Origin: Candidatus Omnitrophota bacterium
Lineage (GTDB): Bacteria; Omnitrophota; Omnitrophia; Omnitrophales; JACROU01
Direction: 5' to 3'
Length of the DNA stretch: 64,000 nucleotides
Assembly (NCBI GenBank): GCA_029261035.1
Contig: JAJDCD010000008.1
Span: 230,882 to 294,881, forward strand
The translations under genes and the position numbers were made by a program. Shown piece after piece: positions 1 through 64,000 of this stretch (position 1 is its first letter; every line of letters begins with the position of its first letter). The notes under the pieces were generated by a model, which searched no databases, had not been told where the DNA came from, and saw nothing but the letters and a program-made list of their open reading frames with translations.

Positions 1-827
1 ATTGCTTTTAGAATATCATTCAAAGTAGATTTCTCTTCTCTAAATACCAAATGCTTTCCATCTTCTTGCAAGGTAACATCATATTTTTGTATCTTTTCAG
101 GAAGAGTTTGAATAGATTCTCTAACTTGTATTAACAAAGTGTCTCGATTCATTTGCTGTATTAAAGTTTCCTTCTCTTCACAAGCAATCAATTTTCCGTG
201 ATTAATAATACCAATACGACCACACAAACGTTCCGCCTCTTCAATATAGTGCGTCGTCAACAAAATGGTAACCCCTTTTTGATTTAACTTTTTTAAATAA
301 TCCCATAACTGATAACGAAGCTCTAAATCGACGCCTGCTGTCGGCTCATCTAATATTAAAATTTTAGGCTCATGCACTAAAGCTCTTGCAATTAAAAGAC
401 GCCGTTTCATACCCCCTGATAATTTTTTATAACCTAACTTTCTAGAATCCAGCAAATTAAACTGTCTCAACAATTCCTCTGCTCTTTCTTTAGCCACCTT
501 TCGGCTAAGGCCATAATAACCGCCTGTATAAAACAGTATTTGTTCTGCATTTAAAAATGGGTCGAAATTTATTTCCTGAGGGGCTAAACCAATCATCGAA
601 CGTGATTGTTTATAATTCGCTTTTACATCGTAACCAAAAACACGTATTTCACCATGATGAAAATTGGATAATCCTGTAATAGAATGAAGGGTCGAAGACT
701 TTCCAGCTCCATTAGGTCCTAAAAAACCAAAAAATTCTCCTTCATGAATTTCAAGACACAGATCATCCACAGCTTTAAAGGAACCATAATATTTTGTAAA
801 ATTAGTAATCGATAAAGCAATACTCAT
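1..827 (-). CDS. ABC transporter ATP-binding protein (partial, C-terminus beyond window start)
   Basis: Minus-strand translation from ATG at 827..825 reads MSIALSITNFTKYYGSFKAVDDLCLEIHEGEFFGFLGPNGAGKSS (Walker A), later LSGGMKRR (ABC signature) and ILDEPT (Walker B); frame stays open to position 1. Confidence 0.8.
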   Translation of the reverse strand, partial: MSIALSITNFTKYYGSFKAVDDLCLEIHEGEFFGFLGPNGAGKSSTLHSITGLSNFHHGEIRVFGYDVKANYKQSRSMIGLAPQEINFDPFLNAEQILFYTGGYYGLSRKVAKERAEELLRQFNLLDSRKLGYKKLSGGMKRRLLIARALVHEPKILILDEPTAGVDLELRYQLWDYLKKLNQKGVTILLTTHYIEEAERLCGRIGIINHGKLIACEEKETLIQQMNRDTLLIQVRESIQTLPEKIQKYDVTLQEDGKHLVFREEKSTLNDILKA

Positions 828-903
828 ATTACTTCCTTTGTCTATTCTAGAAACCCTGACATCCTTCGATTCGTTCTAGGATGAAAAATCTGCCTCAAAG
901 AAT

Positions 904-1176
904 CTATTTCTCCTGCCATTGCTCTGGGGTAAAGGTCTTGATTGCAAGGGCGTGTATCTTTTCTTTAAGTTCATCTTTCAATGCGTCATTCACCAATCGA
1001 TGACATTGAACGAGCGATTGATCAGCAAAAACATCTGACACCACCACTACGCTAAAATGTCCTCCAGCACCACTGGCTTGATGTCCCGCATGCAAAGCAC
1101 TGTCATCAACAACAGCCACATATTCCGCATTTAATTTCTCAGTTAATATAGATTTAATTTCATTCGAATTAATCAA
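904..1176 (-). CDS. BolA family protein
   Basis: 90-aa ORF with BolA-like motifs (HAGH, GGHF, HRLV, HALAIKTFTP); sits in a glutaredoxin/BolA cluster. Confidence 0.7.
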   Translation of the reverse strand: MINSNEIKSILTEKLNAEYVAVVDDSALHAGHQASGAGGHFSVVVVSDVFADQSLVQCHRLVNDALKDELKEKIHALAIKTFTPEQWQEK

Positions 1177-1199
1177 AATAAAAACCTTCCCCTCTAAGA

Positions 1200-1311
1200 G
1201 TCATTGCGAGACGTTCACTTAGGTGCCGTGGCAATCTCAGATTAAGGAATATAAAATATTTATCCTTGGTCAGAGATTGCCACGGCCCGATTATCTTTAC
1301 CTCGCAATGAC
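1200..1311. repeat. MITE-like palindromic element with GTCATTGCGAG terminal inverted repeats
   Basis: Perfect 11-bp termini GTCATTGCGAG (1200-1210) and CTCGCAATGAC (1301-1311); internal inverted repeat GCCGTGGCAATCTC (1225-1238) / GAGATTGCCACGGC (1273-1286); related partial copies at 19564-19590 and 36654-36690. Confidence 0.6.
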
Positions 1312-1352
1312 TGCTTCTTTGGGATTTAAACACTTCAGAACTCATGTGAACA

Positions 1353-1667
1353 TTACTCAGAAAGCAACTTTCCCAAATCTCCACTCTGCGCCATTTCTGT
1401 AATAATGTCACAACCTCCAACAAATTCACCCTTAACATATAGCTGAGGGATTGTTGGCCAATTTGCATACTCTTTTATTCCTTCTCGAATAGCTTCGTCA
1501 GACAAAACATCTTTAGATTTATACTCAACCCCAAACTGATTCAAAATGCTTACAACTTGCGAAGAAAAACCGCACTGCGGCATTTCCGGATTCCCTTTCA
1601 TATAAAGAAAAACTTTATTCTCTTTAATGTCTTTTTCTATTTCCTGCTTTGTATTTTCGTCCATCAT
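1353..1667 (-). CDS. Monothiol glutaredoxin (Grx4 family, CGFS type)
   Basis: Motif PQCGFS and WPTIPQLYVKGEFVGGCDI; start moved to internal MMDENTK because the 5' part of the listed ORF runs into the palindromic repeat; AGGAG-like RBS just upstream. Confidence 0.8.
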   Translation of the reverse strand: MMDENTKQEIEKDIKENKVFLYMKGNPEMPQCGFSSQVVSILNQFGVEYKSKDVLSDEAIREGIKEYANWPTIPQLYVKGEFVGGCDIITEMAQSGDLGKLLSE

Positions 1668-1683
1668 TCTCTCCTTAATTAAT

Positions 1684-1806
1684 AGCGGATAGCGATTAGC
1701 GTAGAGCGTATAGGATCTAACCACCCTCATCCTAACCTTCTCCCTCCATCGGAGGGAGAAGGAAAAAGACAAATGACACTATACGCTAAACGCTCTACGC
1801 TGAACG
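1684..1806. repeat. Long palindromic intergenic element (AGCGTAGAGCGTATA arms with central hairpin)
   Basis: Arms TTAGCGTAGAGCGTATA (1697-1713) and TATACGCTAAACGCTCTACGCTGAACGCTA (1780-1809) are inverted; central hairpin CTTCTCCCTCC-atc-GGAGGGAGAAG (1736-1762); partial relative at 10905-10940. Confidence 0.55.
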
Positions 1807-2067
1807 CTAGTTGATATATTGACTCTTCACCTCTTCCCATTTCTGAGGTGTAAATGTTTTCAACTGAAGCGCATGCACAACATCCCCTTTAAATTCATCT
1901 TTCAACGTATTCATAACTAACTGATGTTGCTTAACCAAAAGCATTCCTTCAAACTGAGGAGCTATCACAATCGCTTCGAAATGCTGCCCATCACTCATCG
2001 GGTCTCTAACGTAAACTGTTGCTGCTTCCACAGAAGATTCTATTTTTTCTTTTATTTTCTCAATCAT
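1807..2067 (-). CDS. BolA/IbaG family protein
   Basis: 86-aa ORF; BolA-like C-terminal motif HALQLKTFTP; adjacent to glutaredoxin. Confidence 0.7.
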   Translation of the reverse strand: MIEKIKEKIESSVEAATVYVRDPMSDGQHFEAIVIAPQFEGMLLVKQHQLVMNTLKDEFKGDVVHALQLKTFTPQKWEEVKSQYIN

Positions 2068-2069
2068 TT

Positions 2070-2318
2070 CTACCCTTCCTGTTTCCAGTTATTTTTAAAC
2101 CACTCAACTATTGCATCCGATTCATATAGAGCTTTTCCGTCTATAACGAGGCAAGGAACTTGAGACTTTCCTCCAATAGCTACCAACTCATCTTGAGCAC
2201 CTTCATCAACTCGAGTATCTTTCATAGGGATCGTAATCTCCTTATCCTCCAGATAATTTCTGACATAGATACAATAAGGACAGCTTTCAAAATGATAAAG
2301 AACTAAGCTTTTTGGCAT
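2070..2318 (-). CDS. Glutaredoxin (dithiol, CPYC)
   Basis: 82-aa ORF with active site SCPYC and thioredoxin-fold motifs (VPCLVIDGKALYESDAI). Confidence 0.8.
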   Translation of the reverse strand: MPKSLVLYHFESCPYCIYVRNYLEDKEITIPMKDTRVDEGAQDELVAIGGKSQVPCLVIDGKALYESDAIVEWFKNNWKQEG

Positions 2319-3250
2319 TGTTTTTTCATCTCCACAAATTCAATTACATTTTTCTCTAATTGAGCCTTATTCAATCGGTTTATTTCTTGTAAACATGTAG
2401 GTGAAGTCACATTAATCTCAATTAAACAGTCTCCGATAATATCAATCCCTACAAAAAACAAACCCTCTTTTTCAAGCATAGGTTTTATTTCTTTAATAAT
2501 TTCCATATCTCGTTTTGTTACCTCACTGCGCTCTGGCTTGCCTCCAGAGAAAAAATTATTTCTGTGATCCTTTTTGGAATGAACTCGAAGAACAGCCCCA
2601 AGGGGCTTCCCATCTAAAAGCAGAATTCTCTTATCCCCCTTTTTAGCCTCCGGCAAATACTCCTGAACAATAACCGGTTGAGTCTCCATTTGACTTAGGG
2701 TCTCAAACGCCACATTTGCATTCAAGTCTCCTTTCTTAAGATGAAAGATAGACTTTCCCCCAAAACCATTTACCGGCTTCAAGATAATTTCTCCATGTTT
2801 TTCAATAAAAGGATTTAAATCTTCTATCTTAGAAGTAACCAAGGTGTCTGGAATTAAATTTTTAAATTGAAGAGACCAAAGCTTTTCATTGGCTGTTCTA
2901 ATCCCACTAGGTCTATTTACAACAAACACAGAATCAGGCAATTGATCCAGCAACCAAGTATTAAATAAATACTGTTCATCAAAAGGAGGGTCTTTTCGTA
3001 TAAAAACAACATCTACCTGATTCTCGTTCAACCGCTTAACATCTTTAATATTAAATGGCGGAATCAAATCTAAATCAGGCTCAACTTCCACAACATCAAA
3101 ACAAACTTTACCCTCTTTATAAAAGAGGCCATTGTCCGCCAAATAAAATACTGTATGTCCATTTTGCTTCGCCCCCAACATCAAAGCAAGACTCGTATCT
3201 TTTTCCGGATCAATAGATTCTAATGGATCCATTAAGAAAACAAATTTCAT
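2303..3250 (-). CDS. gshB: Glutathione synthetase (prokaryotic ATP-grasp type)
   Basis: 315-aa protein collinear with E. coli GshB from memory (DPPFD, ILKPxxGxGG, FVGIDIIGDxLxEINVTSPTC). Confidence 0.85.
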   Translation of the reverse strand: MKFVFLMDPLESIDPEKDTSLALMLGAKQNGHTVFYLADNGLFYKEGKVCFDVVEVEPDLDLIPPFNIKDVKRLNENQVDVVFIRKDPPFDEQYLFNTWLLDQLPDSVFVVNRPSGIRTANEKLWSLQFKNLIPDTLVTSKIEDLNPFIEKHGEIILKPVNGFGGKSIFHLKKGDLNANVAFETLSQMETQPVIVQEYLPEAKKGDKRILLLDGKPLGAVLRVHSKKDHRNNFFSGGKPERSEVTKRDMEIIKEIKPMLEKEGLFFVGIDIIGDCLIEINVTSPTCLQEINRLNKAQLEKNVIEFVEMKKQCQKA

Positions 3251-4506
3251 TGATTCACGACCTTCTCTAAATGAATTATTTCACGGTGCGCTGCAATACC
3301 AGCAATTCGAGCTAAGATATGATACACATCAAACATATTTTTCTCAGTACGAATCCCACACTTTAAAAAAGATTCGTTGTGCGGGCACATGGTCTCAAAG
3401 CGCATTCCCTTAGAATTTAAATTATCTCTCCCACTCTTATCATCATGAACCCGAAAAAAACCTCCTACAAATTGATTATCAATCTGATAAATACAGACTT
3501 CGCTCGCCTGCTCTTTTACCTGACAATAACTGGGAACACCTTCTTGAAGGAGGTATCGATGTATGACTTGAGAGCCCTTCCCTTTGTATAACTTGTTTTT
3601 CTCTCTTCGATTTAACTCCAACACTTCCGAAGCATCATCAATAGGCATCACACCCATTCCATAGGTTCCACTATCAGCCTTAAGAAAGAGCAATGGCTTC
3701 TCTTTAATTTTATACTCATTATATTTTTTTTGAATTTTCTGAAGCAAACCTGAAGCGGTCTCTGCAAGACGTTCTCTATCGCTTGGCTCATTAATATTCA
3801 CATCAGAAACAACTTCATCAAAACACGTAAAAAACCAGGGGTCAAAATCTAACATCTCAGCAAACTCCTTCATCAAATCTGCGGTATGAGCAAAGTGATG
3901 AGACTTAGAACGAGAATGCCACCCCGCTTGAATTGAAGGATAAATTGGCGTCTTGGCATCCCTTAATATTTCAGGAATCCCTTTCGTTAAGTCATTATTC
4001 ATAATAATAAGACAAGGGCGCATTCCCCCAGCCTCAATTCCACTTACAACTTTATTTATAGAATAAACTTTTAATTTATTACCCTTAGCCGTATCCAATT
4101 CTACAAAGTTAGCATCTTGGCAAATAGCGGGTTCAATATTTAAAAAAGTAGCGACCTTCACATTAAAGCCAGCTCTTTCAATTATTTTTTCTAAACTCCA
4201 AAGGTTTTCTAAATAGAAAGTATTTCGGGTATGTTCTTCTGCAATAATCAGAATATTCTTACAACCTTGAACTCGGTTCAAGATAGCTTTCTTCACCGCC
4301 ACAACAGAATCTTCTATCCCATGCTCACATAAATTATTGAACCCCGCAGGAAACAAATTCGTATCCACAACTGCCAATTTAAAACCAGCATCTCGAATAT
4401 CTACAGAAGAATAAAGAGGCAATTCCTTACTGGTCTCATACTGAAGCAACCAATGATGAATCTCCTCATTCTTCAAACTCATTTTTTCTAACAATCGATT
4501 AATCAC
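3247..4506 (-). CDS. Putative glutamate--cysteine ligase-like enzyme (GshA-like; context-based)
   Basis: 419-aa ORF overlapping gshB start by 4 bp (same operon); unlike E. coli GshA in sequence, so call rests mainly on synteny. Confidence 0.45.
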   Translation of the reverse strand: MINRLLEKMSLKNEEIHHWLLQYETSKELPLYSSVDIRDAGFKLAVVDTNLFPAGFNNLCEHGIEDSVVAVKKAILNRVQGCKNILIIAEEHTRNTFYLENLWSLEKIIERAGFNVKVATFLNIEPAICQDANFVELDTAKGNKLKVYSINKVVSGIEAGGMRPCLIIMNNDLTKGIPEILRDAKTPIYPSIQAGWHSRSKSHHFAHTADLMKEFAEMLDFDPWFFTCFDEVVSDVNINEPSDRERLAETASGLLQKIQKKYNEYKIKEKPLLFLKADSGTYGMGVMPIDDASEVLELNRREKNKLYKGKGSQVIHRYLLQEGVPSYCQVKEQASEVCIYQIDNQFVGGFFRVHDDKSGRDNLNSKGMRFETMCPHNESFLKCGIRTEKNMFDVYHILARIAGIAAHREIIHLEKVVNQ

Positions 4507-4558
4507 AACGTTTCCTTAACTCTGCTCATAGCCATTAGCTTTTAGCTTTTTTCATAAA

Positions 4559-4823
4559 TCCTAAATCACCTTCACTAGACAACAAATGCCTTTATCCCAA
4601 TCCAAAATTAAAACCCCAACAATAATAATACTTTCGTTATTTAATTAATAACGAAACACCCTAAACCCCAGAAACAATAGTTGCTCGATGCAACTCTTGT
4701 TTCAACCACCTAACACCCCACACATGTTTACAACTCTAAAGAACAAGTGCGTATCCTCGCCGCGAGTTGCGCAAGCCAAAGGCCGAGCATGTCTGAGCGC
4801 CGAGGATATGCACTTGTTCGAAC
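4559..4823. repeat. Intergenic structured repeat element, copy 1 (candidate ncRNA or hairpin-targeting element)
   Basis: About 265 bp shared with 14331-14600: identical hairpins TTTCGTTATTTAATTAATAACGAAA and GTTGCTCGATGCAAC, conserved core CCGCGAGTTGCGCAAGCCAAAGGCCGAGCATGTCTGAGCGCC flanked by an 18-bp stem whose sequence differs between copies but stays complementary. Confidence 0.6.
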
Positions 4824-4996
4824 GCCCCTTAACATCCACCAACACAACCAAAACAGTCCTATATTATACATGAAACAAACAGATTACCGGAAGCAGTCTA
4901 TAAGAAAATTAATACCAGGTAGGTTAAATGAGTTAAATCCCATAAATCACCTAAAATAAAGCCTAATTCTAGGTGCGAATCCCATATTTAAAGCAT

Positions 4997-5467
4997 TTAT
5001 TTAGCAATTTTATCTATAACAACCCATTCCTCTGGAGAAACAGGCTGAATAGAAAGCCTTTGCCCCTTCTGTAAAAGAGGCATTTTTGACAACCCCTTCA
5101 CACCTCGAAGCATCTCTAAAGGCAAAAGCTCTTTGAATTTCTTCTTAAATCGTATATCAACCACGAACCAAGTCGGATTCTCTTTTTTGCTTTTCTCATC
5201 AAAATACTTACTCTTCTTATCAAAAGCACTAGGATCTGGGTAACCCTCTTTTACAACCTCCGCAATTCCAGCAATACCTGGAGGCTCAGCATTACTGTGA
5301 TAAAAAAAAACTTGATCACCTACCTTCATCGTATCCCGCATAAAATTACGAGCTTGATAATTACGAACTCCATCCCAATATGTTTTTTCATCTTTTTTTA
5401 GATGATCAATAGAATAAACATTTGGCTCACTCTTCATTAGCCAATACTGCTTAGCCATTCTTAACAC
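4997..5467 (-). CDS. EVE (PUA-like) domain protein
   Basis: 156-aa ORF with N-terminal YWLMKSEP and WDGVRNYQARNF motifs typical of EVE domain. Confidence 0.75.
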   Translation of the reverse strand: MLRMAKQYWLMKSEPNVYSIDHLKKDEKTYWDGVRNYQARNFMRDTMKVGDQVFFYHSNAEPPGIAGIAEVVKEGYPDPSAFDKKSKYFDEKSKKENPTWFVVDIRFKKKFKELLPLEMLRGVKGLSKMPLLQKGQRLSIQPVSPEEWVVIDKIAK

Positions 5468-5939
5468 CCTTCAAACGAATAGGCCCAGGAAATTTCTGCA
5501 ATCGATCTTTAGGTTTGTATTTCACACCTAATTTTCTGTTCATCGTTTCAAACACTTTAGGCTTCTTCTTAGCTAAATAATCATACAAATCTTCTTCATT
5601 CTTAAGAACATACTCTTCCTCGTATTCATCAACATAACGATAACAAGTTTTAGCTTCATAATCTCTACAGATCTGCGGTCTTTGAGGATGATAAGAGCAT
5701 CTTCGTTGCTCTAGTTTTTCACAAGGAGTATTAAACTGGATATACCAATCATTCTGGTCATCCACATAGACCCAAACGTCTTTATGAATCACATACCACA
5801 AAATAAAATCAAAATCTTTAGCAGAAGTTGGTGTGTCAATCTCTAAAGCCACATACTCACAACAATAACTACATCCCTGACAAGCATTCGCATCTTTTGG
5901 ATCAAACTCTTTTAAATTTCCTACTTTTGGCTCTGGCAT
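5451..5939 (-). CDS. YkgJ-family zinc/iron-chelating CxxCxxCC protein
   Basis: Motif CQGCSYCC near N-terminus and later C...RPQICRDY, matching the YkgJ/UPF0153 pattern. Confidence 0.65.
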   Translation of the reverse strand: MPEPKVGNLKEFDPKDANACQGCSYCCEYVALEIDTPTSAKDFDFILWYVIHKDVWVYVDDQNDWYIQFNTPCEKLEQRRCSYHPQRPQICRDYEAKTCYRYVDEYEEEYVLKNEEDLYDYLAKKKPKVFETMNRKLGVKYKPKDRLQKFPGPIRLKGVKNG

Positions 5940-5940
5940 T

Positions 5941-6726
5941 CTACTCCCCTTCTTTCTCTACTTGTTGAGACGGAAATTTACCATTCAACGCACCTCTAAT
6001 AATTGTTTTAATTGAATCACTAAAATCAGCTCTTAAAATCCACTCCAAATAGTTTTTATCCTTTTCAACAATCTGGTTCAAAGTGATTTTGCGTGCATAT
6101 TTTCCAAACATCAAATACAAACCACCATTCCACCAACTAAATCTTTTTTCTTTATCAAAAAACTCCATTGGCGACGAGTAATCAAAGTCCTTTAAACTTT
6201 CAACGCTCCCATCTCCATACTTATCTGCTTGGGATTGAATAATCTCCAATGTTGCTTCTGTATCCGCCATAGCCGTATGCGCATTCATCAGCTCCTTCTC
6301 ACAGTAAAACTTATAGCCCGCACTTAAATCTCTTTTCTCATGAATATGAAAAACTTTTTGGGCATCATAAACAGTCCGTTTTCGCCAATCAAAAGGATAA
6401 CCTGCATCGCTCATTTCCCTTTCCAGCACGGGTAAATCAAAACGCTCACAATTAAAGCCCCCTAAGTCTGCATCTCCTATAAATCGAAGTATTTCAGCAG
6501 CAATATCCTTAAACCAAGGAGCATCTTTCACATCCTCATCCTTAATTCCAATAAGCTCACTGACCTTGGGAGGGATAGGAATTCTAGGGTTGCATCGTTC
6601 TAAGTATTTTTCTGAGGTCCCATCAGGGTTACACTTAATCAAAGCAATCTCAACAATACGGTCTTTTTCAATCCAAATACCCGTTGTTTCCAAATCGAGA
6701 ACAACAAGAGGATTTGTTAATTTCAT
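5941..6726 (-). CDS. 3'-5' exonuclease domain protein (DnaQ-like DEDDh) with C-terminal extension
   Basis: Exo I motif LVVLDLETTG, downstream H..ADT.AT motif; 261 aa. Confidence 0.75.
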   Translation of the reverse strand: MKLTNPLVVLDLETTGIWIEKDRIVEIALIKCNPDGTSEKYLERCNPRIPIPPKVSELIGIKDEDVKDAPWFKDIAAEILRFIGDADLGGFNCERFDLPVLEREMSDAGYPFDWRKRTVYDAQKVFHIHEKRDLSAGYKFYCEKELMNAHTAMADTEATLEIIQSQADKYGDGSVESLKDFDYSSPMEFFDKEKRFSWWNGGLYLMFGKYARKITLNQIVEKDKNYLEWILRADFSDSIKTIIRGALNGKFPSQQVEKEGE

Positions 6727-8219
6727 AATAATTCCTTTATCACCTTATTAAAGTCTTCTTTAAATTGATTAAACAAACGAGCATTGTACCCTACAGATAG
6801 TCTACGGTAAACAATATCTTCTTCCTTAATAGCCATCTCAACATCAATAGAGTATTTTATTTGAGCTTTAATCATAGGTAAATCTGGATGGATTCTCTCT
6901 TTTAGTTCCGAATTTTCTTTTGTTAAATTTAGCACATCTTTATAACGAGCTCCGTACTTACTCATCAACTCACTTAATACTTCTAAATCAACACCATATT
7001 TTTCCGAAATTTGTTTAGGGTCATCCATTATTTTGCCCCCACTATATAAACTATACCTCTGTGTATTCGGAATCCTTATTAAACGTTTCAAACAATCAAA
7101 AGCCATTCTACGATATGTGGTGTACTTCCCACCTGCAACATAAGAAACCCCTGATTTGCTTTCATGAATCATGTGTTCCCTAGAAACTTTAGATGGATGC
7201 CCCTTGCTTTTAATAAGAGGCCTTAACCCAGCAAAGGAAACCGTATCTGTATGATCTAATTTCAAACCTGGAAAAACTCTCTTAGCCTCATTCATTAAAT
7301 ACTGAATATCTTCCTTCTCTGGACGAACATCATCAGGGTCCGAAGAATAATCCGTATCTGTAGTTCCAATTAACGAGTTTCCATTCCATGGAATAACAAA
7401 AAATACTCTATTGTCTTTAGGTGAAGGAATAAGAAAAGCATTTTTCGAAATTTCTTCAGGATAAACAATATGAACACCCTTAGTTGTCCTTACAATTTCT
7501 TTCTCATTTTCGCTATCCAGTTTTAATAATTTATTTGTCCAAGGGCCCACGGCACAAATTGTTTTTTCAGCACGAATCGTAAAAGAAGCTCCATGTGGAT
7601 CTAACAAATCTTTAACTTCAGCACCAATCGTTCTACCTTGATGTTTTGCAAATGATTTCACTTCAACATAATTAGCGACGTCCACCCCAACCTCATATGC
7701 GGATAAAACATTTTCTAAACAAAGACGGGCATCGTCCATCTGAGCATCATAATAAAGAACCCCACCTTTCAAACCTTCTCTGTTAATGCCAGGCTCTAAA
7801 TGAATAACTTCTTCAGCTGTTAAATTGCGATGTGGGCGAATATTATATTTAAAAGAAAGCAGATCATAGAGAAAGACCCCCAGCTTTACGATCCAAAAAG
7901 GCCTTTTATCTCCTTTATAAACTGGAATCACAAATGGCATAGGCCTTACCAAATGGGGAACTTCCTTTAAATGAATAAAACGCTCAATCAATGCTTCACG
8001 CACCAACTTAAACTGAAAGCTCTCCAAATAACGAATACCCCCATGAACTAGCTTTGAAGATTTGCTCGAAGTTCCACTAGCAAAATCCCCTTTATCAATC
8101 AAAGCTGTCTTAAGACCCATTGAAGCCGCTATATAAGCAATGGACGCACCATTAATGCCTCCTCCAATGACTAATAGATCATAAGTGCTCTTCTTTAAAT
8201 TTTCCACACGTCGCTTCAT
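6723..8219 (-). CDS. glpD: FAD-dependent glycerol-3-phosphate dehydrogenase
   Basis: N-terminal FAD dinucleotide fold DLLVIGGGINGASIA, 498 aa, GlpD-like length and motifs. Confidence 0.85.
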   Translation of the reverse strand: MKRRVENLKKSTYDLLVIGGGINGASIAYIAASMGLKTALIDKGDFASGTSSKSSKLVHGGIRYLESFQFKLVREALIERFIHLKEVPHLVRPMPFVIPVYKGDKRPFWIVKLGVFLYDLLSFKYNIRPHRNLTAEEVIHLEPGINREGLKGGVLYYDAQMDDARLCLENVLSAYEVGVDVANYVEVKSFAKHQGRTIGAEVKDLLDPHGASFTIRAEKTICAVGPWTNKLLKLDSENEKEIVRTTKGVHIVYPEEISKNAFLIPSPKDNRVFFVIPWNGNSLIGTTDTDYSSDPDDVRPEKEDIQYLMNEAKRVFPGLKLDHTDTVSFAGLRPLIKSKGHPSKVSREHMIHESKSGVSYVAGGKYTTYRRMAFDCLKRLIRIPNTQRYSLYSGGKIMDDPKQISEKYGVDLEVLSELMSKYGARYKDVLNLTKENSELKERIHPDLPMIKAQIKYSIDVEMAIKEEDIVYRRLSVGYNARLFNQFKEDFNKVIKELL

Positions 8220-8260
8220 AATCGCTCACATTCAAGTTTTTGCTTTTCAACTAACAGAAT

Positions 8261-8274
8261 GTCACATATGTGAC
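8261..8274. promoter_or_regulatory. Perfect 14-bp palindrome GTCACATATGTGAC in divergent glpD/MFS promoter region (candidate operator)
   Basis: Self-complementary 14-mer about 42 bp upstream of glpD start codon; no cognate regulator identified. Confidence 0.3.
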
Positions 8275-8399
8275 GTTCCCAATTACTTGCATTTTAATTC
8301 AAAACTCCCTCGAATCAAATAACCTTCTTTCCAAAACAGATAATAATTGCTATCCTACTGCCTTTGAAATTAATCCAAATCAAAAACTAGGATCCCTCA

Positions 8400-9656
8400 T
8401 TGAACAAGAAAGCCGCTCTCTTCACCGTTTTTTTAGCAGTCCTCATAGACCTTATGGGTTTCGGACTCGTTCTCCCATTAATTCCTTTTTATGCTACAAA
8501 ATTCAATGCAACACCTATAACAATTGGACTTCTTTACAGTGTTTACTCCTTCGCCCAACTCATCTGCTCTCCTATCTGGGGGAGTTTTTCAGATCGATTT
8601 GGAAGACGACCTATTATGCTCATAAGCACTCTAGGCGCGTCAATCGCTTATCTTATATTTGGTTTCGCTAACTCGATACTTATCCTCTTTATATCTCGAC
8701 TCTTTGCCGGCGTGATGGGTGGAAATATTTCTGCAGCTCAAGCCTACGTAGCAGATGTTACATCTCATGAAGATCGCGCTAAAGGCATGGGGCTCATCGG
8801 AGCCGCTTTTGGAATTGGGTTTTTATTTGGCCCTGCCATCGCTTCTGTATTAATCCACCCAAAGTTCATGAGTTTTTTTAACATTCCGGAAAATTATAAA
8901 TTTTTAATCCCAGGATTATTTGCTTCAGCCTTATCTCTAATAAGTTTCTTTTTTGTTCTATTCAAACTTCCAGAAACAGTCAAAAAAGGTGCCCCCTCTG
9001 AAGAAGTCGATCCAGAACGAATCTCGAAATCTAGCATCTTCAGCAAATCCTTTTGGGTTTCTATCTTGGCAGAAAAACCATCAGGCACACGATATATCCT
9101 TCCCATTTTAATTGGATGTATCTTCTTATTCTCTTTTGGTCAAGCCAGCCTCTATAGCTCGTTTCCTTTATTCTGTAAATTTCAGCTAGAAATCCCTGTA
9201 GAAAAAGTTGGGCTTCTTTTTGCTTTTATGGGCCTCATTGCCATCTTTGTTCAGGGTGGTCTAATTCGAATCTTAGTTAAGAAATACAGTGAAGAACCTG
9301 TGTTTTTAACAGGCAGCGTTTTAATGGTAATCGGCTTTGCCCTTATTCCTTGTGCTCAATCTAGAAATCAATTACTTTTAGTATTAGTTCCCCTTGCTCT
9401 TGGTGGCAGCTTAACAGCCCCCACACTCACTAGCTTTATCTCCAAAGAAGCAGATCCAAAACGTTTAGGACAAGCAATGGGAACCTCTCAAGGGGTATCT
9501 GCTCTTGGAAGAGCTTTAGGTCCTACTTGGGGTGGAATACTTTATGGAATGTCTTTCTTTTTACCTTTTATTGTAACTTCAGGAATTATTGTACTGACAG
9601 TTGTTGCAGGAATTGTTATTTGGAACAACCATAGATCTAAGCAAACTTCCCTCTAA
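8400..9656 (+). CDS. MFS transporter
   Basis: 418 aa, about 12 predicted TM segments, MFS-like motifs (GxxSDRFGRRP); TTG start. Confidence 0.8.
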   Translation: MNKKAALFTVFLAVLIDLMGFGLVLPLIPFYATKFNATPITIGLLYSVYSFAQLICSPIWGSFSDRFGRRPIMLISTLGASIAYLIFGFANSILILFISRLFAGVMGGNISAAQAYVADVTSHEDRAKGMGLIGAAFGIGFLFGPAIASVLIHPKFMSFFNIPENYKFLIPGLFASALSLISFFFVLFKLPETVKKGAPSEEVDPERISKSSIFSKSFWVSILAEKPSGTRYILPILIGCIFLFSFGQASLYSSFPLFCKFQLEIPVEKVGLLFAFMGLIAIFVQGGLIRILVKKYSEEPVFLTGSVLMVIGFALIPCAQSRNQLLLVLVPLALGGSLTAPTLTSFISKEADPKRLGQAMGTSQGVSALGRALGPTWGGILYGMSFFLPFIVTSGIIVLTVVAGIVIWNNHRSKQTSL

Positions 9657-10892
9657 TTACTTTGCGTCAAATATTTCTTTAGAGAACTGCTTTTCGCTTT
9701 TCGCTACAACGCAACTTATGGTCGCATCCCCTGTCACATTAACCGCGGTTCTCATCATATCCAACAATCGATCTACTCCGATAATAAGACCAATACCTTC
9801 AACAGGCAATCCTACTTGATTTAAAACTAAGGCCAACATAATAAGCCCCACACCTGGGACCCCTGCTGTTCCAATCGAAGCAAGCACTGCTGTCAGAACA
9901 ACCATTAGAAAATCAACAGCATCCAATCCAACACCATACGCTTGAGCAATAAATACAGTTGCAACCCCTTGCATAATTGCGGTTCCATCCATATTAATCG
10001 TAGCGCCTAAAGGCAAGGTGAATGACGCAATCGAATTCTTAACACCTAACTTATGTTCACAAGTTTCCAAATTAACCGGAAGTGTTGCATTACTACTAGC
10101 AGTACTAAAAGCAAATAAAATAACATTCCTAAAGTTTCTAAAGAAAACAAGAGGATTTAAACCGCATAAAAATTTTAAAATCAAAGGATAAACAAGGGTT
10201 ATATGCATAAGCAAAACAAGAGTAACAACAAAAAAGTACTTAGATAAAGGAGCAATAGCATCTAAACCCTGCTTAGCAAACACTTGTGCTATCAAGCAAA
10301 AAACACCATAAGGTGCTAATTCCATAATAATTAAAACCATCTTCATAATCACTTCATTCGCAGATTGAAAGAGTTGAAGTACAGGCTTCCCTTTTTCACC
10401 AACTAAGGTTAAGGCCAAGCCGAAAAGGATGGAAAAAACAATAATCTGAAGCATATTCCCTTCAACCATTGCTTTAATAGGATTAGAAGGAAATATATTA
10501 ATAAAAGTTTGTGCTAACGTTGGGGCCTCTTTCATCTGAAAAGAAGTTTCACTCATCAAATTAAAACCAACTCCGGGCTGTATTATTAAAGCCATCAAAA
10601 GAGCCAGACTAATAGCTATAGCAGTTGTTAATATGTACAATCCAAAAGATTTTCCACCGACACGTCCTAACTTCCGAACATCATCCAAAGCAGCCGTACC
10701 ACAAACCAAAGATACAAACACCAGAGGAACAACCAAGAGTTTAAGCAAAGCTAAAAAAACCTTCCCAACAACATGAAAAAATTCATCCACAAAAAAAGAA
10801 GAGAACGCTCCATCAATTCCATTCAGATTAAACGTAACCCCTGTCACAAGCCCTAAAAACATACCCAACAAAATCTTCATGGTTAAACTCAT
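9657..10892 (-). CDS. Dicarboxylate/amino acid:cation symporter (DAACS family)
   Basis: 411 aa multi-TM protein with GltP-like motifs (GTAAL, ATINMDGTA). Confidence 0.8.
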   Translation of the reverse strand: MSLTMKILLGMFLGLVTGVTFNLNGIDGAFSSFFVDEFFHVVGKVFLALLKLLVVPLVFVSLVCGTAALDDVRKLGRVGGKSFGLYILTTAIAISLALLMALIIQPGVGFNLMSETSFQMKEAPTLAQTFINIFPSNPIKAMVEGNMLQIIVFSILFGLALTLVGEKGKPVLQLFQSANEVIMKMVLIIMELAPYGVFCLIAQVFAKQGLDAIAPLSKYFFVVTLVLLMHITLVYPLILKFLCGLNPLVFFRNFRNVILFAFSTASSNATLPVNLETCEHKLGVKNSIASFTLPLGATINMDGTAIMQGVATVFIAQAYGVGLDAVDFLMVVLTAVLASIGTAGVPGVGLIMLALVLNQVGLPVEGIGLIIGVDRLLDMMRTAVNVTGDATISCVVAKSEKQFSKEIFDAK

Positions 10893-10966
10893 GATTTAAT
10901 TCCTTTGTTTATTAGCGTAGAGCGCATAGCGTTTAGTAAAACTTCCTTTTTCTTAACAAGACAACT

Positions 10967-11060
10967 GTCATCCCTCAAAGCTCTCAGCTTAACTATCATC
11001 CCCGAAATCTTTTATCGGGGATCCAGAAATCAAGAACTAGATTCCCTCCTAAGGGGGAAT
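10967..11060. repeat. Composite palindromic intergenic element (ATCCCCGAAA...TCGGGGAT hairpins)
   Basis: Hairpins ATCCCCGAAATCTTTTATCGGGGAT and ATTCCCTCCTAAGGGGGAAT; related to element at 50949-51085. Confidence 0.5.
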
Positions 11061-11077
11061 AACAAGACTTATGATTT

Positions 11078-12382
11078 CTACTTCAAACTCTTCAGGTATT
11101 CGTATGTATAAATCCCCGTTCCATGACCATCACTCCAGTCAAATCGAACACCATAACTTCCTACCTTTTCCATTCCTTTAACAGACACTTCTGAATCTAG
11201 CTGCTCTTTATTTATTCTTCTCTCACCCGAAACCTCATCCACACATTCAGCACAAGCACAAGCTGCTCGCAAATCAAAAGCCTTAAAATTTTGTTCGCTC
11301 CCATCCACCCAAACAACCTTAACTTGCTTATCTGTTGGCAAAGATATTTCTTGCAGCTCACTGAGACTATTAGCTTTATACTCTGTTAACTTTTCTGCAA
11401 TCTTCTTAAACACTAAAGACACTTCAGACTCAGGATCAGACTTAACAATAGGAACCCCTTGATCCGATTGGATGCGAAGCTCTTTTGAGAGTGGAATTTC
11501 TCCTAAAACAGGAATCCCCTTTGAAGCCGCGTACGTTGAAGCCCCTCCCTTACCAAAAATATCTCCTATCATATTTTCTATAAGCCCAATCACAGGCGTA
11601 TTTAATTTTTTAAACATAATCACCGCTTTTTCTGCGACATGAAAAGCCAAGTCCTGAGGCGTAGATACAATAACAGCCCCAGTCAAAGGAATACTCTGGC
11701 ACAAACTCAAATGAACATCTCCAGTACCTGGAGGTAAATCTATAACCAAATAATCTAGCTCTCCCCATTCCACTTGTCCCAAAAACTGCTCTATCATCTT
11801 ATGAAGCATAGGACCTCTCCAGATAACAGCATCATCTTTCGGCAAGAAAAAACCCATAGAAATGATTTTAATCCCATGACAAACAGGAGGAATTATTTTA
11901 CCGTCTTGTTGTAATGGCTTCTCATTAGCACCCATCAAGATCGGAATACTAGGACCATAAACATCGGCATCCATCAAACCCACTTTAAAACCCAACTCAG
12001 AAAGAGCAATTGCTAAATTAGCACTCACCGTCGATTTGCCAACCCCACCCTTTCCACTTGCAACCGGAATAATATTTTTAACCTGAGGAGCCAGCAAGGG
12101 TTTAGGAGGAGCCTGATGAGAATGTTGTCCTTCAGAACCCAACTTAATCTTTAAATCAACATCCACATCTTTAATATCAGGAAGAGTTAATAAAACTTCC
12201 TTAACCTTATCCTTAATTGCATTACGCTCTGGGCTCACGGGTGGGGGTAACTCAATAGAAATAATTGCCTTCGTTCCCTCTAATTCTACTTCCTTCACAA
12301 AACCTAAAGACAAAATATCTTTATCCAAATGCGGATCAATTACCTGAGAAAGCTTCTCTGAAATTTGTTGTTTATCTGCCAT
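11078..12382 (-). CDS. Mrp/ApbC family Fe-S cluster carrier ATPase
   Basis: Deviant Walker A GKGGVGKSTVSANLA, conserved CxxC, N-terminal MIP18-like region; 434 aa. Confidence 0.85.
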   Translation of the reverse strand: MADKQQISEKLSQVIDPHLDKDILSLGFVKEVELEGTKAIISIELPPPVSPERNAIKDKVKEVLLTLPDIKDVDVDLKIKLGSEGQHSHQAPPKPLLAPQVKNIIPVASGKGGVGKSTVSANLAIALSELGFKVGLMDADVYGPSIPILMGANEKPLQQDGKIIPPVCHGIKIISMGFFLPKDDAVIWRGPMLHKMIEQFLGQVEWGELDYLVIDLPPGTGDVHLSLCQSIPLTGAVIVSTPQDLAFHVAEKAVIMFKKLNTPVIGLIENMIGDIFGKGGASTYAASKGIPVLGEIPLSKELRIQSDQGVPIVKSDPESEVSLVFKKIAEKLTEYKANSLSELQEISLPTDKQVKVVWVDGSEQNFKAFDLRAACACAECVDEVSGERRINKEQLDSEVSVKGMEKVGSYGVRFDWSDGHGTGIYTYEYLKSLK

Positions 12383-12462
12383 ATCATCCTCTTTCTAAAC
12401 GATTTAAGATTTATTCTAACATATTAGACCCCTTAATAGGTCCCATGATATAATGAAAGGCT

Positions 12463-13428
12463 ATGATTAAGCTAAAAAACTTCACTCTTAAAAGCAACGT
12501 AATCCAATCCCCTATGGCTGGCTGCACCGATATCGCATTCAGACTATTGGCCAGACAATACGGAATGGAGTTCGCCTTCTTAGAAATGGTCTCCTCAGAG
12601 TCTCTCGTTCGAAAAACAGAAAAAACATTTCGCCTTTTAAAAAGCGTAGAAGCAGACAAGCCTTTAGGAGCTCAAATTGTTGGCTGTAACCCTGACGTTA
12701 TGGGTGAAGCTGCTAGTATGGTAGAAGACCTTGGATTTGACCTCATAGACATTAATATAGGTTGTCCTGTACCCAAAATCACAGGGCCTGGTGGAGGCTC
12801 TGCTCTTTTAAGAGAACCCAAAACAGCAGCAGAAGTGATCCGTAAAGTTGTTAAGAGTGTAAAAAACATCCCCGTTACCGTAAAAATGAGAAAAGGCTAC
12901 GCAGATCCATCAGGAGATGAAGCCGTTAATATTGCAAAAATTGCAGAAGACGTAGGCGCATCCGCCGTCACTGTTCACGGAAGAACGAGAGAACAAGGTT
13001 ACTCCGGCATCGCGGATTGGGAAGCTATAGGTAAAGTAAAACGAGCGATTAAAATTCCCGTATTCGGAAATGGAGACGTCAATAATGGCGAAGACGCTCA
13101 AAGGCTGATAGACATCAGTGGTTGCGATGGGGTCATGATTGGAAGAGGAGCTCTAGGAAATCCTTGGATATACAAATCCATTGAAAACACCCTAAACAAA
13201 AAAGCGAATCCTGCTTACTCCCCATCAACAGAAGAACAAAGAGAAGCTGCTCTAAAACATTTAAAATTAGAAATTGAATATGAAGGCGAAAAAATTGGTG
13301 TGTTGAAATGTCGAAGAATGATTTGTTGGTACTTCAAAGAACAAGCTGGAATTGCAAAGTTTAGAGCCAAAATTAACAAAGCAACAACATTTAATGAAGT
13401 AGAAGACTTAATTCTGAATTTTGGATAG
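12463..13428 (+). CDS. tRNA-dihydrouridine synthase
   Basis: Dus signature (SPMAGCTD, TVHGRTREQ, catalytic Cys in DINIGCP); 321 aa. Confidence 0.85.
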   Translation: MIKLKNFTLKSNVIQSPMAGCTDIAFRLLARQYGMEFAFLEMVSSESLVRKTEKTFRLLKSVEADKPLGAQIVGCNPDVMGEAASMVEDLGFDLIDINIGCPVPKITGPGGGSALLREPKTAAEVIRKVVKSVKNIPVTVKMRKGYADPSGDEAVNIAKIAEDVGASAVTVHGRTREQGYSGIADWEAIGKVKRAIKIPVFGNGDVNNGEDAQRLIDISGCDGVMIGRGALGNPWIYKSIENTLNKKANPAYSPSTEEQREAALKHLKLEIEYEGEKIGVLKCRRMICWYFKEQAGIAKFRAKINKATTFNEVEDLILNFG

Positions 13429-13544
13429 TGACTGTCACTTGCCTACATTACTCAGAGCAAAGTGACTGTCACTATCCACAAATCACTCACAAGTGACAGT
13501 CACCAAGGTCTATGCTTACATAGCCTGATGACAGTCACTTTTTC
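13427..13544. repeat. Array of four 13-bp palindromes AGTGAC(T/A)GTCACT between convergent dus and maf
   Basis: Copies at 13427-13439, 13461-13473, 13492-13503, 13527-13539 with 31-35 bp spacing; last copy followed by T5; outer and inner pairs can form nested hairpins. Confidence 0.6.
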
Positions 13545-14110
13545 AACTCTTTAAGCATCTCTTTCAACAACTCTCTTGGCAACCCAATCACATTAGAATA
13601 AGAACCCTTATACCACTCCACAATCTTAGGGCTTTTCTGGATTGCATATCCCCCCGCTTTATCTAACGGATCTACTTTTTGTACGTACTCATCAACAGCT
13701 CTCTCACTCAGTCTTTTAAACTTAATCTCTGTCTCATCATAGCTTGCCAAAACTTCATTATGTTTATAATCAATAAAAGCAACCCCGGTCATAACGATAT
13801 GTTTTTTTCCAGACATAGTAGACAACATTCTCTTAGCTTCCGCAATACTCTTGGGTTTTCCTAAAATACGATTATTAAAATAAACAATCGTATCAGAACC
13901 TAAAACCAAACCTTTTTTCACAGGAAGTTTTGCTTTTTCTGCTTTTCCTAACGCATGAAGAATAACTAATTTCTCCGGAGAAACACCCTTCATAGGACGT
14001 TCTTTATATGTTGATGGAACTCTTTTATAACGAAGCCCCATCTTCTCTAACAACTCACCTCTTCGCGGAGATTGAGACGCTAGATAAATCAATGGGTTAT
14101 TTCTCTTCAT
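13535..14110 (-). CDS. maf: Maf-like nucleoside triphosphate pyrophosphatase
   Basis: LASQSPRR and GSDTIV motifs; start placed at internal Met (MKRNNPLIYLAS) because the listed ORF start overlaps the upstream gene. Confidence 0.8.
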   Translation of the reverse strand: MKRNNPLIYLASQSPRRGELLEKMGLRYKRVPSTYKERPMKGVSPEKLVILHALGKAEKAKLPVKKGLVLGSDTIVYFNNRILGKPKSIAEAKRMLSTMSGKKHIVMTGVAFIDYKHNEVLASYDETEIKFKRLSERAVDEYVQKVDPLDKAGGYAIQKSPKIVEWYKGSYSNVIGLPRELLKEMLKELKK

Positions 14111-14285
14111 CCATCTGCTCCTTTTTCTTTTTCGACCCTGCAATTAGCATCATAACGCCTAAAGTAAAAAAAGAAAGAAAACTGATCATTGCCCAAACAA
14201 GACTTCTCTGAGAACCCGTAATAAACGCAAATAAAAAGAAAACAATAGCCGGCAACGTATAACTAACAAAATGCTTCATCCCCAC
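14097..14285 (-). CDS. Small hypothetical membrane protein (2 TM)
   Basis: 62-aa ORF with two hydrophobic segments and a K/E-rich tail; no recognisable family. Confidence 0.35.
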   Translation of the reverse strand: MGMKHFVSYTLPAIVFFLFAFITGSQRSLVWAMISFLSFFTLGVMMLIAGSKKKKEQMDEEK

Positions 14286-14330
14286 CCCTTTAACTCCAAA
14301 AAAAGATCGTTACACAAGTAACGATACAAC

Positions 14331-14600
14331 CCTAAATCCTATCCAAACACTCTCAGAACTGACAACGCCTTTATCCCACTCCACAAATAAAATTCCTAAA
14401 AATAACAATGCGTTTCGTTATTTAATTAATAACGAAACACTATAAACCCAAGAAACAATAGTTGCTCGATGCAACTCTTGTTTCAACCCCTAACACCCCA
14501 CAAAAGTTATTAACTTAAAGGAAAATGGAATATTTCCGCCGCGAGTTGCGCAGCCCAAAGGGCGAGCATGTCTGAGCGCCGGAAACATTCCATTTTCCGA
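14331..14600. repeat. Intergenic structured repeat element, copy 2
   Basis: Second copy of the 4559-4823 element; stem GGAAAATGGAATATTTCCG / CGGAAACATTCCATTTTCC encloses the same conserved core. Confidence 0.6.
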
Positions 14601-14621
14601 CTCACCCCAATAACTCCCCCG

Positions 14622-16808
14622 CTACGTAGAACTCACCTTAGACCCACCACCCTCTCTAACCATATCAAACTTACTAGGACTCCACTCTCTTCTCAAAGGA
14701 ACCCCCGCAAGATAAGGAAGAACAAAAATAGCAACAAGCGGCGCCATACAAGACCCTATAATCACACAAATCCCAAACCGTTGTGTCGGTGGAAAATTAG
14801 AAAGAGCAAAAATGCCAAAACCACTACTAATAATAATCATTGAAAATAAAATAGGTTTCCACAAACGAATTCTTGCCTGAACCCAAGCGTCCCAATACCC
14901 TTGACCTTCTTTCTTAATATACCGCCTCACAAAGATAAGGGTATGAATCATCGCATCCACCCCCATAGCTATAGCCAAATTAACCGAAGGAGTCGAAATA
15001 ATTTCCAAAGGAATTTTAAAATAACCCATCAATCCAAGTAAAGTAAATGGAATTAAACAAAGACTAATAAACATAGCCCAAGTAACACGCATAGATCTGG
15101 ATAAAGAAAGAGACATCAAAACAAAAAGCCCAATCAATAAAGCTAGTCCCATCTGAAGACTTGAAACAATTAACTCAGAAAGTTTTTTCTGGAGTAAATA
15201 AGCTCCGCCTAAAAACTCAGGGATAAATCCATTATCATTCACAATCTGATTAATTTGATTTACAACATTTTCCCGGGTATCTTGACGATTAGCCTCCTTC
15301 ATCCTTAATATAAAAAAACCTTTTTTCCGATCTTTGGTTATAAAATATTTACCCACCTCATCGTATTTGGGCAAATCCATAAATTGCAACAAACGTTCCC
15401 AAGAAATCAACTTCGCGAAAGGAACTCTCCGTGCTTCCGCCATCATAATAGGAAGAGAAATAACCATTCCTACATCCGGGATCGTTTCCAAAGCCCGGTT
15501 CAAATCCCACATTTTCCTATAAGAAGACTCGGTATTTAATCTCACACCTTCTGGCGTATCTATCACTAAATTAACAGGACTACTTCCTCCATTGCTATCC
15601 ACATACTCTATCCCTTCTCTAATTTCTCCTCCCTGCTTAAAATAAGAAATCAAGCTAGGATCCACATTAAGACGATGAATGCCTGAAAATGTCAGAATAC
15701 ATAAAATGATAATAAAGAAAACAGCAATACCATGCTGACGTGATAAAAAATGATGTCTATAATCTTTAATAGGCTTCTTAAGATGTTTCCCCTCACCATA
15801 AATATCGTGAATATGTAAAAACCAAGGGTAAAATAAATACGCAACAACAAAAGCAATACAAGTTCCAATAGCACCACAAACACCCAGGTTTCGAATAGGT
15901 TCCGCCTCGACAAACAAAAGGCTCACAAAACCAAGGAATGTCGTTAACATACTCCAAAAAGAAGCTGTAAAGGTAACTTTAACAGCCTCCCATGAGGCAT
16001 TAGTAATGTCTCCCCCATATTTTACAGAGTATTTCCAGTTAAACGTTAAAAAGACAATATGCGATAACGTTAGAACGAAAACAATAGTAGAAAGGTTAGC
16101 TGTTAAAACCCCAATTTCAAACTTCATGAACTGATTCACAATCAAAGTAAGACAACTTGCATTTGCACAAGCAACAACAGTCCCCAAAACCACCCAAAAA
16201 GAACGAAATATAAGCACCACCACTAGCCCAAATACAATTGCAGAAGCAATGCTGAATTTCTTCAAATCATTCTCTAAGTTTCTGCGGATTAATTCATTAA
16301 TATAAGGAATGCCAGAAATAAGGATCTCAAAACCGTGGGTTTCATATTTACCTTTCAAATACTCTAATTTGGGCACAATTTGATCTGGAGTCACCCCAAG
16401 CTTAAGAAAAATAAGGATATTAGAAGATTCTTTATTCGAAGAAAGTAGCACCCGTTTCCATAAAGGACTCTCAAGAATATCCGTCATATTCTTAGGCCCC
16501 TTGGTCATCGATTGGACAGACGCAACTTCCTCAAAGGTATCAATCTCATCCGTCAACAACTTCATTCTTTCCAGGTAATCAGAGTAAATACTGCCTCGAA
16601 CACTAATTAATACTTGTTGAGGTTGAGGGAAGATCGAAGCAATCTTAGTATCAATTTGAAACTGGGGGTCATCTTCGGAAAAGAAAAAGTTCTCCTCTAC
16701 CTTGGGCTTCAAATCAACATAATTAAACAAAGTAACCAAAGAAACACAAGTAACCCCTATAAAAACAAGGGGTAATATAAGAACCAAAAACTTCTTAAAA
16801 CTATTCAT
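14622..16808 (-). CDS. RND-superfamily exporter (MMPL-like)
   Basis: 728 aa, two clusters of about 6 TM helices separated by large soluble loops. Confidence 0.7.
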   Translation of the reverse strand: MNSFKKFLVLILPLVFIGVTCVSLVTLFNYVDLKPKVEENFFFSEDDPQFQIDTKIASIFPQPQQVLISVRGSIYSDYLERMKLLTDEIDTFEEVASVQSMTKGPKNMTDILESPLWKRVLLSSNKESSNILIFLKLGVTPDQIVPKLEYLKGKYETHGFEILISGIPYINELIRRNLENDLKKFSIASAIVFGLVVVLIFRSFWVVLGTVVACANASCLTLIVNQFMKFEIGVLTANLSTIVFVLTLSHIVFLTFNWKYSVKYGGDITNASWEAVKVTFTASFWSMLTTFLGFVSLLFVEAEPIRNLGVCGAIGTCIAFVVAYLFYPWFLHIHDIYGEGKHLKKPIKDYRHHFLSRQHGIAVFFIIILCILTFSGIHRLNVDPSLISYFKQGGEIREGIEYVDSNGGSSPVNLVIDTPEGVRLNTESSYRKMWDLNRALETIPDVGMVISLPIMMAEARRVPFAKLISWERLLQFMDLPKYDEVGKYFITKDRKKGFFILRMKEANRQDTRENVVNQINQIVNDNGFIPEFLGGAYLLQKKLSELIVSSLQMGLALLIGLFVLMSLSLSRSMRVTWAMFISLCLIPFTLLGLMGYFKIPLEIISTPSVNLAIAMGVDAMIHTLIFVRRYIKKEGQGYWDAWVQARIRLWKPILFSMIIISSGFGIFALSNFPPTQRFGICVIIGSCMAPLVAIFVLPYLAGVPLRREWSPSKFDMVREGGGSKVSST

Positions 16809-16998
16809 TCAGCCTCTCAAAATAAGCACAATTACATTAAGTATTAATAAAATAACAAGTTATACAAATTATACCCTTTTATATGGAAAACAAAAAGAGC
16901 TGTTGTCATTCCGAAAAGAGTAACAGCGCATGTCCACCATCATGTTGGATGGAAAAAATATCGTAGAGATTAAACGAAAATACATAATAAGTCCCTCA

Positions 16999-17048
16999 GA
17001 CAGGCCCGGGCCTCTTATTTTCGAAAAAAGGAGGCCCGGGCCTAAATG
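16999..17048. repeat. Quasi-palindromic repeat with two AGGCCCGGGCCT palindromes (copy 1)
   Basis: AGGCCCGGGCCT at 17002-17013 and 17032-17043 around central TTTCGAAA; same unit at 17479-17528; minus-strand reading gives hairpin plus T-run just after the gene stop (terminator-like). Confidence 0.6.
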
Positions 17049-17066
17049 CATAAATGCACTAACTTA

Positions 17067-17420
17067 TTACTTCCAATTCTTCTTAAATACCACCTCATCA
17101 AAACCCACCGTATGCTTCTTCCCATCACTGATAATAGGTCTTTTAACCAACTTCCCATTCTTAGCTAGTAATTGGACTAAATCAGCCTCTTTCATCGTTT
17201 TAATCTTATCCCTCATATTCATCTCTCGATACAGAACTCCTGACTTATTAAACAAATCCTTAATCCCATAAGTCCCTTCTTTTAATATAGTTACAAATAA
17301 TTTCTTACTTGGAGGCCTAGACGTAATATCGATATCCTTATACTGAATCTTCTTCCCATCCAAGTATTTCTTAGCATTCCTACAAGTTCCACATTTATCA
17401 TACCCATAAAACTCCATCAT
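17067..17420 (-). CDS. ArsC/Spx/YffB-family thioredoxin-fold protein
   Basis: N-terminal YGYDKCGTCRNAKKYL (CxxC) typical of ArsC/Spx family; start placed at internal MMEF. Confidence 0.65.
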   Translation of the reverse strand: MMEFYGYDKCGTCRNAKKYLDGKKIQYKDIDITSRPPSKKLFVTILKEGTYGIKDLFNKSGVLYREMNMRDKIKTMKEADLVQLLAKNGKLVKRPIISDGKKHTVGFDEVVFKKNWK

Positions 17421-17478
17421 CCCAAACTCCCTTCTAGTTAAATGAAATAATTCAGAGACATTATACACACCACCCCAA

Positions 17479-17528
17479 AACAGGCCCGGGCCTGTTTTTT
17501 TCGAAATATTCAGGCCCGGGCCTAAATG
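17479..17528. repeat. Quasi-palindromic repeat with two AGGCCCGGGCCT palindromes (copy 2)
   Basis: CAGGCCCGGGCCTG + T7 (17481-17500), TTTCGAAA, second AGGCCCGGGCCT at 17512-17523; direct repeat of 16999-17048 bracketing the gene. Confidence 0.6.
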
Positions 17529-17670
17529 AAGGAAAAGCAGACAACAATGTTGTCGTAATCCAATAAAATAACAATATTGTAACTATTGTAGATAAAATAC
17601 AATTTTATTTATTTTGATAAATACATATAAATAAAACACTTACAAACATACAGGAAAATATTAAAAACAT

Positions 17671-17686
17671 TGGCACACGCATTGCA
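17671..17686 (+). promoter_or_regulatory. Sigma-54 (RpoN) -24/-12 promoter upstream of amt-glnK
   Basis: TGGCACacgcaTTGCA matches TGGCAC-N5-TTGCA exactly (GG and GC separated by 10 nt), 50 bp upstream of amt ATG. Confidence 0.6.
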
Positions 17687-17736
17687 ATTAGAGCACCGTT
17701 GAATTTTACTAAATTGATAAAGAAAGGATCGAAATT

Positions 17737-19095
17737 ATGGAAATTGGAGAATTAAAAATAGCATTAGATACCTTATGGGTTGTCTTTGCTGGAGTTCTAG
17801 TATTCTTCATGAATGCTGGGTTTGGTATGTTGGAAACAGGGTTTACTCGGAGTAAAAACTGCGCCAATATTCTATCAAAAAACTTCATCGTTTTTGCTGT
17901 TTCAAGTTTGGCTTTTTATACAATAGGTTGGGGCCTAATGTTTGGAGACGGAAACGGTCTATTCGGAACTCAAGGACTTATCGGTTTAAGTGGTTTAGAT
18001 AATAGTCCTGCAACAGGAGATGAGTACTCAGGAGTTTACGGGTCCATTAACTGGAGCACGATTCCATTAGAAGCAAAGTTTTTCTTTCAACTCGTATTTG
18101 CAGGTACTGCAGCCACAATCGTATCTGGAGCCGTTGCAGAACGCGTTAAATACGTTTCATTTATTGTATTCTCATTCTTGCTTGTTTCTTTCATCTATCC
18201 TGTCGTAGGTCACTGGATCTGGGGCGGTGGTTGGTTAGCAAACTTAGGAATGTGGGATTTCGCAGGTTCAACCGTAGTTCACTCTGTTGGTGGTTGGGCT
18301 GCACTTGCTGGAGCACTTGTATTAGGACCTCGTTTTGGAAAATATATCAAAAATAAAATTAGTCCAATTCCTGGACACAGTCTACCTCTTGCAACCATTG
18401 GTTGTTTTATACTTTGGTTAGGTTGGTTCGGATTTAACCCAGGATCTACCATGGCAGCTGTACCAGGTGACATTGCTCACATCTTGTTAACCACAAATAG
18501 TGCTGCAATTGCAGGTATCCTAGGAGCAACAATCGTATCTTGGATTTTCCTTGGGAAACCAGACTTAGGAATGACACTTAACGGTTGCTTAGCAGGTCTT
18601 GTTGGAATTACAGCTCCTTGTGCTTTTGTTTCAATCCCTAGCGCACTTTTAATTGGTTTTATAGCAGGAATTATCGTTGTAGGTTCTGTCATCTTATTTG
18701 ACCGAATTAAAGTAGACGATCCTGTAGGTGCTATTTCTGTTCATCTTGTTTGTGGTATCTTCGGAACCATTGCAGTCGGACTATTCGCGCAAGATAGCGT
18801 TGCTCCTGGAACAACAGGAAACGGTCTATTCTTTGGCGGAGGAACCACCTTACTTACAGCACAATTAATCGGCGTTGCTTCTGCTGGTGCTTTCGTATTC
18901 ACACTTTCAATGATTATTTGGCTCTCTATCAAAGCAATTATGGGTGTTAGAGTTAGTCTTGCTGAAGAAATCGAAGGTTTGGATATTGGAGAACATGGAA
19001 ATACAGCTTACCCAGAAATTGTTGCCAAAAACCAAGCTCATTCAGCATTAGGTTTAGGCAGAAGAAAAAGCATCACTGAAAAGGTTGGAGCATAA
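17737..19095 (+). CDS. amt: Ammonium transporter (Amt family)
   Basis: 452 aa, about 11 TM, Amt-like motifs; followed by P-II gene; AAGGA RBS. Confidence 0.9.
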   Translation: MEIGELKIALDTLWVVFAGVLVFFMNAGFGMLETGFTRSKNCANILSKNFIVFAVSSLAFYTIGWGLMFGDGNGLFGTQGLIGLSGLDNSPATGDEYSGVYGSINWSTIPLEAKFFFQLVFAGTAATIVSGAVAERVKYVSFIVFSFLLVSFIYPVVGHWIWGGGWLANLGMWDFAGSTVVHSVGGWAALAGALVLGPRFGKYIKNKISPIPGHSLPLATIGCFILWLGWFGFNPGSTMAAVPGDIAHILLTTNSAAIAGILGATIVSWIFLGKPDLGMTLNGCLAGLVGITAPCAFVSIPSALLIGFIAGIIVVGSVILFDRIKVDDPVGAISVHLVCGIFGTIAVGLFAQDSVAPGTTGNGLFFGGGTTLLTAQLIGVASAGAFVFTLSMIIWLSIKAIMGVRVSLAEEIEGLDIGEHGNTAYPEIVAKNQAHSALGLGRRKSITEKVGA

Positions 19096-19127
19096 GCATT
19101 TGCTTTTCAAATAAAGGAGATTGAAGA

Positions 19128-19469
19128 ATGAAAAAAATTGAAGCAATTGTCAGACCCGAAAAACTAGATGATGTCTGTCAAGCCTTACAAGACGCTGGAT
19201 GTCCTGGAATTATGATCACAGAAATTGAAGGTCACGGACTTCAGAAAGGCATCAAACAAAAGTGGAGAGGTGAAGAGTTCACAGTGGACTATTTACCAAA
19301 AATAAAGATCGAAACAATCGTAGATGACGGAGAATTAGACGGTATCTGCGACACAATCACCAACGCCGCTTTTACAGGTGAAGTTGGAGACGGAAAGATC
19401 TTTATCTACGACGTTCAAGGTGCAATTCGCATCCGCACCAAGCAAAGCGGAATGGCAGCCATAAGTTAA
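19128..19469 (+). CDS. glnK: Nitrogen regulatory protein P-II
   Basis: 113 aa; P-II signature MKKIEAIV...; T-loop region; immediately downstream of amt. Confidence 0.9.
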   Translation: MKKIEAIVRPEKLDDVCQALQDAGCPGIMITEIEGHGLQKGIKQKWRGEEFTVDYLPKIKIETIVDDGELDGICDTITNAAFTGEVGDGKIFIYDVQGAIRIRTKQSGMAAIS

Positions 19470-19563
19470 TATCCATTCCTAAATTCGATCCACCAGCCCC
19501 AGACGACATGTTCCCCATACATGAAATCTGGGGCTACCCCATCCAATTAATTTTCAATTAGAA

Positions 19564-19590
19564 GTCATTGCGAGCGAAGCGTGGCAATCT
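19564..19590. repeat. Truncated copy of GTCATTGCGAG-type palindromic element
   Basis: GTCATTGCGAGCGAAGCGTGGCAATCT shares terminus and GTGGCAATCT core with element at 1200-1311. Confidence 0.45.
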
Positions 19591-19611
19591 TTAGTTTTTT
19601 CTGAAAGTTTA

Positions 19612-20283
19612 TTACGAAACGTTTGATAACTGAGAGGCGTCAAGATCCGAAGTTTTTGACTGCGAAGAGTTACTACTTATATCTTTAACACAAAATAAAA
19701 TATCAGAAATCCAAGGCAATCTAAATGAAACATAAGACAACTCTACTATATTCCAAAGACGGCTAGGCCAAAGCTTAGAACCCAACCCAAAGCATCTATA
19801 ACCTAGCTTCTTAAAAGTTTTAATTTTCCACCAAGACAAATGAGCCTCATGAGGATTAAATCCCGACTCATCCTCTACCCCACCTCTTAGATCTAATTTA
19901 TTAGGCGTTGATAGCATCACTCTTTTTCTGGCGACTCGTTCCAGCTCACTTAAAAGCTTAAAACCATCCTCCTCAGGCATATGCTCTATAATTTCCATAG
20001 CAATAATCGTATCAAACGAATTATCTTTAAAAGGAAGTCTCATCGCATTAGATTGAGTCAATAAATTATAAATAGAATGTTTATTCAGACGTGCAAGATT
20101 GGGAGAGTACAAATCAACACCAGCCACAAAAGGCTCTCTCATAATGTCCCCATTTTCAGTGTTCCAAAAGTACTTCTTTGCCAAAAACCCCCATTTTCCG
20201 TACCCACACCCTACATCAAGCACAGAATCCCCTACTATCCTAGGGATAACCACATGATCTAAACTCAATGGACTTGTCGACAT
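19612..20283 (-). CDS. Class I SAM-dependent methyltransferase
   Basis: Motif I VLDVGCGYG and downstream acidic/motif II residues; 223 aa. Confidence 0.7.
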   Translation of the reverse strand: MSTSPLSLDHVVIPRIVGDSVLDVGCGYGKWGFLAKKYFWNTENGDIMREPFVAGVDLYSPNLARLNKHSIYNLLTQSNAMRLPFKDNSFDTIIAMEIIEHMPEEDGFKLLSELERVARKRVMLSTPNKLDLRGGVEDESGFNPHEAHLSWWKIKTFKKLGYRCFGLGSKLWPSRLWNIVELSYVSFRLPWISDILFCVKDISSNSSQSKTSDLDASQLSNVS

Positions 20284-20508
20284 AACGACTCCTATAATTC
20301 GGTAAACAAAAATAACATTATAACTTATTAAGGAATACTGAATATAGATTATTTTTATACATATTTAATTGTATATTTTAATCTTATTTTAAGTAATTTA
20401 ATATAATATTAAATTAATACTATATTTTATACAATTTTTAATTGTACTTGAATAACCTTTCTGTTGATGCTACCCTTTTGCTTAAGTTCATTTTAAGGAG
20501 AAATTTAA

Positions 20509-21786
20509 ATGTATAGAAAAATTCATGAAGATCTCTTAGAGAAGAATCAATCTCAAAGAAAACTTAATATAGGATCTGCTGTTCGGCAATACATGAGAAA
20601 CAAAAGAATCAGCATGAAAGATTTACTTAAAAAAACAAAAATAAATGAAAGCACAATTAAAAATATTCTTCACTATGGAGAAATGAATACGAGTCAGAAA
20701 AACTTCACAAAATTAGTAAAAGCATTAGGCGTGTCCGTTGACGAGTTCATTCTTACCGCGAGAGAAACCTCCGAATCCAATTTATATATTTTAAAAAATA
20801 ACTCTGCCCCCATTTTTAAATATGATGGCTATGAAGTTGAGTCACACTCTCCTTCTCAGTTTTCACAAAAAGACTTCATCCTCTCTCTTATCAGAATAAA
20901 CCCAAGAGCTTCTATTAACCACATAAAGTCTGAAGTAGGCATGGAACCTGTTTGCTGTTTTATAGTCAACGGACACCTTAATGTTAATTATAATGGAAAA
21001 ACACAGCATGTTCACACAAATCAATCTTTTATTTTTGACCCAAATCATAAACACAGTTTTAGAAACCCTGCATCATCAGGAACTACAGATTTCTATATCT
21101 TGTTTAGATTAAACCCGAAATCAGAAGAAAAAGAACAAGAAGCAAAACCGACTTTAGATGAATTCTCAGTCTCAGATTTAATTCAACAAATTAGAAAAGA
21201 ATTATCTCCGCACACCAATAAAGCTTTACCAACACCTTCCCTAGCAGCACTATCAGGGATAGATGCAAACGCTCTTAACCACCTTCAGTTTAGAGAAAAT
21301 AAAGTAATCCCTTTTGACAAGCTTGAACTTCTTGCAAGCACAACAGAGAATACTTTTGAACAAATTATACAAAAGTCTCTAAACACTTATAAGGGTTTCT
21401 TCCATATATATACAGATGAAAATAAATTTAAAATTGATCTTTCATTAAGATATGGCACACAATTCACTAGCCATACTCAGCTGGGAACCTCAAACAAAAG
21501 TTTCACAATTGCAGACATCACACTCGACCCTTATCGAATAGGCTTTCCTAAAAAACAATGGCAATTCAAAGCCCCAGGCTTTATGGCTATTAAAGTAGAA
21601 AGAGGTATTGTTGGACTTCAATATGGAAAACAACCTTTAAAAAAATTGGAATGGGGAGATTCCGTCTATCTAAATACTGATGTAGGATTTACATTAGAAA
21701 ACTTGATCCCTATTGAAAAAGCAAAAGAACTGGAAGAGTCTGCAGAACCAAAAGCGATGCTATTTAGTTCCCCCCCTCTTTTTTAA
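20509..21786 (+). CDS. XRE-family HTH regulator with tandem HTH-cupin architecture
   Basis: N-terminal HTH_XRE-like segment (ISMKDLLKKTKINESTIKNIL...LGVSVDEFI) followed by cupin-like beta region; second HTH-like plus cupin-like unit in C-terminal half; convergent with the sensor-kinase operon. Confidence 0.55.
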   Translation: MYRKIHEDLLEKNQSQRKLNIGSAVRQYMRNKRISMKDLLKKTKINESTIKNILHYGEMNTSQKNFTKLVKALGVSVDEFILTARETSESNLYILKNNSAPIFKYDGYEVESHSPSQFSQKDFILSLIRINPRASINHIKSEVGMEPVCCFIVNGHLNVNYNGKTQHVHTNQSFIFDPNHKHSFRNPASSGTTDFYILFRLNPKSEEKEQEAKPTLDEFSVSDLIQQIRKELSPHTNKALPTPSLAALSGIDANALNHLQFRENKVIPFDKLELLASTTENTFEQIIQKSLNTYKGFFHIYTDENKFKIDLSLRYGTQFTSHTQLGTSNKSFTIADITLDPYRIGFPKKQWQFKAPGFMAIKVERGIVGLQYGKQPLKKLEWGDSVYLNTDVGFTLENLIPIEKAKELEESAEPKAMLFSSPPLF

Positions 21787-21787
21787 G

Positions 21788-22561
21788 CTACTTCTTTATT
21801 TCTCGTTCCAACGATCGAGCTAATTGATTTAGAGAATCCAAAGAGAATGGTTTTGATAAATACTTTCTCTCACCAGTCTCTTTCTTCAACCGATCTCTAA
21901 ACTCCTGATGATCTTGAGCTGTCATTGCAACAATAACAACATCAGGGTTCAGTGCCTTAATCTCATTAATTAACCAAAAACCATTCTTGTCTACTAGAAT
22001 AATATCGACAAGCACACACTCGGGTCTCATCTCATCATAGAGTCTCAACGCCTCTTTAGCAGAATTTGCTACATAACAATTAAAACCTCGTTTCTCAAAA
22101 ACCTCACTCAACAATTCTGTAATCTCAACTTCATCATCAACCAAAAGGATATTTCCTCTACCAACTGTTTCAACTTCATAGGATTTATTCTCCAGTTGAT
22201 TTAGTAGCAACTCAAAATCAGAAGAGGTAAATGGCTTTTCCAGAACCTTATTTAAGAGACCTTTTTGAATAAGCTGTTCAAGACCCTCCCCAAACTTACT
22301 TAAATTACCTGTCATAGCAATCACTGAAACTGTTGGGAATCGGCTATTAATATCGGCTAAAAAAGCCAAAGAATCCAACCTGGGCATATTTAGATCAACA
22401 AAAATATAACTTGGATCTCCCTTATCCAAAAGCAAAGGAATCTCTTTATAATTAACCACCTTAATGACATCAAAGTTGTTCATACCTAAAGTAGTATCTA
22501 ACGAGTCTACCAAATTAACATCATCATCAATCACAACTGCTAATTTCTTTTTTCTTGCCAT
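21788..22561 (-). CDS. Response regulator with two receiver (REC) domains, no output domain
   Basis: Two CheY-like modules each with acidic pocket and conserved Asp (VVIDDD...FVDLNMP; LLVDDE...LVDIIL); 257 aa. Confidence 0.75.
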   Translation of the reverse strand: MARKKKLAVVIDDDVNLVDSLDTTLGMNNFDVIKVVNYKEIPLLLDKGDPSYIFVDLNMPRLDSLAFLADINSRFPTVSVIAMTGNLSKFGEGLEQLIQKGLLNKVLEKPFTSSDFELLLNQLENKSYEVETVGRGNILLVDDEVEITELLSEVFEKRGFNCYVANSAKEALRLYDEMRPECVLVDIILVDKNGFWLINEIKALNPDVVIVAMTAQDHQEFRDRLKKETGERKYLSKPFSLDSLNQLARSLEREIKK

Positions 22562-22573
22562 AATCTTCTCCTT

Positions 22574-22942
22574 TTAAAGCAACTCACATACTTTTTTATA
22601 TATCTCATCTGGTTGAATCCCAGAAGGTTTTAGAGCATAATGAGAAATGCCAGCATCAAATGCTTCTTGCTTTAGATTCTGATCCACATATCCTGTCATT
22701 GCTATAATTTTAGCATCAGGATAGATTTCTCGACACTTTTTAATCACATCAATCCCCGTGGTTGATGTTGAAAGCCTTAAATCAAAAACATAAACATCAA
22801 ACGAATATTTTGAAAATATTTCAATAGCACTTTCACCGGTTAACGCTGTTTCGACTTCAAACTCTCTTTCAAGTTTCTCTTTAATAAAATCACATATTTC
22901 TTCCTCATCATCCATAACGAGTATTCTTTTATTTCCCATCAC
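22574..22942 (-). CDS. Single-domain response regulator (CheY-like receiver)
   Basis: 122 aa; ILVMDDEEE, phospho-acceptor region VFDLRL, conserved Thr/Lys positions (IIAMTGY, ALKP). Confidence 0.8.
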   Translation of the reverse strand: MMGNKRILVMDDEEEICDFIKEKLEREFEVETALTGESAIEIFSKYSFDVYVFDLRLSTSTTGIDVIKKCREIYPDAKIIAMTGYVDQNLKQEAFDAGISHYALKPSGIQPDEIYKKVCELL

Positions 22943-24569
22943 TGTCCCCCAATGGTAGTGATATTCTGAATGTCACTCCTGGCTTATTTTCTTTTTTAAT
23001 TTCAATTTTTCCACCATGAATATCTTCGATAATGTGCTTGCAGATAAAAAGCCCCTGCCCTTGCCCAGACAGATTAACATCAGCGATCACATATCCCTTA
23101 GTAGTAAATCCCTGCACCCAAATATCCTCTTCTATCTCCCTCTTAATCCCTGGCCCAATATCAGAGAATTCAATCTCAGCTTCTCCTTCGTTCTTAGGAT
23201 TTTTTCTAGCATAAATAATTATCTTTTTCTTACGATAAGGCTTCATTGCCTCAATGGAATTTTTAATCATATTGGTAAATACCTGTATCAGTTGTTCAAT
23301 GTTACCGTTAACCACCAAATTGGGCTCAATATGCTCTTCCACATTCAAGTTTAGAGCATCCTCTGTATCAAATGTAAGAAATCTTTTTGCCTCCAAACAT
23401 TCCTTCCATAAGATCCTAAAATTCAGAGGCCCAATCTCCCCACTTTCTCCTTCTTCCAAATTAGTTAAAGTTCTAACAGCTACTTCAATTCGTTTTCCTG
23501 ATCTATATATCCTTTCAGCCTTATCTTTTATTTTTTTCAAATTATCCAAAACTACATTCTGTTCTTCTAAGTCAGAATCTGTCATTAAGCTCTCTTTGTA
23601 ATAAGATTCTAACTCTAAAACAGCTTCTTCGCTCAAGGTATTAGAACGAGCCAATAACCATGCTAGTGGATTATTGATTTCATGCCCCATCGCCTTTGCC
23701 ATACCGTCTAAAACACCCCTCTTCTCAGCCAAAATTAACTCTGTTTGCATATCTTGAAGCATCCTATTCTTTGATTCTAATTCTTTATTACTATTTTCAA
23801 TTTCTTCCCTTTTATTGACGGCTTGGTCATAAAGCCGAGCATTTTCTATAGCTATCTCTGACTGTTGAGCTAAAATAGAAAATACTTTTATTTCTTCTGC
23901 TTGGTATCGTTTTCCAGACTTTTTTTCCCCTAGAAAGAAGACGCCTCTCAATTTAGAGCCTTCTGCCTGTCCACGGCTTGTTTTAAAACTAGGAATAATA
24001 AGCATTATCTCATTCTCTTTCATAAATTTCTCTATGTCAGCAACTTCAGCATTGTAATTTATCTGGAGTAAATTCCTATAAGAAATATATGTTTGATATT
24101 TATTAATATATTCCAAAACATTACATTTTAAAACACCCCCAACAACTCCTCTGCTTGCTTCTAAAGTAAGTTCTCCACTCTTTTCATCGCGCACATAAAT
24201 TTGAGCCGATTTAATTCTAGCCCATAGACATAATATAAGAACCAGAAGATTGGAAACCTCGGACAAACTCCTTACTTTAGATATTGCCTGTCCCGCTTTT
24301 TGAAGAAACTTTTTATGATTAAAGTCTTCCCTAAAAACAGTATTCTCTACCCCATAGGTAACACCCCGTTTAATTGGGTAATAAACCAACATCGCAAAAA
24401 TAACTCCAAACCCCATAAATATATTACTATTTACTATGGCTTTATCTCCAAGAAGAGCCAACGTAAGTTCAGCAACAACAACCCCCATACCTATGATAAT
24501 TAAAAACAGTAATACAAATATGAGCACTGATTTTATATATCTATTTAAATCTGTTATTTTATATTTCAT
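22929..24569 (-). CDS. Sensor histidine kinase (2 TM, GAF-like, HisKA, HATPase_c)
   Basis: H-box MAKAMGHEINNPL, G-boxes in C-terminus (GQGQGLFICKHII); N-terminal TM pair; overlaps neighbours by 11-14 bp. Confidence 0.85.
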   Translation of the reverse strand: MKYKITDLNRYIKSVLIFVLLFLIIIGMGVVVAELTLALLGDKAIVNSNIFMGFGVIFAMLVYYPIKRGVTYGVENTVFREDFNHKKFLQKAGQAISKVRSLSEVSNLLVLILCLWARIKSAQIYVRDEKSGELTLEASRGVVGGVLKCNVLEYINKYQTYISYRNLLQINYNAEVADIEKFMKENEIMLIIPSFKTSRGQAEGSKLRGVFFLGEKKSGKRYQAEEIKVFSILAQQSEIAIENARLYDQAVNKREEIENSNKELESKNRMLQDMQTELILAEKRGVLDGMAKAMGHEINNPLAWLLARSNTLSEEAVLELESYYKESLMTDSDLEEQNVVLDNLKKIKDKAERIYRSGKRIEVAVRTLTNLEEGESGEIGPLNFRILWKECLEAKRFLTFDTEDALNLNVEEHIEPNLVVNGNIEQLIQVFTNMIKNSIEAMKPYRKKKIIIYARKNPKNEGEAEIEFSDIGPGIKREIEEDIWVQGFTTKGYVIADVNLSGQGQGLFICKHIIEDIHGGKIEIKKENKPGVTFRISLPLGDSDGK

Positions 24570-27500
24570 ATCTTTTCCCTAAGGGTAAACAAATAATAAA
24601 ACAAGCCCCTTCATTTAAATCCTCATCCAAACTTATCTTTCCCTTGTGAATTGTTTCTACAATATGCCGACAAACATAAAGTCCTTGCCCTAACAACCCT
24701 GACTCCCCCACATCAACCTGTTTCGTTGTAAAATCTTTTTGCCATATTTGATGACGCAGCTCTACAGGAATTCCTTTTCCATTATCCAGAAATCTAATCT
24801 CCAAATATCCATTTTTATTATCTTCCTTAGCTGATACTGAAATTCTTTTATTCTTCTGTTCCCGCATAGCCTCATAAGAGTTTTTAATTAAATTATTAAA
24901 AACCTGAACCATGTTTCCCATATTTCCCATAACCATAGCATCAGAAGGAATAGTTGCACTAAATTGACAATTCCCCAATGTCTCATCGTACATAGAAAAC
25001 CGACTCGTCTTTAATGATTCATTCCAAACACTACCAAATGAAATTGGCTCCAGCCCACCTTTACTACTTTTCATCAAATCTGTTAATATTTTTACAGCTA
25101 GCTCTATCTGGTTCCCCGATCGATCCATCCTCATACAAAGATCCTCAATCCCCCCTAATTTCTCTTTAAATACCCTTAAAGGCTCTTCTCTAAGCCCATT
25201 GGGGGAACTCGATAAAGAATTGCGTATTTCCCTTAAATCCTCTTGTAAAATACCACTTATTCGGGCCCGTGCGATAGCCAACGGGTTATTTATCTCATGC
25301 CCCATCGCTTTTGCCATATTCACCATAGTATTCGTTTTTTCAGCAATAATAATCTGAGCCTGTTTTTCCTTAATCTTAGAGTTAAATTCTTCAAGTTTAA
25401 TATGATTTTTCTCAAGATCTTCAGTTTTCTCAAGCACTTCATCCAATAGCACCGCATTTTCAACTGCTACAGCCACACCATGAGACAACGTAAATAAAGT
25501 ACTAACCTCATCAGCAGAGTAATCTTCATCTGACTTTTTCTTCCCTAATGCAATAATACTATTCAAAATAATCTTCCCACTTTCATCTACTCTCATGCAG
25601 GGTAATAAGAGATCTGCCTTAAGCTCCTCCATTAAGAGCATAATTTCGTGATAGTTATAATCTTCATAATGCTTTTTCTTATCTTCCTGAAAAACATCTC
25701 TAAATCTAATCGGCAATCTCCGTTCAAGAAAATATTTTATTACCGAATGAGAGTGAAACAACTCTAACTTAGAAAAAGCAGAACCTTTTCCTCGCACAGC
25801 CGAAACAACAAAAGATTGTTTTGTTTTACTTCGAAATAGAAATGTTGCATTATCAATTCGAGTGCCTAATGTAAAAACGGTGACAAGCTGACGGGATAAA
25901 TCATTTAAATTCCGAACCCTTGAGATCAAATGACTCACATTTGAAAGCAACTGACCAAAATCATATTTTCTCTGGAACAAAAATCGATCCGTAACATGAA
26001 CCAACAAATTTCTGACGGGTTCATAAATTACTAAAATTATCAAAATGCTTAATATGATAGGCATGCCCTTTACATTCTCAAAGGAATAAAATCTCACTAT
26101 GTCAGCAAATTTAAATGAAGAAAACCAGATCAAGGTCACCGTGAGAAAAAAAATAGAAGTAAACACAAGTGTTTTTTTAATAAAAATAGCTATATTCATT
26201 AACTGATAACGAAGAATTGCATAAAAAATCAAAGCTAAAAACATTACTACAAACACGAATCCTATAGGATAAAAAGAATAGCCATAATTTACTAAAAAAT
26301 CACTGCTAGATAAAAAGTAAAAGACCAATGCAATTAAAAGATAATAATTTTGATTTCTTAATCTACAATCTATTCTTTCACGAATAGTTTTAGTCGTGAT
26401 TAAATATAAACATCTCAAAAACATAACAACAACATACACAATGAATAAAAGATGAAATATTCCACACTGAGGATACACACCCCACAATTGCTCATAATAT
26501 CCTTTAATAAATCCCTTTGTTGTAATCAAGAGCAAAATAAACACTGCAGGTATAATTATTAGCTGTCTTGATATTACAATATCTAATCGGCTACCTGAAT
26601 ACTCTGAGAAGAACCTATAAAAATAGTAAGGAATTAAAATTATAAAAACATACCCTGCTTTTATAATATAAATTATTAAAATTGGATTATCTAGTGGAAT
26701 CAATACTCCCCAAGTGAATTGCCAAAAAAAAGTTACGAAGCATATACAAGAAAAGTACTCTCCTATTTTATCTTTTCTATTAATTAGAACATAAATTCCA
26801 AGTCCTAAACTTATGAAGGAAGAAATTAAAGGAAGCAATGCATATATAGTGATTTTGTGAAAATTAGTATTTATAGCAATAAATAGCAAATACAAGAATA
26901 GAGAAAAAATTAATGAAAAAACAATAGTCCTTTTTAGGTAATAATTTACCCCAAGAGCTCTGTGCCTTACTATTACATAAGCCATAATAGCTACATAAAA
27001 GGATATAAGAATGTTGGAATAAGGGGGGAAATATATATCAAATGCTGGCAACCAATTACTGCCACCACCAATATATCCAATCAGAGTCGCAAAAAATATA
27101 TATTTTATTTGAAGAGCTTTCTCTCCACTTTTTTTTATAACATAAATACAGAGCAAACTTAGACCTATTACAGCCTGCAAAGCCCAAAATACTATATACA
27201 AAAAAAATAATGGGTTTTCTTTTGCTGATGGCCAATATCCCCATCTAAAATAACTAACAACATCAAAAAGAATTAGTTTAAAATTAAGAATCAGAAAAAT
27301 AAAACAAACAACATCATTAATAATTAAATATATTATATATTTATTTTTTTGTGAAGTTAAAGATATGACAAAATGCAAAAACATGGAATTGATTAAGATA
27401 ATTCCACCTAACAAGATTTGATAAGACCTCATCCCATCAGAAACATTCTTAGCGATACCCCAATAAAAATACCCATAATTGTATAAAGCAATTGCAAAGC

Positions 27501-27618
27501 AAAATAAAACGAAAAATAAAATTTCAGGATTTGTTTTCTTAGCTTTCAATAAAACGAATAAAGCAATACCTAAAGTTAATACTAAATTAATAAGTCCTAT
27601 CCAAGAAATTATAGTCAC
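24559..27618 (-). CDS. Sensor histidine kinase with very large polytopic N-terminal sensor (about 17 TM)
   Basis: 1019 aa; roughly 550-aa hydrophobic N-terminus, then GAF-like region, H-box MAKAMGHEINNPL and HATPase_c (GLLGQGLYVCRHIVE). Confidence 0.85.
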   Translation of the reverse strand: MTIISWIGLINLVLTLGIALFVLLKAKKTNPEILFFVLFCFAIALYNYGYFYWGIAKNVSDGMRSYQILLGGIILINSMFLHFVISLTSQKNKYIIYLIINDVVCFIFLILNFKLILFDVVSYFRWGYWPSAKENPLFFLYIVFWALQAVIGLSLLCIYVIKKSGEKALQIKYIFFATLIGYIGGGSNWLPAFDIYFPPYSNILISFYVAIMAYVIVRHRALGVNYYLKRTIVFSLIFSLFLYLLFIAINTNFHKITIYALLPLISSFISLGLGIYVLINRKDKIGEYFSCICFVTFFWQFTWGVLIPLDNPILIIYIIKAGYVFIILIPYYFYRFFSEYSGSRLDIVISRQLIIIPAVFILLLITTKGFIKGYYEQLWGVYPQCGIFHLLFIVYVVVMFLRCLYLITTKTIRERIDCRLRNQNYYLLIALVFYFLSSSDFLVNYGYSFYPIGFVFVVMFLALIFYAILRYQLMNIAIFIKKTLVFTSIFFLTVTLIWFSSFKFADIVRFYSFENVKGMPIILSILIILVIYEPVRNLLVHVTDRFLFQRKYDFGQLLSNVSHLISRVRNLNDLSRQLVTVFTLGTRIDNATFLFRSKTKQSFVVSAVRGKGSAFSKLELFHSHSVIKYFLERRLPIRFRDVFQEDKKKHYEDYNYHEIMLLMEELKADLLLPCMRVDESGKIILNSIIALGKKKSDEDYSADEVSTLFTLSHGVAVAVENAVLLDEVLEKTEDLEKNHIKLEEFNSKIKEKQAQIIIAEKTNTMVNMAKAMGHEINNPLAIARARISGILQEDLREIRNSLSSSPNGLREEPLRVFKEKLGGIEDLCMRMDRSGNQIELAVKILTDLMKSSKGGLEPISFGSVWNESLKTSRFSMYDETLGNCQFSATIPSDAMVMGNMGNMVQVFNNLIKNSYEAMREQKNKRISVSAKEDNKNGYLEIRFLDNGKGIPVELRHQIWQKDFTTKQVDVGESGLLGQGLYVCRHIVETIHKGKISLDEDLNEGACFIICLPLGKRYEI

Positions 27619-27746
27619 ACTTTGCTCCCTATAGGTTCAGAATAACTTTAAACCATATCTTCCTTTGGATCAACACATAGGTATGCGATTAATTTTTACA
27701 TGGGCATTATGTAAGTGGTAATTTATGAATTCATTGTAAAACCTAT

Positions 27747-27824
<78 letters not shown>

Positions 27825-27892
27825 ATAATTATGAAGGGCGTGTATTTTAATAGATTAAGTAAGATATTGGAAGAAATTTTTATATTTATATT

Positions 27893-30214
27893 TTAAGCAA
27901 CTTTATGGGGTAAAGCAGTCAATTCTTCTTCAACTAAAGGAAGTTTTATAACGAATTTTGTTCCCTTTCCAATTTCACTTATTACTACCATTACTCCCTT
28001 ATGCACTGATTCAATAATATGTTTGCAAATATACAAGCCTTGTCCTTGACCAGATGTTCCTATCCCTTTTTTTGCATCTTGTTCCTTTGTAGAATAACCT
28101 TGTTGAAACACTTTTCTTTGAACCTCTTCCGTCATCCCAGGTCCATTATCAATAAATTCTATTCTTGCCATTCCCTGATTTTCCTTGTCTATATCTGCAA
28201 CTAATTTAATTTCTCGGTTGGACTGTTGATCCATAGCTTCATAAGCATTTTTTATTAAATTAGTAAAAACTTGCATTAATTGTTCTAAATTACCATTAAT
28301 TAATAAATTCGCCTTAATATCTTCCTCAAATTCACAAAAACTCAAGTTTTCATCATATGTTGAAAAACGAGTTGCTTGAACAGATTCTTTCCATAAAACT
28401 AAAAAATTTAACGGTGTCATCTCACCTTTTGACTCTTTTAAAATATTAGTCAAAGTCTGCACAGCGACTTTTATTCTTCTCGCAGATTTTTCTACCCTAG
28501 AAATGTAATCAAAAATCTTATCAAAGTTTTCCTCTTCTATTTTTTTCTCTTCAGGAGATAATAGTTGTAAATATGCTGGCATAATTTTCCCTATCTTTTT
28601 CCTTAACAAATCAACACGTCCTTCTACAGTACATAATGGATTGTAAACTTCATGCCCTATAGCTTTAGCCATTCCAACCATCGTTGCATTTTTTTCAGCA
28701 ATAATTAAAGACGATTGAGTTTCTTGTAATCTCAAATTAGAGTTTTCTAATTCTTGATTAGTTTTTTCTAAAGCTATCGTACGATCAATTTTTTCATCAA
28801 ACAAACGCGCATTCTCAATTGCTAATGCCGATTCTTGTGCAATTACTGAAATAACGGAAATTTCAGAATCTCGATATATTTCATCCGACTTCTTTTTCCC
28901 CAAAACTAGTAAGCCTTTTAAATCCGATTCATAATAACTTGCTATTATTAATTCTGCACCCATATATTCAAATTCATTTCTTATTAATTTCAGATCTTCT
29001 ATTTTAATTTTTTTATTGTTAACATTCTTATCTAACATATCCATTATTTCATCATACTTTATATATGCAGTATTCTTGTACGATTTTAAATATCTCATTA
29101 TTACAGAATCACACCTAATTTCTTCAACTTCAATAAAACGATTGTTGTTTTTTCTAACTTCTACTAAACTGAAACTCTCCCCACTCTCCTTAGGCATATA
29201 AATAGATACCGCGCTAATTCTAGCCCTCATTGTCAAAAAATGACTTATCAATTTAAGTTGATGCTTTAAACTATTAATTTTAGCCAACCCCATACTCGCA
29301 TCTTTTAAAAGCTTGCTATAATCATATTTCTTTTGAAAAAGATACTTATCCGTAATATTAATCAAGATCTTTCTAGTTGGATCATACAAAACCATAGAAA
29401 CTAATACGCAAATAATTAAAGTTAAATTAATATTAATTTCATAAAACTGCCCAATTAGATTTTGTGTTAAGATAAATATCAATGATATTACTCCTAAGAC
29501 AACTGAAAACACCCCTGTAAATACTAATGACTTTTTAATAAATACTTCTATATCCATTGCTCTATATTTCAATATTGCATAAGTCATCATCCCCATATAT
29601 ATAGGAGCTAGCCCATTACCAAATGGAGGTATTTGTATGTTATACCAAAGAAAAAAGTTAGTAACTCCTCCAGCATAACCGATAATCATCCCTATTAAAA
29701 CTAGCTTAATCTGATTCCTCCACCCTCCAGTACTTCTTTTTAAAACAACCCATAGAAGATAACATGCATAAACTGCATTAATAAGAAAAAACAAAAGAAA
29801 AAAATGAAACAGAATACTTGGTACTGGCCAATATAGAAAAATATTTCTTTTTTCTACGCCAACTATTAGGTATCCTAAAAAATTTAATATTAAAAATATA
29901 AATGAAAGGATATAAGAAAAGAGAAGATAAGATTCATGTTTCTTATGAAGCTTCACCCAAGAAACTACAAAATCTAAAAAAATTACGGGGATCATGATAG
30001 CGCCAGAAATTAAGATTTTGGCACAGAACAGTGATAAGGATGGGCTTTTGGAAATAAGCCAAAAAAAGTATCCAAAACTCCATATAGCAACCATAAAATT
30101 AAAAAAAGCATATTTTATGTTTACATAGTTTTTAGAGTTCTTAAATAAAACAAAAGACCCTAAAATTATACTTGTTAACGCATTTATTAATCCAGTAATA
30201 GCATAAAAAAACAT
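27893..30214 (-). CDS. Sensor histidine kinase with 7TM-type N-terminal sensor
   Basis: 773 aa; about 7-8 TM N-terminus, GAF-like linker, H-box MAKAIGHEVYNPL, HATPase_c (GTSGQGQGLYICKHIIE). Confidence 0.85.
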   Translation of the reverse strand: MFFYAITGLINALTSIILGSFVLFKNSKNYVNIKYAFFNFMVAIWSFGYFFWLISKSPSLSLFCAKILISGAIMIPVIFLDFVVSWVKLHKKHESYLLFSYILSFIFLILNFLGYLIVGVEKRNIFLYWPVPSILFHFFLLFFLINAVYACYLLWVVLKRSTGGWRNQIKLVLIGMIIGYAGGVTNFFLWYNIQIPPFGNGLAPIYMGMMTYAILKYRAMDIEVFIKKSLVFTGVFSVVLGVISLIFILTQNLIGQFYEININLTLIICVLVSMVLYDPTRKILINITDKYLFQKKYDYSKLLKDASMGLAKINSLKHQLKLISHFLTMRARISAVSIYMPKESGESFSLVEVRKNNNRFIEVEEIRCDSVIMRYLKSYKNTAYIKYDEIMDMLDKNVNNKKIKIEDLKLIRNEFEYMGAELIIASYYESDLKGLLVLGKKKSDEIYRDSEISVISVIAQESALAIENARLFDEKIDRTIALEKTNQELENSNLRLQETQSSLIIAEKNATMVGMAKAIGHEVYNPLCTVEGRVDLLRKKIGKIMPAYLQLLSPEEKKIEEENFDKIFDYISRVEKSARRIKVAVQTLTNILKESKGEMTPLNFLVLWKESVQATRFSTYDENLSFCEFEEDIKANLLINGNLEQLMQVFTNLIKNAYEAMDQQSNREIKLVADIDKENQGMARIEFIDNGPGMTEEVQRKVFQQGYSTKEQDAKKGIGTSGQGQGLYICKHIIESVHKGVMVVISEIGKGTKFVIKLPLVEEELTALPHKVA

Positions 30215-30225
30215 ATAACTCTCTT

Positions 30226-31254
30226 TTAATTAGAGTTGCTAGCTATAATATATTGCATTATACCTTGTTGCTCATAAGAAAATTTCAACTGCTTATTACT
30301 AAAACCTGCTTTTAGAAACAACTCTTTAAAGTTATCTGGTTGTCGATATATGAGCTCCCATAACCCCACTAAAATCATAAAATAAAAAGAAGGATTACTA
30401 TACTTACTTTGCACATCAGCTATTATCAATACTCCATTAGGGCTCAAAAGTTTTTTCATATTTGCAATTAATCTAACTGCCACTTTATCTCCTAAATAAT
30501 CAAATAGACCTGTTGAATAAATTAAATCAAATTTTTTACCAAACTCTTCTTCTATATTCTTTTTTAAAGCAAGCTTTACTGCATTTTTTTTAAAAAATTC
30601 TACATTTTTGTAAGGAAGTAACTTTTCTGAAAAACTCAAAGCATTTTGATCATTATCAATACAAGTAAAATTTGTATCCATAATCTTAAATGGAGACAAC
30701 TGAAAAATCTCAAAAATCTCTCTACATGGACCACAAGCTAAATTTAAAACATCAGCTTTGTAATTACGTGCTAAAATAAAATCCAAAATGAATTTTCTAA
30801 AGTCATCTTTTCGATTTCTTACAGCTACAGAAATCGATGACATTTGCATATAATTATCAAATAAACGATCCACACCTTCAGTCGTAGGTGAGTTTTCATA
30901 TATAAAATTAATCATTTGATAATCACCGGCATACCCATAAGGCTTATCTTGACTCCATTTAATATATTCACCCTTAGAAAATTCTTTCAAAAAATTATTT
31001 AAAAAGAATTCTCTAAATTTCTTATTATGACTCAGATTCCCTTTGGCTTCATTTTCTCTTTCAAAGATCATAATATCTCTAAATATCCCATTAATAGTTT
31101 GGCTAAAATCACTTTGATAAACACCCCATTCACTTGGGTTTATATTTAAACTATCTTTTAAATACTCCATCCTCTTTTTATATTGTTTGATTTTTCTCAG
31201 CAAAGGGGCTTGCGGTAAAACTAAATCATCAACATTCATACTATTCATTATCAA
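30226..31254 (-). CDS. SAM-dependent methyltransferase (divergent motif I) with about 150-aa N-terminal extension
   Basis: Motif I variant VLNLACGPCRE, acidic residue CIDND, motif II FDLIYSTGLFDYL, motif III SPNGVLIIAD; 342 aa. Confidence 0.6.
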   Translation of the reverse strand: MIMNSMNVDDLVLPQAPLLRKIKQYKKRMEYLKDSLNINPSEWGVYQSDFSQTINGIFRDIMIFERENEAKGNLSHNKKFREFFLNNFLKEFSKGEYIKWSQDKPYGYAGDYQMINFIYENSPTTEGVDRLFDNYMQMSSISVAVRNRKDDFRKFILDFILARNYKADVLNLACGPCREIFEIFQLSPFKIMDTNFTCIDNDQNALSFSEKLLPYKNVEFFKKNAVKLALKKNIEEEFGKKFDLIYSTGLFDYLGDKVAVRLIANMKKLLSPNGVLIIADVQSKYSNPSFYFMILVGLWELIYRQPDNFKELFLKAGFSNKQLKFSYEQQGIMQYIIASNSN

Positions 31255-31277
31255 CCTTTTAATATTTTAAATTATTA

Positions 31278-32663
31278 CTAGCTATTAGAAATTGATTGTT
31301 GTTTTTCAAAAAAAGGAATATGGTCAAAGCGGTAGGTGAAATTTACAATAAAGTCATTAGTATAGCTCGTATATCGACCGTCAATATTAAGACCTGTCTT
31401 AGCGAAAACCTCTGAGTTCTGAATATTTCTACTAAAATGAAATAAACCAAGGTATGCGGTATCTAAACTCATATTTTCTGTGATATTCCACCTTAATCCT
31501 AATGACCAACCCATTCTATGAGAATCAACCAAAACATTATCTACATGCTCTTTAGGAGATGCTGCTGTGTAGTAAAGAGTTCCTGCCATTAAATCTAATT
31601 TATCATTAATTTTGTAATGACCTCCGAGGTGAAAGCTCCATGTGTTGTCATAATCCCTTGGTACTCTTCCTAAATTTTGTAGTACGACATTAGTTATTTC
31701 GAATGCGAAGTCTTGGTCTTTGAAAACATTCCACATTGTGTAACCCACGTCAAACTCTATTGCCCACTTATCCGATGGAACATAGGCATAACCAACTGTT
31801 ATGTTTGGAGGTAAGGGCAAGTCTGATGTTGCTTGTGTCTTGAAGTCAGGGCCTGTTGGAAATAGATTTCCTAAAACAGGTGAAAATAAAAGTGGGTTTA
31901 AACCTTCTATGCGTACTTCCCCATCAATTTCAACAGTTGCTCTGCTTCTGTAATAAAAACCTATTCTGTGTTTTTCAGATGGTTTGTATAGAGCACCTAA
32001 AGTCCATCCTAATCCATAACCATCGGAATCAAGTCTTGCTACACCGTCAGGAGCATTATTTGGACCAATAATCCCTGCTAGAACATTGGAATTTGGAAAG
32101 TTGGATATCTGATCATATTTAAATGTTACGTAGTCTACAGCGGCACCTCCAATTGAAAGCTTATCGGAAAGCTTCAAGCCACCTGCCAATGTTATAGCAA
32201 CCATTTTTAAGGCATTACGATGTCCTGTGTACCTCGAGAAGACATCTGTAGAATTGTATCTGTTTTGAAGTCCGAAGGGGGCTGTCATTCCTAAACCAAA
32301 ACCTACCCTGTCATCTAAAATTTCACCTGGATTTGCTGTAAGGAAGAAGTTGGGAACAAATGCAAGCTGAGCACTGCTCTTCTCTCTTCGCCCTGTTCCC
32401 TTGCTCTGGAAATGCGTTAGAGTATTGATAGCAGCGCCACCCACGGATAATTGAACCCCTGGGAGGTCTGGAAGTCCAGCTGGGTTAAATACAACCGCAT
32501 CTGGCTCATCTGGACGAGCAACAACTGCATTGGATTGAGCTATCGATCTTGCACTGTAAGTTGCATTCTCAAATCCTGAAGATCCTACCGCCCAACATTG
32601 GGACTGGAAAGCTACCAAAATAAGAACGATTAAAAGGCTGAGTTTAGTGTAAAGTCTAAGCAT
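31278..32663 (-). CDS. Outer-membrane beta-barrel protein, FadL/TodX-like (hydrophobic compound channel)
   Basis: Signal peptide, N-terminal GSSGFENATYSARSIAQSNAVVA hatch-like segment, alternating beta-strand pattern, C-terminal aromatic residue; 461 aa. Confidence 0.6.
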   Translation of the reverse strand: MLRLYTKLSLLIVLILVAFQSQCWAVGSSGFENATYSARSIAQSNAVVARPDEPDAVVFNPAGLPDLPGVQLSVGGAAINTLTHFQSKGTGRREKSSAQLAFVPNFFLTANPGEILDDRVGFGLGMTAPFGLQNRYNSTDVFSRYTGHRNALKMVAITLAGGLKLSDKLSIGGAAVDYVTFKYDQISNFPNSNVLAGIIGPNNAPDGVARLDSDGYGLGWTLGALYKPSEKHRIGFYYRSRATVEIDGEVRIEGLNPLLFSPVLGNLFPTGPDFKTQATSDLPLPPNITVGYAYVPSDKWAIEFDVGYTMWNVFKDQDFAFEITNVVLQNLGRVPRDYDNTWSFHLGGHYKINDKLDLMAGTLYYTAASPKEHVDNVLVDSHRMGWSLGLRWNITENMSLDTAYLGLFHFSRNIQNSEVFAKTGLNIDGRYTSYTNDFIVNFTYRFDHIPFFEKQQSISNS

Positions 32664-32820
32664 ATATAGATTTTCGACATTTATAGCCTCTATTTGAAGG
32701 GTTATTTTGTAATTTTATGGTTAAAAATTCTATATATGGTGCTTAAATTTCCCTCTTCTTCTATATGTAGATAATCAGCTCTGAAATGGCTAACAATCTA
32801 CTCTTTATAAGGTTTTATAT

Positions 32821-32925
32821 AGATTTACAGGGCTTTAGGATATTAACCAAGAAACTTATCGAAGAAGGCATGTTTGATGAGGAAGAAATAGCCAATGAAG
32901 ATGGAGTTGTGATAGAAAATTAAGA
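32821..32925 (-). pseudogene. Relic 3' end of a CPBP-protease gene (duplicate of the 33873-34985 C-terminus)
   Basis: Minus-strand translation gives ...FYHNSIFIGYFFLIKHAFFDKFLG*, matching the C-terminus of the CPBP gene (VVHNSIFIGYFFLIKHAFFDKYLG*); DNA 32857-32916 about 91 percent identical to 33888-33947. Confidence 0.6.
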
Positions 32926-33073
32926 GAAATAAGAAACTGACATTTTTAATTCTTAGGCTGCTTGAGCAATGAGTTGAATTCTTTTTAGGGCTTGGGTGAC
33001 GGCAGCTAATATTATGTCTTTTGAAATTGTTCCCAGGACTGTCCTGTTACTTGATCAGAAGCTTCAAAATATT

Positions 33074-33388
33074 TTACGCTGCTTCTTTTTTTGGTTTAAT
33101 CACAATTTTTAAACCAACGGCTTCCAGTATAGAGTTTAAGGTAGATAGTTTAGGGTTTCCTTTTTTAGACATTGCTTTGTAGAGACTCTCTCTACCAAGG
33201 TTGGCTTTAGTGGCTACCTCTCTTACACTATGGGCTTTAGCAACATCCATAAGAGCTAAAAGAAACAACTCTTCTGGATCTCCCTCTTTATCCACCCAAC
33301 AAGCCATTAGATATTGCGCTGCATAATTAGGGTCCTTCAATCTCTCTAATAGCCCCTCTTTATATGAAACACTTTTTACTCTTTTCAT
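33074..33388 (-). CDS. Addiction-module antidote protein (HTH antitoxin, HigA-like)
   Basis: 104 aa; HTH-containing C-terminal half; overlaps upstream toxin gene by 4 bp in the toxin-first HigBA arrangement. Confidence 0.75.
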   Translation of the reverse strand: MKRVKSVSYKEGLLERLKDPNYAAQYLMACWVDKEGDPEELFLLALMDVAKAHSVREVATKANLGRESLYKAMSKKGNPKLSTLNSILEAVGLKIVIKPKKEAA

Positions 33389-33705
33389 TTAAAATCCCTA
33401 TATTCTTTCCAGTATTGTTGAGCTTTTTTTATATCTTTATTTTGCCCACTTTTAGTTCCACCACACAATAATAAAATTATTCTATTTTGTTCTTTTCCAA
33501 AATAAATTCGATATCCTGGACCATAGTAAATTTTCAATTCAAAAACCCCAGCTCCAACAGATCGACTGTTTCCGAGAGTCCCTCGTTCTACATTTGCAAT
33601 CCGAGTATCAATTAAAACTTTAGCACACCTATCTCTTAATGATTCAAACCACTCACTAAATGGTCTTCTTCCCTCAATAGTTACATATTCTCTAATCTCA
33701 TTCAT
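33385..33705 (-). CDS. Addiction-module killer protein (RelE/ParE-superfamily toxin, HigB-like)
   Basis: 106 aa; N-terminal Gp49-like motif and basic C-terminus; precedes HTH antitoxin. Confidence 0.75.
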   Translation of the reverse strand: MNEIREYVTIEGRRPFSEWFESLRDRCAKVLIDTRIANVERGTLGNSRSVGAGVFELKIYYGPGYRIYFGKEQNRIILLLCGGTKSGQNKDIKKAQQYWKEYRDFK

Positions 33706-33723
33706 TAATGGCTCACTACATTT

Positions 33724-33739
33724 GTATCCTAAAAGATAC
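33724..33739. promoter_or_regulatory. Palindrome GTATCCTAAAAGATAC upstream of toxin gene (candidate TA autoregulation operator)
   Basis: Inverted repeat GTATC-N6-GATAC located 19-34 bp upstream of toxin start codon. Confidence 0.3.
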
Positions 33740-33872
33740 TATTTGTCAAATTTTAAATAATTAATATTATTATTGCAATATATTAATTTTAATAAGTGCC
33801 GTTACTGGTAGTGCCAGGCTATATGTATTTACAAAAATACATAAGCAAACTCAATGAAAATGAATAGCCTCG

Positions 33873-34985
33873 TTAGCCTAAATATTTATCGAAGAAGGCA
33901 TGTTTTATTAGGAAGAAATAGCCTATGAATATGGAATTGTGGACCACATGAATCACTATGGATGGGACTAGAGAGTTGCTCTTTTCGTACACATAGGCCA
34001 AAACCATGCCTAATACAAATATGGGGAAAAAAGCAAATATGGAACCATGGATTGATGCGAAAAAGGCTGAGGATAAAACCATAGCCCATTTTGCTCCCCA
34101 TTTTTTTCTGAATGCGGGATAGCAAAACCCTCTGAAGAAGATCTCCTCTACAATAGGCCCTATGGTGCATGCTAAAAAAACAGAAAGATAAATAACCATT
34201 GGGTTTTTTTTATCTTCTTCTAAAAAGATCTCTACCAATTCATGAGGTGGCGGTTCGTAAGAAATCATTTCTGTAATAACAACTAACAAGGCTAAGACCA
34301 TCGCAATAACAGGAAGTATGGCGGAGTAACTTAATAATCCTAACCCCAAGTCTTTAAATCCATATTTGAAGCGCAGTCCAAGGGATGAAAAGTTTGTTTG
34401 ATATTCTTTATTCAGTAGATTCAAAATAAATAAAACGATAACAACATCAATGAAAATAGTTAAAAGTAAAGTCCATAAATTTTCCACCCCCTTGTTATCC
34501 AACAAACTATGAAAAGAGCTTAGCGCAGCTGAAAAAACAAGGGTAGAGAACAAAATGAATATAATACATTTAGCAATATCTCTAACGCTCCAGGGAATTT
34601 CTGTCCGAGGCAATCTTGCTTTAATTATTTCTTTTCCTTTAGCCCACTGGGAAATAATGTTTACATCAATAAAAGCTCCTAAAAATATCCCCCCAAAAAT
34701 AAGTAATGGAATTAATATCATAAAGAAACTCTCTGTAAGAGTAGCCTCTTTAAAAAAATCGAGAATCAACTGAGTTTGGTCTTCTTGTTTTAGCTGGTCC
34801 TCTATTTGTTTCACTTGCTGTATTACTTCAGAAGGCTCTTCTACTTGATTAGGCGAAAGAAAGGAAAGTAAGAGAAAAGAACAGATAGCAAAACAGAACA
34901 AATACGAATAGGTCTTTTCTTCTTTAAAAAATTGATAAATTTCTGAGGTTGTATTTTTGAGGACACTTAGGATTTGATTGATCAT
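33873..34985 (-). CDS. CPBP-family intramembrane metalloprotease (CAAX protease/Abi-like)
   Basis: Motifs EEIFFRGF (EExxxR), FFASIHGS (FxxxH) and HVVHNSIF (HxxxN) in a polytopic membrane protein; 370 aa. Confidence 0.7.
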   Translation of the reverse strand: MINQILSVLKNTTSEIYQFFKEEKTYSYLFCFAICSFLLLSFLSPNQVEEPSEVIQQVKQIEDQLKQEDQTQLILDFFKEATLTESFFMILIPLLIFGGIFLGAFIDVNIISQWAKGKEIIKARLPRTEIPWSVRDIAKCIIFILFSTLVFSAALSSFHSLLDNKGVENLWTLLLTIFIDVVIVLFILNLLNKEYQTNFSSLGLRFKYGFKDLGLGLLSYSAILPVIAMVLALLVVITEMISYEPPPHELVEIFLEEDKKNPMVIYLSVFLACTIGPIVEEIFFRGFCYPAFRKKWGAKWAMVLSSAFFASIHGSIFAFFPIFVLGMVLAYVYEKSNSLVPSIVIHVVHNSIFIGYFFLIKHAFFDKYLG

Positions 34986-34993
34986 CGTATGGT

Positions 34994-35962
34994 TTAGAAC
35001 AAGACATCTTCCAACTGAATAGCAATATGCTCTGCTGCTATTTTTTGATTAAGATTACCTTCTAATGTTTCTCTAGAGGACATAAGGTCTTGTATTAATT
35101 GAGAAATAGAGTCTCTGCTTACCGCCCCAACACGTGCTGAAAATTGCTGTATTTCTTCTGGGTAGATTAAAGGAGGATTTTCTTTTTCTATTGTGCTCAC
35201 TATGTAATCTCTTAAGAATTGAATAAACAACTCAACGATGGCTTTTAATTCTTCTCGGTTCTTAACTCCATACTCGTTTAAAAAACCCCATGCTCCTTGA
35301 TCTAACCAATCGGAAAGCAAAAAACGGTTATGTTCCAACACGCCCTCTTCAGCAAATGCTAAAGCTTTTCCTAAATTACCTTCTGTAAATCGAGACAAAA
35401 TATCTATATCTTCTTCTATCCCACGTTGTTCTAATACCTGATGAATTGTTTCACTGCTAAGAGGATTCAGCTGAACTTCAATCGAACGACTACGAATAGT
35501 ATCTAAAAGTACATTTTTTTGGGATGAAAGCAAAATAATTTGGGAAAAATCAGGAGGCTCTTCCAGCGTCTTCAAAAGTGCATTCTGACTTTCCAAAGTC
35601 ATCGCGTTCGCATTGTTAATAATAAATACTTTTGTTTTTGATTCAAAGGGTTTTAGAGAAATCCAATGGTTAAGGTCGCGAATGTCATCAATCTTCACTT
35701 TCTTTGTATCTTCTTCTACCCCATACCATTTAATGTCCGGGTGATTTCCCTGTTCTATTTTATGGCAAGAAGAGCACTCACACTCTTCAAAGAAAACGCC
35801 TTTTTCGCAACATATCGCTTTGGTTAGGAAGCGAGCGAATGTCTTTTTCCCCATTCCCTCTTCACCTGTGACTAACAAGCTGTGACTTAAATTATTGTTC
35901 TTTATAGAGTTCTCAATAAACTCAAGAACCTTTTCATTTCCATAAAATTTATCTAAAAGCAT
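34994..35962 (-). CDS. holB: DNA polymerase III delta-prime subunit
   Basis: AAA+ clamp-loader fold with degenerate Walker A (GEEGMGKKTFA), zinc module CxxC...CxxC, SRC-like motif; overlaps tmk. Confidence 0.75.
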   Translation of the reverse strand: MLLDKFYGNEKVLEFIENSIKNNNLSHSLLVTGEEGMGKKTFARFLTKAICCEKGVFFEECECSSCHKIEQGNHPDIKWYGVEEDTKKVKIDDIRDLNHWISLKPFESKTKVFIINNANAMTLESQNALLKTLEEPPDFSQIILLSSQKNVLLDTIRSRSIEVQLNPLSSETIHQVLEQRGIEEDIDILSRFTEGNLGKALAFAEEGVLEHNRFLLSDWLDQGAWGFLNEYGVKNREELKAIVELFIQFLRDYIVSTIEKENPPLIYPEEIQQFSARVGAVSRDSISQLIQDLMSSRETLEGNLNQKIAAEHIAIQLEDVLF

Positions 35963-36575
35963 AATTTATTACTTTCTTGATTTCTTCTTGAACATTTTCT
36001 ATAGATTGAGTTGTAGATATAACTCTAAATCGTTTTTTATTTTTTTTTGCTAGCTGCAAGAAACCTTTTCTAACTTTTTCGTGAAAAGCTTTGGGCTTTC
36101 TTTCCATCCGATCCGTCCCACCGGCCCTTTTAAGACCTGTAGATACAGGAACATCCAGAAGAAGTGTTAAGTTAGGAGTTAAACCATCTGTAGCAAAATC
36201 CCCCATAGTCTCAATTAGTTTCTGAGATAGCTTTCCCGCAAAGCCTTGGTAAACCCATGTCGAATCCTGAAAACGATCACAAAGAACAACTTTACCAGCT
36301 TTAAGCGCCGGTAGAATTTTCTTCTCCACCAAATCTCTTCTAGCGGCTAAAAATAAAAAAGTTTCCACCTCGCTCGATAAAGGTTCATTTTTATGAAGAA
36401 GAATTTTACGGATAGCATCTGCCGTTGGAGTTTTTCCGGGCTCTCTTAATACCAGAACTTTATAGCCCTTCTTTTTCAGCAACTTCTCAGCATAACGAAT
36501 TTGAGTCGTTTTGCCGCTGCCTTCTGGGCCTTCAAAAGTTACTAATTTTCCTTTTTTTGATTTCATAATTTCCAT
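35949..36575 (-). CDS. tmk: Thymidylate kinase
   Basis: P-loop VTFEGPEGSGKTTQ, DRF motif (CDRFQDS); 208 aa. Confidence 0.85.
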   Translation of the reverse strand: MEIMKSKKGKLVTFEGPEGSGKTTQIRYAEKLLKKKGYKVLVLREPGKTPTADAIRKILLHKNEPLSSEVETFLFLAARRDLVEKKILPALKAGKVVLCDRFQDSTWVYQGFAGKLSQKLIETMGDFATDGLTPNLTLLLDVPVSTGLKRAGGTDRMERKPKAFHEKVRKGFLQLAKKNKKRFRVISTTQSIENVQEEIKKVINYAFR

Positions 36576-36653
36576 TTCCTCTACTGTCTTTAATAGGCTT
36601 ATAGCAAGTAATTAGATCCTTCACTACGTTCAGGATGACAGTCCGTTGTCTGG

Positions 36654-36690
36654 GATTGCCCCGACTCTTTGCTAGGTGTCTCGCAATGAC
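36654..36690. repeat. Fragment of GTCATTGCGAG-type palindromic element
   Basis: GATTGCC...CTCGCAATGAC matches the right arm of the 1200-1311 element. Confidence 0.4.
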
Positions 36691-36693
36691 ATG

Positions 36694-38082
36694 TTAAACC
36701 TTTTTAATTCGGGTTCCTTGTTTCGTGTCTTCCAAAGCATAGCCTTTTGAAATAATGAGATCTCTTAACTCATCGGATCGTTCGTAATTCTTATTGTGTT
36801 TTGCTTCATCTCTTTGTGAAGCAATTTTTAGAATTTCTTCTGGGATCTCATCTTTATGAATTAAAGCTTCTAATCCTAAAATCTGATTAAAAGTTTCTTT
36901 AAACTTCAAAACTTCTTTTTTCTCTTCTTCTGTAAACTGCTGACTCTCCATAGAAGTATTCACTTCGTGCATTAAATCAAAAAAACAACCCAGAGCTCCT
37001 GATATATTTAAATCATCTTTTAAAAAATCTACGAATTGATTTTCTTTACTTTGAAATGAAGCTAATTTAACGGATTTCCCATCTAAGGTCTGACAATCTT
37101 CTACCCGAATCCAAAAGTCTTTTATTTTCTGCAAAATTCCTTGAGCTTCTTCTATCCCTTTCAGCGTAAAATTAACAGGATGCCGGTAATGATGTGAAAT
37201 CAGCAAATATCGAATAGCTAGAGCATCATAACCTTTCTCCATCAAATCTCTAAGTGTATAAAAATTACCTTTCGACTTAGACATCTTCTCTCCATCAACC
37301 AATAAGAATTTACAATGCAGCCAATACTGAACGAATTTCTTTCCAGTTGCGGCTTCTGATTGAGCAATTTCATTTTCGTGGTGTGGGAAAATATTATCTT
37401 CTCCACCTGTATGAATATCAAAAGTTTCTCCTAGGTACTGCATTCCCATCACTGAGCATTCAATATGCCAGCCTGGACGACCTTCACCCCAAGGACTCAC
37501 CCAAAAAGGCTCTCCTTCTTTTTTGGCTTTCCAAAGAGTAAAGTCACAGAGATCTTCTTTGTGGTACTCGTCCACATCCACTCTGGCGCCTGCGATATTT
37601 TCCTGAAGGTCTTTTTTAGACAATTTGCCATAATCCGGGAAAGAGGTTACACGATAGTAAACAGAACCCTCTTGCTCATAGGCATGGCCCTTTTCAATCA
37701 AAGTTTGAATCATTGCAATCATCCCATCAACATGTCTTGTCGCACGAGGATATTCTTCAGCTGTTTCAACAGCTAAGCTTTCGAGGTCTTTATGAAATGC
37801 TTCAATGTATTTTTCGGTATATTCGTCCAAAGATAGGTTGTTATTTACCGCTTCTCTTATCGTTTTATCATCCACATCCGTAATATTCATTACCTGTGTT
37901 ACCGTGTAACCAGAAAGCTTAAGCGTTCTTCTTAAAAGGTCTTCAAAAACATAAGCTCTTAAGTTTCCGATATGTGCATAATCATAAACCGTAGGGCCAC
38001 AAGTATACATTAAAGCTTTGCCTTTATTTATAGGCTTAAACTCTTCTTTTTTCTTTGTATACGTGTTGTATAGCTTTAACAT
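36694..38082 (-). CDS. cysS: Cysteinyl-tRNA synthetase
   Basis: Class I HIGH (HIGNLRAY) and KMSKS motifs, zinc-binding Cys; 462 aa. Confidence 0.95.
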   Translation of the reverse strand: MLKLYNTYTKKKEEFKPINKGKALMYTCGPTVYDYAHIGNLRAYVFEDLLRRTLKLSGYTVTQVMNITDVDDKTIREAVNNNLSLDEYTEKYIEAFHKDLESLAVETAEEYPRATRHVDGMIAMIQTLIEKGHAYEQEGSVYYRVTSFPDYGKLSKKDLQENIAGARVDVDEYHKEDLCDFTLWKAKKEGEPFWVSPWGEGRPGWHIECSVMGMQYLGETFDIHTGGEDNIFPHHENEIAQSEAATGKKFVQYWLHCKFLLVDGEKMSKSKGNFYTLRDLMEKGYDALAIRYLLISHHYRHPVNFTLKGIEEAQGILQKIKDFWIRVEDCQTLDGKSVKLASFQSKENQFVDFLKDDLNISGALGCFFDLMHEVNTSMESQQFTEEEKKEVLKFKETFNQILGLEALIHKDEIPEEILKIASQRDEAKHNKNYERSDELRDLIISKGYALEDTKQGTRIKKV

Positions 38083-38089
38083 TATTAAA

Positions 38090-39532
38090 TTATCCTGCGA
38101 TTTCAGATGCTTTTTTTAAACGATCAAGACAAAGGTCTTTTTTTAATAAAGGAAGTATGCGTTTCATTTCGGGACCATGAGATCGGTATGTAAGAGCTAC
38201 TCTTAATGGTAGAAATAACTCTTTTCCTTTTTTAGAAACGGATTCTTTTAATTGTTGGTTTAAAACAGAGAAATCCATACTTTCCCCATCCGCCACAGAC
38301 TCAACATAAGATTTAACAGCTTCTACAATTTGGCTAACGCCTTCTTGCTGTAAAACAAATTCATCCTGCATCGGAGCATTTGGATCATAAATAGTAAGCC
38401 GATCTACTAATTCTTCAAATCGAGTAATATTGTCTTTAAAAATAAGAAGAATACTTTTAATTTCATCCAACGGTAATAATTTTAATGATTCAGATAAACA
38501 ATTTTGCTCTTTTAAATAGTCTAAAGCTTTTTGGACATAAACATCATCTTCCAACATCCGAATGTGTTCACCAGAAAGCCAATCCATTTTCTCAATATCA
38601 AAGATTGCTGAAGATTTGTTGACGCGCTTTACATCAAAAGCTTTTTCCAATTCTTCCATTGTGTAGATTTCTTTATCATCTCCAGCAGACCAACCCAAAA
38701 GCGCTAAATAATTATCTACTACTTCTGGTAGATAACCTAATTTACGATACTCTTCTAAAGACTTAGCCCCTTCTCTTTTGCTCAATACCTTTCCCCCCTT
38801 ACCCATAATTAACGAAAGGTGTGCGTACTGTGGTGGTGTAAAACCCATCGCTTTCATCAATAAAATATGTTTAGGTGTGTTAGCTAAATGGTCTTCACCT
38901 CTTAGAACGTGAGTAATCCCCATAGAACCATCATCATAACAAACTGCTAAATGAAATGTAGGAGTTCCATCAGGACGGACAATAATAAAATCTCCAAACA
39001 AATTAAGATCGAATCGAACAGAACCACGAACCAAATCTTCGAATGTAAGTTCCGGTTCATCAATTTTAAAACGGATAGCTGCTTTATCCCCTTTTTCTAA
39101 CCTTTGTTTAACGTCATCTTCACTTAGATTACGGCAACGATTATCATATCGAGGAGGCTGCCCATTCTTCTTACATTCTTCTTTCATCACATCCAAATCC
39201 TGTGGAGTACAAAAACAACGATACGCATGTCCTTGTTGTATTAATTGGTCAACAGCCTTTAAATGAAAATCAAGACGCTTAGATTGCTCATAAGGAGCTG
39301 AGGCACCACCCACATCAGGACCTTCATCCCAATGCAAACCTAACCAATTTAAGTCTTTTAGGATCTGATCAATATATTCTGTTTTCGAACGCTCTTTATC
39401 TGTATCCTCAATTCTCAAAACCAACTTACCCCCTTGGCTTTTAGCATAAAGATAATTAAACAACGCCGTACGAACATTTCCAATATGTAAATAACCTGTA
39501 GGTGAAGGTGCAAAACGAACTTTAACACTCAT
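38090..39532 (-). CDS. gltX: Glutamyl-tRNA synthetase
   Basis: RFAPSPTGYLHIGN (HIGH) and KLSKR (KMSKS-type) motifs; 480 aa. Confidence 0.95.
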   Translation of the reverse strand: MSVKVRFAPSPTGYLHIGNVRTALFNYLYAKSQGGKLVLRIEDTDKERSKTEYIDQILKDLNWLGLHWDEGPDVGGASAPYEQSKRLDFHLKAVDQLIQQGHAYRCFCTPQDLDVMKEECKKNGQPPRYDNRCRNLSEDDVKQRLEKGDKAAIRFKIDEPELTFEDLVRGSVRFDLNLFGDFIIVRPDGTPTFHLAVCYDDGSMGITHVLRGEDHLANTPKHILLMKAMGFTPPQYAHLSLIMGKGGKVLSKREGAKSLEEYRKLGYLPEVVDNYLALLGWSAGDDKEIYTMEELEKAFDVKRVNKSSAIFDIEKMDWLSGEHIRMLEDDVYVQKALDYLKEQNCLSESLKLLPLDEIKSILLIFKDNITRFEELVDRLTIYDPNAPMQDEFVLQQEGVSQIVEAVKSYVESVADGESMDFSVLNQQLKESVSKKGKELFLPLRVALTYRSHGPEMKRILPLLKKDLCLDRLKKASEIAG

Positions 39533-39534
39533 TT

Positions 39535-40722
39535 TTATTTATTTCCTTTCGTAACCACAACCATAGCATCACAAGCAACAGCTTCCCCATCACCAATCGG
39601 GCCTAATCCTTCGGCTGTTTTTGCTTTGATATTGATGTTCTCTTTTTCTAAATTGAGAAACTTTGATAATTTAGATTTAATTTTAGATTTATAGAGACCT
39701 AATTTCGGTCTTTCTAAATGGATCGTACAATCCAGCTGAGAAACAGCCCAACCTTGTTTTTTAGCCATATCTACAATCGAATTTAAAATCTTACTACTGG
39801 ATATGTTTTTGTTTTTCTGATTTGTATCAGAAAAGTATTCGCCAATATCCCCTAAACCCAGAGAACCTAGAATAGCATCCGAAATAGCATGCAACAGAGC
39901 ATCCCCATCCGAGTGACCCAAAGGTCCTTTTGAGAATTTCAATCTTTCTCCCCCAAGAATAAATGGGCGTCCCTGAATAAGACGGTGAATATCGTATCCC
40001 TGTCCGATTTTAATTTCTGCCACCTGAGAAACCATATTCTCTGCCAATTTCCAATCCTGCAAGGTTGTTATTTTAAAATTAAGGGAATCCATTTTAACCA
40101 ATTCAACAGGTTTATCAATAGCTTCTAATAAACTACTTTCATCTGTGGCCTCAAAAGGGTGTTTTTTGTAGTGGTGATAGGCTTCCTTAAGCCATGTTTT
40201 TTTAGCTACTTGAGGTGTTTCGGCCTCCCAAAGAGCCGTTCTAGATACCGTTTTAATTCGTTTACCGGATATCTTTTGCTTAACAGTGGAAGCCATGGGT
40301 TTTGCGATAATGGCCGCCCCCATCTTTTTAGCTCTACGGATCACAGCTTCAATTGCTGTTTTTGTAATAAAGGGTCTTGCAGCATCATGAACCAATACCC
40401 AGGAGCTTTGAGGCTTTACTTTTTTTATACCTTGTAAAACAGAGTCCGCTCTTGTCTTTCCGCCTTCAACAACTTTGACGTTGATATTAGAGGCTCCTTC
40501 AGATCGAATCCATTTCTTAAACGATATGATTTTTTGTTTAGGAACAACAATAATAATTTCAGAAACTAGATTAGAATCTATCAAGGCTTGAACGGAATGC
40601 ATCAAAAGAGGTTTTCCTGCCAAAGGCCAAAACCCTTTGGGTTGAGCATGTAAATTTTTTGAAGTTTTTTTCAGACGGCTTCCAGAGCCTCCCGCAACAA
40701 CAATAGCACTAACGTTTTTCAT
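39535..40722 (-). CDS. ispDF: Bifunctional IspD/IspF (MEP cytidylyltransferase / MEcPP synthase)
   Basis: N-terminal IspD motif AIVVAGGSGSRL, C-terminal IspF motifs (GYDIHRL, GHSDGDALLHAI); 395 aa. Confidence 0.9.
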   Translation of the reverse strand: MKNVSAIVVAGGSGSRLKKTSKNLHAQPKGFWPLAGKPLLMHSVQALIDSNLVSEIIIVVPKQKIISFKKWIRSEGASNINVKVVEGGKTRADSVLQGIKKVKPQSSWVLVHDAARPFITKTAIEAVIRRAKKMGAAIIAKPMASTVKQKISGKRIKTVSRTALWEAETPQVAKKTWLKEAYHHYKKHPFEATDESSLLEAIDKPVELVKMDSLNFKITTLQDWKLAENMVSQVAEIKIGQGYDIHRLIQGRPFILGGERLKFSKGPLGHSDGDALLHAISDAILGSLGLGDIGEYFSDTNQKNKNISSSKILNSIVDMAKKQGWAVSQLDCTIHLERPKLGLYKSKIKSKLSKFLNLEKENINIKAKTAEGLGPIGDGEAVACDAMVVVTKGNK

Positions 40723-41716
40723 GTTTATTCATTAAGGGTTTTGCAAATATCATTCGACCTGCCTGAGTTTGTAATACACTTAAAATTTCAATATCAATCG
40801 TCTTTCCCACTAGACCAGAACCTTCCTCAACAACAATCATGGTGCCATCTTCTAAATAGGAGACACCTTGGTCCGCTTCTTTCCCCTGTTTCACAACCTT
40901 AACAGTCATACGCTCACCAGAAATTGCGGCTGGCTTCAACGCATTAGCCAAATCATTTATATTTAACACATGAACTCCTTGAATTTCAGCTACTTTATTC
41001 AAGTTAAAATCATTCGTCCATATTTTCGCATTTAGCTCTTGTGCCATTTTTACTAATTTAGAATCAACCGTGGGTATCTCTGGATATTCCATATCTTGTA
41101 TTTTTACATTAATTCGTGAAGAGGTTTTTATTTGGTTAAGGATGTCCAATCCGCGACGTCCTTTTGCTCTTTTTAAATCGTCTGCAGAATCCGCTATTTG
41201 CTGCAGTTCTTTTAAAACAAAACGCGGAACAACCATCGTCCCACTCACAAATTCTGTTTCTGCCATCCCCAAAATACGCCCATCAATAATAACACTCGTA
41301 TCTAAAATAATAATTTCTTTTCCTGTATTTTTTGTATCTAAACGAACAAAAGGAATTAAAACCTGAAATTCTTCCTGACCCCTCAAAATTACAATTGCTC
41401 CTAAATAAGAAAATAGGATTGCTGAAAGGTAACTCAACTGCTGGACTGTTGTTTGACTTAAAGAAGACATATTAACAACACTAATAAAAAGACGGCTCAA
41501 AACAAGCCCTAAAACGATTCCCACAAAAATAGAAAGAATATTTCTGACTGTCGCCTTTTTGAAAAAAAGATCCAATAGAATAGCTAAAGCAGCTAAGGTA
41601 ATCCCAATAACCAAACCCCAGACAGAAAAAGGCTCTATCCCAAAAGCAGAAAAACCCATATAGTAACTACCACCTATGCAGGATAGTAGAATAAGAACTC
41701 TTAAGACATGAATCAT
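40709..41716 (-). CDS. Membrane-anchored PIN/TRAM domain protein (YacL-like)
   Basis: N-terminal TM helices, PIN-like acidic core (IILDTSVIIDGR), C-terminal TRAM-like beta region; position upstream of ispDF mirrors Bacillus yacL. Confidence 0.7.
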   Translation of the reverse strand: MIHVLRVLILLSCIGGSYYMGFSAFGIEPFSVWGLVIGITLAALAILLDLFFKKATVRNILSIFVGIVLGLVLSRLFISVVNMSSLSQTTVQQLSYLSAILFSYLGAIVILRGQEEFQVLIPFVRLDTKNTGKEIIILDTSVIIDGRILGMAETEFVSGTMVVPRFVLKELQQIADSADDLKRAKGRRGLDILNQIKTSSRINVKIQDMEYPEIPTVDSKLVKMAQELNAKIWTNDFNLNKVAEIQGVHVLNINDLANALKPAAISGERMTVKVVKQGKEADQGVSYLEDGTMIVVEEGSGLVGKTIDIEILSVLQTQAGRMIFAKPLMNKHEKR

Positions 41717-41770
41717 ATTATTCCTTTTTAAATATTGAATACATTATAGTTATTATAACATTTCAAGGAG

Positions 41771-43558
41771 TTAAAAGCGTGTTTCTAGTTGAGATATAGA
41801 CTTTTCTTGGCCTGGGTCAGAAACGTTGTCTAAAGTGTCAAAATTGGCCTTTTTCCCACTCCAAATTGAGAACACCCCGTCTTTAACTACTTCAACACCA
41901 GAAAGTATGTTTTTATTAGAAAAATCCACATCTCCCTGTATTTGAAATGTTCTTCCATCTTTACTCACATTAGAATCTTTCAACTTCAAATAGTGTCTGT
42001 TGCCGTAAAAATTTAAAATCAAATGATCATAACTTTGGTTATCAATATTTCCATTCTCAATACTGATATACCCAGAAACCTCAGGTTGCTTTGCCTCACC
42101 TCTGATCTTGACCTTCCCGTCCATCTCCCCAATCATTCCAGAAGGAAGTGCATGAAAGCCCAATGAAGTCATTTGATCTAAACTAACATCCTTACACTCC
42201 AAATCCAAATCAACATGTCCGGGGTCTTTAAATTTAATATCTCCTTTTAATGAATATAATTCTCCCCAAGTTATAGCAACATCACTTAATCCATCAATTG
42301 AAAATGTGAAATTTCCTTTAAAGTCTTTTAACGGCTCGTAATTGAATATAAAATAATCTGTGTTAACGGATGCATCCAAAGCAAAATCATTCAAATTCCA
42401 TTCCTTTTTCTGTGGTTTAAATTTAATATGAGTTGAAGTAACAATATCAAAATCATAAATATTTAGATGATCCACTTTTAGATCTAACTGTATATCCATA
42501 TCCTCAAGTGAGAATTGAGCATCATAACGTTGTTTTCCATAAACCAAGCCGATTTGGATTTGTTTTTCGGGAATCAGAACTCTCAGCTGAGCCGTCTTAC
42601 CTTCACCCCAAGAATCTTGTATGAAAATTATTTCTTCTTCTGATTTAATTAAAGATCCACCTAATTCTATTTCTCTTTCTAATAAGTTTATATTGCCATC
42701 AAAACGATTTTTCTCAAAGTCTCCTTCAATATCCAATAGCTCAACTTTCGATTGCAATATCTTTAGCATAAAACTAGGGTTTTCTTTATTAAAACCCGTC
42801 AAATTCCCTCCTAATTGAACCGGAAATGAAAGCAAATTTATATCCATATTCTCAAACACGATATTGTCCTGTCTCAAACGAACCAAACCATTTAAATCAC
42901 GCAGGACGTTTACCCCATCAACAGACTGCCTCACACCCTCTAGATTAAACTGCATATCTACATCTTCTAATTTGTGCCCCACATTGCCTTGTCCAGAGAC
43001 CTTACCTTCCACACTGCCAAAAAAACTACCTTGAAACTTAACTTTAATCTGCCCATCTCCTTTTAGAGATATCTCAGCTTTAGCTATTCTCAAACCGGTA
43101 TCCACTCCATTCACTTTAAATAATGAAAACGATGCATCTTTTAATTGAAGAGCAATAGGAACCGTAAATTTAGGGAGATTCCCCTGAAACAACTTCTGAA
43201 AGGAAAAATTTAAGAGTTGAAATTTAGGCTTTTCTAATAGAATTATGGAAGGTATATTAAAATCCTGTTTAATAATATTATTTAAATTAAAAGATAACTT
43301 AATTCTCTCAACCCCCTTTAAAGAAAGGTCGGAATCATCCTGAGGCCGAACAATTACATCTTTTAAAGACAAACGCGTATCAACATCAAAATCCACATCT
43401 CCAATATTCAGCTCTGTTTTAAGATAATAATTAAGACGTTTAGTGATCTGATTTTTTATTTCTTTGGAGTTAACCCATTGATTCACATAGAAGAACGCAT
43501 AGATAGCTGCTATAAGAAAAAGAGATAAAAAAAAGAGAGGAATTAAGATTTTTTTCAT
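41771..43558 (-). CDS. Hypothetical membrane-anchored beta-rich protein (possibly AsmA/TamB-like)
   Basis: N-terminal signal anchor followed by about 560 aa of repetitive beta-strand-like sequence; no catalytic motif. Confidence 0.35.
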   Translation of the reverse strand: MKKILIPLFFLSLFLIAAIYAFFYVNQWVNSKEIKNQITKRLNYYLKTELNIGDVDFDVDTRLSLKDVIVRPQDDSDLSLKGVERIKLSFNLNNIIKQDFNIPSIILLEKPKFQLLNFSFQKLFQGNLPKFTVPIALQLKDASFSLFKVNGVDTGLRIAKAEISLKGDGQIKVKFQGSFFGSVEGKVSGQGNVGHKLEDVDMQFNLEGVRQSVDGVNVLRDLNGLVRLRQDNIVFENMDINLLSFPVQLGGNLTGFNKENPSFMLKILQSKVELLDIEGDFEKNRFDGNINLLEREIELGGSLIKSEEEIIFIQDSWGEGKTAQLRVLIPEKQIQIGLVYGKQRYDAQFSLEDMDIQLDLKVDHLNIYDFDIVTSTHIKFKPQKKEWNLNDFALDASVNTDYFIFNYEPLKDFKGNFTFSIDGLSDVAITWGELYSLKGDIKFKDPGHVDLDLECKDVSLDQMTSLGFHALPSGMIGEMDGKVKIRGEAKQPEVSGYISIENGNIDNQSYDHLILNFYGNRHYLKLKDSNVSKDGRTFQIQGDVDFSNKNILSGVEVVKDGVFSIWSGKKANFDTLDNVSDPGQEKSISQLETRF

Positions 43559-43573
43559 GAATATATAAGAATT

Positions 43574-43615
43574 AAAAAAGGGACACTTTCCATCTGCTTA
43601 AAAGAAGCGTGTCCC
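43574..43615 (-). terminator. Putative terminator downstream of clpC
   Basis: Minus-strand stem GGGACAC/GTGTCCC followed by T6; loop is long (about 22 nt), so only moderate support. Confidence 0.4.
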
Positions 43616-43624
43616 TAAAGTAAT

Positions 43625-46075
43625 CTAGGCTTTAACAAATACCAAAGCTTCTCCTTTGAGATCCGCTTTGATTTTGTCTCCAGCTTTAAAAGTTCCTAAC
43701 AACAATTCTTCTGAAAGAACATTCTCAATATATTTTTGAATTGTTCTTTTAAGAGGTCGTGCTCCATAAACAGGATCGTAACCCTTATCAATCAAAAATT
43801 GAACGGCCTTCTTTGAAAAAGTAAGGTCTAACTCTTGTTCATTCAGACGTTTCACAACATCATTTAATTCTAAGTTAATGATTTGCTCAAGATTTTCCCT
43901 ATTCAAAGGATGGAAGACAATCATATCATCCACACGATTCAAAAATTCTGGACGAAAGAAACGCTTCGCTTCATCAACAAGTTTTCCTTTAAGCTCTTCA
44001 AATTTCAAATCATCTCCTGCAGGCTTAAAACCCAGGTCTCCTTGTTTGTGAATGAGGCTAGCACCCACATTGGATGTCATAATCAAAATAACATTTCTAA
44101 AATCCACTTTACGTCCAAAGGAGTCCGTTAAATGCCCATCTTCCATTACTTGGAGTAGAATATTAAAAATATCAGGGTGTGCTTTTTCAATTTCATCTAG
44201 AAGCACAACACTATAGGGACGTCTTCTAATTTTCTCTGTTAACTGCCCTCCTTCTTCATAACCCACATACCCTGGAGGCGCTCCCACTAATCGAGATACA
44301 TTAAACTTTTCTCCATATTCAGACATATCAATTTGAAGAACAGCTTCTCGATCACCAAACATAAAATCAGCCAACGCTCGCGCTAGCAATGTTTTCCCCA
44401 CCCCTGTCGGACCCATAAAAATAAAGCTTCCTATAGGCTTTCTTGGGTTTTGAAGACCACTGCGAGACCTTCTCACTGCATGCGATATAGCTTTAATAGC
44501 TTCTTCTTGACCAATTACCATATTATGCAGCTCTTCTTCCATACGCAATAATCGTTGAGTCTCTTTTTCCTCTAGGCGCTGCAATGGAATTCCTGTCCAT
44601 TTCGCAACCACAACAGCAATGTCTTCATCCGAAACAATAACTTCTGTATCCGATTTCGCTTCTTGCCATTGTTTTTTAACTCGATTAAATTCTTCTTTAG
44701 CTTTACGTTCCGAATCTCTAAGCTTAGCTGCCTTTTCGAAATCTTGATCTTTGATTGAAGACTCTTTTTCTAAGCGAAATTGTTCTATATCTGCCTCAAG
44801 CTTTTTTAGATCTTTTGGAAGAGTTGTTACAGATAAACGCGCTCTAGAACCCGCTTCGTCAATCAAATCAATAGCTTTGTCTGGTAAGAATCGTCCGGTA
44901 ATATAACGGTCCGAAAGCTTCGCCGAAGCCGTCAATGCTTCATCCGTGATCTTCGCACGATGATGCGCTTCGTATTTATCTCTAAGCCCTTTCAAAATCT
45001 CAATTGTTTCGGTCACCGTAGGAGGCTCTACATTTATCGTTTGAAAACGACGAGCTAAAGCAGAATCCTTTTCGATATACTTACGATATTCATCCAATGT
45101 GGTTGCTCCGATACATTGGATTTCACCACGAGATAAAGCTGGTTTTAAAATATTAGAAGCATCAATTGCACCCTCAGCACCTCCAGCTCCTACCAAAGTA
45201 TGTAACTCATCAATAAATATAATAATATTTTCATGTCTTCGAATCTCATCCATAACCGCTTTGATGCGTTCCTCAAACTGCCCTCGATATTTTGTTCCAG
45301 CGACCATAAGGGCCAGATCCAAAACAACAATTCGTTTATCCATTAATATTTCGGGAACATTTCCATTCACAATTCTTTGTGCTAAACCTTCGACGATAGC
45401 CGTTTTACCAACCCCTGCTTCACCTAACAAAACAGGATTGTTTTTCGTACGACGACTTAGAATTTGTGTTACTCGTTCAATTTCATCTTGTCGATTAACA
45501 ACAGGGTCTAGCTTTCCATCACGAGCGTACTGAGATAAATCTCGACCAAAAGAATCTAATGCCGGTGTCTTTGTTTTCCCTTTAGCGACACCCCCAGAAG
45601 CAGCGCCACCACCTCCACCACCTCCGCCTTGAGGAGTAGAAGACCCTAACAGTTTAATTACTTCGGTTCTTACTTTATTAAGATCAAGACCTACATTCAT
45701 TAAAACATGACTAGCAACACCCTCTCCCTCTTTAATTAAACCTAAAAGAAGATGTTCTGTTCCTATATAGTTATGCCCCAAGCGACGAGCTTCATCCATT
45801 GCTAACTCAATTACTTTTTTTGCTTTTGGCGTAAAAGGAATATCTCCAGACACAATAGTGCTAGGACCAAACTGAACTAATTTTTCCACTTCTAAACGGA
45901 TTGTTTCAAGGGAAAGTCCCAAAGTTTGTAATACCGCAGCAGCAACACTTTCTCCTTCTTTAATCAAACCTAAAAGAATATGTTCTGTTCCAATATAATC
46001 ATGATTAAATCGCTTAGCTTCTTCTTTTGCCAATATAATGACTTTGCGTGCTCTTTCTGTAAATCTATCAAACAT
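43625..46075 (-). CDS. clpC: ATP-dependent Clp protease ATP-binding subunit ClpC
   Basis: Duplicated Clp_N repeat, two AAA+ modules ([15 protein letters not shown]; [15 protein letters not shown]), UVR-like coiled coil; poly-Gly linker after N-domain; 816 aa. Confidence 0.9.
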
Positions 46076-46258
46076 GATGTATGCCTCCCAACTCGTACAT
46101 AGCTATAATTTCATTTTTAAAGTCTGCTTTTATATATCGAATGAATCCCTCTTTGACTTTAAGGTTAAGCCTAAATTATAGGACTTATCCACAGGGGCAG
46201 CAAGGTATATATATCCTTTAAAACTGGCTATGAGGGTTATTGCTTATACAGCAATAAG

Positions 46259-47320
46259 TTAAACAATTTGAACTTTGGAAAGGGTTTCTCGAATAAGCGT
46301 GGCTCGTTCTATATCACGTTCGTCCGGATTAAGAGTTTTACCTTTTCTCTTTTGTAAGTGTGCAGGTTGAGCAAAGATTAGAAGTTCATTTAAATTTTTA
46401 CGATTCAAACCTTTAATAACTTCAATATCCATTCCTAATCGAAGCATTGACAAAAGACCCGTAGCCTCTTTACTCGTCATAATGCGAGCTGATTTAAGCA
46501 CACCTAAAGCTCTCCAAATTTGATCGAAAAATTTTTGCTGTTTCTTTTCCGATAATGTCTTTCTTGCTTCTCTCTCATTATCAATAATTTGTCTTATTAC
46601 TTTTTCAAAGCCATCAATAATATCAATTTCACTTTGCCCTAAAGTAGATTGATTTGAAATCTGAAAAAAGTTACCACTTGCTTCTGTCCCCTCCCCATAA
46701 AGACCCCTAACAGCAAGGTTCAACTTTGAAAGAGCTTGAAGCACTTTATTGATTTGTTTCGTCATAACTAAACAAGGTAGATGAAGCATACACGACGCCC
46801 GCAACCCCGTCCCAACATTCGTAGGACACGCAGTGAGATAACCCAAAGTATTGTCAAAAGCAAAAGAAAGCTTCTTTTCTAATTGATTATCTACTTGATC
46901 TATAAGCTTCCAGCATTTCATTAAATCAAAACCTGATTGAATTACCTGAATTCTCAGATGATCTTCTTCTATAACCATAACACTAACGGATTCCGTCTTC
47001 GTAAAACAGAGCCCTACATTATCTTTGTTATTTGCGTGTTCCACACTCATCAAATGCCGCTCCACAAAAAACCGACGATCCATCTCGTTTAAATTTTGTG
47101 TCTCCACAAAAAAAGCATTTTTTAATTTAGTAGAGCTTTGAGCCGAAAGCTTCACTTCTTCAATAAGGGTCTTCCTTTCGTCTTTTGAAAGTTTCTGAGA
47201 GAAAGGATATCCTTCAAGATTCCTTGCTAAACGAACCCGGCTACTCATCACAATATCATGATCTGGCCCTGTGGCCTTTAACCATTCACAAGGAGAATCA
47301 ATAAAACTTTTAAGATCCAT
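46259..47320 (-). CDS. mcsB: Protein arginine kinase (McsB, ATP:guanido phosphotransferase family)
   Basis: Phosphagen-kinase core motifs (CPTNVGTGLRASCMLHLP); overlaps mcsA; 353 aa. Confidence 0.85.
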   Translation of the reverse strand: MDLKSFIDSPCEWLKATGPDHDIVMSSRVRLARNLEGYPFSQKLSKDERKTLIEEVKLSAQSSTKLKNAFFVETQNLNEMDRRFFVERHLMSVEHANNKDNVGLCFTKTESVSVMVIEEDHLRIQVIQSGFDLMKCWKLIDQVDNQLEKKLSFAFDNTLGYLTACPTNVGTGLRASCMLHLPCLVMTKQINKVLQALSKLNLAVRGLYGEGTEASGNFFQISNQSTLGQSEIDIIDGFEKVIRQIIDNEREARKTLSEKKQQKFFDQIWRALGVLKSARIMTSKEATGLLSMLRLGMDIEVIKGLNRKNLNELLIFAQPAHLQKRKGKTLNPDERDIERATLIRETLSKVQIV

Positions 47321-47828
47321 TTTTCTTTTTAACTTTCTTTTTAGGTACTTCCAATTTTTTAATTAAATCTCTCACCTTCACAGCTTCCTCAAAGGCTTCT
47401 TTCTCTACTAGAATACGGAGTTGTTCTTGAAGTTTTCTTAATTCGATCTGCGGTTTTAGTTCTCCAGGTACTTTCTTAGGCCTTTTGCCTATATGCTTTG
47501 TAGATCGATGTATTCTTTTAACTAAAGAGTTCAAGGATGTTTTAAAAGAGACATAACAGTGAGGACAACCTAAACGACCCGATTTACTGAAATCTTCAAA
47601 TGTACTGTTACATTGACTACACTTGGAGACTTCTGTGCTTAGTGAAGATTCAACAGTATCCTTATCCGCAATTCCGGCTAGAAGGTCACTAAAATTAAAA
47701 TACTGTTTTATATCGGTACCCTTCTCGTAAGCACATTGCTCACAAAGATGTAACTCCATCATTTTTGAATTAACAATTTCTGTTAAATGTATAGTAGCAT
47801 CTTCCGTACTACAGACTGAACATTTCAC
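47310..47828 (-). CDS. mcsA: McsA-like activator (zinc-finger plus UVR domain)
   Basis: Two CxxC...CxxC zinc-ribbon pairs and C-terminal UVR-like helix (LRKLQEQLRILVEKEAFEEAVKVRDLIKKLE); 172 aa. Confidence 0.75.
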   Translation of the reverse strand: MKCSVCSTEDATIHLTEIVNSKMMELHLCEQCAYEKGTDIKQYFNFSDLLAGIADKDTVESSLSTEVSKCSQCNSTFEDFSKSGRLGCPHCYVSFKTSLNSLVKRIHRSTKHIGKRPKKVPGELKPQIELRKLQEQLRILVEKEAFEEAVKVRDLIKKLEVPKKKVKKKNGS

Positions 47829-47974
47829 GGCTTCATCCTTTGTTTAATTGAAGAGAGTACAGAAGAGAGAGCACAGAAAATAGAAAAATCACTTCAAGAC
47901 AAGAGAACTGTACTCTGTGCTCCGTTCTCCATTCTCTATACTCAATTGTAACAGATGGCAATGAGGCGCTTTGG

Positions 47975-48886
47975 TTACAATGAATATTTCACACCTTCTA
48001 CTTTGGTTAGTTTTTTAAAAGCGGTTGTCAGTTTCGAAGTTATTTTTCCAGGCTTACCCAAACCGATAATACGATTATCAATTTTAACAACAGGCATCAA
48101 CTCTGCTGCCGTTCCCGTTAAAAAGCATTCGTCGGCATTAAAAAGATCATGGCGTGTAAGGGCTCGTTCTTCATTAGGCAACCCAGCATCTCTCGCATTA
48201 TCCAAAATCGCTTGTCTCGTAATCCCTTTTAAAGCTCCCATATGAGAGGGCGGTGTTAATAGTTGTCCGTCTTTAACAATAAATATATTAGCCCCAGTAC
48301 ACTCAGAAACATAACCTTGATGATTTAACATAATCGCATCCAAATATCCTGCGGTAGTTGCTTCAATTTTTGCCAAAATATTATTTAAATAATTGAGGGA
48401 CTTAATGCTTGGATTAACTGCTTCTGGATGATTACGAACCGTTGGAACAGTAATAATCTCAATACCTTCTTTATAAAGTGTGTCAGGATACAAAACAATT
48501 TTATCTGTAATTACAAAAATGGTTGGTTTTTTGCATTTACGCGGATCTAAACCCAAATCTCCACTACCTCGGGTTACGACTAAACGGATATAGGCATCTT
48601 TAAGCTTATTTTTTTGCAATGTCTTAATAACAATATCTTGTAGTTGCTTCTTTGTGTATGGAATCTCAAGCATAAGTGTATGCGCCGATTCCCACAAACG
48701 ATCCAAATGCTCTTCTAAACGAAAACAAAGATTATTATAAGATCGCATTCCTTCAAAAACACCATCCCCATAAAGAAGACCATGATCAAAGATAGATACT
48801 TTGGCATTTTCTTTATAAACATATTCCCCATCTAAAAAAACGATGTTTTTTTCTTTTTTTGTCTTTGTTTGTGTTTTACGTTTCAC
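47975..48886 (-). CDS. Class IV aminotransferase (branched-chain amino acid aminotransferase-like)
   Basis: N-terminal HGLLYGDGVFEGMRSY, fold-type IV motifs; start placed at GTG 48886 with AAGGAG RBS inside the lolD 3' end; K-rich N-terminal extension in listed ORF likely not translated. Confidence 0.75.
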   Translation of the reverse strand: MKRKTQTKTKKEKNIVFLDGEYVYKENAKVSIFDHGLLYGDGVFEGMRSYNNLCFRLEEHLDRLWESAHTLMLEIPYTKKQLQDIVIKTLQKNKLKDAYIRLVVTRGSGDLGLDPRKCKKPTIFVITDKIVLYPDTLYKEGIEIITVPTVRNHPEAVNPSIKSLNYLNNILAKIEATTAGYLDAIMLNHQGYVSECTGANIFIVKDGQLLTPPSHMGALKGITRQAILDNARDAGLPNEERALTRHDLFNADECFLTGTAAELMPVVKIDNRIIGLGKPGKITSKLTTAFKKLTKVEGVKYSL

Positions 48887-48887
48887 C

Positions 48888-49568
48888 TTACGACTCCTTT
48901 TGTAAATTCCCACTTGTTAATCGATAGACATTAGGCTTCGATTTAACAAAGCTTTCTTCATGAGTCACAATACAGAATGTAACACCTTCTTCTTGGTTAA
49001 GCGACTCAATTAGATCATATACTATTTTAGCATTTGTTTCATCTAAATTACCCGTAGGTTCATCACACAACACAACTTGTGGAGAATGAACCAAAGCTCG
49101 AGCAATAGTTGTTCTTTGCTGCTCTCCCCCAGATAATTGAGAGGGAAGATGCTGAATACGCTCCTTTAAACCCACTCGTTCAATCCATTCGATTGCCTTT
49201 TCTTCTGCATTACTTTCGTTAGAAATCATCAAAGGAAGCATAACATTTTCCAACAAAGTCAGCTCCGGCAATAAATGATAAAACTGAAAAACAAAACCTA
49301 TATTTTTATTTCGAAAATGAGCTAACTGACTTTCATTCATACTCGACAAACTCTTGCCATCAAACAAAACATCCCCAGAAGTCGGCGTGTCTAAACCACC
49401 CAACAGATGAAGAAATGTTGACTTCCCCACACCCGAGTGTCCTAAAATATAATAAACCTCTCCTCGAGCAAGTCTAAAGTTAATTCCTTTAAAAACTTCA
49501 ACCGTAGTGGCTGAGCTCCCATCATAAACTTTATGCAGTTTGTTTGTCTCTAAAACTAGCTCACTCAT
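48888..49568 (-). CDS. lolD: Lipoprotein-releasing system ATP-binding protein LolD-like
   Basis: Walker A GHSGVGKST, signature LSGGEQQR, Walker B VVLCDEPT, H-loop; 226 aa. Confidence 0.85.
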   Translation of the reverse strand: MSELVLETNKLHKVYDGSSATTVEVFKGINFRLARGEVYYILGHSGVGKSTFLHLLGGLDTPTSGDVLFDGKSLSSMNESQLAHFRNKNIGFVFQFYHLLPELTLLENVMLPLMISNESNAEEKAIEWIERVGLKERIQHLPSQLSGGEQQRTTIARALVHSPQVVLCDEPTGNLDETNAKIVYDLIESLNQEEGVTFCIVTHEESFVKSKPNVYRLTSGNLQKES

Positions 49569-50928
49569 ATCTAAATGCTTCCACAGGGTTTAATTTAGCG
49601 GCCTTATGCGCTGGGTAAATGCCCGCAAGTAACGAAACAACTAAAGCCGAAACAATAATTAACGTAACATCAGAAAAATTAATTTCTGCAGGAATTTTAT
49701 TAAAATAGTAAATATCACTTGGAAACACTTCATAGCCCGTCAAACGTTCAACAACATCTGCCACTTTATTAATATTAAAGGCCACCAACAAACCTACAAT
49801 GCCTCCTGAAATAACTCCTACAACCCCGACACAAACCCCCTGAAACAAAAATATACTGCGTATTCCGGAAGTTGTTGCTCCTAAAGCACGAAGTAATCCG
49901 ATGTCTTTTGTTTTCTCCATCACAACCATAATCAATGTTGATATAATATTAAATGCGGCTACTAAAATAATAAGAAACAGCAATATCGACATTACTTTTT
50001 TCTCAACTTGTAAAGCAATGAAAAAATTTCGATTCAAATCCAACCAGCTTCTAATAATAAAAGCTCCTGGCAACTCTGAAATTAATTGTTTTTTAAACTC
50101 TTCGGCCTGGTCCACATCATTCATGCGTATGCCAATACCACTAACCGTACCTTTCATTTGAAACAAATCCTTAGCTTCTGGGATGCTTATTAAAACAATA
50201 CTCGAGTCCAAGTCACTCATCCCCAACTCAAAAATTCCCGTTATTTCAAATGGAAGAGACTTTGCTTGTGTCGGTAATAACTGACCTTCATTTTCAATAT
50301 GAGGAGATATTAAATAGACTTTAGACCCCACCCCCACGTTCAACGTATTTGCCAATTGCATTCCGATAACAGCGCCAGGAAGTTTCCCTCCTTTTGGACT
50401 ATCAGAATCTCCTTTAAACTTAAAAGAACCAATTCTCATAAAATCCAAAAAGCCTTTTAAGTCATCCCTCCTTTGATCTACCCCCTTCATAATGACGCCC
50501 GTAGCATTTACTTTAGAACGAATAATCCCTTGCCCTTGAATATAAGGAGCTGCGGTTTTTAAGTCTGGGTTTTTGATTTTACGAATTTGATCAACAATAG
50601 CATCAGGATCGCCCATACCACCTATCTGTTGAACGAGAATATGAGCATTAGCACCTACAATCTTTGCCTTAAGATCACGGTCAAAACCACTCATAACCGA
50701 AAGCACAACGATTAAAGCCATAACCCCCAAAGCTATTCCTAAAATAGAAATAAAAGAAAACACCGAAATAACCCCTGAGCTTCGGTGTTTTAAGAGATGT
50801 TTTGTTGCAATAAAACGAATATAAGCCAAAATGAATTCCTTTTTGGAATATTCTGAAATCAGAAGTCTGAAATCAGAAGCAAGATAAAAATCAATACTGT
50901 CATCCCCATACTCGCTTATTAACTCCAT
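49561..50928 (-). CDS. LolC/E-family lipoprotein-release permease (FtsX-like)
   Basis: MacB-like periplasmic domain between TM1 and the C-terminal FtsX 3-TM bundle; overlaps lolD by 8 bp; true start may be an internal TTG (about 25 codons downstream). Confidence 0.8.
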   Translation of the reverse strand: MELISEYGDDSIDFYLASDFRLLISEYSKKEFILAYIRFIATKHLLKHRSSGVISVFSFISILGIALGVMALIVVLSVMSGFDRDLKAKIVGANAHILVQQIGGMGDPDAIVDQIRKIKNPDLKTAAPYIQGQGIIRSKVNATGVIMKGVDQRRDDLKGFLDFMRIGSFKFKGDSDSPKGGKLPGAVIGMQLANTLNVGVGSKVYLISPHIENEGQLLPTQAKSLPFEITGIFELGMSDLDSSIVLISIPEAKDLFQMKGTVSGIGIRMNDVDQAEEFKKQLISELPGAFIIRSWLDLNRNFFIALQVEKKVMSILLFLIILVAAFNIISTLIMVVMEKTKDIGLLRALGATTSGIRSIFLFQGVCVGVVGVISGGIVGLLVAFNINKVADVVERLTGYEVFPSDIYYFNKIPAEINFSDVTLIIVSALVVSLLAGIYPAHKAAKLNPVEAFRYE

Positions 50929-50948
50929 GGCAAAGTATTGGGTAAATT

Positions 50949-51085
50949 GTCATTCCCGAAATTTTTTGTCGGGAATCCATAATGCTTAAAAACATTGCTC
51001 TTTCTTTTGATAAAACATGGATCCCCGACTAATACATTCGGGGATAACAAGCTTTCTTCTGGATTCCCGCCTACGCGAGGATGAC
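50949..51085. repeat. MITE-like palindromic element filling the lolC-lysS intergenic region
   Basis: Termini GTCATTCCCG... and ...CGCGAGGATGAC are inverted (GTCATYCYCG type); internal hairpins TTCCCGAAATTTTTTGTCGGGAA and ATCCCCGACTAATACATTCGGGGAT. Confidence 0.55.
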
Positions 51086-51088
51086 AAA

Positions 51089-52591
51089 CTATTTAACTTC
51101 AGGTTCTTCTTCTATAGAAAGCTGAGTTCCATCTCCAGGCTTCATTTGAGGAAATAAAATAACGTCACGAATAGAGCTTTGGTTTGCTAATAACATGACT
51201 AGTCGATCAATACCAATCCCCAAACCACCCGCAGGAGGCATTCCATACTCTAATGCCAGTAGAAAATCCTCGTCTAAATGCTTGTGTTCACCAATCATTT
51301 CTTTTTGTTTCTCAAGGCGAAGTCTTTGCTCTTCCGGATCATTCAATTCCGAGAATGCATTAGCCAGCTCCATGTTTGCGACAAACAATTCGAATCGATC
51401 TGCCATATCATCAGAACCTTCTTTTTGTTTTGCCAAAGGAGAAATTGCCAAAGGAAAATCGACAACAAAAGTTGGGTCCACTAACTCAGGTTCGACAAAC
51501 ACATCAAAAACTTCATTCAAAACATCCGAATCATCAAAAGGCTCTTCTATCTTCAACTTTAACTTCTCAGCATTTTTCTTATAATCTTTTTCTGTATGCC
51601 AATCGATACCTGTTTTTTCTTTAAGCAAATCATAAAATCCAATTCGTTTCCAAGGTCTTGCAAAATTCAATTCCTTTTCTCCGAATTTTATTTTATCTGT
51701 TCCGTAAATTTTACTAATTTGTTCAGAAATCATTTCCTCAGTAATTTCAATCATATCGGTAAGATCTGCATAACTCTGATAAAGTTCCAACATCGTAAAC
51801 TCAGGATTATGTTTAATGGAGATACCTTCATTTCTGAAATTCCGATTAATCTCGTAAACGCGTTCAAATCCCCCCACTAAAAGTCTCTTCAAATAAAGCT
51901 CCGGAGCCACTCTTAAATACAAATCTAAATGCAAAGCGTTATGGTGCGTTTGAAACGGTTCCGCTTTTGCCCCTCCAGGGATTTGCTGCATCATCGGTGT
52001 CTCAACTTCCATAAAAGATTTAGAATCCAAGAAAGATCGAAGGTCACGAATAATTTGGCTTCTCAACTGGAATGTCTTTCTAACATTTTCATTAGCAATC
52101 AAATCAACATAACGATGACGGTATCTAAACTCCACATCTTTAAGCCCATGCCACTTCTCTGGAAGAATTTGTCTAATTTTAGAAAGAATCTTAAAAGATT
52201 CTACCTTAACAGTTTTCTCCCCTTTTTTAGAGAGAAACAACGTTCCTTCAACGCCCAAAATATCTCCCAAATCTAAATGCTGAAACAAATCGTAAGCTTC
52301 TTCTCCTACAGCATCTAATTTTGCATAAATTTGAATTTTGGCATTCTGGTCTCTGATATCACCAAAACTACTTTTCCCATGACTTCTCTTAGCCATAAGC
52401 CTTCCAGCAATACGCACCTTCTTCTCTTCTTCAAAAGGCTCTAAGATACCTTCAACAGAATCAACAGGAAGAAAACGCTCCCCATATAAATTAGGATTCT
52501 TTTGCTTAATCAGCTTGATCTTTTCTTCTCTCTCTTTCAAAATCTCGTTTTGTACTTGCATGAGCCCACTCTCTTTAGGGTTAATTTCCAA
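51089..52591 (-). CDS. lysS: Lysyl-tRNA synthetase (class II)
   Basis: N-terminal OB-fold anticodon-binding region, class II motifs 1-3 (GGLGIGIDRLVMLL at motif 3); 500 aa. Confidence 0.95.
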   Translation of the reverse strand: MEINPKESGLMQVQNEILKEREEKIKLIKQKNPNLYGERFLPVDSVEGILEPFEEEKKVRIAGRLMAKRSHGKSSFGDIRDQNAKIQIYAKLDAVGEEAYDLFQHLDLGDILGVEGTLFLSKKGEKTVKVESFKILSKIRQILPEKWHGLKDVEFRYRHRYVDLIANENVRKTFQLRSQIIRDLRSFLDSKSFMEVETPMMQQIPGGAKAEPFQTHHNALHLDLYLRVAPELYLKRLLVGGFERVYEINRNFRNEGISIKHNPEFTMLELYQSYADLTDMIEITEEMISEQISKIYGTDKIKFGEKELNFARPWKRIGFYDLLKEKTGIDWHTEKDYKKNAEKLKLKIEEPFDDSDVLNEVFDVFVEPELVDPTFVVDFPLAISPLAKQKEGSDDMADRFELFVANMELANAFSELNDPEEQRLRLEKQKEMIGEHKHLDEDFLLALEYGMPPAGGLGIGIDRLVMLLANQSSIRDVILFPQMKPGDGTQLSIEEEPEVK

Positions 52592-52736
52592 ACTAATGAA
52601 TTATTATAAGGTGCTGAAGCACCCATAGCAAACTACCAATTATATAGGGGGCAAAAAGGGGTGTCAATGGGGACTGTAACTATTAGTATTTGAGATTACT
52701 CTGGATATCTATGTTCTAAACCTCGAAATGACCGAA

Positions 52737-53585
52737 TTATACTGGTTCTACACCATACAATTGCTTTACACCAGAAGTCATCATATTAAATCGTTCTCGC
52801 TCTGTATCAAATTGTTTATTCTCAAAAGTCATCTTTTTGAACACATTCTCTAGATGAATCATTCTATCCGCACTGACGGGCCTCGATTGGTAATAATCGA
52901 TCATGTAAGGTATCAGCATCTGATCTGCATAAATAATCTTATAAAGAACATCTACAAAACCTTGAGGATCATAGCCCGCTTTATTCATATATACTAAAGC
53001 TTTTTTATCAGCCAAAAGAACCAGGCTATCCACATTTTTCGAAGTCGTTAATTGGTTTAAAGTAGCCACCCCCACAAAAGCCAAAACACCGAAAGGCCCA
53101 AAAAAACCTCCGGCAACTCCCGTAACAACTTCCATCACTTCAAGGGACTTCTTTGCTCCAGAATATTTTGGATTTCGATATTGCAATTGAGCTACTTCAT
53201 GGGCTAATACACCAGCAAGCTCTGTTTCGTTGTCTAATATATTGATAAACCCCGTCGTAATGTAAACATGCCCTCCCGGTGCTCCTGTGGCATAAATCTT
53301 ATCACTCGCTAAAATAGTGCAATCATATGGAAGATTAGGACGAGAACTCACCTTAGAGATTTCCTCTGTAATATGATTCACATATTGATTCGCTCGTTCT
53401 TCAGTGAATAAAGAAAATGAAGAAAGGATTTGACGATGTATCTGCCGTCCAATCTCTATCTCTTTATAATCACTGTTGGATAACTTTTCATTATAGTTGT
53501 GATTAGAATCATTATGAGAAGTAGTACAGCTGGAAAGAAGAAACAGCACAAGAAAAGAAGAAGTTATTCGGTTAAATAATTGCAT
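52737..53585 (-). CDS. Lipoprotein with M48-peptidase-like fold but degenerate zinc motif
   Basis: Signal peptide with lipobox (LLSSC); M48-like region has HEVAQ where HExxH is expected. Confidence 0.5.
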   Translation of the reverse strand: MQLFNRITSSFLVLFLLSSCTTSHNDSNHNYNEKLSNSDYKEIEIGRQIHRQILSSFSLFTEERANQYVNHITEEISKVSSRPNLPYDCTILASDKIYATGAPGGHVYITTGFINILDNETELAGVLAHEVAQLQYRNPKYSGAKKSLEVMEVVTGVAGGFFGPFGVLAFVGVATLNQLTTSKNVDSLVLLADKKALVYMNKAGYDPQGFVDVLYKIIYADQMLIPYMIDYYQSRPVSADRMIHLENVFKKMTFENKQFDTERERFNMMTSGVKQLYGVEPV

Positions 53586-53681
53586 ACTTAATCCATCCCC
53601 TTTTTCTTATTATGAATTATTGGCACTAGAGCCTGGCCCCACACCACAGGGGTGTAGGGCTCATACCTTTTTACATCTGTA

Positions 53682-53758
<77 letters not shown>

Positions 53759-53773
53759 ACGAGTAAAGAGATC

Positions 53774-54757
53774 TTACACTTTCTGCTTCAAATTCTCAAT
53801 AGCAAGTGCAGCGGCACCTAAAGAACCTACACCTTTAGTAAATTGGGTTCGTACGACCTTACAGTTCTTTAAAGGTTCTTTCCACGCATGCTTCTTAGTG
53901 GATGCCAAAATTTCTTTCCAAATAAAATCAGCTGCTTTTTTAGGTGGTTGAAAAACACCTCCACCAAAAACGATCATTGCTGGATTAAGTAAATTAATGA
54001 GGCTTGCCACTCCAACCCCAAGAAACATCGCTTGTTCAGAAAAAATCTTCTTAGCATCTTTATTTCCTCGAACAAATGCCTGCTTCAATGTTTTAGAAGA
54101 AACACCCCCCTCTTTTTTTAACAACTTCGCCAATTGAGAGTTAGGATTTTCCTTTATAAATTTTTTTGCTTTTTTTGCAACGGCTGTCCCGCTCGCATAC
54201 GCCTCAAAACAACCTTTCTTACCACAGTGACACAAATTCCCTCCAGGAACCAAAATCATATGGCCTATCTCACCAGCTCCAAAAGAATGTCCTGCGTAGA
54301 TCTGTTCGTTCAAAATAATTCCACCACCGATGCCCGTACTCACCGTAATATAAATCAAACTTTTTACTTTTTTCCCAACACCAAAATGTTTTTCACATAA
54401 GGCCCCGACATTTGCATCATTTGCCAAATAAACCGGAACTTTAAATTTTTGTTTTAAAACTCGTACAATAGGAGTTCCTTTCCAACCGGGTAAATGAGGA
54501 GACCATGGCAGAACCCCTTTTTTTGAGTCAACAGGACCTGGCGATCCCACGCCTATTCCTTTTAAACTTTTCTTCTCTAATTTTTTATTTTTCAACAGCT
54601 CATCAATCGCTTCAGTCATTTTACTAAGAGAGGACAAAGATTCCTTTTTAGACAGCACTTCAAAATAAGCAGATGCCACAACTTTCCCTTGCATAGAAAC
54701 AAGATCAATCGCAACCTTCGTTCCTCCGATATCAATCCCTATCACATACTGCTTCAT
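53774..54757 (-). CDS. ROK-family sugar kinase (glucokinase-like)
   Basis: N-terminal IGIDIGGTK, ROK zinc motif CHCGKKGCFEAYASG; 327 aa. Confidence 0.8.
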   Translation of the reverse strand: MKQYVIGIDIGGTKVAIDLVSMQGKVVASAYFEVLSKKESLSSLSKMTEAIDELLKNKKLEKKSLKGIGVGSPGPVDSKKGVLPWSPHLPGWKGTPIVRVLKQKFKVPVYLANDANVGALCEKHFGVGKKVKSLIYITVSTGIGGGIILNEQIYAGHSFGAGEIGHMILVPGGNLCHCGKKGCFEAYASGTAVAKKAKKFIKENPNSQLAKLLKKEGGVSSKTLKQAFVRGNKDAKKIFSEQAMFLGVGVASLINLLNPAMIVFGGGVFQPPKKAADFIWKEILASTKKHAWKEPLKNCKVVRTQFTKGVGSLGAAALAIENLKQKV

Positions 54758-54854
54758 TAGAATCCCTCAAATTAAAAATAAAATTGATTATACAAAAAAA
54801 AACCCCAAACATCACTGTTTAGGGTACGTTTAAACTGAAATAAGATAATTAAGT

Positions 54855-54930
54855 TGGTGGGAAGGAACGGAATCGAACCGCCGACACAGGGATTTTCAGT
54901 CCCTTGCTCTACCGACTGAGCTACCTTCCC
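54855..54930 (-). tRNA. tRNA-Phe (anticodon GAA)
   Basis: Acceptor GGGAAGG/CCUUCCC, anticodon stem AGGGA/UCCCU with loop CUGAAAA, T loop UUCGAUU, discriminator A plus encoded CCA. Confidence 0.85.
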
Positions 54931-55169
54931 AACCAAAAATGTCCATCCTAATACAAAACAAGCCTTCATACTAAAGAAATTTTTAAATTTCACAGCGAAG
55001 GAGGGTACCGACGCTTTAGGCTACGATGGTAGGGATACCAAGTGCCGAATCAATGCCATGGATGGCATGTTTTATTTCGGCCCTTCCCAACCAAAAACAC
55101 AGCATTTTATGGATGAGTAGGTAGAAAGTCAATGGGAAACATATATTCTACGCTTTAGATTAATTTAAT

Positions 55170-56141
55170 TTACAATGTTTTCCAGTGATTCCATAGGATT
55201 TTAAGATATTGAGGTATCGTGGTCGTAGGCACTTCTTTGGGTAAAGGAATTTCGGTAACATCACGAAGATTAATTTGAGGATAGGCATGATGAAAGTAGT
55301 GAGACCTGGAGTCATTATGATTAATCATATTCCAAATACGATTACTCCAGTGAGTGTTGGGCAAGCTTCGGGTCTTCAAAATTCTATTTTTTAAATTATC
55401 TTTTGGATGCAAAACTCCTAAATGTTCTATCCACTGATCCTGACGTGTGACAACGGCTCCCACCCATATAGATAAAACATACACAAAAATTGCAGGCACT
55501 CCTGCTCCTGGATATAAAAATTCTACCGAATAACAAACAACAAGCAACATCACAATTCGAATCACAACGCTCATAAACTGTTTCCAAAAAGAAAATTGAG
55601 GCGACTTAATAAAACGTGCCATAAAGTTAATCTCCCACGCTGCATTTCCAAAAAATAGTTCGAATAAAAATTGAGCTTTCCTTTTAAAAGAATTTTTAGA
55701 ATAATCCTTACAAAAAAACTCCAAGTCTCCTTCTGTGTGCAAATGGCGGTGATGAGTCGTATGTGCAAAATTTATAATTTTAGGGTTTGAAAAAAGCATA
55801 TTAGACACCATATTAAAAAAGAATCGATTTGGAACTATGGGAATATAGTTATGCCATAACTCATGTCGTAAATATCCTAGCCATGAAACTATAAAAGGAG
55901 GAAAAACAATAATAGCAGCTAATGCTGCTGAAATAGAATGAGTCCAAAGAACAGATACAGATAATAAGTAAAAAAACCAAAGGAAAATGGCGAGAAAAAG
56001 ATCGGCAACGGAACTCAAAGAAGCGTTCCTAATAGAGTCCGCATGTAGCCGCACTTCTTTATCCATTTCAACATTCCCTGTTGAATTCAAATTGTAGGCA
56101 CTATCCATGAGGCCATGGGTTCCGAACATCCAGATCACCAC
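55170..56141 (-). CDS. Membrane fatty-acid desaturase family protein
   Basis: Three His boxes (HELWH; HTTHHRHLH; HNDSRSHYFHHAYP) in a polytopic membrane protein; 323 aa. Confidence 0.75.
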   Translation of the reverse strand: MVIWMFGTHGLMDSAYNLNSTGNVEMDKEVRLHADSIRNASLSSVADLFLAIFLWFFYLLSVSVLWTHSISAALAAIIVFPPFIVSWLGYLRHELWHNYIPIVPNRFFFNMVSNMLFSNPKIINFAHTTHHRHLHTEGDLEFFCKDYSKNSFKRKAQFLFELFFGNAAWEINFMARFIKSPQFSFWKQFMSVVIRIVMLLVVCYSVEFLYPGAGVPAIFVYVLSIWVGAVVTRQDQWIEHLGVLHPKDNLKNRILKTRSLPNTHWSNRIWNMINHNDSRSHYFHHAYPQINLRDVTEIPLPKEVPTTTIPQYLKILWNHWKTL

Positions 56142-56217
56142 CTCTCAACGAAAAAATACCTTCATTTAGAATTATACCTGATTTACAGAAATTGGAAGGG
56201 GCATAGGACTAGTTCGA

Positions 56218-57717
56218 TTAGGATTGTTGTTTAAAATGCTGGTATTTTAAAGGAATATTGAAGAATCTAATTTTTTCTGTTTTTGAAGACATTCCAAAAA
56301 AACGGATCAAAACTACCAGAAATAAAACAATCACCTCTGAAGCAAGTAAAAACCAAAAAGTAGAAAGGGTGTCCGCTTTTACCCCCTCCCAAACAAGTAA
56401 AAAGATAATACTAGGCCATAATATAAACATTAAAAAATAAGCCGCCTGATCAAGCCTCTGCTTGATACCAACATTTGCAGTCATATTTCTAAACGCCAAT
56501 TTTATACGAGAAATCCAACTAAAAAGAATAGCTTTCACACCCAAAATTCCTCTTAACAACAAGCTAGGCTCTAAATTTTTCTTTTCAGCAACATATTCAT
56601 AAAGAAGTTCTTTATTCCCTAATTCAAATAAATTGATTTTGGAATCTTCTTTTTTAACTGACTGAATAGCAATCGTCTTAGGAATCAAACTAATAACATG
56701 CTGATTTTGCATCCATTCATCCAATCGATAAACAGAGTCTCCCCTAAATAAGGTTTGTTGTAATCTGTTGGACTGAAAAAATGTCCAGAGAGGGTTACTC
56801 TTATCTGTTTTCACTAATCCATAAACGCATCCATTCTTATCTTTTTCTTTAAGCCATAAATAAGCTAAATGTGACAACGCATAATCATAAAGAATAGAGG
56901 TTTCGTGCATAAAGAGAACTAATGGATAACGAGCTAATTTTAGAAATAATTTTAAGAAATGTTCAGAATTTTCTTTTTGTGAATAAACAATCAAAATTCT
57001 TTTTTTTCCTTCAACTTCCAAAATCTCACAAGGTTCTTCCGTTTGAAGGTCTGAAAAATATAAAGGGGAACGATATCGTAACTTATATTCATCCAGGGCA
57101 ATCGCATCTAAATCTTTTTGATCCAAATCTCTAAAAACAATTAATTCCCACTCATGGTAATCTATACGATCCATTTCCTTAACCCTAGAAACTAAATCAA
57201 TTGTTTTTAGATCTAAAGAATTCAAATACAAAGATACTGGTGGCGCCAACGCACTTTCAGCTACTTTCTTCTTAGAAAACAATTCGTCCTCATCCCTCTT
57301 TTTCATTAACAAGAAAAATATTCGAATTAGAGAAACAGCACGCCACAAAATGCTCATCATCAACAATAGAATTATTCCCATAATAAAATTATGAATATGA
57401 GATGTTTTAAAAAAGTTGCCACGAACTTCACCCTCTCTCTTCAAAGGCCTGCCTCTTCCTGAATCACTTAAGCTGTTTACTTTTAAATCAGCCTTAGACG
57501 CAGGCGCACCTACAAGGTTTTCTGTTTCTTTCTTAAACTCTTCAAGGAAAACCTTTTCCTCTACGAGAGGACTTATAGTTTTTGTTGGAGTTTGTGCTGG
57601 TTGTGTCGAAGTTCTCACTCTTACAGAATTTTGAGAAGCACAAGAATAGAGTAGTAGCACTAAAAAAAGAGAAAGCCCTATGTTTAACATAATCTTAGAA
57701 AATGATTGTTTAATCAT
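56218..57717 (-). CDS. Hypothetical lipoprotein/membrane protein
   Basis: Signal peptide with lipobox-like LLYSC, internal TM segments near residues 120-140 and C-terminus; no recognisable catalytic motifs. Confidence 0.3.
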   Translation of the reverse strand: MIKQSFSKIMLNIGLSLFLVLLLYSCASQNSVRVRTSTQPAQTPTKTISPLVEEKVFLEEFKKETENLVGAPASKADLKVNSLSDSGRGRPLKREGEVRGNFFKTSHIHNFIMGIILLLMMSILWRAVSLIRIFFLLMKKRDEDELFSKKKVAESALAPPVSLYLNSLDLKTIDLVSRVKEMDRIDYHEWELIVFRDLDQKDLDAIALDEYKLRYRSPLYFSDLQTEEPCEILEVEGKKRILIVYSQKENSEHFLKLFLKLARYPLVLFMHETSILYDYALSHLAYLWLKEKDKNGCVYGLVKTDKSNPLWTFFQSNRLQQTLFRGDSVYRLDEWMQNQHVISLIPKTIAIQSVKKEDSKINLFELGNKELLYEYVAEKKNLEPSLLLRGILGVKAILFSWISRIKLAFRNMTANVGIKQRLDQAAYFLMFILWPSIIFLLVWEGVKADTLSTFWFLLASEVIVLFLVVLIRFFGMSSKTEKIRFFNIPLKYQHFKQQS

Positions 57718-58849
57718 GATGTGCCCGATCTAAATCTTCAAAAATTGGAAAAACTAAATGATGATTCTCATCCAATATTTCACGAACGGCTCTTTTCCCT
57801 TCCAAGCCAAGCTCCATCAAGGTTTCTAAAGCTCTATAACGCACCCAAGGATGTAAATGCGTTACCAACTCTTTTATCTCAGGAGTAAAACGCTTCAACT
57901 TAAGACTTCCTATCATTTGTAACACACGAGCCAGTTCCGGCCAAGAAGCTGTTTTGAATTTCGCTTCAATGGCATTTTCAATAAATTTTTTACATTGAAC
58001 TTCCACGCGAGACGAAGAAGTGTTTTTTTTAGGGGCCACCAACTTACCCCCGCTTTTCTCAGTGGAAGAAAGATCAATAATCGCTTTCATGGCTTTCATT
58101 CTTACTTCTAAAATAGGATCTTCAATTAAAGGTGTCACACAAAGTAAAAAGTCTTTTTGCTTAAGTTGTGACATTATTCCAAGCGCTAAGATCCTAATGT
58201 TCGATTCCGGGTTTTGAAGAGTTTCTTCTAAGGACAACACCCCCTCCTTCCCCAAACTCTGTAAATCGGGTTGTAGTTGAATTAAATCAAAAGCACCGTC
58301 TCCTCGAATGCTTTCAAGCACCAACTCAATACTAGTCTCATCTTTAAGTTGCAACAAAGCAAAAGCGCTCGCCCATCGCACTTTATCTGAAGAGTCTTTT
58401 AATAAAATTTTTAGCTGAGAAACTGCTTCAACATATTGAAAAGCAGCAAAAACAAGGCTTGCTCTGATACGTTTTTTATCATTATTTGATTTAAGATATT
58501 TAAAATTCTGTTCTGGATATCGTAGAGATTCCCACAAAAATTGAATTTTTTCTTTGATTGCTTTTGAATTTGAAAAATTAATTAGTCTTTCTAAAAGAAG
58601 ATCCTCAACACACCTTTTTAAATAACGACTTTTTTGTTTTAACCATGGAAGCGATTTTTTTCTAGCGTTTGAATGTAAAAAATTATCTAAATCGTAAGCG
58701 TACTTCTTTTCAACTTTTTGATGATACATATATTTAAGTTGCGCAAAAAGATAAGACGTAGACATGAAAAAAAACAGAGTAATAACCAGTGAAGAAATTA
58801 GCAAAAACAAGAGTTGAGCAAATCCTAGAACAAATGTATCCATAAGCAA
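57710..58849 (-). CDS. HEAT-repeat protein with N-terminal membrane anchor
   Basis: Repeated PBS-lyase/HEAT-like units (DKVRWASAFALLQL; DPILEVRMKAMKAI; HPWVRYRALETLMELG); N-terminal hydrophobic helix. Confidence 0.5.
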   Translation of the reverse strand: MLMDTFVLGFAQLLFLLISSLVITLFFFMSTSYLFAQLKYMYHQKVEKKYAYDLDNFLHSNARKKSLPWLKQKSRYLKRCVEDLLLERLINFSNSKAIKEKIQFLWESLRYPEQNFKYLKSNNDKKRIRASLVFAAFQYVEAVSQLKILLKDSSDKVRWASAFALLQLKDETSIELVLESIRGDGAFDLIQLQPDLQSLGKEGVLSLEETLQNPESNIRILALGIMSQLKQKDFLLCVTPLIEDPILEVRMKAMKAIIDLSSTEKSGGKLVAPKKNTSSSRVEVQCKKFIENAIEAKFKTASWPELARVLQMIGSLKLKRFTPEIKELVTHLHPWVRYRALETLMELGLEGKRAVREILDENHHLVFPIFEDLDRAHHD

Positions 58850-58850
58850 T

Positions 58851-59165
58851 CTAGTCCGACCCTCCTCCTAACAGCTCATAAGCTTGGGACTTGCCTGTCC
58901 ATTTTTTATAATCATCATAATCTATAAAAATAAGATCAGGTCTCTTATCTGCAATTCTTCCCGCCCATCGATAACGATCCTTGGACCTTGACGCAATATA
59001 CTTGAAAGGCACTCCACATTCAGGACAATTTTTATGTTTTTCGTAAGACAAACCTAATGCTTTACAAGAAGAACAATCACCTGATGAGTCTCCAACAATT
59101 AACAATGAAGATTTAATTTCATCTAGAGGCAACGACTTCCAAACACGAATGCTAAATTTTTTCAT
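58851..59165 (-). CDS. Hypothetical small protein with putative zinc ribbon
   Basis: 104 aa with CxxC (CSSC) and CPEC pairs; tightly packed between HEAT protein and channel gene. Confidence 0.3.
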   Translation of the reverse strand: MKKFSIRVWKSLPLDEIKSSLLIVGDSSGDCSSCKALGLSYEKHKNCPECGVPFKYIASRSKDRYRWAGRIADKRPDLIFIDYDDYKKWTGKSQAYELLGGGSD

Positions 59166-59179
59166 AAACCCTCCTTATT

Positions 59180-60085
59180 CTACCTCATCATTTTACGGCC
59201 AAAAACTAAAACGAAAAGCGCCATCATAAAAGCTCCAATAAAAGCCTCCACCCCAGCAAATATTTTACTAATTCCAAGAGGTGTAATATCTCCATAGCCT
59301 AATGTCGTCAAAGTAACCACACTATAGTATATGCATAGCCCCAGATCTTTAATAGAATCTACTATAGGCTGATTCGGCTGATAACGTAATATTTCATTTC
59401 CATATTTAATCCCACACAGATAAAAAACAATTCCGTTAAAAATAACAAATAAAGCTGCGCTACTAATAACTCTAGCTGTTTTTTCACCATAACCACACAA
59501 AACATCTGTGATTTTAGAACTCAGGCGCTTATAAGAAAATAAAGGTTGCTGCTTTCTCCTCATAACCATTTCTCGATAAAATAGATCTGCAGCCTCGTCA
59601 AAAATACCTAGCTCTGTCAAACGAACTCTTAAAACACGATAGATCTCTTCTGCTTCTCTGTATTTTTCTTTCGCTTCTAATTTAAACCCTTTTCCATCCA
59701 AAGCTTTTGCTTCTTGCTCATTGGCTATAATTCCTTTTGAGCCATATTTAAGGCCTGCTAACTTAGCCCCTTCCAATTTAACTTCCAATAAATTAGCCCC
59801 TTGAAAATCTGCCTCTTTAATATTAGAAAATTTTAAATTAGCATTAAACAAATTAGATCCTTGGAAGTTAGCTTTGTATAAATGCGCATGCTCCAAATTG
59901 GCTCGCTCCAAATTACAGTTTTTCAAATTTGCTTCGACAAGACTTACTTCTTTAAGATCGGCTCGGGACAAATCAACCCCTTCTAAATTAGCTCCATCTA
60001 AAGGCTTCCCATTCTTAACCGCCATAATAACGTCTTCGCGAGTTAGCTTCTTCCCCAAACCTTTCATTCCCAGATCTTTACCCAT
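59180..60085 (-). CDS. Pentapeptide-repeat protein fused to a 2-TM potassium-channel pore domain
   Basis: N-terminal tandem pentapeptide repeats (ANLEG, ADLKE, ANLKN, ANLEH, ANFQG...) and C-terminal TM1-pore-TM2 with K+ selectivity filter TLTTLGYGD. Confidence 0.7.
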   Translation of the reverse strand: MGKDLGMKGLGKKLTREDVIMAVKNGKPLDGANLEGVDLSRADLKEVSLVEANLKNCNLERANLEHAHLYKANFQGSNLFNANLKFSNIKEADFQGANLLEVKLEGAKLAGLKYGSKGIIANEQEAKALDGKGFKLEAKEKYREAEEIYRVLRVRLTELGIFDEAADLFYREMVMRRKQQPLFSYKRLSSKITDVLCGYGEKTARVISSAALFVIFNGIVFYLCGIKYGNEILRYQPNQPIVDSIKDLGLCIYYSVVTLTTLGYGDITPLGISKIFAGVEAFIGAFMMALFVLVFGRKMMR

Positions 60086-60238
60086 ATAAAACTCCTTTAT
60101 ATAAGAAGTATACCTGATACATCTTTGTGCTTAATATTATCGGTAAATTCCCTCCCTAAGTTAAATGAAGCCGTTGCAATCCCCTCTTTAGACTTACCCC
60201 TAAATACGCTATACTACCCTCTTAAACAAAGGATGTTT

Positions 60239-61060
60239 ATGAAACCTAAATCTGTATTAATTACTGGGGCTTCTTCTGGAATTGGCAGAGAATTAGCCAT
60301 TGAGTTTTATAAGAACAACCATAATGTTGTTTTATTTGCTCGTCGGAAAGAGAAACTAGAAATTCTGGCACAAGAACTTAAGGACATTCCCTCTAAAGCC
60401 TCTGTCGTTGTGATTGCTGGAGATGCCACACAAATAGAAGATATCAAACAAGCTCTAAAAGAAACAATCCACCAGTTAGGTCGAATTGATATTTTGATCA
60501 ACAATGCTGGAGCAGGATTAAATTCATTTTTTGAGGATTTAGAAATAGAGGAAGCTAAAAAATTGATGGATCTTAATTTCTTTGGGCTCCTATCCTTCTC
60601 TCAGGAAGCACTCCCCTATATGAAAAAACAAGGCTGTGGTCAAATCGTTAATATTAGCTCTATAGCAGGAAAACGAGGTTTACCCTCAAGAAGTATCTAT
60701 AGCGCATCAAAGTTCGCTGTAGAGGGTCTTACAGAAGGAATTAGGGTAGAATTAGAGCCTGAAAACATCCATTTCACCTTAGTCCGACCCACTTCCACAC
60801 AAACGGAATTCTTCGATGTAGAGCCCAAAGGCAACAGCTACCTAGACCAAAGAGATCGAGCAAGGATGACCGCAAAACAAGTAGCTCAAATCGCCTATAA
60901 AGGGATCCTTAAAAAAAAGAAAGTGATAACCATAAGCTTCCACGGAAAGTTAGCTGTTGTGTTAAATACTCTTTTTCCAAACTTTACAGATTGGATTATC
61001 TCAAAAGTCTTTAGCCATTTAAAAAAAGTGACAGTCGCCAAAGGTGACAGCCACTTTTAG
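60239..61060 (+). CDS. Short-chain dehydrogenase/reductase (SDR)
   Basis: TGASSGIG cofactor motif, NNAG, catalytic S...YSASK; start placed at ATG 60239 (MKPKSVLITG) after an AAGGA RBS. Confidence 0.85.
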   Translation: MKPKSVLITGASSGIGRELAIEFYKNNHNVVLFARRKEKLEILAQELKDIPSKASVVVIAGDATQIEDIKQALKETIHQLGRIDILINNAGAGLNSFFEDLEIEEAKKLMDLNFFGLLSFSQEALPYMKKQGCGQIVNISSIAGKRGLPSRSIYSASKFAVEGLTEGIRVELEPENIHFTLVRPTSTQTEFFDVEPKGNSYLDQRDRARMTAKQVAQIAYKGILKKKKVITISFHGKLAVVLNTLFPNFTDWIISKVFSHLKKVTVAKGDSHF

Positions 61061-61069
61061 TGTGTTAAA

Positions 61070-62590
61070 TTACTCTAGCAATTCTTCTCGAAACAAAGTT
61101 CCTCTGCCCAAAACACAATCAGGATCAAATGCTTTTTTAATTTGAATCATTTCTTTAATCGCTTCTTCCCCATACATCATCTCTAAATAAGGTACTTTAA
61201 TTTTCCCAATACCGTGCTCCGCAGAAACAGTCCCTTTTAAATCAATCACTTTTTTCATCCATTTTTTATAAAGCTCTAACGCAACATCAAATTCCTTCTG
61301 GCTCTTAGGCATCAAATTCACATGCAAATGATTATTCCCGATATGACCAAAAGTAGCCGCCTGTAAACCAACTTCATTAATCGTCATTCGATAATAAAGC
61401 ATCATCTCTTCTAAGGCTTCATCCGGCACAGCCATATCTGTCGCAATTTTTCTAAATCCTCTCCTAGACATTATTTCATTAATCACCACAGGGACCTCAT
61501 GTCGAAAAGCTATCATCTCCTCATGTTTCTCTCGTGTTGTACCAACCCACGACTGATCTATTATCGCCCGGTATATTTCCATCAACTCAAACCAAGATTC
61601 CAACACACGATCTTCTGATCCATCGGTTATTTCTTCCTCAACAAACAAAGCTGAATTCGCTTGTTCAGGAATACGCTTAAATTTACCTCTTATAAAATCC
61701 AAAGAAAAGGAATCAAAGTATTCCAACGCTCTCGCATTCGTTTTACTTTTCGCTTCCCTTACACACTTCAAAACATCATCTTCATTTTCAAAAAAAATCA
61801 TTAAACTGACAAATTTCTCAGGCAAAGGAATTAAATTAAGTTCAACTTCAGAGATAACTCCAAGAGTCCCCTCTGAGCCAATAATAAGATCGATTAAATC
61901 CATCTTATCAGTCACATAATAACCAGCTGCGTGTTTTATGGGGGGCATACAATAGCTTGGAATCTTAAAAGAAGAAGTTGTTTGATCTAATCGTTCTAAA
62001 TAAATTTCGTCATTAGATGAAACTATATATTGCCCTCGCTTTAAGACTAAAACTTCTCCACTGCTCAGGACAAGTCTCAACGACTTCACGTGTGGACGCG
62101 TAGCTCCATACTTATAAGATCTGGCTCCAGAAGCATTCGTAGCAACAGTGCCTCCGATCCACGCACTTCTCTCCGTGGGGTCTGGTGTATAGAACAACCC
62201 CTTCGACTCCGCATAGTCTTGAAAATCTTTTAGGAGAACTCCTGGTTCTACAAACGCTGAGGTATCTGTTCCCCTTAATATAATCTCCGAATAGTTATTT
62301 AATTTTTCTAAGGTAAGAATAGCCCCCTTTTCAGGAACCGCCGCTCCAGTTAACCCTGTCAAAGCCCCTTGAATAGTTAAAGGCTCTTTCCTTGCCGAAG
62401 TTTCTTTTAATACCTGCGAAATTTGAGACTCACTATGAACAAAAAAGAGAGAATTGCCATCCCCTTTAAAATTGGATGCATCCAACAAATAATTTTGGAA
62501 TATAGTTTTATCTTCTTTTTTTAGAATAGGAGGAAGTTGACTTTCATTCTTTTTTAATTTAGGAGCTTCTAAAGGAACTTGTATCTTCAT
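61070..62590 (-). CDS. FAD-linked oxidase (PCMH-type FAD-binding, D-lactate dehydrogenase/GlcD-like)
   Basis: FAD_binding_4-like N-terminal domain (GALTGLTGAAVP, GGTVATNASG) and C-terminal oxidase domain; 506 aa. Confidence 0.75.
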   Translation of the reverse strand: MKIQVPLEAPKLKKNESQLPPILKKEDKTIFQNYLLDASNFKGDGNSLFFVHSESQISQVLKETSARKEPLTIQGALTGLTGAAVPEKGAILTLEKLNNYSEIILRGTDTSAFVEPGVLLKDFQDYAESKGLFYTPDPTERSAWIGGTVATNASGARSYKYGATRPHVKSLRLVLSSGEVLVLKRGQYIVSSNDEIYLERLDQTTSSFKIPSYCMPPIKHAAGYYVTDKMDLIDLIIGSEGTLGVISEVELNLIPLPEKFVSLMIFFENEDDVLKCVREAKSKTNARALEYFDSFSLDFIRGKFKRIPEQANSALFVEEEITDGSEDRVLESWFELMEIYRAIIDQSWVGTTREKHEEMIAFRHEVPVVINEIMSRRGFRKIATDMAVPDEALEEMMLYYRMTINEVGLQAATFGHIGNNHLHVNLMPKSQKEFDVALELYKKWMKKVIDLKGTVSAEHGIGKIKVPYLEMMYGEEAIKEMIQIKKAFDPDCVLGRGTLFREELLE

Positions 62591-63234
62591 TTTTTCTTCG
62601 TTTGCGTAGATGCCTTCATCAACCCCTCGGCTTGGGGGGGAAGAAAACCAGAATAGCCATGATGTCTTTCTGTTAATTCAAGAACCGTAAATGCTTTACC
62701 ATCCTTAACGTCTGCTTTTGTGAAAATTTGTCTTAAATTGCTTCTTGGTTCCCCAACAATATCTCCAGCAAACTCGACTCCTTTCTTTTTTAGGTGCTCA
62801 ATAGATCCATCAATATCATCAACTAATACAGCGATATGGTGAATAACATTATCACTAAACGCATCCACCCAACCAGGAATCACAGATGGTTTTCCACGCT
62901 CACCATCATAAGCTTGGTCAATAAACAAAGCAGGAAAACCAGGCTTTCTTAAAACACGAGCCCACCAATCGTCAAAACTAATCAACCCCTTCTCCCCAAC
63001 CTCGTTATCCCACTCAAATCCCAAGGCGATAAATTCTTCGGAGCGTTTATAAACATCATGGGTTCTAAAGGTTAAATGATCCACTATAGGTCTCAGTCCA
63101 ATCCCTAGACTATAAAGATGTTCAGAGATAATTTGAGCCGCTGAGTTATTTTGAATAAATTGCTCAACATACTTTGCAATAATCTCTTCAACATTATCTA
63201 CAGAATGATAATTGTCACTCATATCCCACCTCAA
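62587..63234 (-). CDS. Hypothetical protein (possible metal-binding His cluster, VOC/DUF1338-like)
   Basis: 215 aa; HLTFRT and VIHHIAVLVDDID motifs; family assignment uncertain. Confidence 0.3.
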   Translation of the reverse strand: MRWDMSDNYHSVDNVEEIIAKYVEQFIQNNSAAQIISEHLYSLGIGLRPIVDHLTFRTHDVYKRSEEFIALGFEWDNEVGEKGLISFDDWWARVLRKPGFPALFIDQAYDGERGKPSVIPGWVDAFSDNVIHHIAVLVDDIDGSIEHLKKKGVEFAGDIVGEPRSNLRQIFTKADVKDGKAFTVLELTERHHGYSGFLPPQAEGLMKASTQTKKK

Positions 63235-63333
63235 ATAATTAGTTTATTTCTTTGTTGCAAAATTTGACAACTTGAGTAAAATATCAGCCTCTTTACTCAA
63301 TTGTAGATGAGATTTGAGTTTAGAGCAAATGTA

Positions 63334-63410
63334 GGGGGCGTAGCTCAACTGGTTAGAGTACCTGACTGTCGATCAGGATGTTGCGGGTTCGAGTCCCGTC
63401 GCTCCCGCCA
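63334..63410 (+). tRNA. tRNA-Asp (anticodon GTC)
   Basis: Acceptor GGGGGCG/CGCUCCC, D arm GCUC-AACUGGUUA-GAGU, anticodon stem CCUGA/UCAGG with loop CUGUCGA, T arm GCGGG-UUCGAGU-CCCGU, encoded CCA. Confidence 0.85.
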
Positions 63411-63428
63411 TATTTAGAACATAAAAAA

Positions 63429-63456
63429 GGCCATCCACATAGGATGGCTTTTTTTA
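63429..63456 (+). terminator. Rho-independent terminator after tRNA-Asp
   Basis: Stem GCCATCC (63430-63436) / GGATGGC (63442-63448), 5-nt loop, then T7; A-tract upstream makes it potentially bidirectional. Confidence 0.7.
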
Positions 63457-63465
63457 TGTCTAAAT

Positions 63466-63484
63466 GGGAGCGACGGGACTCGAA
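63466..63484. repeat. Exact inverted copy of the tRNA-Asp 3' end (19 bp)
   Basis: GGGAGCGACGGGACTCGAA is the reverse complement of tRNA-Asp positions 63388-63406 (TTCGAGTCCCGTCGCTCCC), 60 bp downstream of the tRNA. Confidence 0.8.
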
Positions 63485-63576
63485 AAGAACGACGCCAAAT
63501 CTATCACGCTGAAATAAATAAAAATCTGACTCAATGTCAGGTTATTATTTATTTAAGACTTTACAAGGAGTGAATG

Positions 63577-63750
63577 GCCGACCTGGAGTAAGTGCTTACG
63601 ACTAGTAAGTCACGAACGCAAGGCGCCGAGTCCCCGATTGTCGGATAACTTTTTTAAGGCTTAACGAGAAAGGAACAGCCGCCCTGAAGTAAGCTCTTAC
63701 AACAAGCAAGTCACAAACCCAAAGCTCCTAGCCCCTCAATTATCAAATAA
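63577..63750. repeat. Two diverged tandem copies of a roughly 73-bp element (candidate sRNA pair or att-like repeat)
   Basis: Unit 1 63577-63649 and unit 2 63677-63750 align at about 75 percent identity (GCCGaCCTGgAGTAAGtgCTTACgACtAGtAAGTCACgAAC...), each with GTAAG/CTTAC inverted motif. Confidence 0.5.
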
Positions 63751-63777
63751 ATTTTCTATCTCTATTCAAAATAAAAC

Positions 63778-64000
63778 CTAAAGAATCCCATTCACCAACA
63801 CATTAAAAACATGCGCTCCTGGAATATTACTTACTAATTGCAATGAAAGTATTTGATTCAAATTAACTCCTGCTGCAAAAACAATAGTTGGATCCAATAT
63901 CCAATACTGCGTTCCTGCCAAAATGCCTGTTAATAAAATATTAACCCTATTTCCATTTACATCCGTTATTTCTAGACGAACTTCACTTAACGTAGATGAG
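63778..64000 (-). CDS. Hypothetical protein, C-terminal fragment (N-terminus beyond window end)
   Basis: Minus-strand frame open from window end to TAG at 63780-63778; C-terminus ...ILAGTQYWILDPTIVFAAGVNLNQILSLQLVSNIPGAHVFNVLVNGIL. Confidence 0.3.
   Translation of the reverse strand, partial: SSTLSEVRLEITDVNGNRVNILLTGILAGTQYWILDPTIVFAAGVNLNQILSLQLVSNIPGAHVFNVLVNGIL

Follow-up and report, generated by a model that had tools for sequence, protein, structure and literature searches.

The last part of the window (the whole stretch of DNA that was analysed, 64,000 nt) contains a tRNA-Asp gene with a VOC/glyoxalase-family gene on one side and, beyond a non-coding spacer, the 3' end of a giant repeat-protein gene on the other (Table 1). 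GC content was 36% both in the window and in its coding regions. The C-terminus encoded by the cut-off giant gene reads ...NVLVNGIL*, and the coding part present in the window matched internal repeats of the giant proteins of related loci (blastx, E-values down to 4e-6). The spacer itself yielded no blastx match to the giant proteins of the relatives. No promoter-like site was found in positions 63411-63777. The open reading frames (ORFs) of the spacer were at most 44 aa long, and the two that were looked up (44 and 35 aa) were absent from the collection records.

Table 1. Features in and around the tRNA-Asp spacer, with positions in the window.
Feature	Position	Strand	Details
VOC/glyoxalase-family gene	62587-63222	-	Conserved in relatives; flanks the tRNA gene opposite the spacer
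Sigma-70-like promoter match	63255-63282	+	Between the VOC gene and tRNA-Asp
tRNA-Asp(GTC)	63334-63410	+	CCA encoded; ARAGORN and Rfam RF00005, 68.6 bits
Non-coding spacer			367 nt between tRNA-Asp and the giant-gene stop; searched for promoters, ORFs and repeats
Near-palindrome	63388-63484	.	97 nt; sequence count, repeat search, RNA fold; left arm 63388-63436, loop ACATA 63437-63441, right arm 63442-63484
Bidirectional intrinsic terminator (predicted)	63419-63459	.	A-run (63423-63428), GCCATCC (63430-63436)-ACATA-GGATGGC (63442-63448), T-run (63449-63455)
Inverted tRNA-Asp copy	63466-63484	-	Reverse complement of tRNA nt 54-72 (63388-63406); not a tRNA gene
Second A/T-flanked hairpin	63509-63557	.	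TCTGAC-TCAAT-GTCAGG; repeat search and terminator prediction
Tandem unit 1	63544-63644	.	101 nt; core 63566-63640, 56% GC; GTAAG 63588-63592, CTTAC 63595-63599
Tandem unit 2	63645-63745	.	101 nt; 74% identical to unit 1; core 48% GC; GTAAG 63689-63693, CTTAC 63696-63700
Giant repeat-protein gene, 3' end	63778-64000	-	Stop codon 63778-63780; runs off the window

Relatives of the locus were found with the VOC gene and its protein as anchor. The protein had one exact match, and the remaining relatives shared at most 72% identity with it. Four relatives were compared at tRNA-Asp: L002 (a 2.17-Mb JGI contig, VOC identity 72%), L005 (GCA_973787085.1, 68%), L089 (GCA_975849895.1, 66%), and L090 (an ENA contig, 64%). 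The tRNA-Asp sequences of the window and L002 are identical. L002, L005 and L089 share one gene order, with the giant gene convergent to tRNA-Asp, the VOC gene next and an FAD-linked oxidase gene beyond it. The giant-gene products of these loci end in ...VMVNGLG* (L002), ...VTLNGIQ* (L005), and ...YVNGIQ* (L089, by reading of the sequence), and the motif ...V.VNG(I/L)x* is shared with the window. The gene at the window end is the positional orthologue of the L002 (4267 aa) and L005 (2920 aa) genes convergent to tRNA-Asp. The spacer between tRNA-Asp and the giant gene measured 158 nt in L002, 87 nt in L005 and 14 nt in L089, versus 367 nt in the window. A scan of genome contigs by alignment with the VOC protein returned nothing closer than 59% identity (Omnitrophota and Nitrospinota MAGs). 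ARAGORN detected no tRNA gene in these 80 scanned loci (L009-L088), so tRNA-Asp is not adjacent to the VOC gene there.

The giant genes (window 63778-64000 and beyond, L002 1-9541, L005 834-9596) consist of many diverged repeats of 50-75 aa. Their products range from 2920 to at least 4267 aa in the relatives, and only faint precomputed Pfam marks are on record for them. The closest named genomes for the gene neighbouring the giant gene were Omnitrophota MAGs (55-59% identity). The downstream neighbour of tRNA-Asp is different in L090, where a small ORF starting with MYIVYILISKIDPSRYYIGIT... (positions 1-250, minus strand) takes the place of the giant gene. By reading, this ORF looks like a GIY-YIG nuclease, and it may represent mobile DNA beside the same tRNA in another lineage.

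Two hairpins with terminator characteristics lie in the spacer. The first, between the convergent tRNA-Asp and giant genes, has the features of an intrinsic terminator on both strands, that is, a GC-rich stem-loop followed by a T-run (63423-63455). The minus-strand terminator was predicted directly, and the plus strand aligned to the terminator parts of leader models in Rfam. The second hairpin was also terminator-like on both strands (63523-63543 on the plus strand, 63540-63526 on the minus strand) and probably ends the transcript of the giant gene. Going by this arrangement, the second hairpin and then the tRNA terminator would halt a giant-gene transcript before it could enter the tRNA gene in antisense.

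The first-pass annotation had described the 19 nt at the 3' part of tRNA-Asp as recurring in inverted orientation, with the terminator hairpin enclosed between the two arms. Repeat search bore out both statements: the arms are 19 nt long, 100% complementary and 59 nt apart, and the terminator lies between them. The arm spans exactly the T-loop together with the 3' strands of the T-stem and acceptor stem. Its GC content is about 68%, versus 36% for the window. By our own arithmetic, about 5e-5 such repeats would be expected by chance (64,000 x 200 position pairs x 4^-19). No further copy of the 19-mer was present in the 64-kb window, and neither ARAGORN nor Rfam identified a tRNA at the inverted copy.

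The complementarity does not stop at the 19-mer but runs inward to the loop of the terminator, a continuation that the first-pass annotation had missed. The resulting 97-nt near-palindrome matches at 42 of the 43 aligned positions, as counted from the sequence, with a single mismatch. Outward from the ACATA loop, GCCATCC pairs with GGATGGC, the A-run with the T-run, CAT with ATG, and ATTTAGA with TCTAAAT, followed by the 19-mer. The left arm consists of tRNA nt 54-76, the short spacer and the left half of the terminator. The right arm is without GCCAT, which comprises the discriminator, CCA and a T, and is also short of a single A. A transcript running from the tRNA through position 63500 was predicted to fold at -88.2 kcal/mol (z = -10.9), with the 3' half of the tRNA drawn into the long hairpin. 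The proposal that the inverted copy could pair with the tRNA 3' half in a precursor is consistent with this in silico fold, but such pairing requires read-through of the intervening terminator. As the T-run at 63449-63455 precedes the antisense arm, properly terminated tRNA transcripts would lack that arm.

The history of the near-palindrome was approached through L002, the relative that retains the terminator together with its left flank (AAATTTAGGCATAAAAAAAGGC..., given also as AAATTTAGGCATAAAAAAAGGCAACC...GGTTGCCTTTTTTTAT). The right flank of L002 (ATTATGTTTTGCGC; TATGTTTTGCGC...) is not the inverse of the L002 left flank. In the window, the right flank ATGTCTAAAT matches the reverse complement of the L002 left flank ATGCCTAAAT, and the right arm is therefore the derived one. 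Alignment of the window with the reverse-complemented L002 spacer reached a score of 44, versus 17.2 +/- 2.4 for shuffled sequences (none of 300 attained 44) and 28 for the forward alignment. The sequences of L005, L089 and L090 are without the copy, and alignment of the L005 spacer showed no homologous terminator. A comparison of tRNA-Asp loci among relatives had been suggested earlier; neither the inverted 19-mer nor the tandem units described below were present in any of the four, and no cargo and no extra copies of the units were found, which are the sequence-level outcomes that the first-pass annotation had named as refuting its reading. We conclude from these alignments that the terminator and its left flank are ancestral and that the right arm in the window is a derived, lineage-specific inverted duplication.

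The relatives carry lineage-specific insertions of their own upstream of this tRNA, made of palindromic or tandem repeats. Between the VOC gene and tRNA-Asp, L002 (9870-10000) carries GTCATCCCGGACTTGATCCGGGATCC with an inverted partner, and L005 (9830-10000) carries repeated TAGTCGCGATTTTA(A/G)TCGCT motifs in both orientations. L002 additionally has a hairpin-forming insert of 66 nt between tRNA-Asp and the terminator. The spacers around tRNA-Asp turn over quickly across the clade.

Template switching at hairpins creates and extends reverse-complement stems and keeps them perfect (Monttinen and Loytynoja 2022, PMC8794818; Lavi et al. 2018, PMC5941160). As the simplest reading of the near-palindrome, we infer a template-switch or fold-back mechanism of this kind. 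The ancestral locus would have comprised tRNA-Asp, a short spacer (ATTTAGRCAT) and the bidirectional intrinsic terminator. At the terminator hairpin, DNA synthesis would have switched template or folded back, and the left flank (the spacer and the end of the tRNA back to the T-loop) would have been copied in reverse-complement form onto the right side, by which the terminator palindrome would have grown to 97 nt. The copy would have lost GCCAT, or never had it, and would have gained one indel and one substitution. The GCCAT gap is not predicted by a simple one-step reverse-complement copy, and the gap and the 1-nt indel call for extra steps. The nearest retrievable relative has a VOC protein only 72% identical, a distance at which the ancestral right flank and an origin in a single mutation are not reconstructable. 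The ends of the copy fall exactly at tRNA positions 54 and 72, which could be a coincidence or a structural hint. Differences between the arms number zero in the 19 tRNA-derived positions and three in the remaining 24 nt or so, which is not a significant contrast: at the rate of the remainder, the tRNA-derived positions would show no difference with P ~0.12.

The right arm could instead be what is left of a second tRNA-Asp gene, convergent to the first, in which case a larger mirrored duplication would later have been truncated at the T-loop by a deletion or a downstream insertion. The axis of the palindrome lies within the terminator loop, and the order of the copy (tRNA 3' part, spacer, half terminator) is the one expected of a mirrored gene. 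However, positions 63485-63508, just past the copy, do not resemble the remaining part of the tRNA in reverse complement, two tRNA-Asp genes were found at this locus in no relative, and a gapped pattern describing convergent tRNA ends 44-74 nt apart found no match in the metagenome and viral collections. We regard this origin as unlikely; it is distinguished from the preferred inverted duplication only by the original length of the copy.

Further along the spacer lie two head-to-tail units. A diverged tandem repeat with units of about 73 bp and about 75% identity had been reported here; the repeat is real and the identity holds (74%), but the unit is about 101 nt long. The period is 101 nt, with similarity trailing off at about position 63752. 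The units are identical at 73 of 99 aligned positions (17 transitions and nine transversions; Jukes-Cantor distance 0.32), and their local alignment score was 63, versus 13.6 +/- 2.1 for shuffles. Tandem Repeats Finder left the array unreported, as it is too diverged. The GTAAG/CTTAC inverted motifs that had also been noted were present in both units. Judged by eye, the hairpin with its T-run at the unit ends resembles the second hairpin, and this resemblance is confined to that part.

No relative of the units was found in any of the searches. Comparisons with the tRNA on both strands and with the segment upstream of the units showed no significant similarity, and comparisons with the spacers and giant protein of the relatives showed none. 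Rfam returned no family at E-values up to 10, and there was no match in phage or plasmid records. The rest of the window contained no further copy. An nhmmer profile of the units found none in 772 kb (the window and 91 related loci), and a pattern of 22 conserved unit bases gave zero matches in the metagenome and viral collections.

Several candidate identities for the units were examined and discarded. They are not tRNA pseudogenes: ARAGORN and Rfam call no tRNA in them, and neither strand aligns significantly with the tRNA. A coding remnant was ruled out as well: every frame is stopped in at least one unit; mismatches in the unit cores split 4/8/9 over the codon phases, showing no periodicity; and blastx matched the true coding part only. 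Three apparently synonymous differences at period 3 in CTTACGACTAGTAAGTCA were dismissed as a coding signal, being synonymous on both strands. A third unit upstream (63443-63543) was excluded for lack of significant similarity to the other two, and homology to the 66-nt insert of L002 for lack of a significant alignment.

GC-rich stretches in AT-rich genomes can mark structured RNA or foreign DNA. The GC content of the unit cores exceeds that of the genome (36%) and that of most intergenic regions in the window, which fits structured RNA, foreign DNA or chance, and because of it we kept some probability for a functional reading. Under such a reading, the units would be a pair of lineage-specific, GC-rich structured RNAs, either small RNAs or hairpins that protect the giant-gene 3' UTR, and the inverted copy would serve as an extended hairpin against read-through or as an antisense trap for mis-terminated tRNA precursors. 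Consistent with this are the motifs kept in both units, the long imperfect hairpins into which the single units fold on the minus strand (z = -1.3 and -2.1), and the 21-pair minus-strand hairpin obtained with RNAalifold, in which eight one-sided changes keep G-U pairs. The 19 unchanged tRNA-derived positions of the copy and the predicted locking of the tRNA 3' half in a read-through precursor point the same way.

Against these observations, the consensus fold energy was no better than that of column shuffles on either strand (z = +0.21 on the plus strand and -0.44 on the minus strand, a comparison of two sequences only and of low power). Compensatory changes on both sides of a pair were absent on the minus strand, and the two on the plus strand fell in a weak structure of -4 kcal/mol. 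The units are served by no promoter-like site; a weak terminator, consisting of a 4-bp hairpin, ATAAC and a T-run, is all that unit 1 has, and unit 2 lacks one altogether. Neither the relatives nor the collections searched yielded a homologue, and with a strong terminator between the tRNA and its antisense copy, few transcripts would contain both. A functional role of this kind is quite unlikely in our judgement. The suggestion that the units are paralogous small RNAs is unsupported: no promoter-like site, no significant shared structure and no copy anywhere searched speaks for it. If the units are transcribed at all, their place in the gene order would make them the 3' UTR of the giant gene, and we infer that they lack a function of their own. 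A joint version, in which the units are RNAs processed from the minus-strand 3' end of the giant gene and the tRNA segment is kept identical as a fail-safe hairpin that would block antisense read-through into the tRNA or trap precursors missing the terminator, is very unlikely.

The first-pass annotation had also raised the prospect of an integrative element at this tRNA. In that case, the 19-mer would be the attR/attL-like remnant of an element that had integrated at tRNA-Asp, become inverted and decayed, and the units would be leftover DNA of that element. The 3' halves of tRNA genes are classic integration targets. The 19-mer occurs in 25 viral contigs, one of which (L099, the only clearly flanked element) carries two direct copies about 9.7 kb apart. 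The units are more GC-rich than the genome, and the spacer of the window is 200-350 nt longer than those of the relatives. However, the copy in the window is inverted rather than direct and lies just 59 nt from the intact tRNA. It ends at nt 72 and continues into a copy of the local spacer and terminator, so that the block of identity, without the discriminator and CCA, omits the true 3' end of the tRNA and is unlike an att core. In all the viral contigs but L104, a GTC anticodon arm precedes the 19-mer, which is thus part either of a complete tRNA gene or of a long att block; the tRNA-Asp att blocks found in viral contigs are direct repeats that reach back to the anticodon arm.

The DNA between tRNA and giant gene tells against an element too. 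Its 367 nt hold no integrase, no cargo and no ORF with a homologue, and with the giant gene as the ancestral neighbour, there is no room for an island or integrase between that gene and the tRNA. In phage and plasmid databases, the only match to the spacer was a 43-nt terminator-like one, to two Bacillus plasmids, which we discarded as chance. An adjacent island, which had been left open, is contradicted by the giant gene being a conserved convergent neighbour in L002, L005 and L089 with only 367 nt of non-coding DNA before it. The units are not att-like repeats either, being adjacent to each other and flanking nothing. We accordingly rejected the island, integration-scar and att readings, the scar being highly improbable. 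The earlier idea of a recombination scar at the tRNA survives loosely, as a local inverted duplication, but not as an inverted integration, given the missing cargo and the conserved neighbour.

An assembly or amplification artefact, that is, a chimeric fold-back in a metagenome-derived genome, is very unlikely. The source appears to be uncultured, the exact VOC protein is on record for a single NCBI contig and a short Logan contig, and the latter, an independent contig of 1.2 kb, ends inside the tRNA and leaves the palindrome unconfirmed. However, the palindrome is internal to a long contig, is short, differs from fresh fold-back chimeras in being imperfect, with two indels and one mismatch, and has flanks on both sides that are syntenic with those of the relatives.

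Taking the comparisons together, we consider it probable that two ordinary local duplications, one inverted and one tandem, enlarged a fast-changing spacer in this lineage. The first would be the inverted copying at the terminator; in the second, a segment of about 101 nt in the probable 3' untranslated region of the giant gene would have been duplicated head to tail long ago and would then have drifted. Both repeats are real and far beyond chance, but they are ordinary. On present evidence, the locus should be annotated neither as a hotspot of integration nor as an island border or small-RNA locus. It offers a natural case of a terminator hairpin that inverted copying has lengthened into an adjacent gene, in a spacer between tRNA-Asp and the giant gene that shows fast turnover in a poorly sampled lineage. 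Should the units prove to be expressed, they would represent a new RNA specific to the lineage; nothing measured requires this.

Two other non-coding repeats were observed elsewhere in the window. An element of about 240 nt is present in two copies on the minus strand (4585-4830 and 14364-14609), which sit in gaps of 480-490 nt flanked by unrelated housekeeping genes, one between an EVE-domain gene and gshA, the other between an MMPL-family gene and maf. Its minus-strand consensus fold has 54 pairs, including a hairpin of some 30 pairs that encloses a conserved loop of about 35 nt; the stem differs between the copies yet stays paired, as both partners have changed in nine of the pairs. It is followed by the invariant hairpins GAAACAAGAGTTGCATCGAGCAACTATTGTTTC and TTTCGTTATTAATTAAATAACGAAA. 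The first copy had no Rfam match at E-values up to 1, and neither the 91 related loci nor the viral contigs yielded a copy of the element. Its features suggest a structured RNA not described before or a mobile hairpin element, which makes it a more intriguing case than the tRNA-Asp repeats. The second repeat is a 56-nt element with two copies 480 nt apart (16993-17048 and 17473-17528; 84% identical), in which paired AGGCCCGGGCCT palindromes surround a T/A-rich centre, within an intergenic region of 928 nt.

Among known systems, the attL/attR sites of prophages and islands that integrate into tRNA genes likewise place a duplicate of a tRNA 3' part beside the intact gene, and the exact 3' end seen here belongs to a tRNA-Asp that serves integrated elements in viral contigs. 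The window departs from such sites in that its copy is inverted, 59 nt off and only 19 nt long, has no discriminator, CCA, integrase or cargo, and stands before a conserved gene. Pairs of the PrrF1/PrrF2 type are tandemly duplicated small-RNA genes. They share with the window two head-to-tail intergenic units, each roughly 100 nt long, in which the core is conserved and the flanks have diverged, whereas the units described here are without a promoter-like site, convincing terminators, significant conserved structure or homologues elsewhere. As in bidirectional Rho-independent terminators between convergent genes, an A-run, a 7-bp GC-rich stem, a 5-nt loop and a T-run are present here, and are kept in L002. 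At this locus, however, the palindromic arms reach 25-30 nt past the A/T runs into the tRNA, and a second terminator-like hairpin follows 50 nt further on. The remaining comparison is with inverted duplication by template switching or fold-back (Ripley model; PMC8794818, PMC5941160). The present case departs from it in having a nearest relative too distant for tree reconstruction, a 5-nt gap (GCCAT) and a source that is in part a tRNA gene. As in that model, an adjacent reverse-complement copy lengthens and perfects a pre-existing hairpin, and the state of the window is derived relative to an outgroup, L002, that has the short hairpin only.
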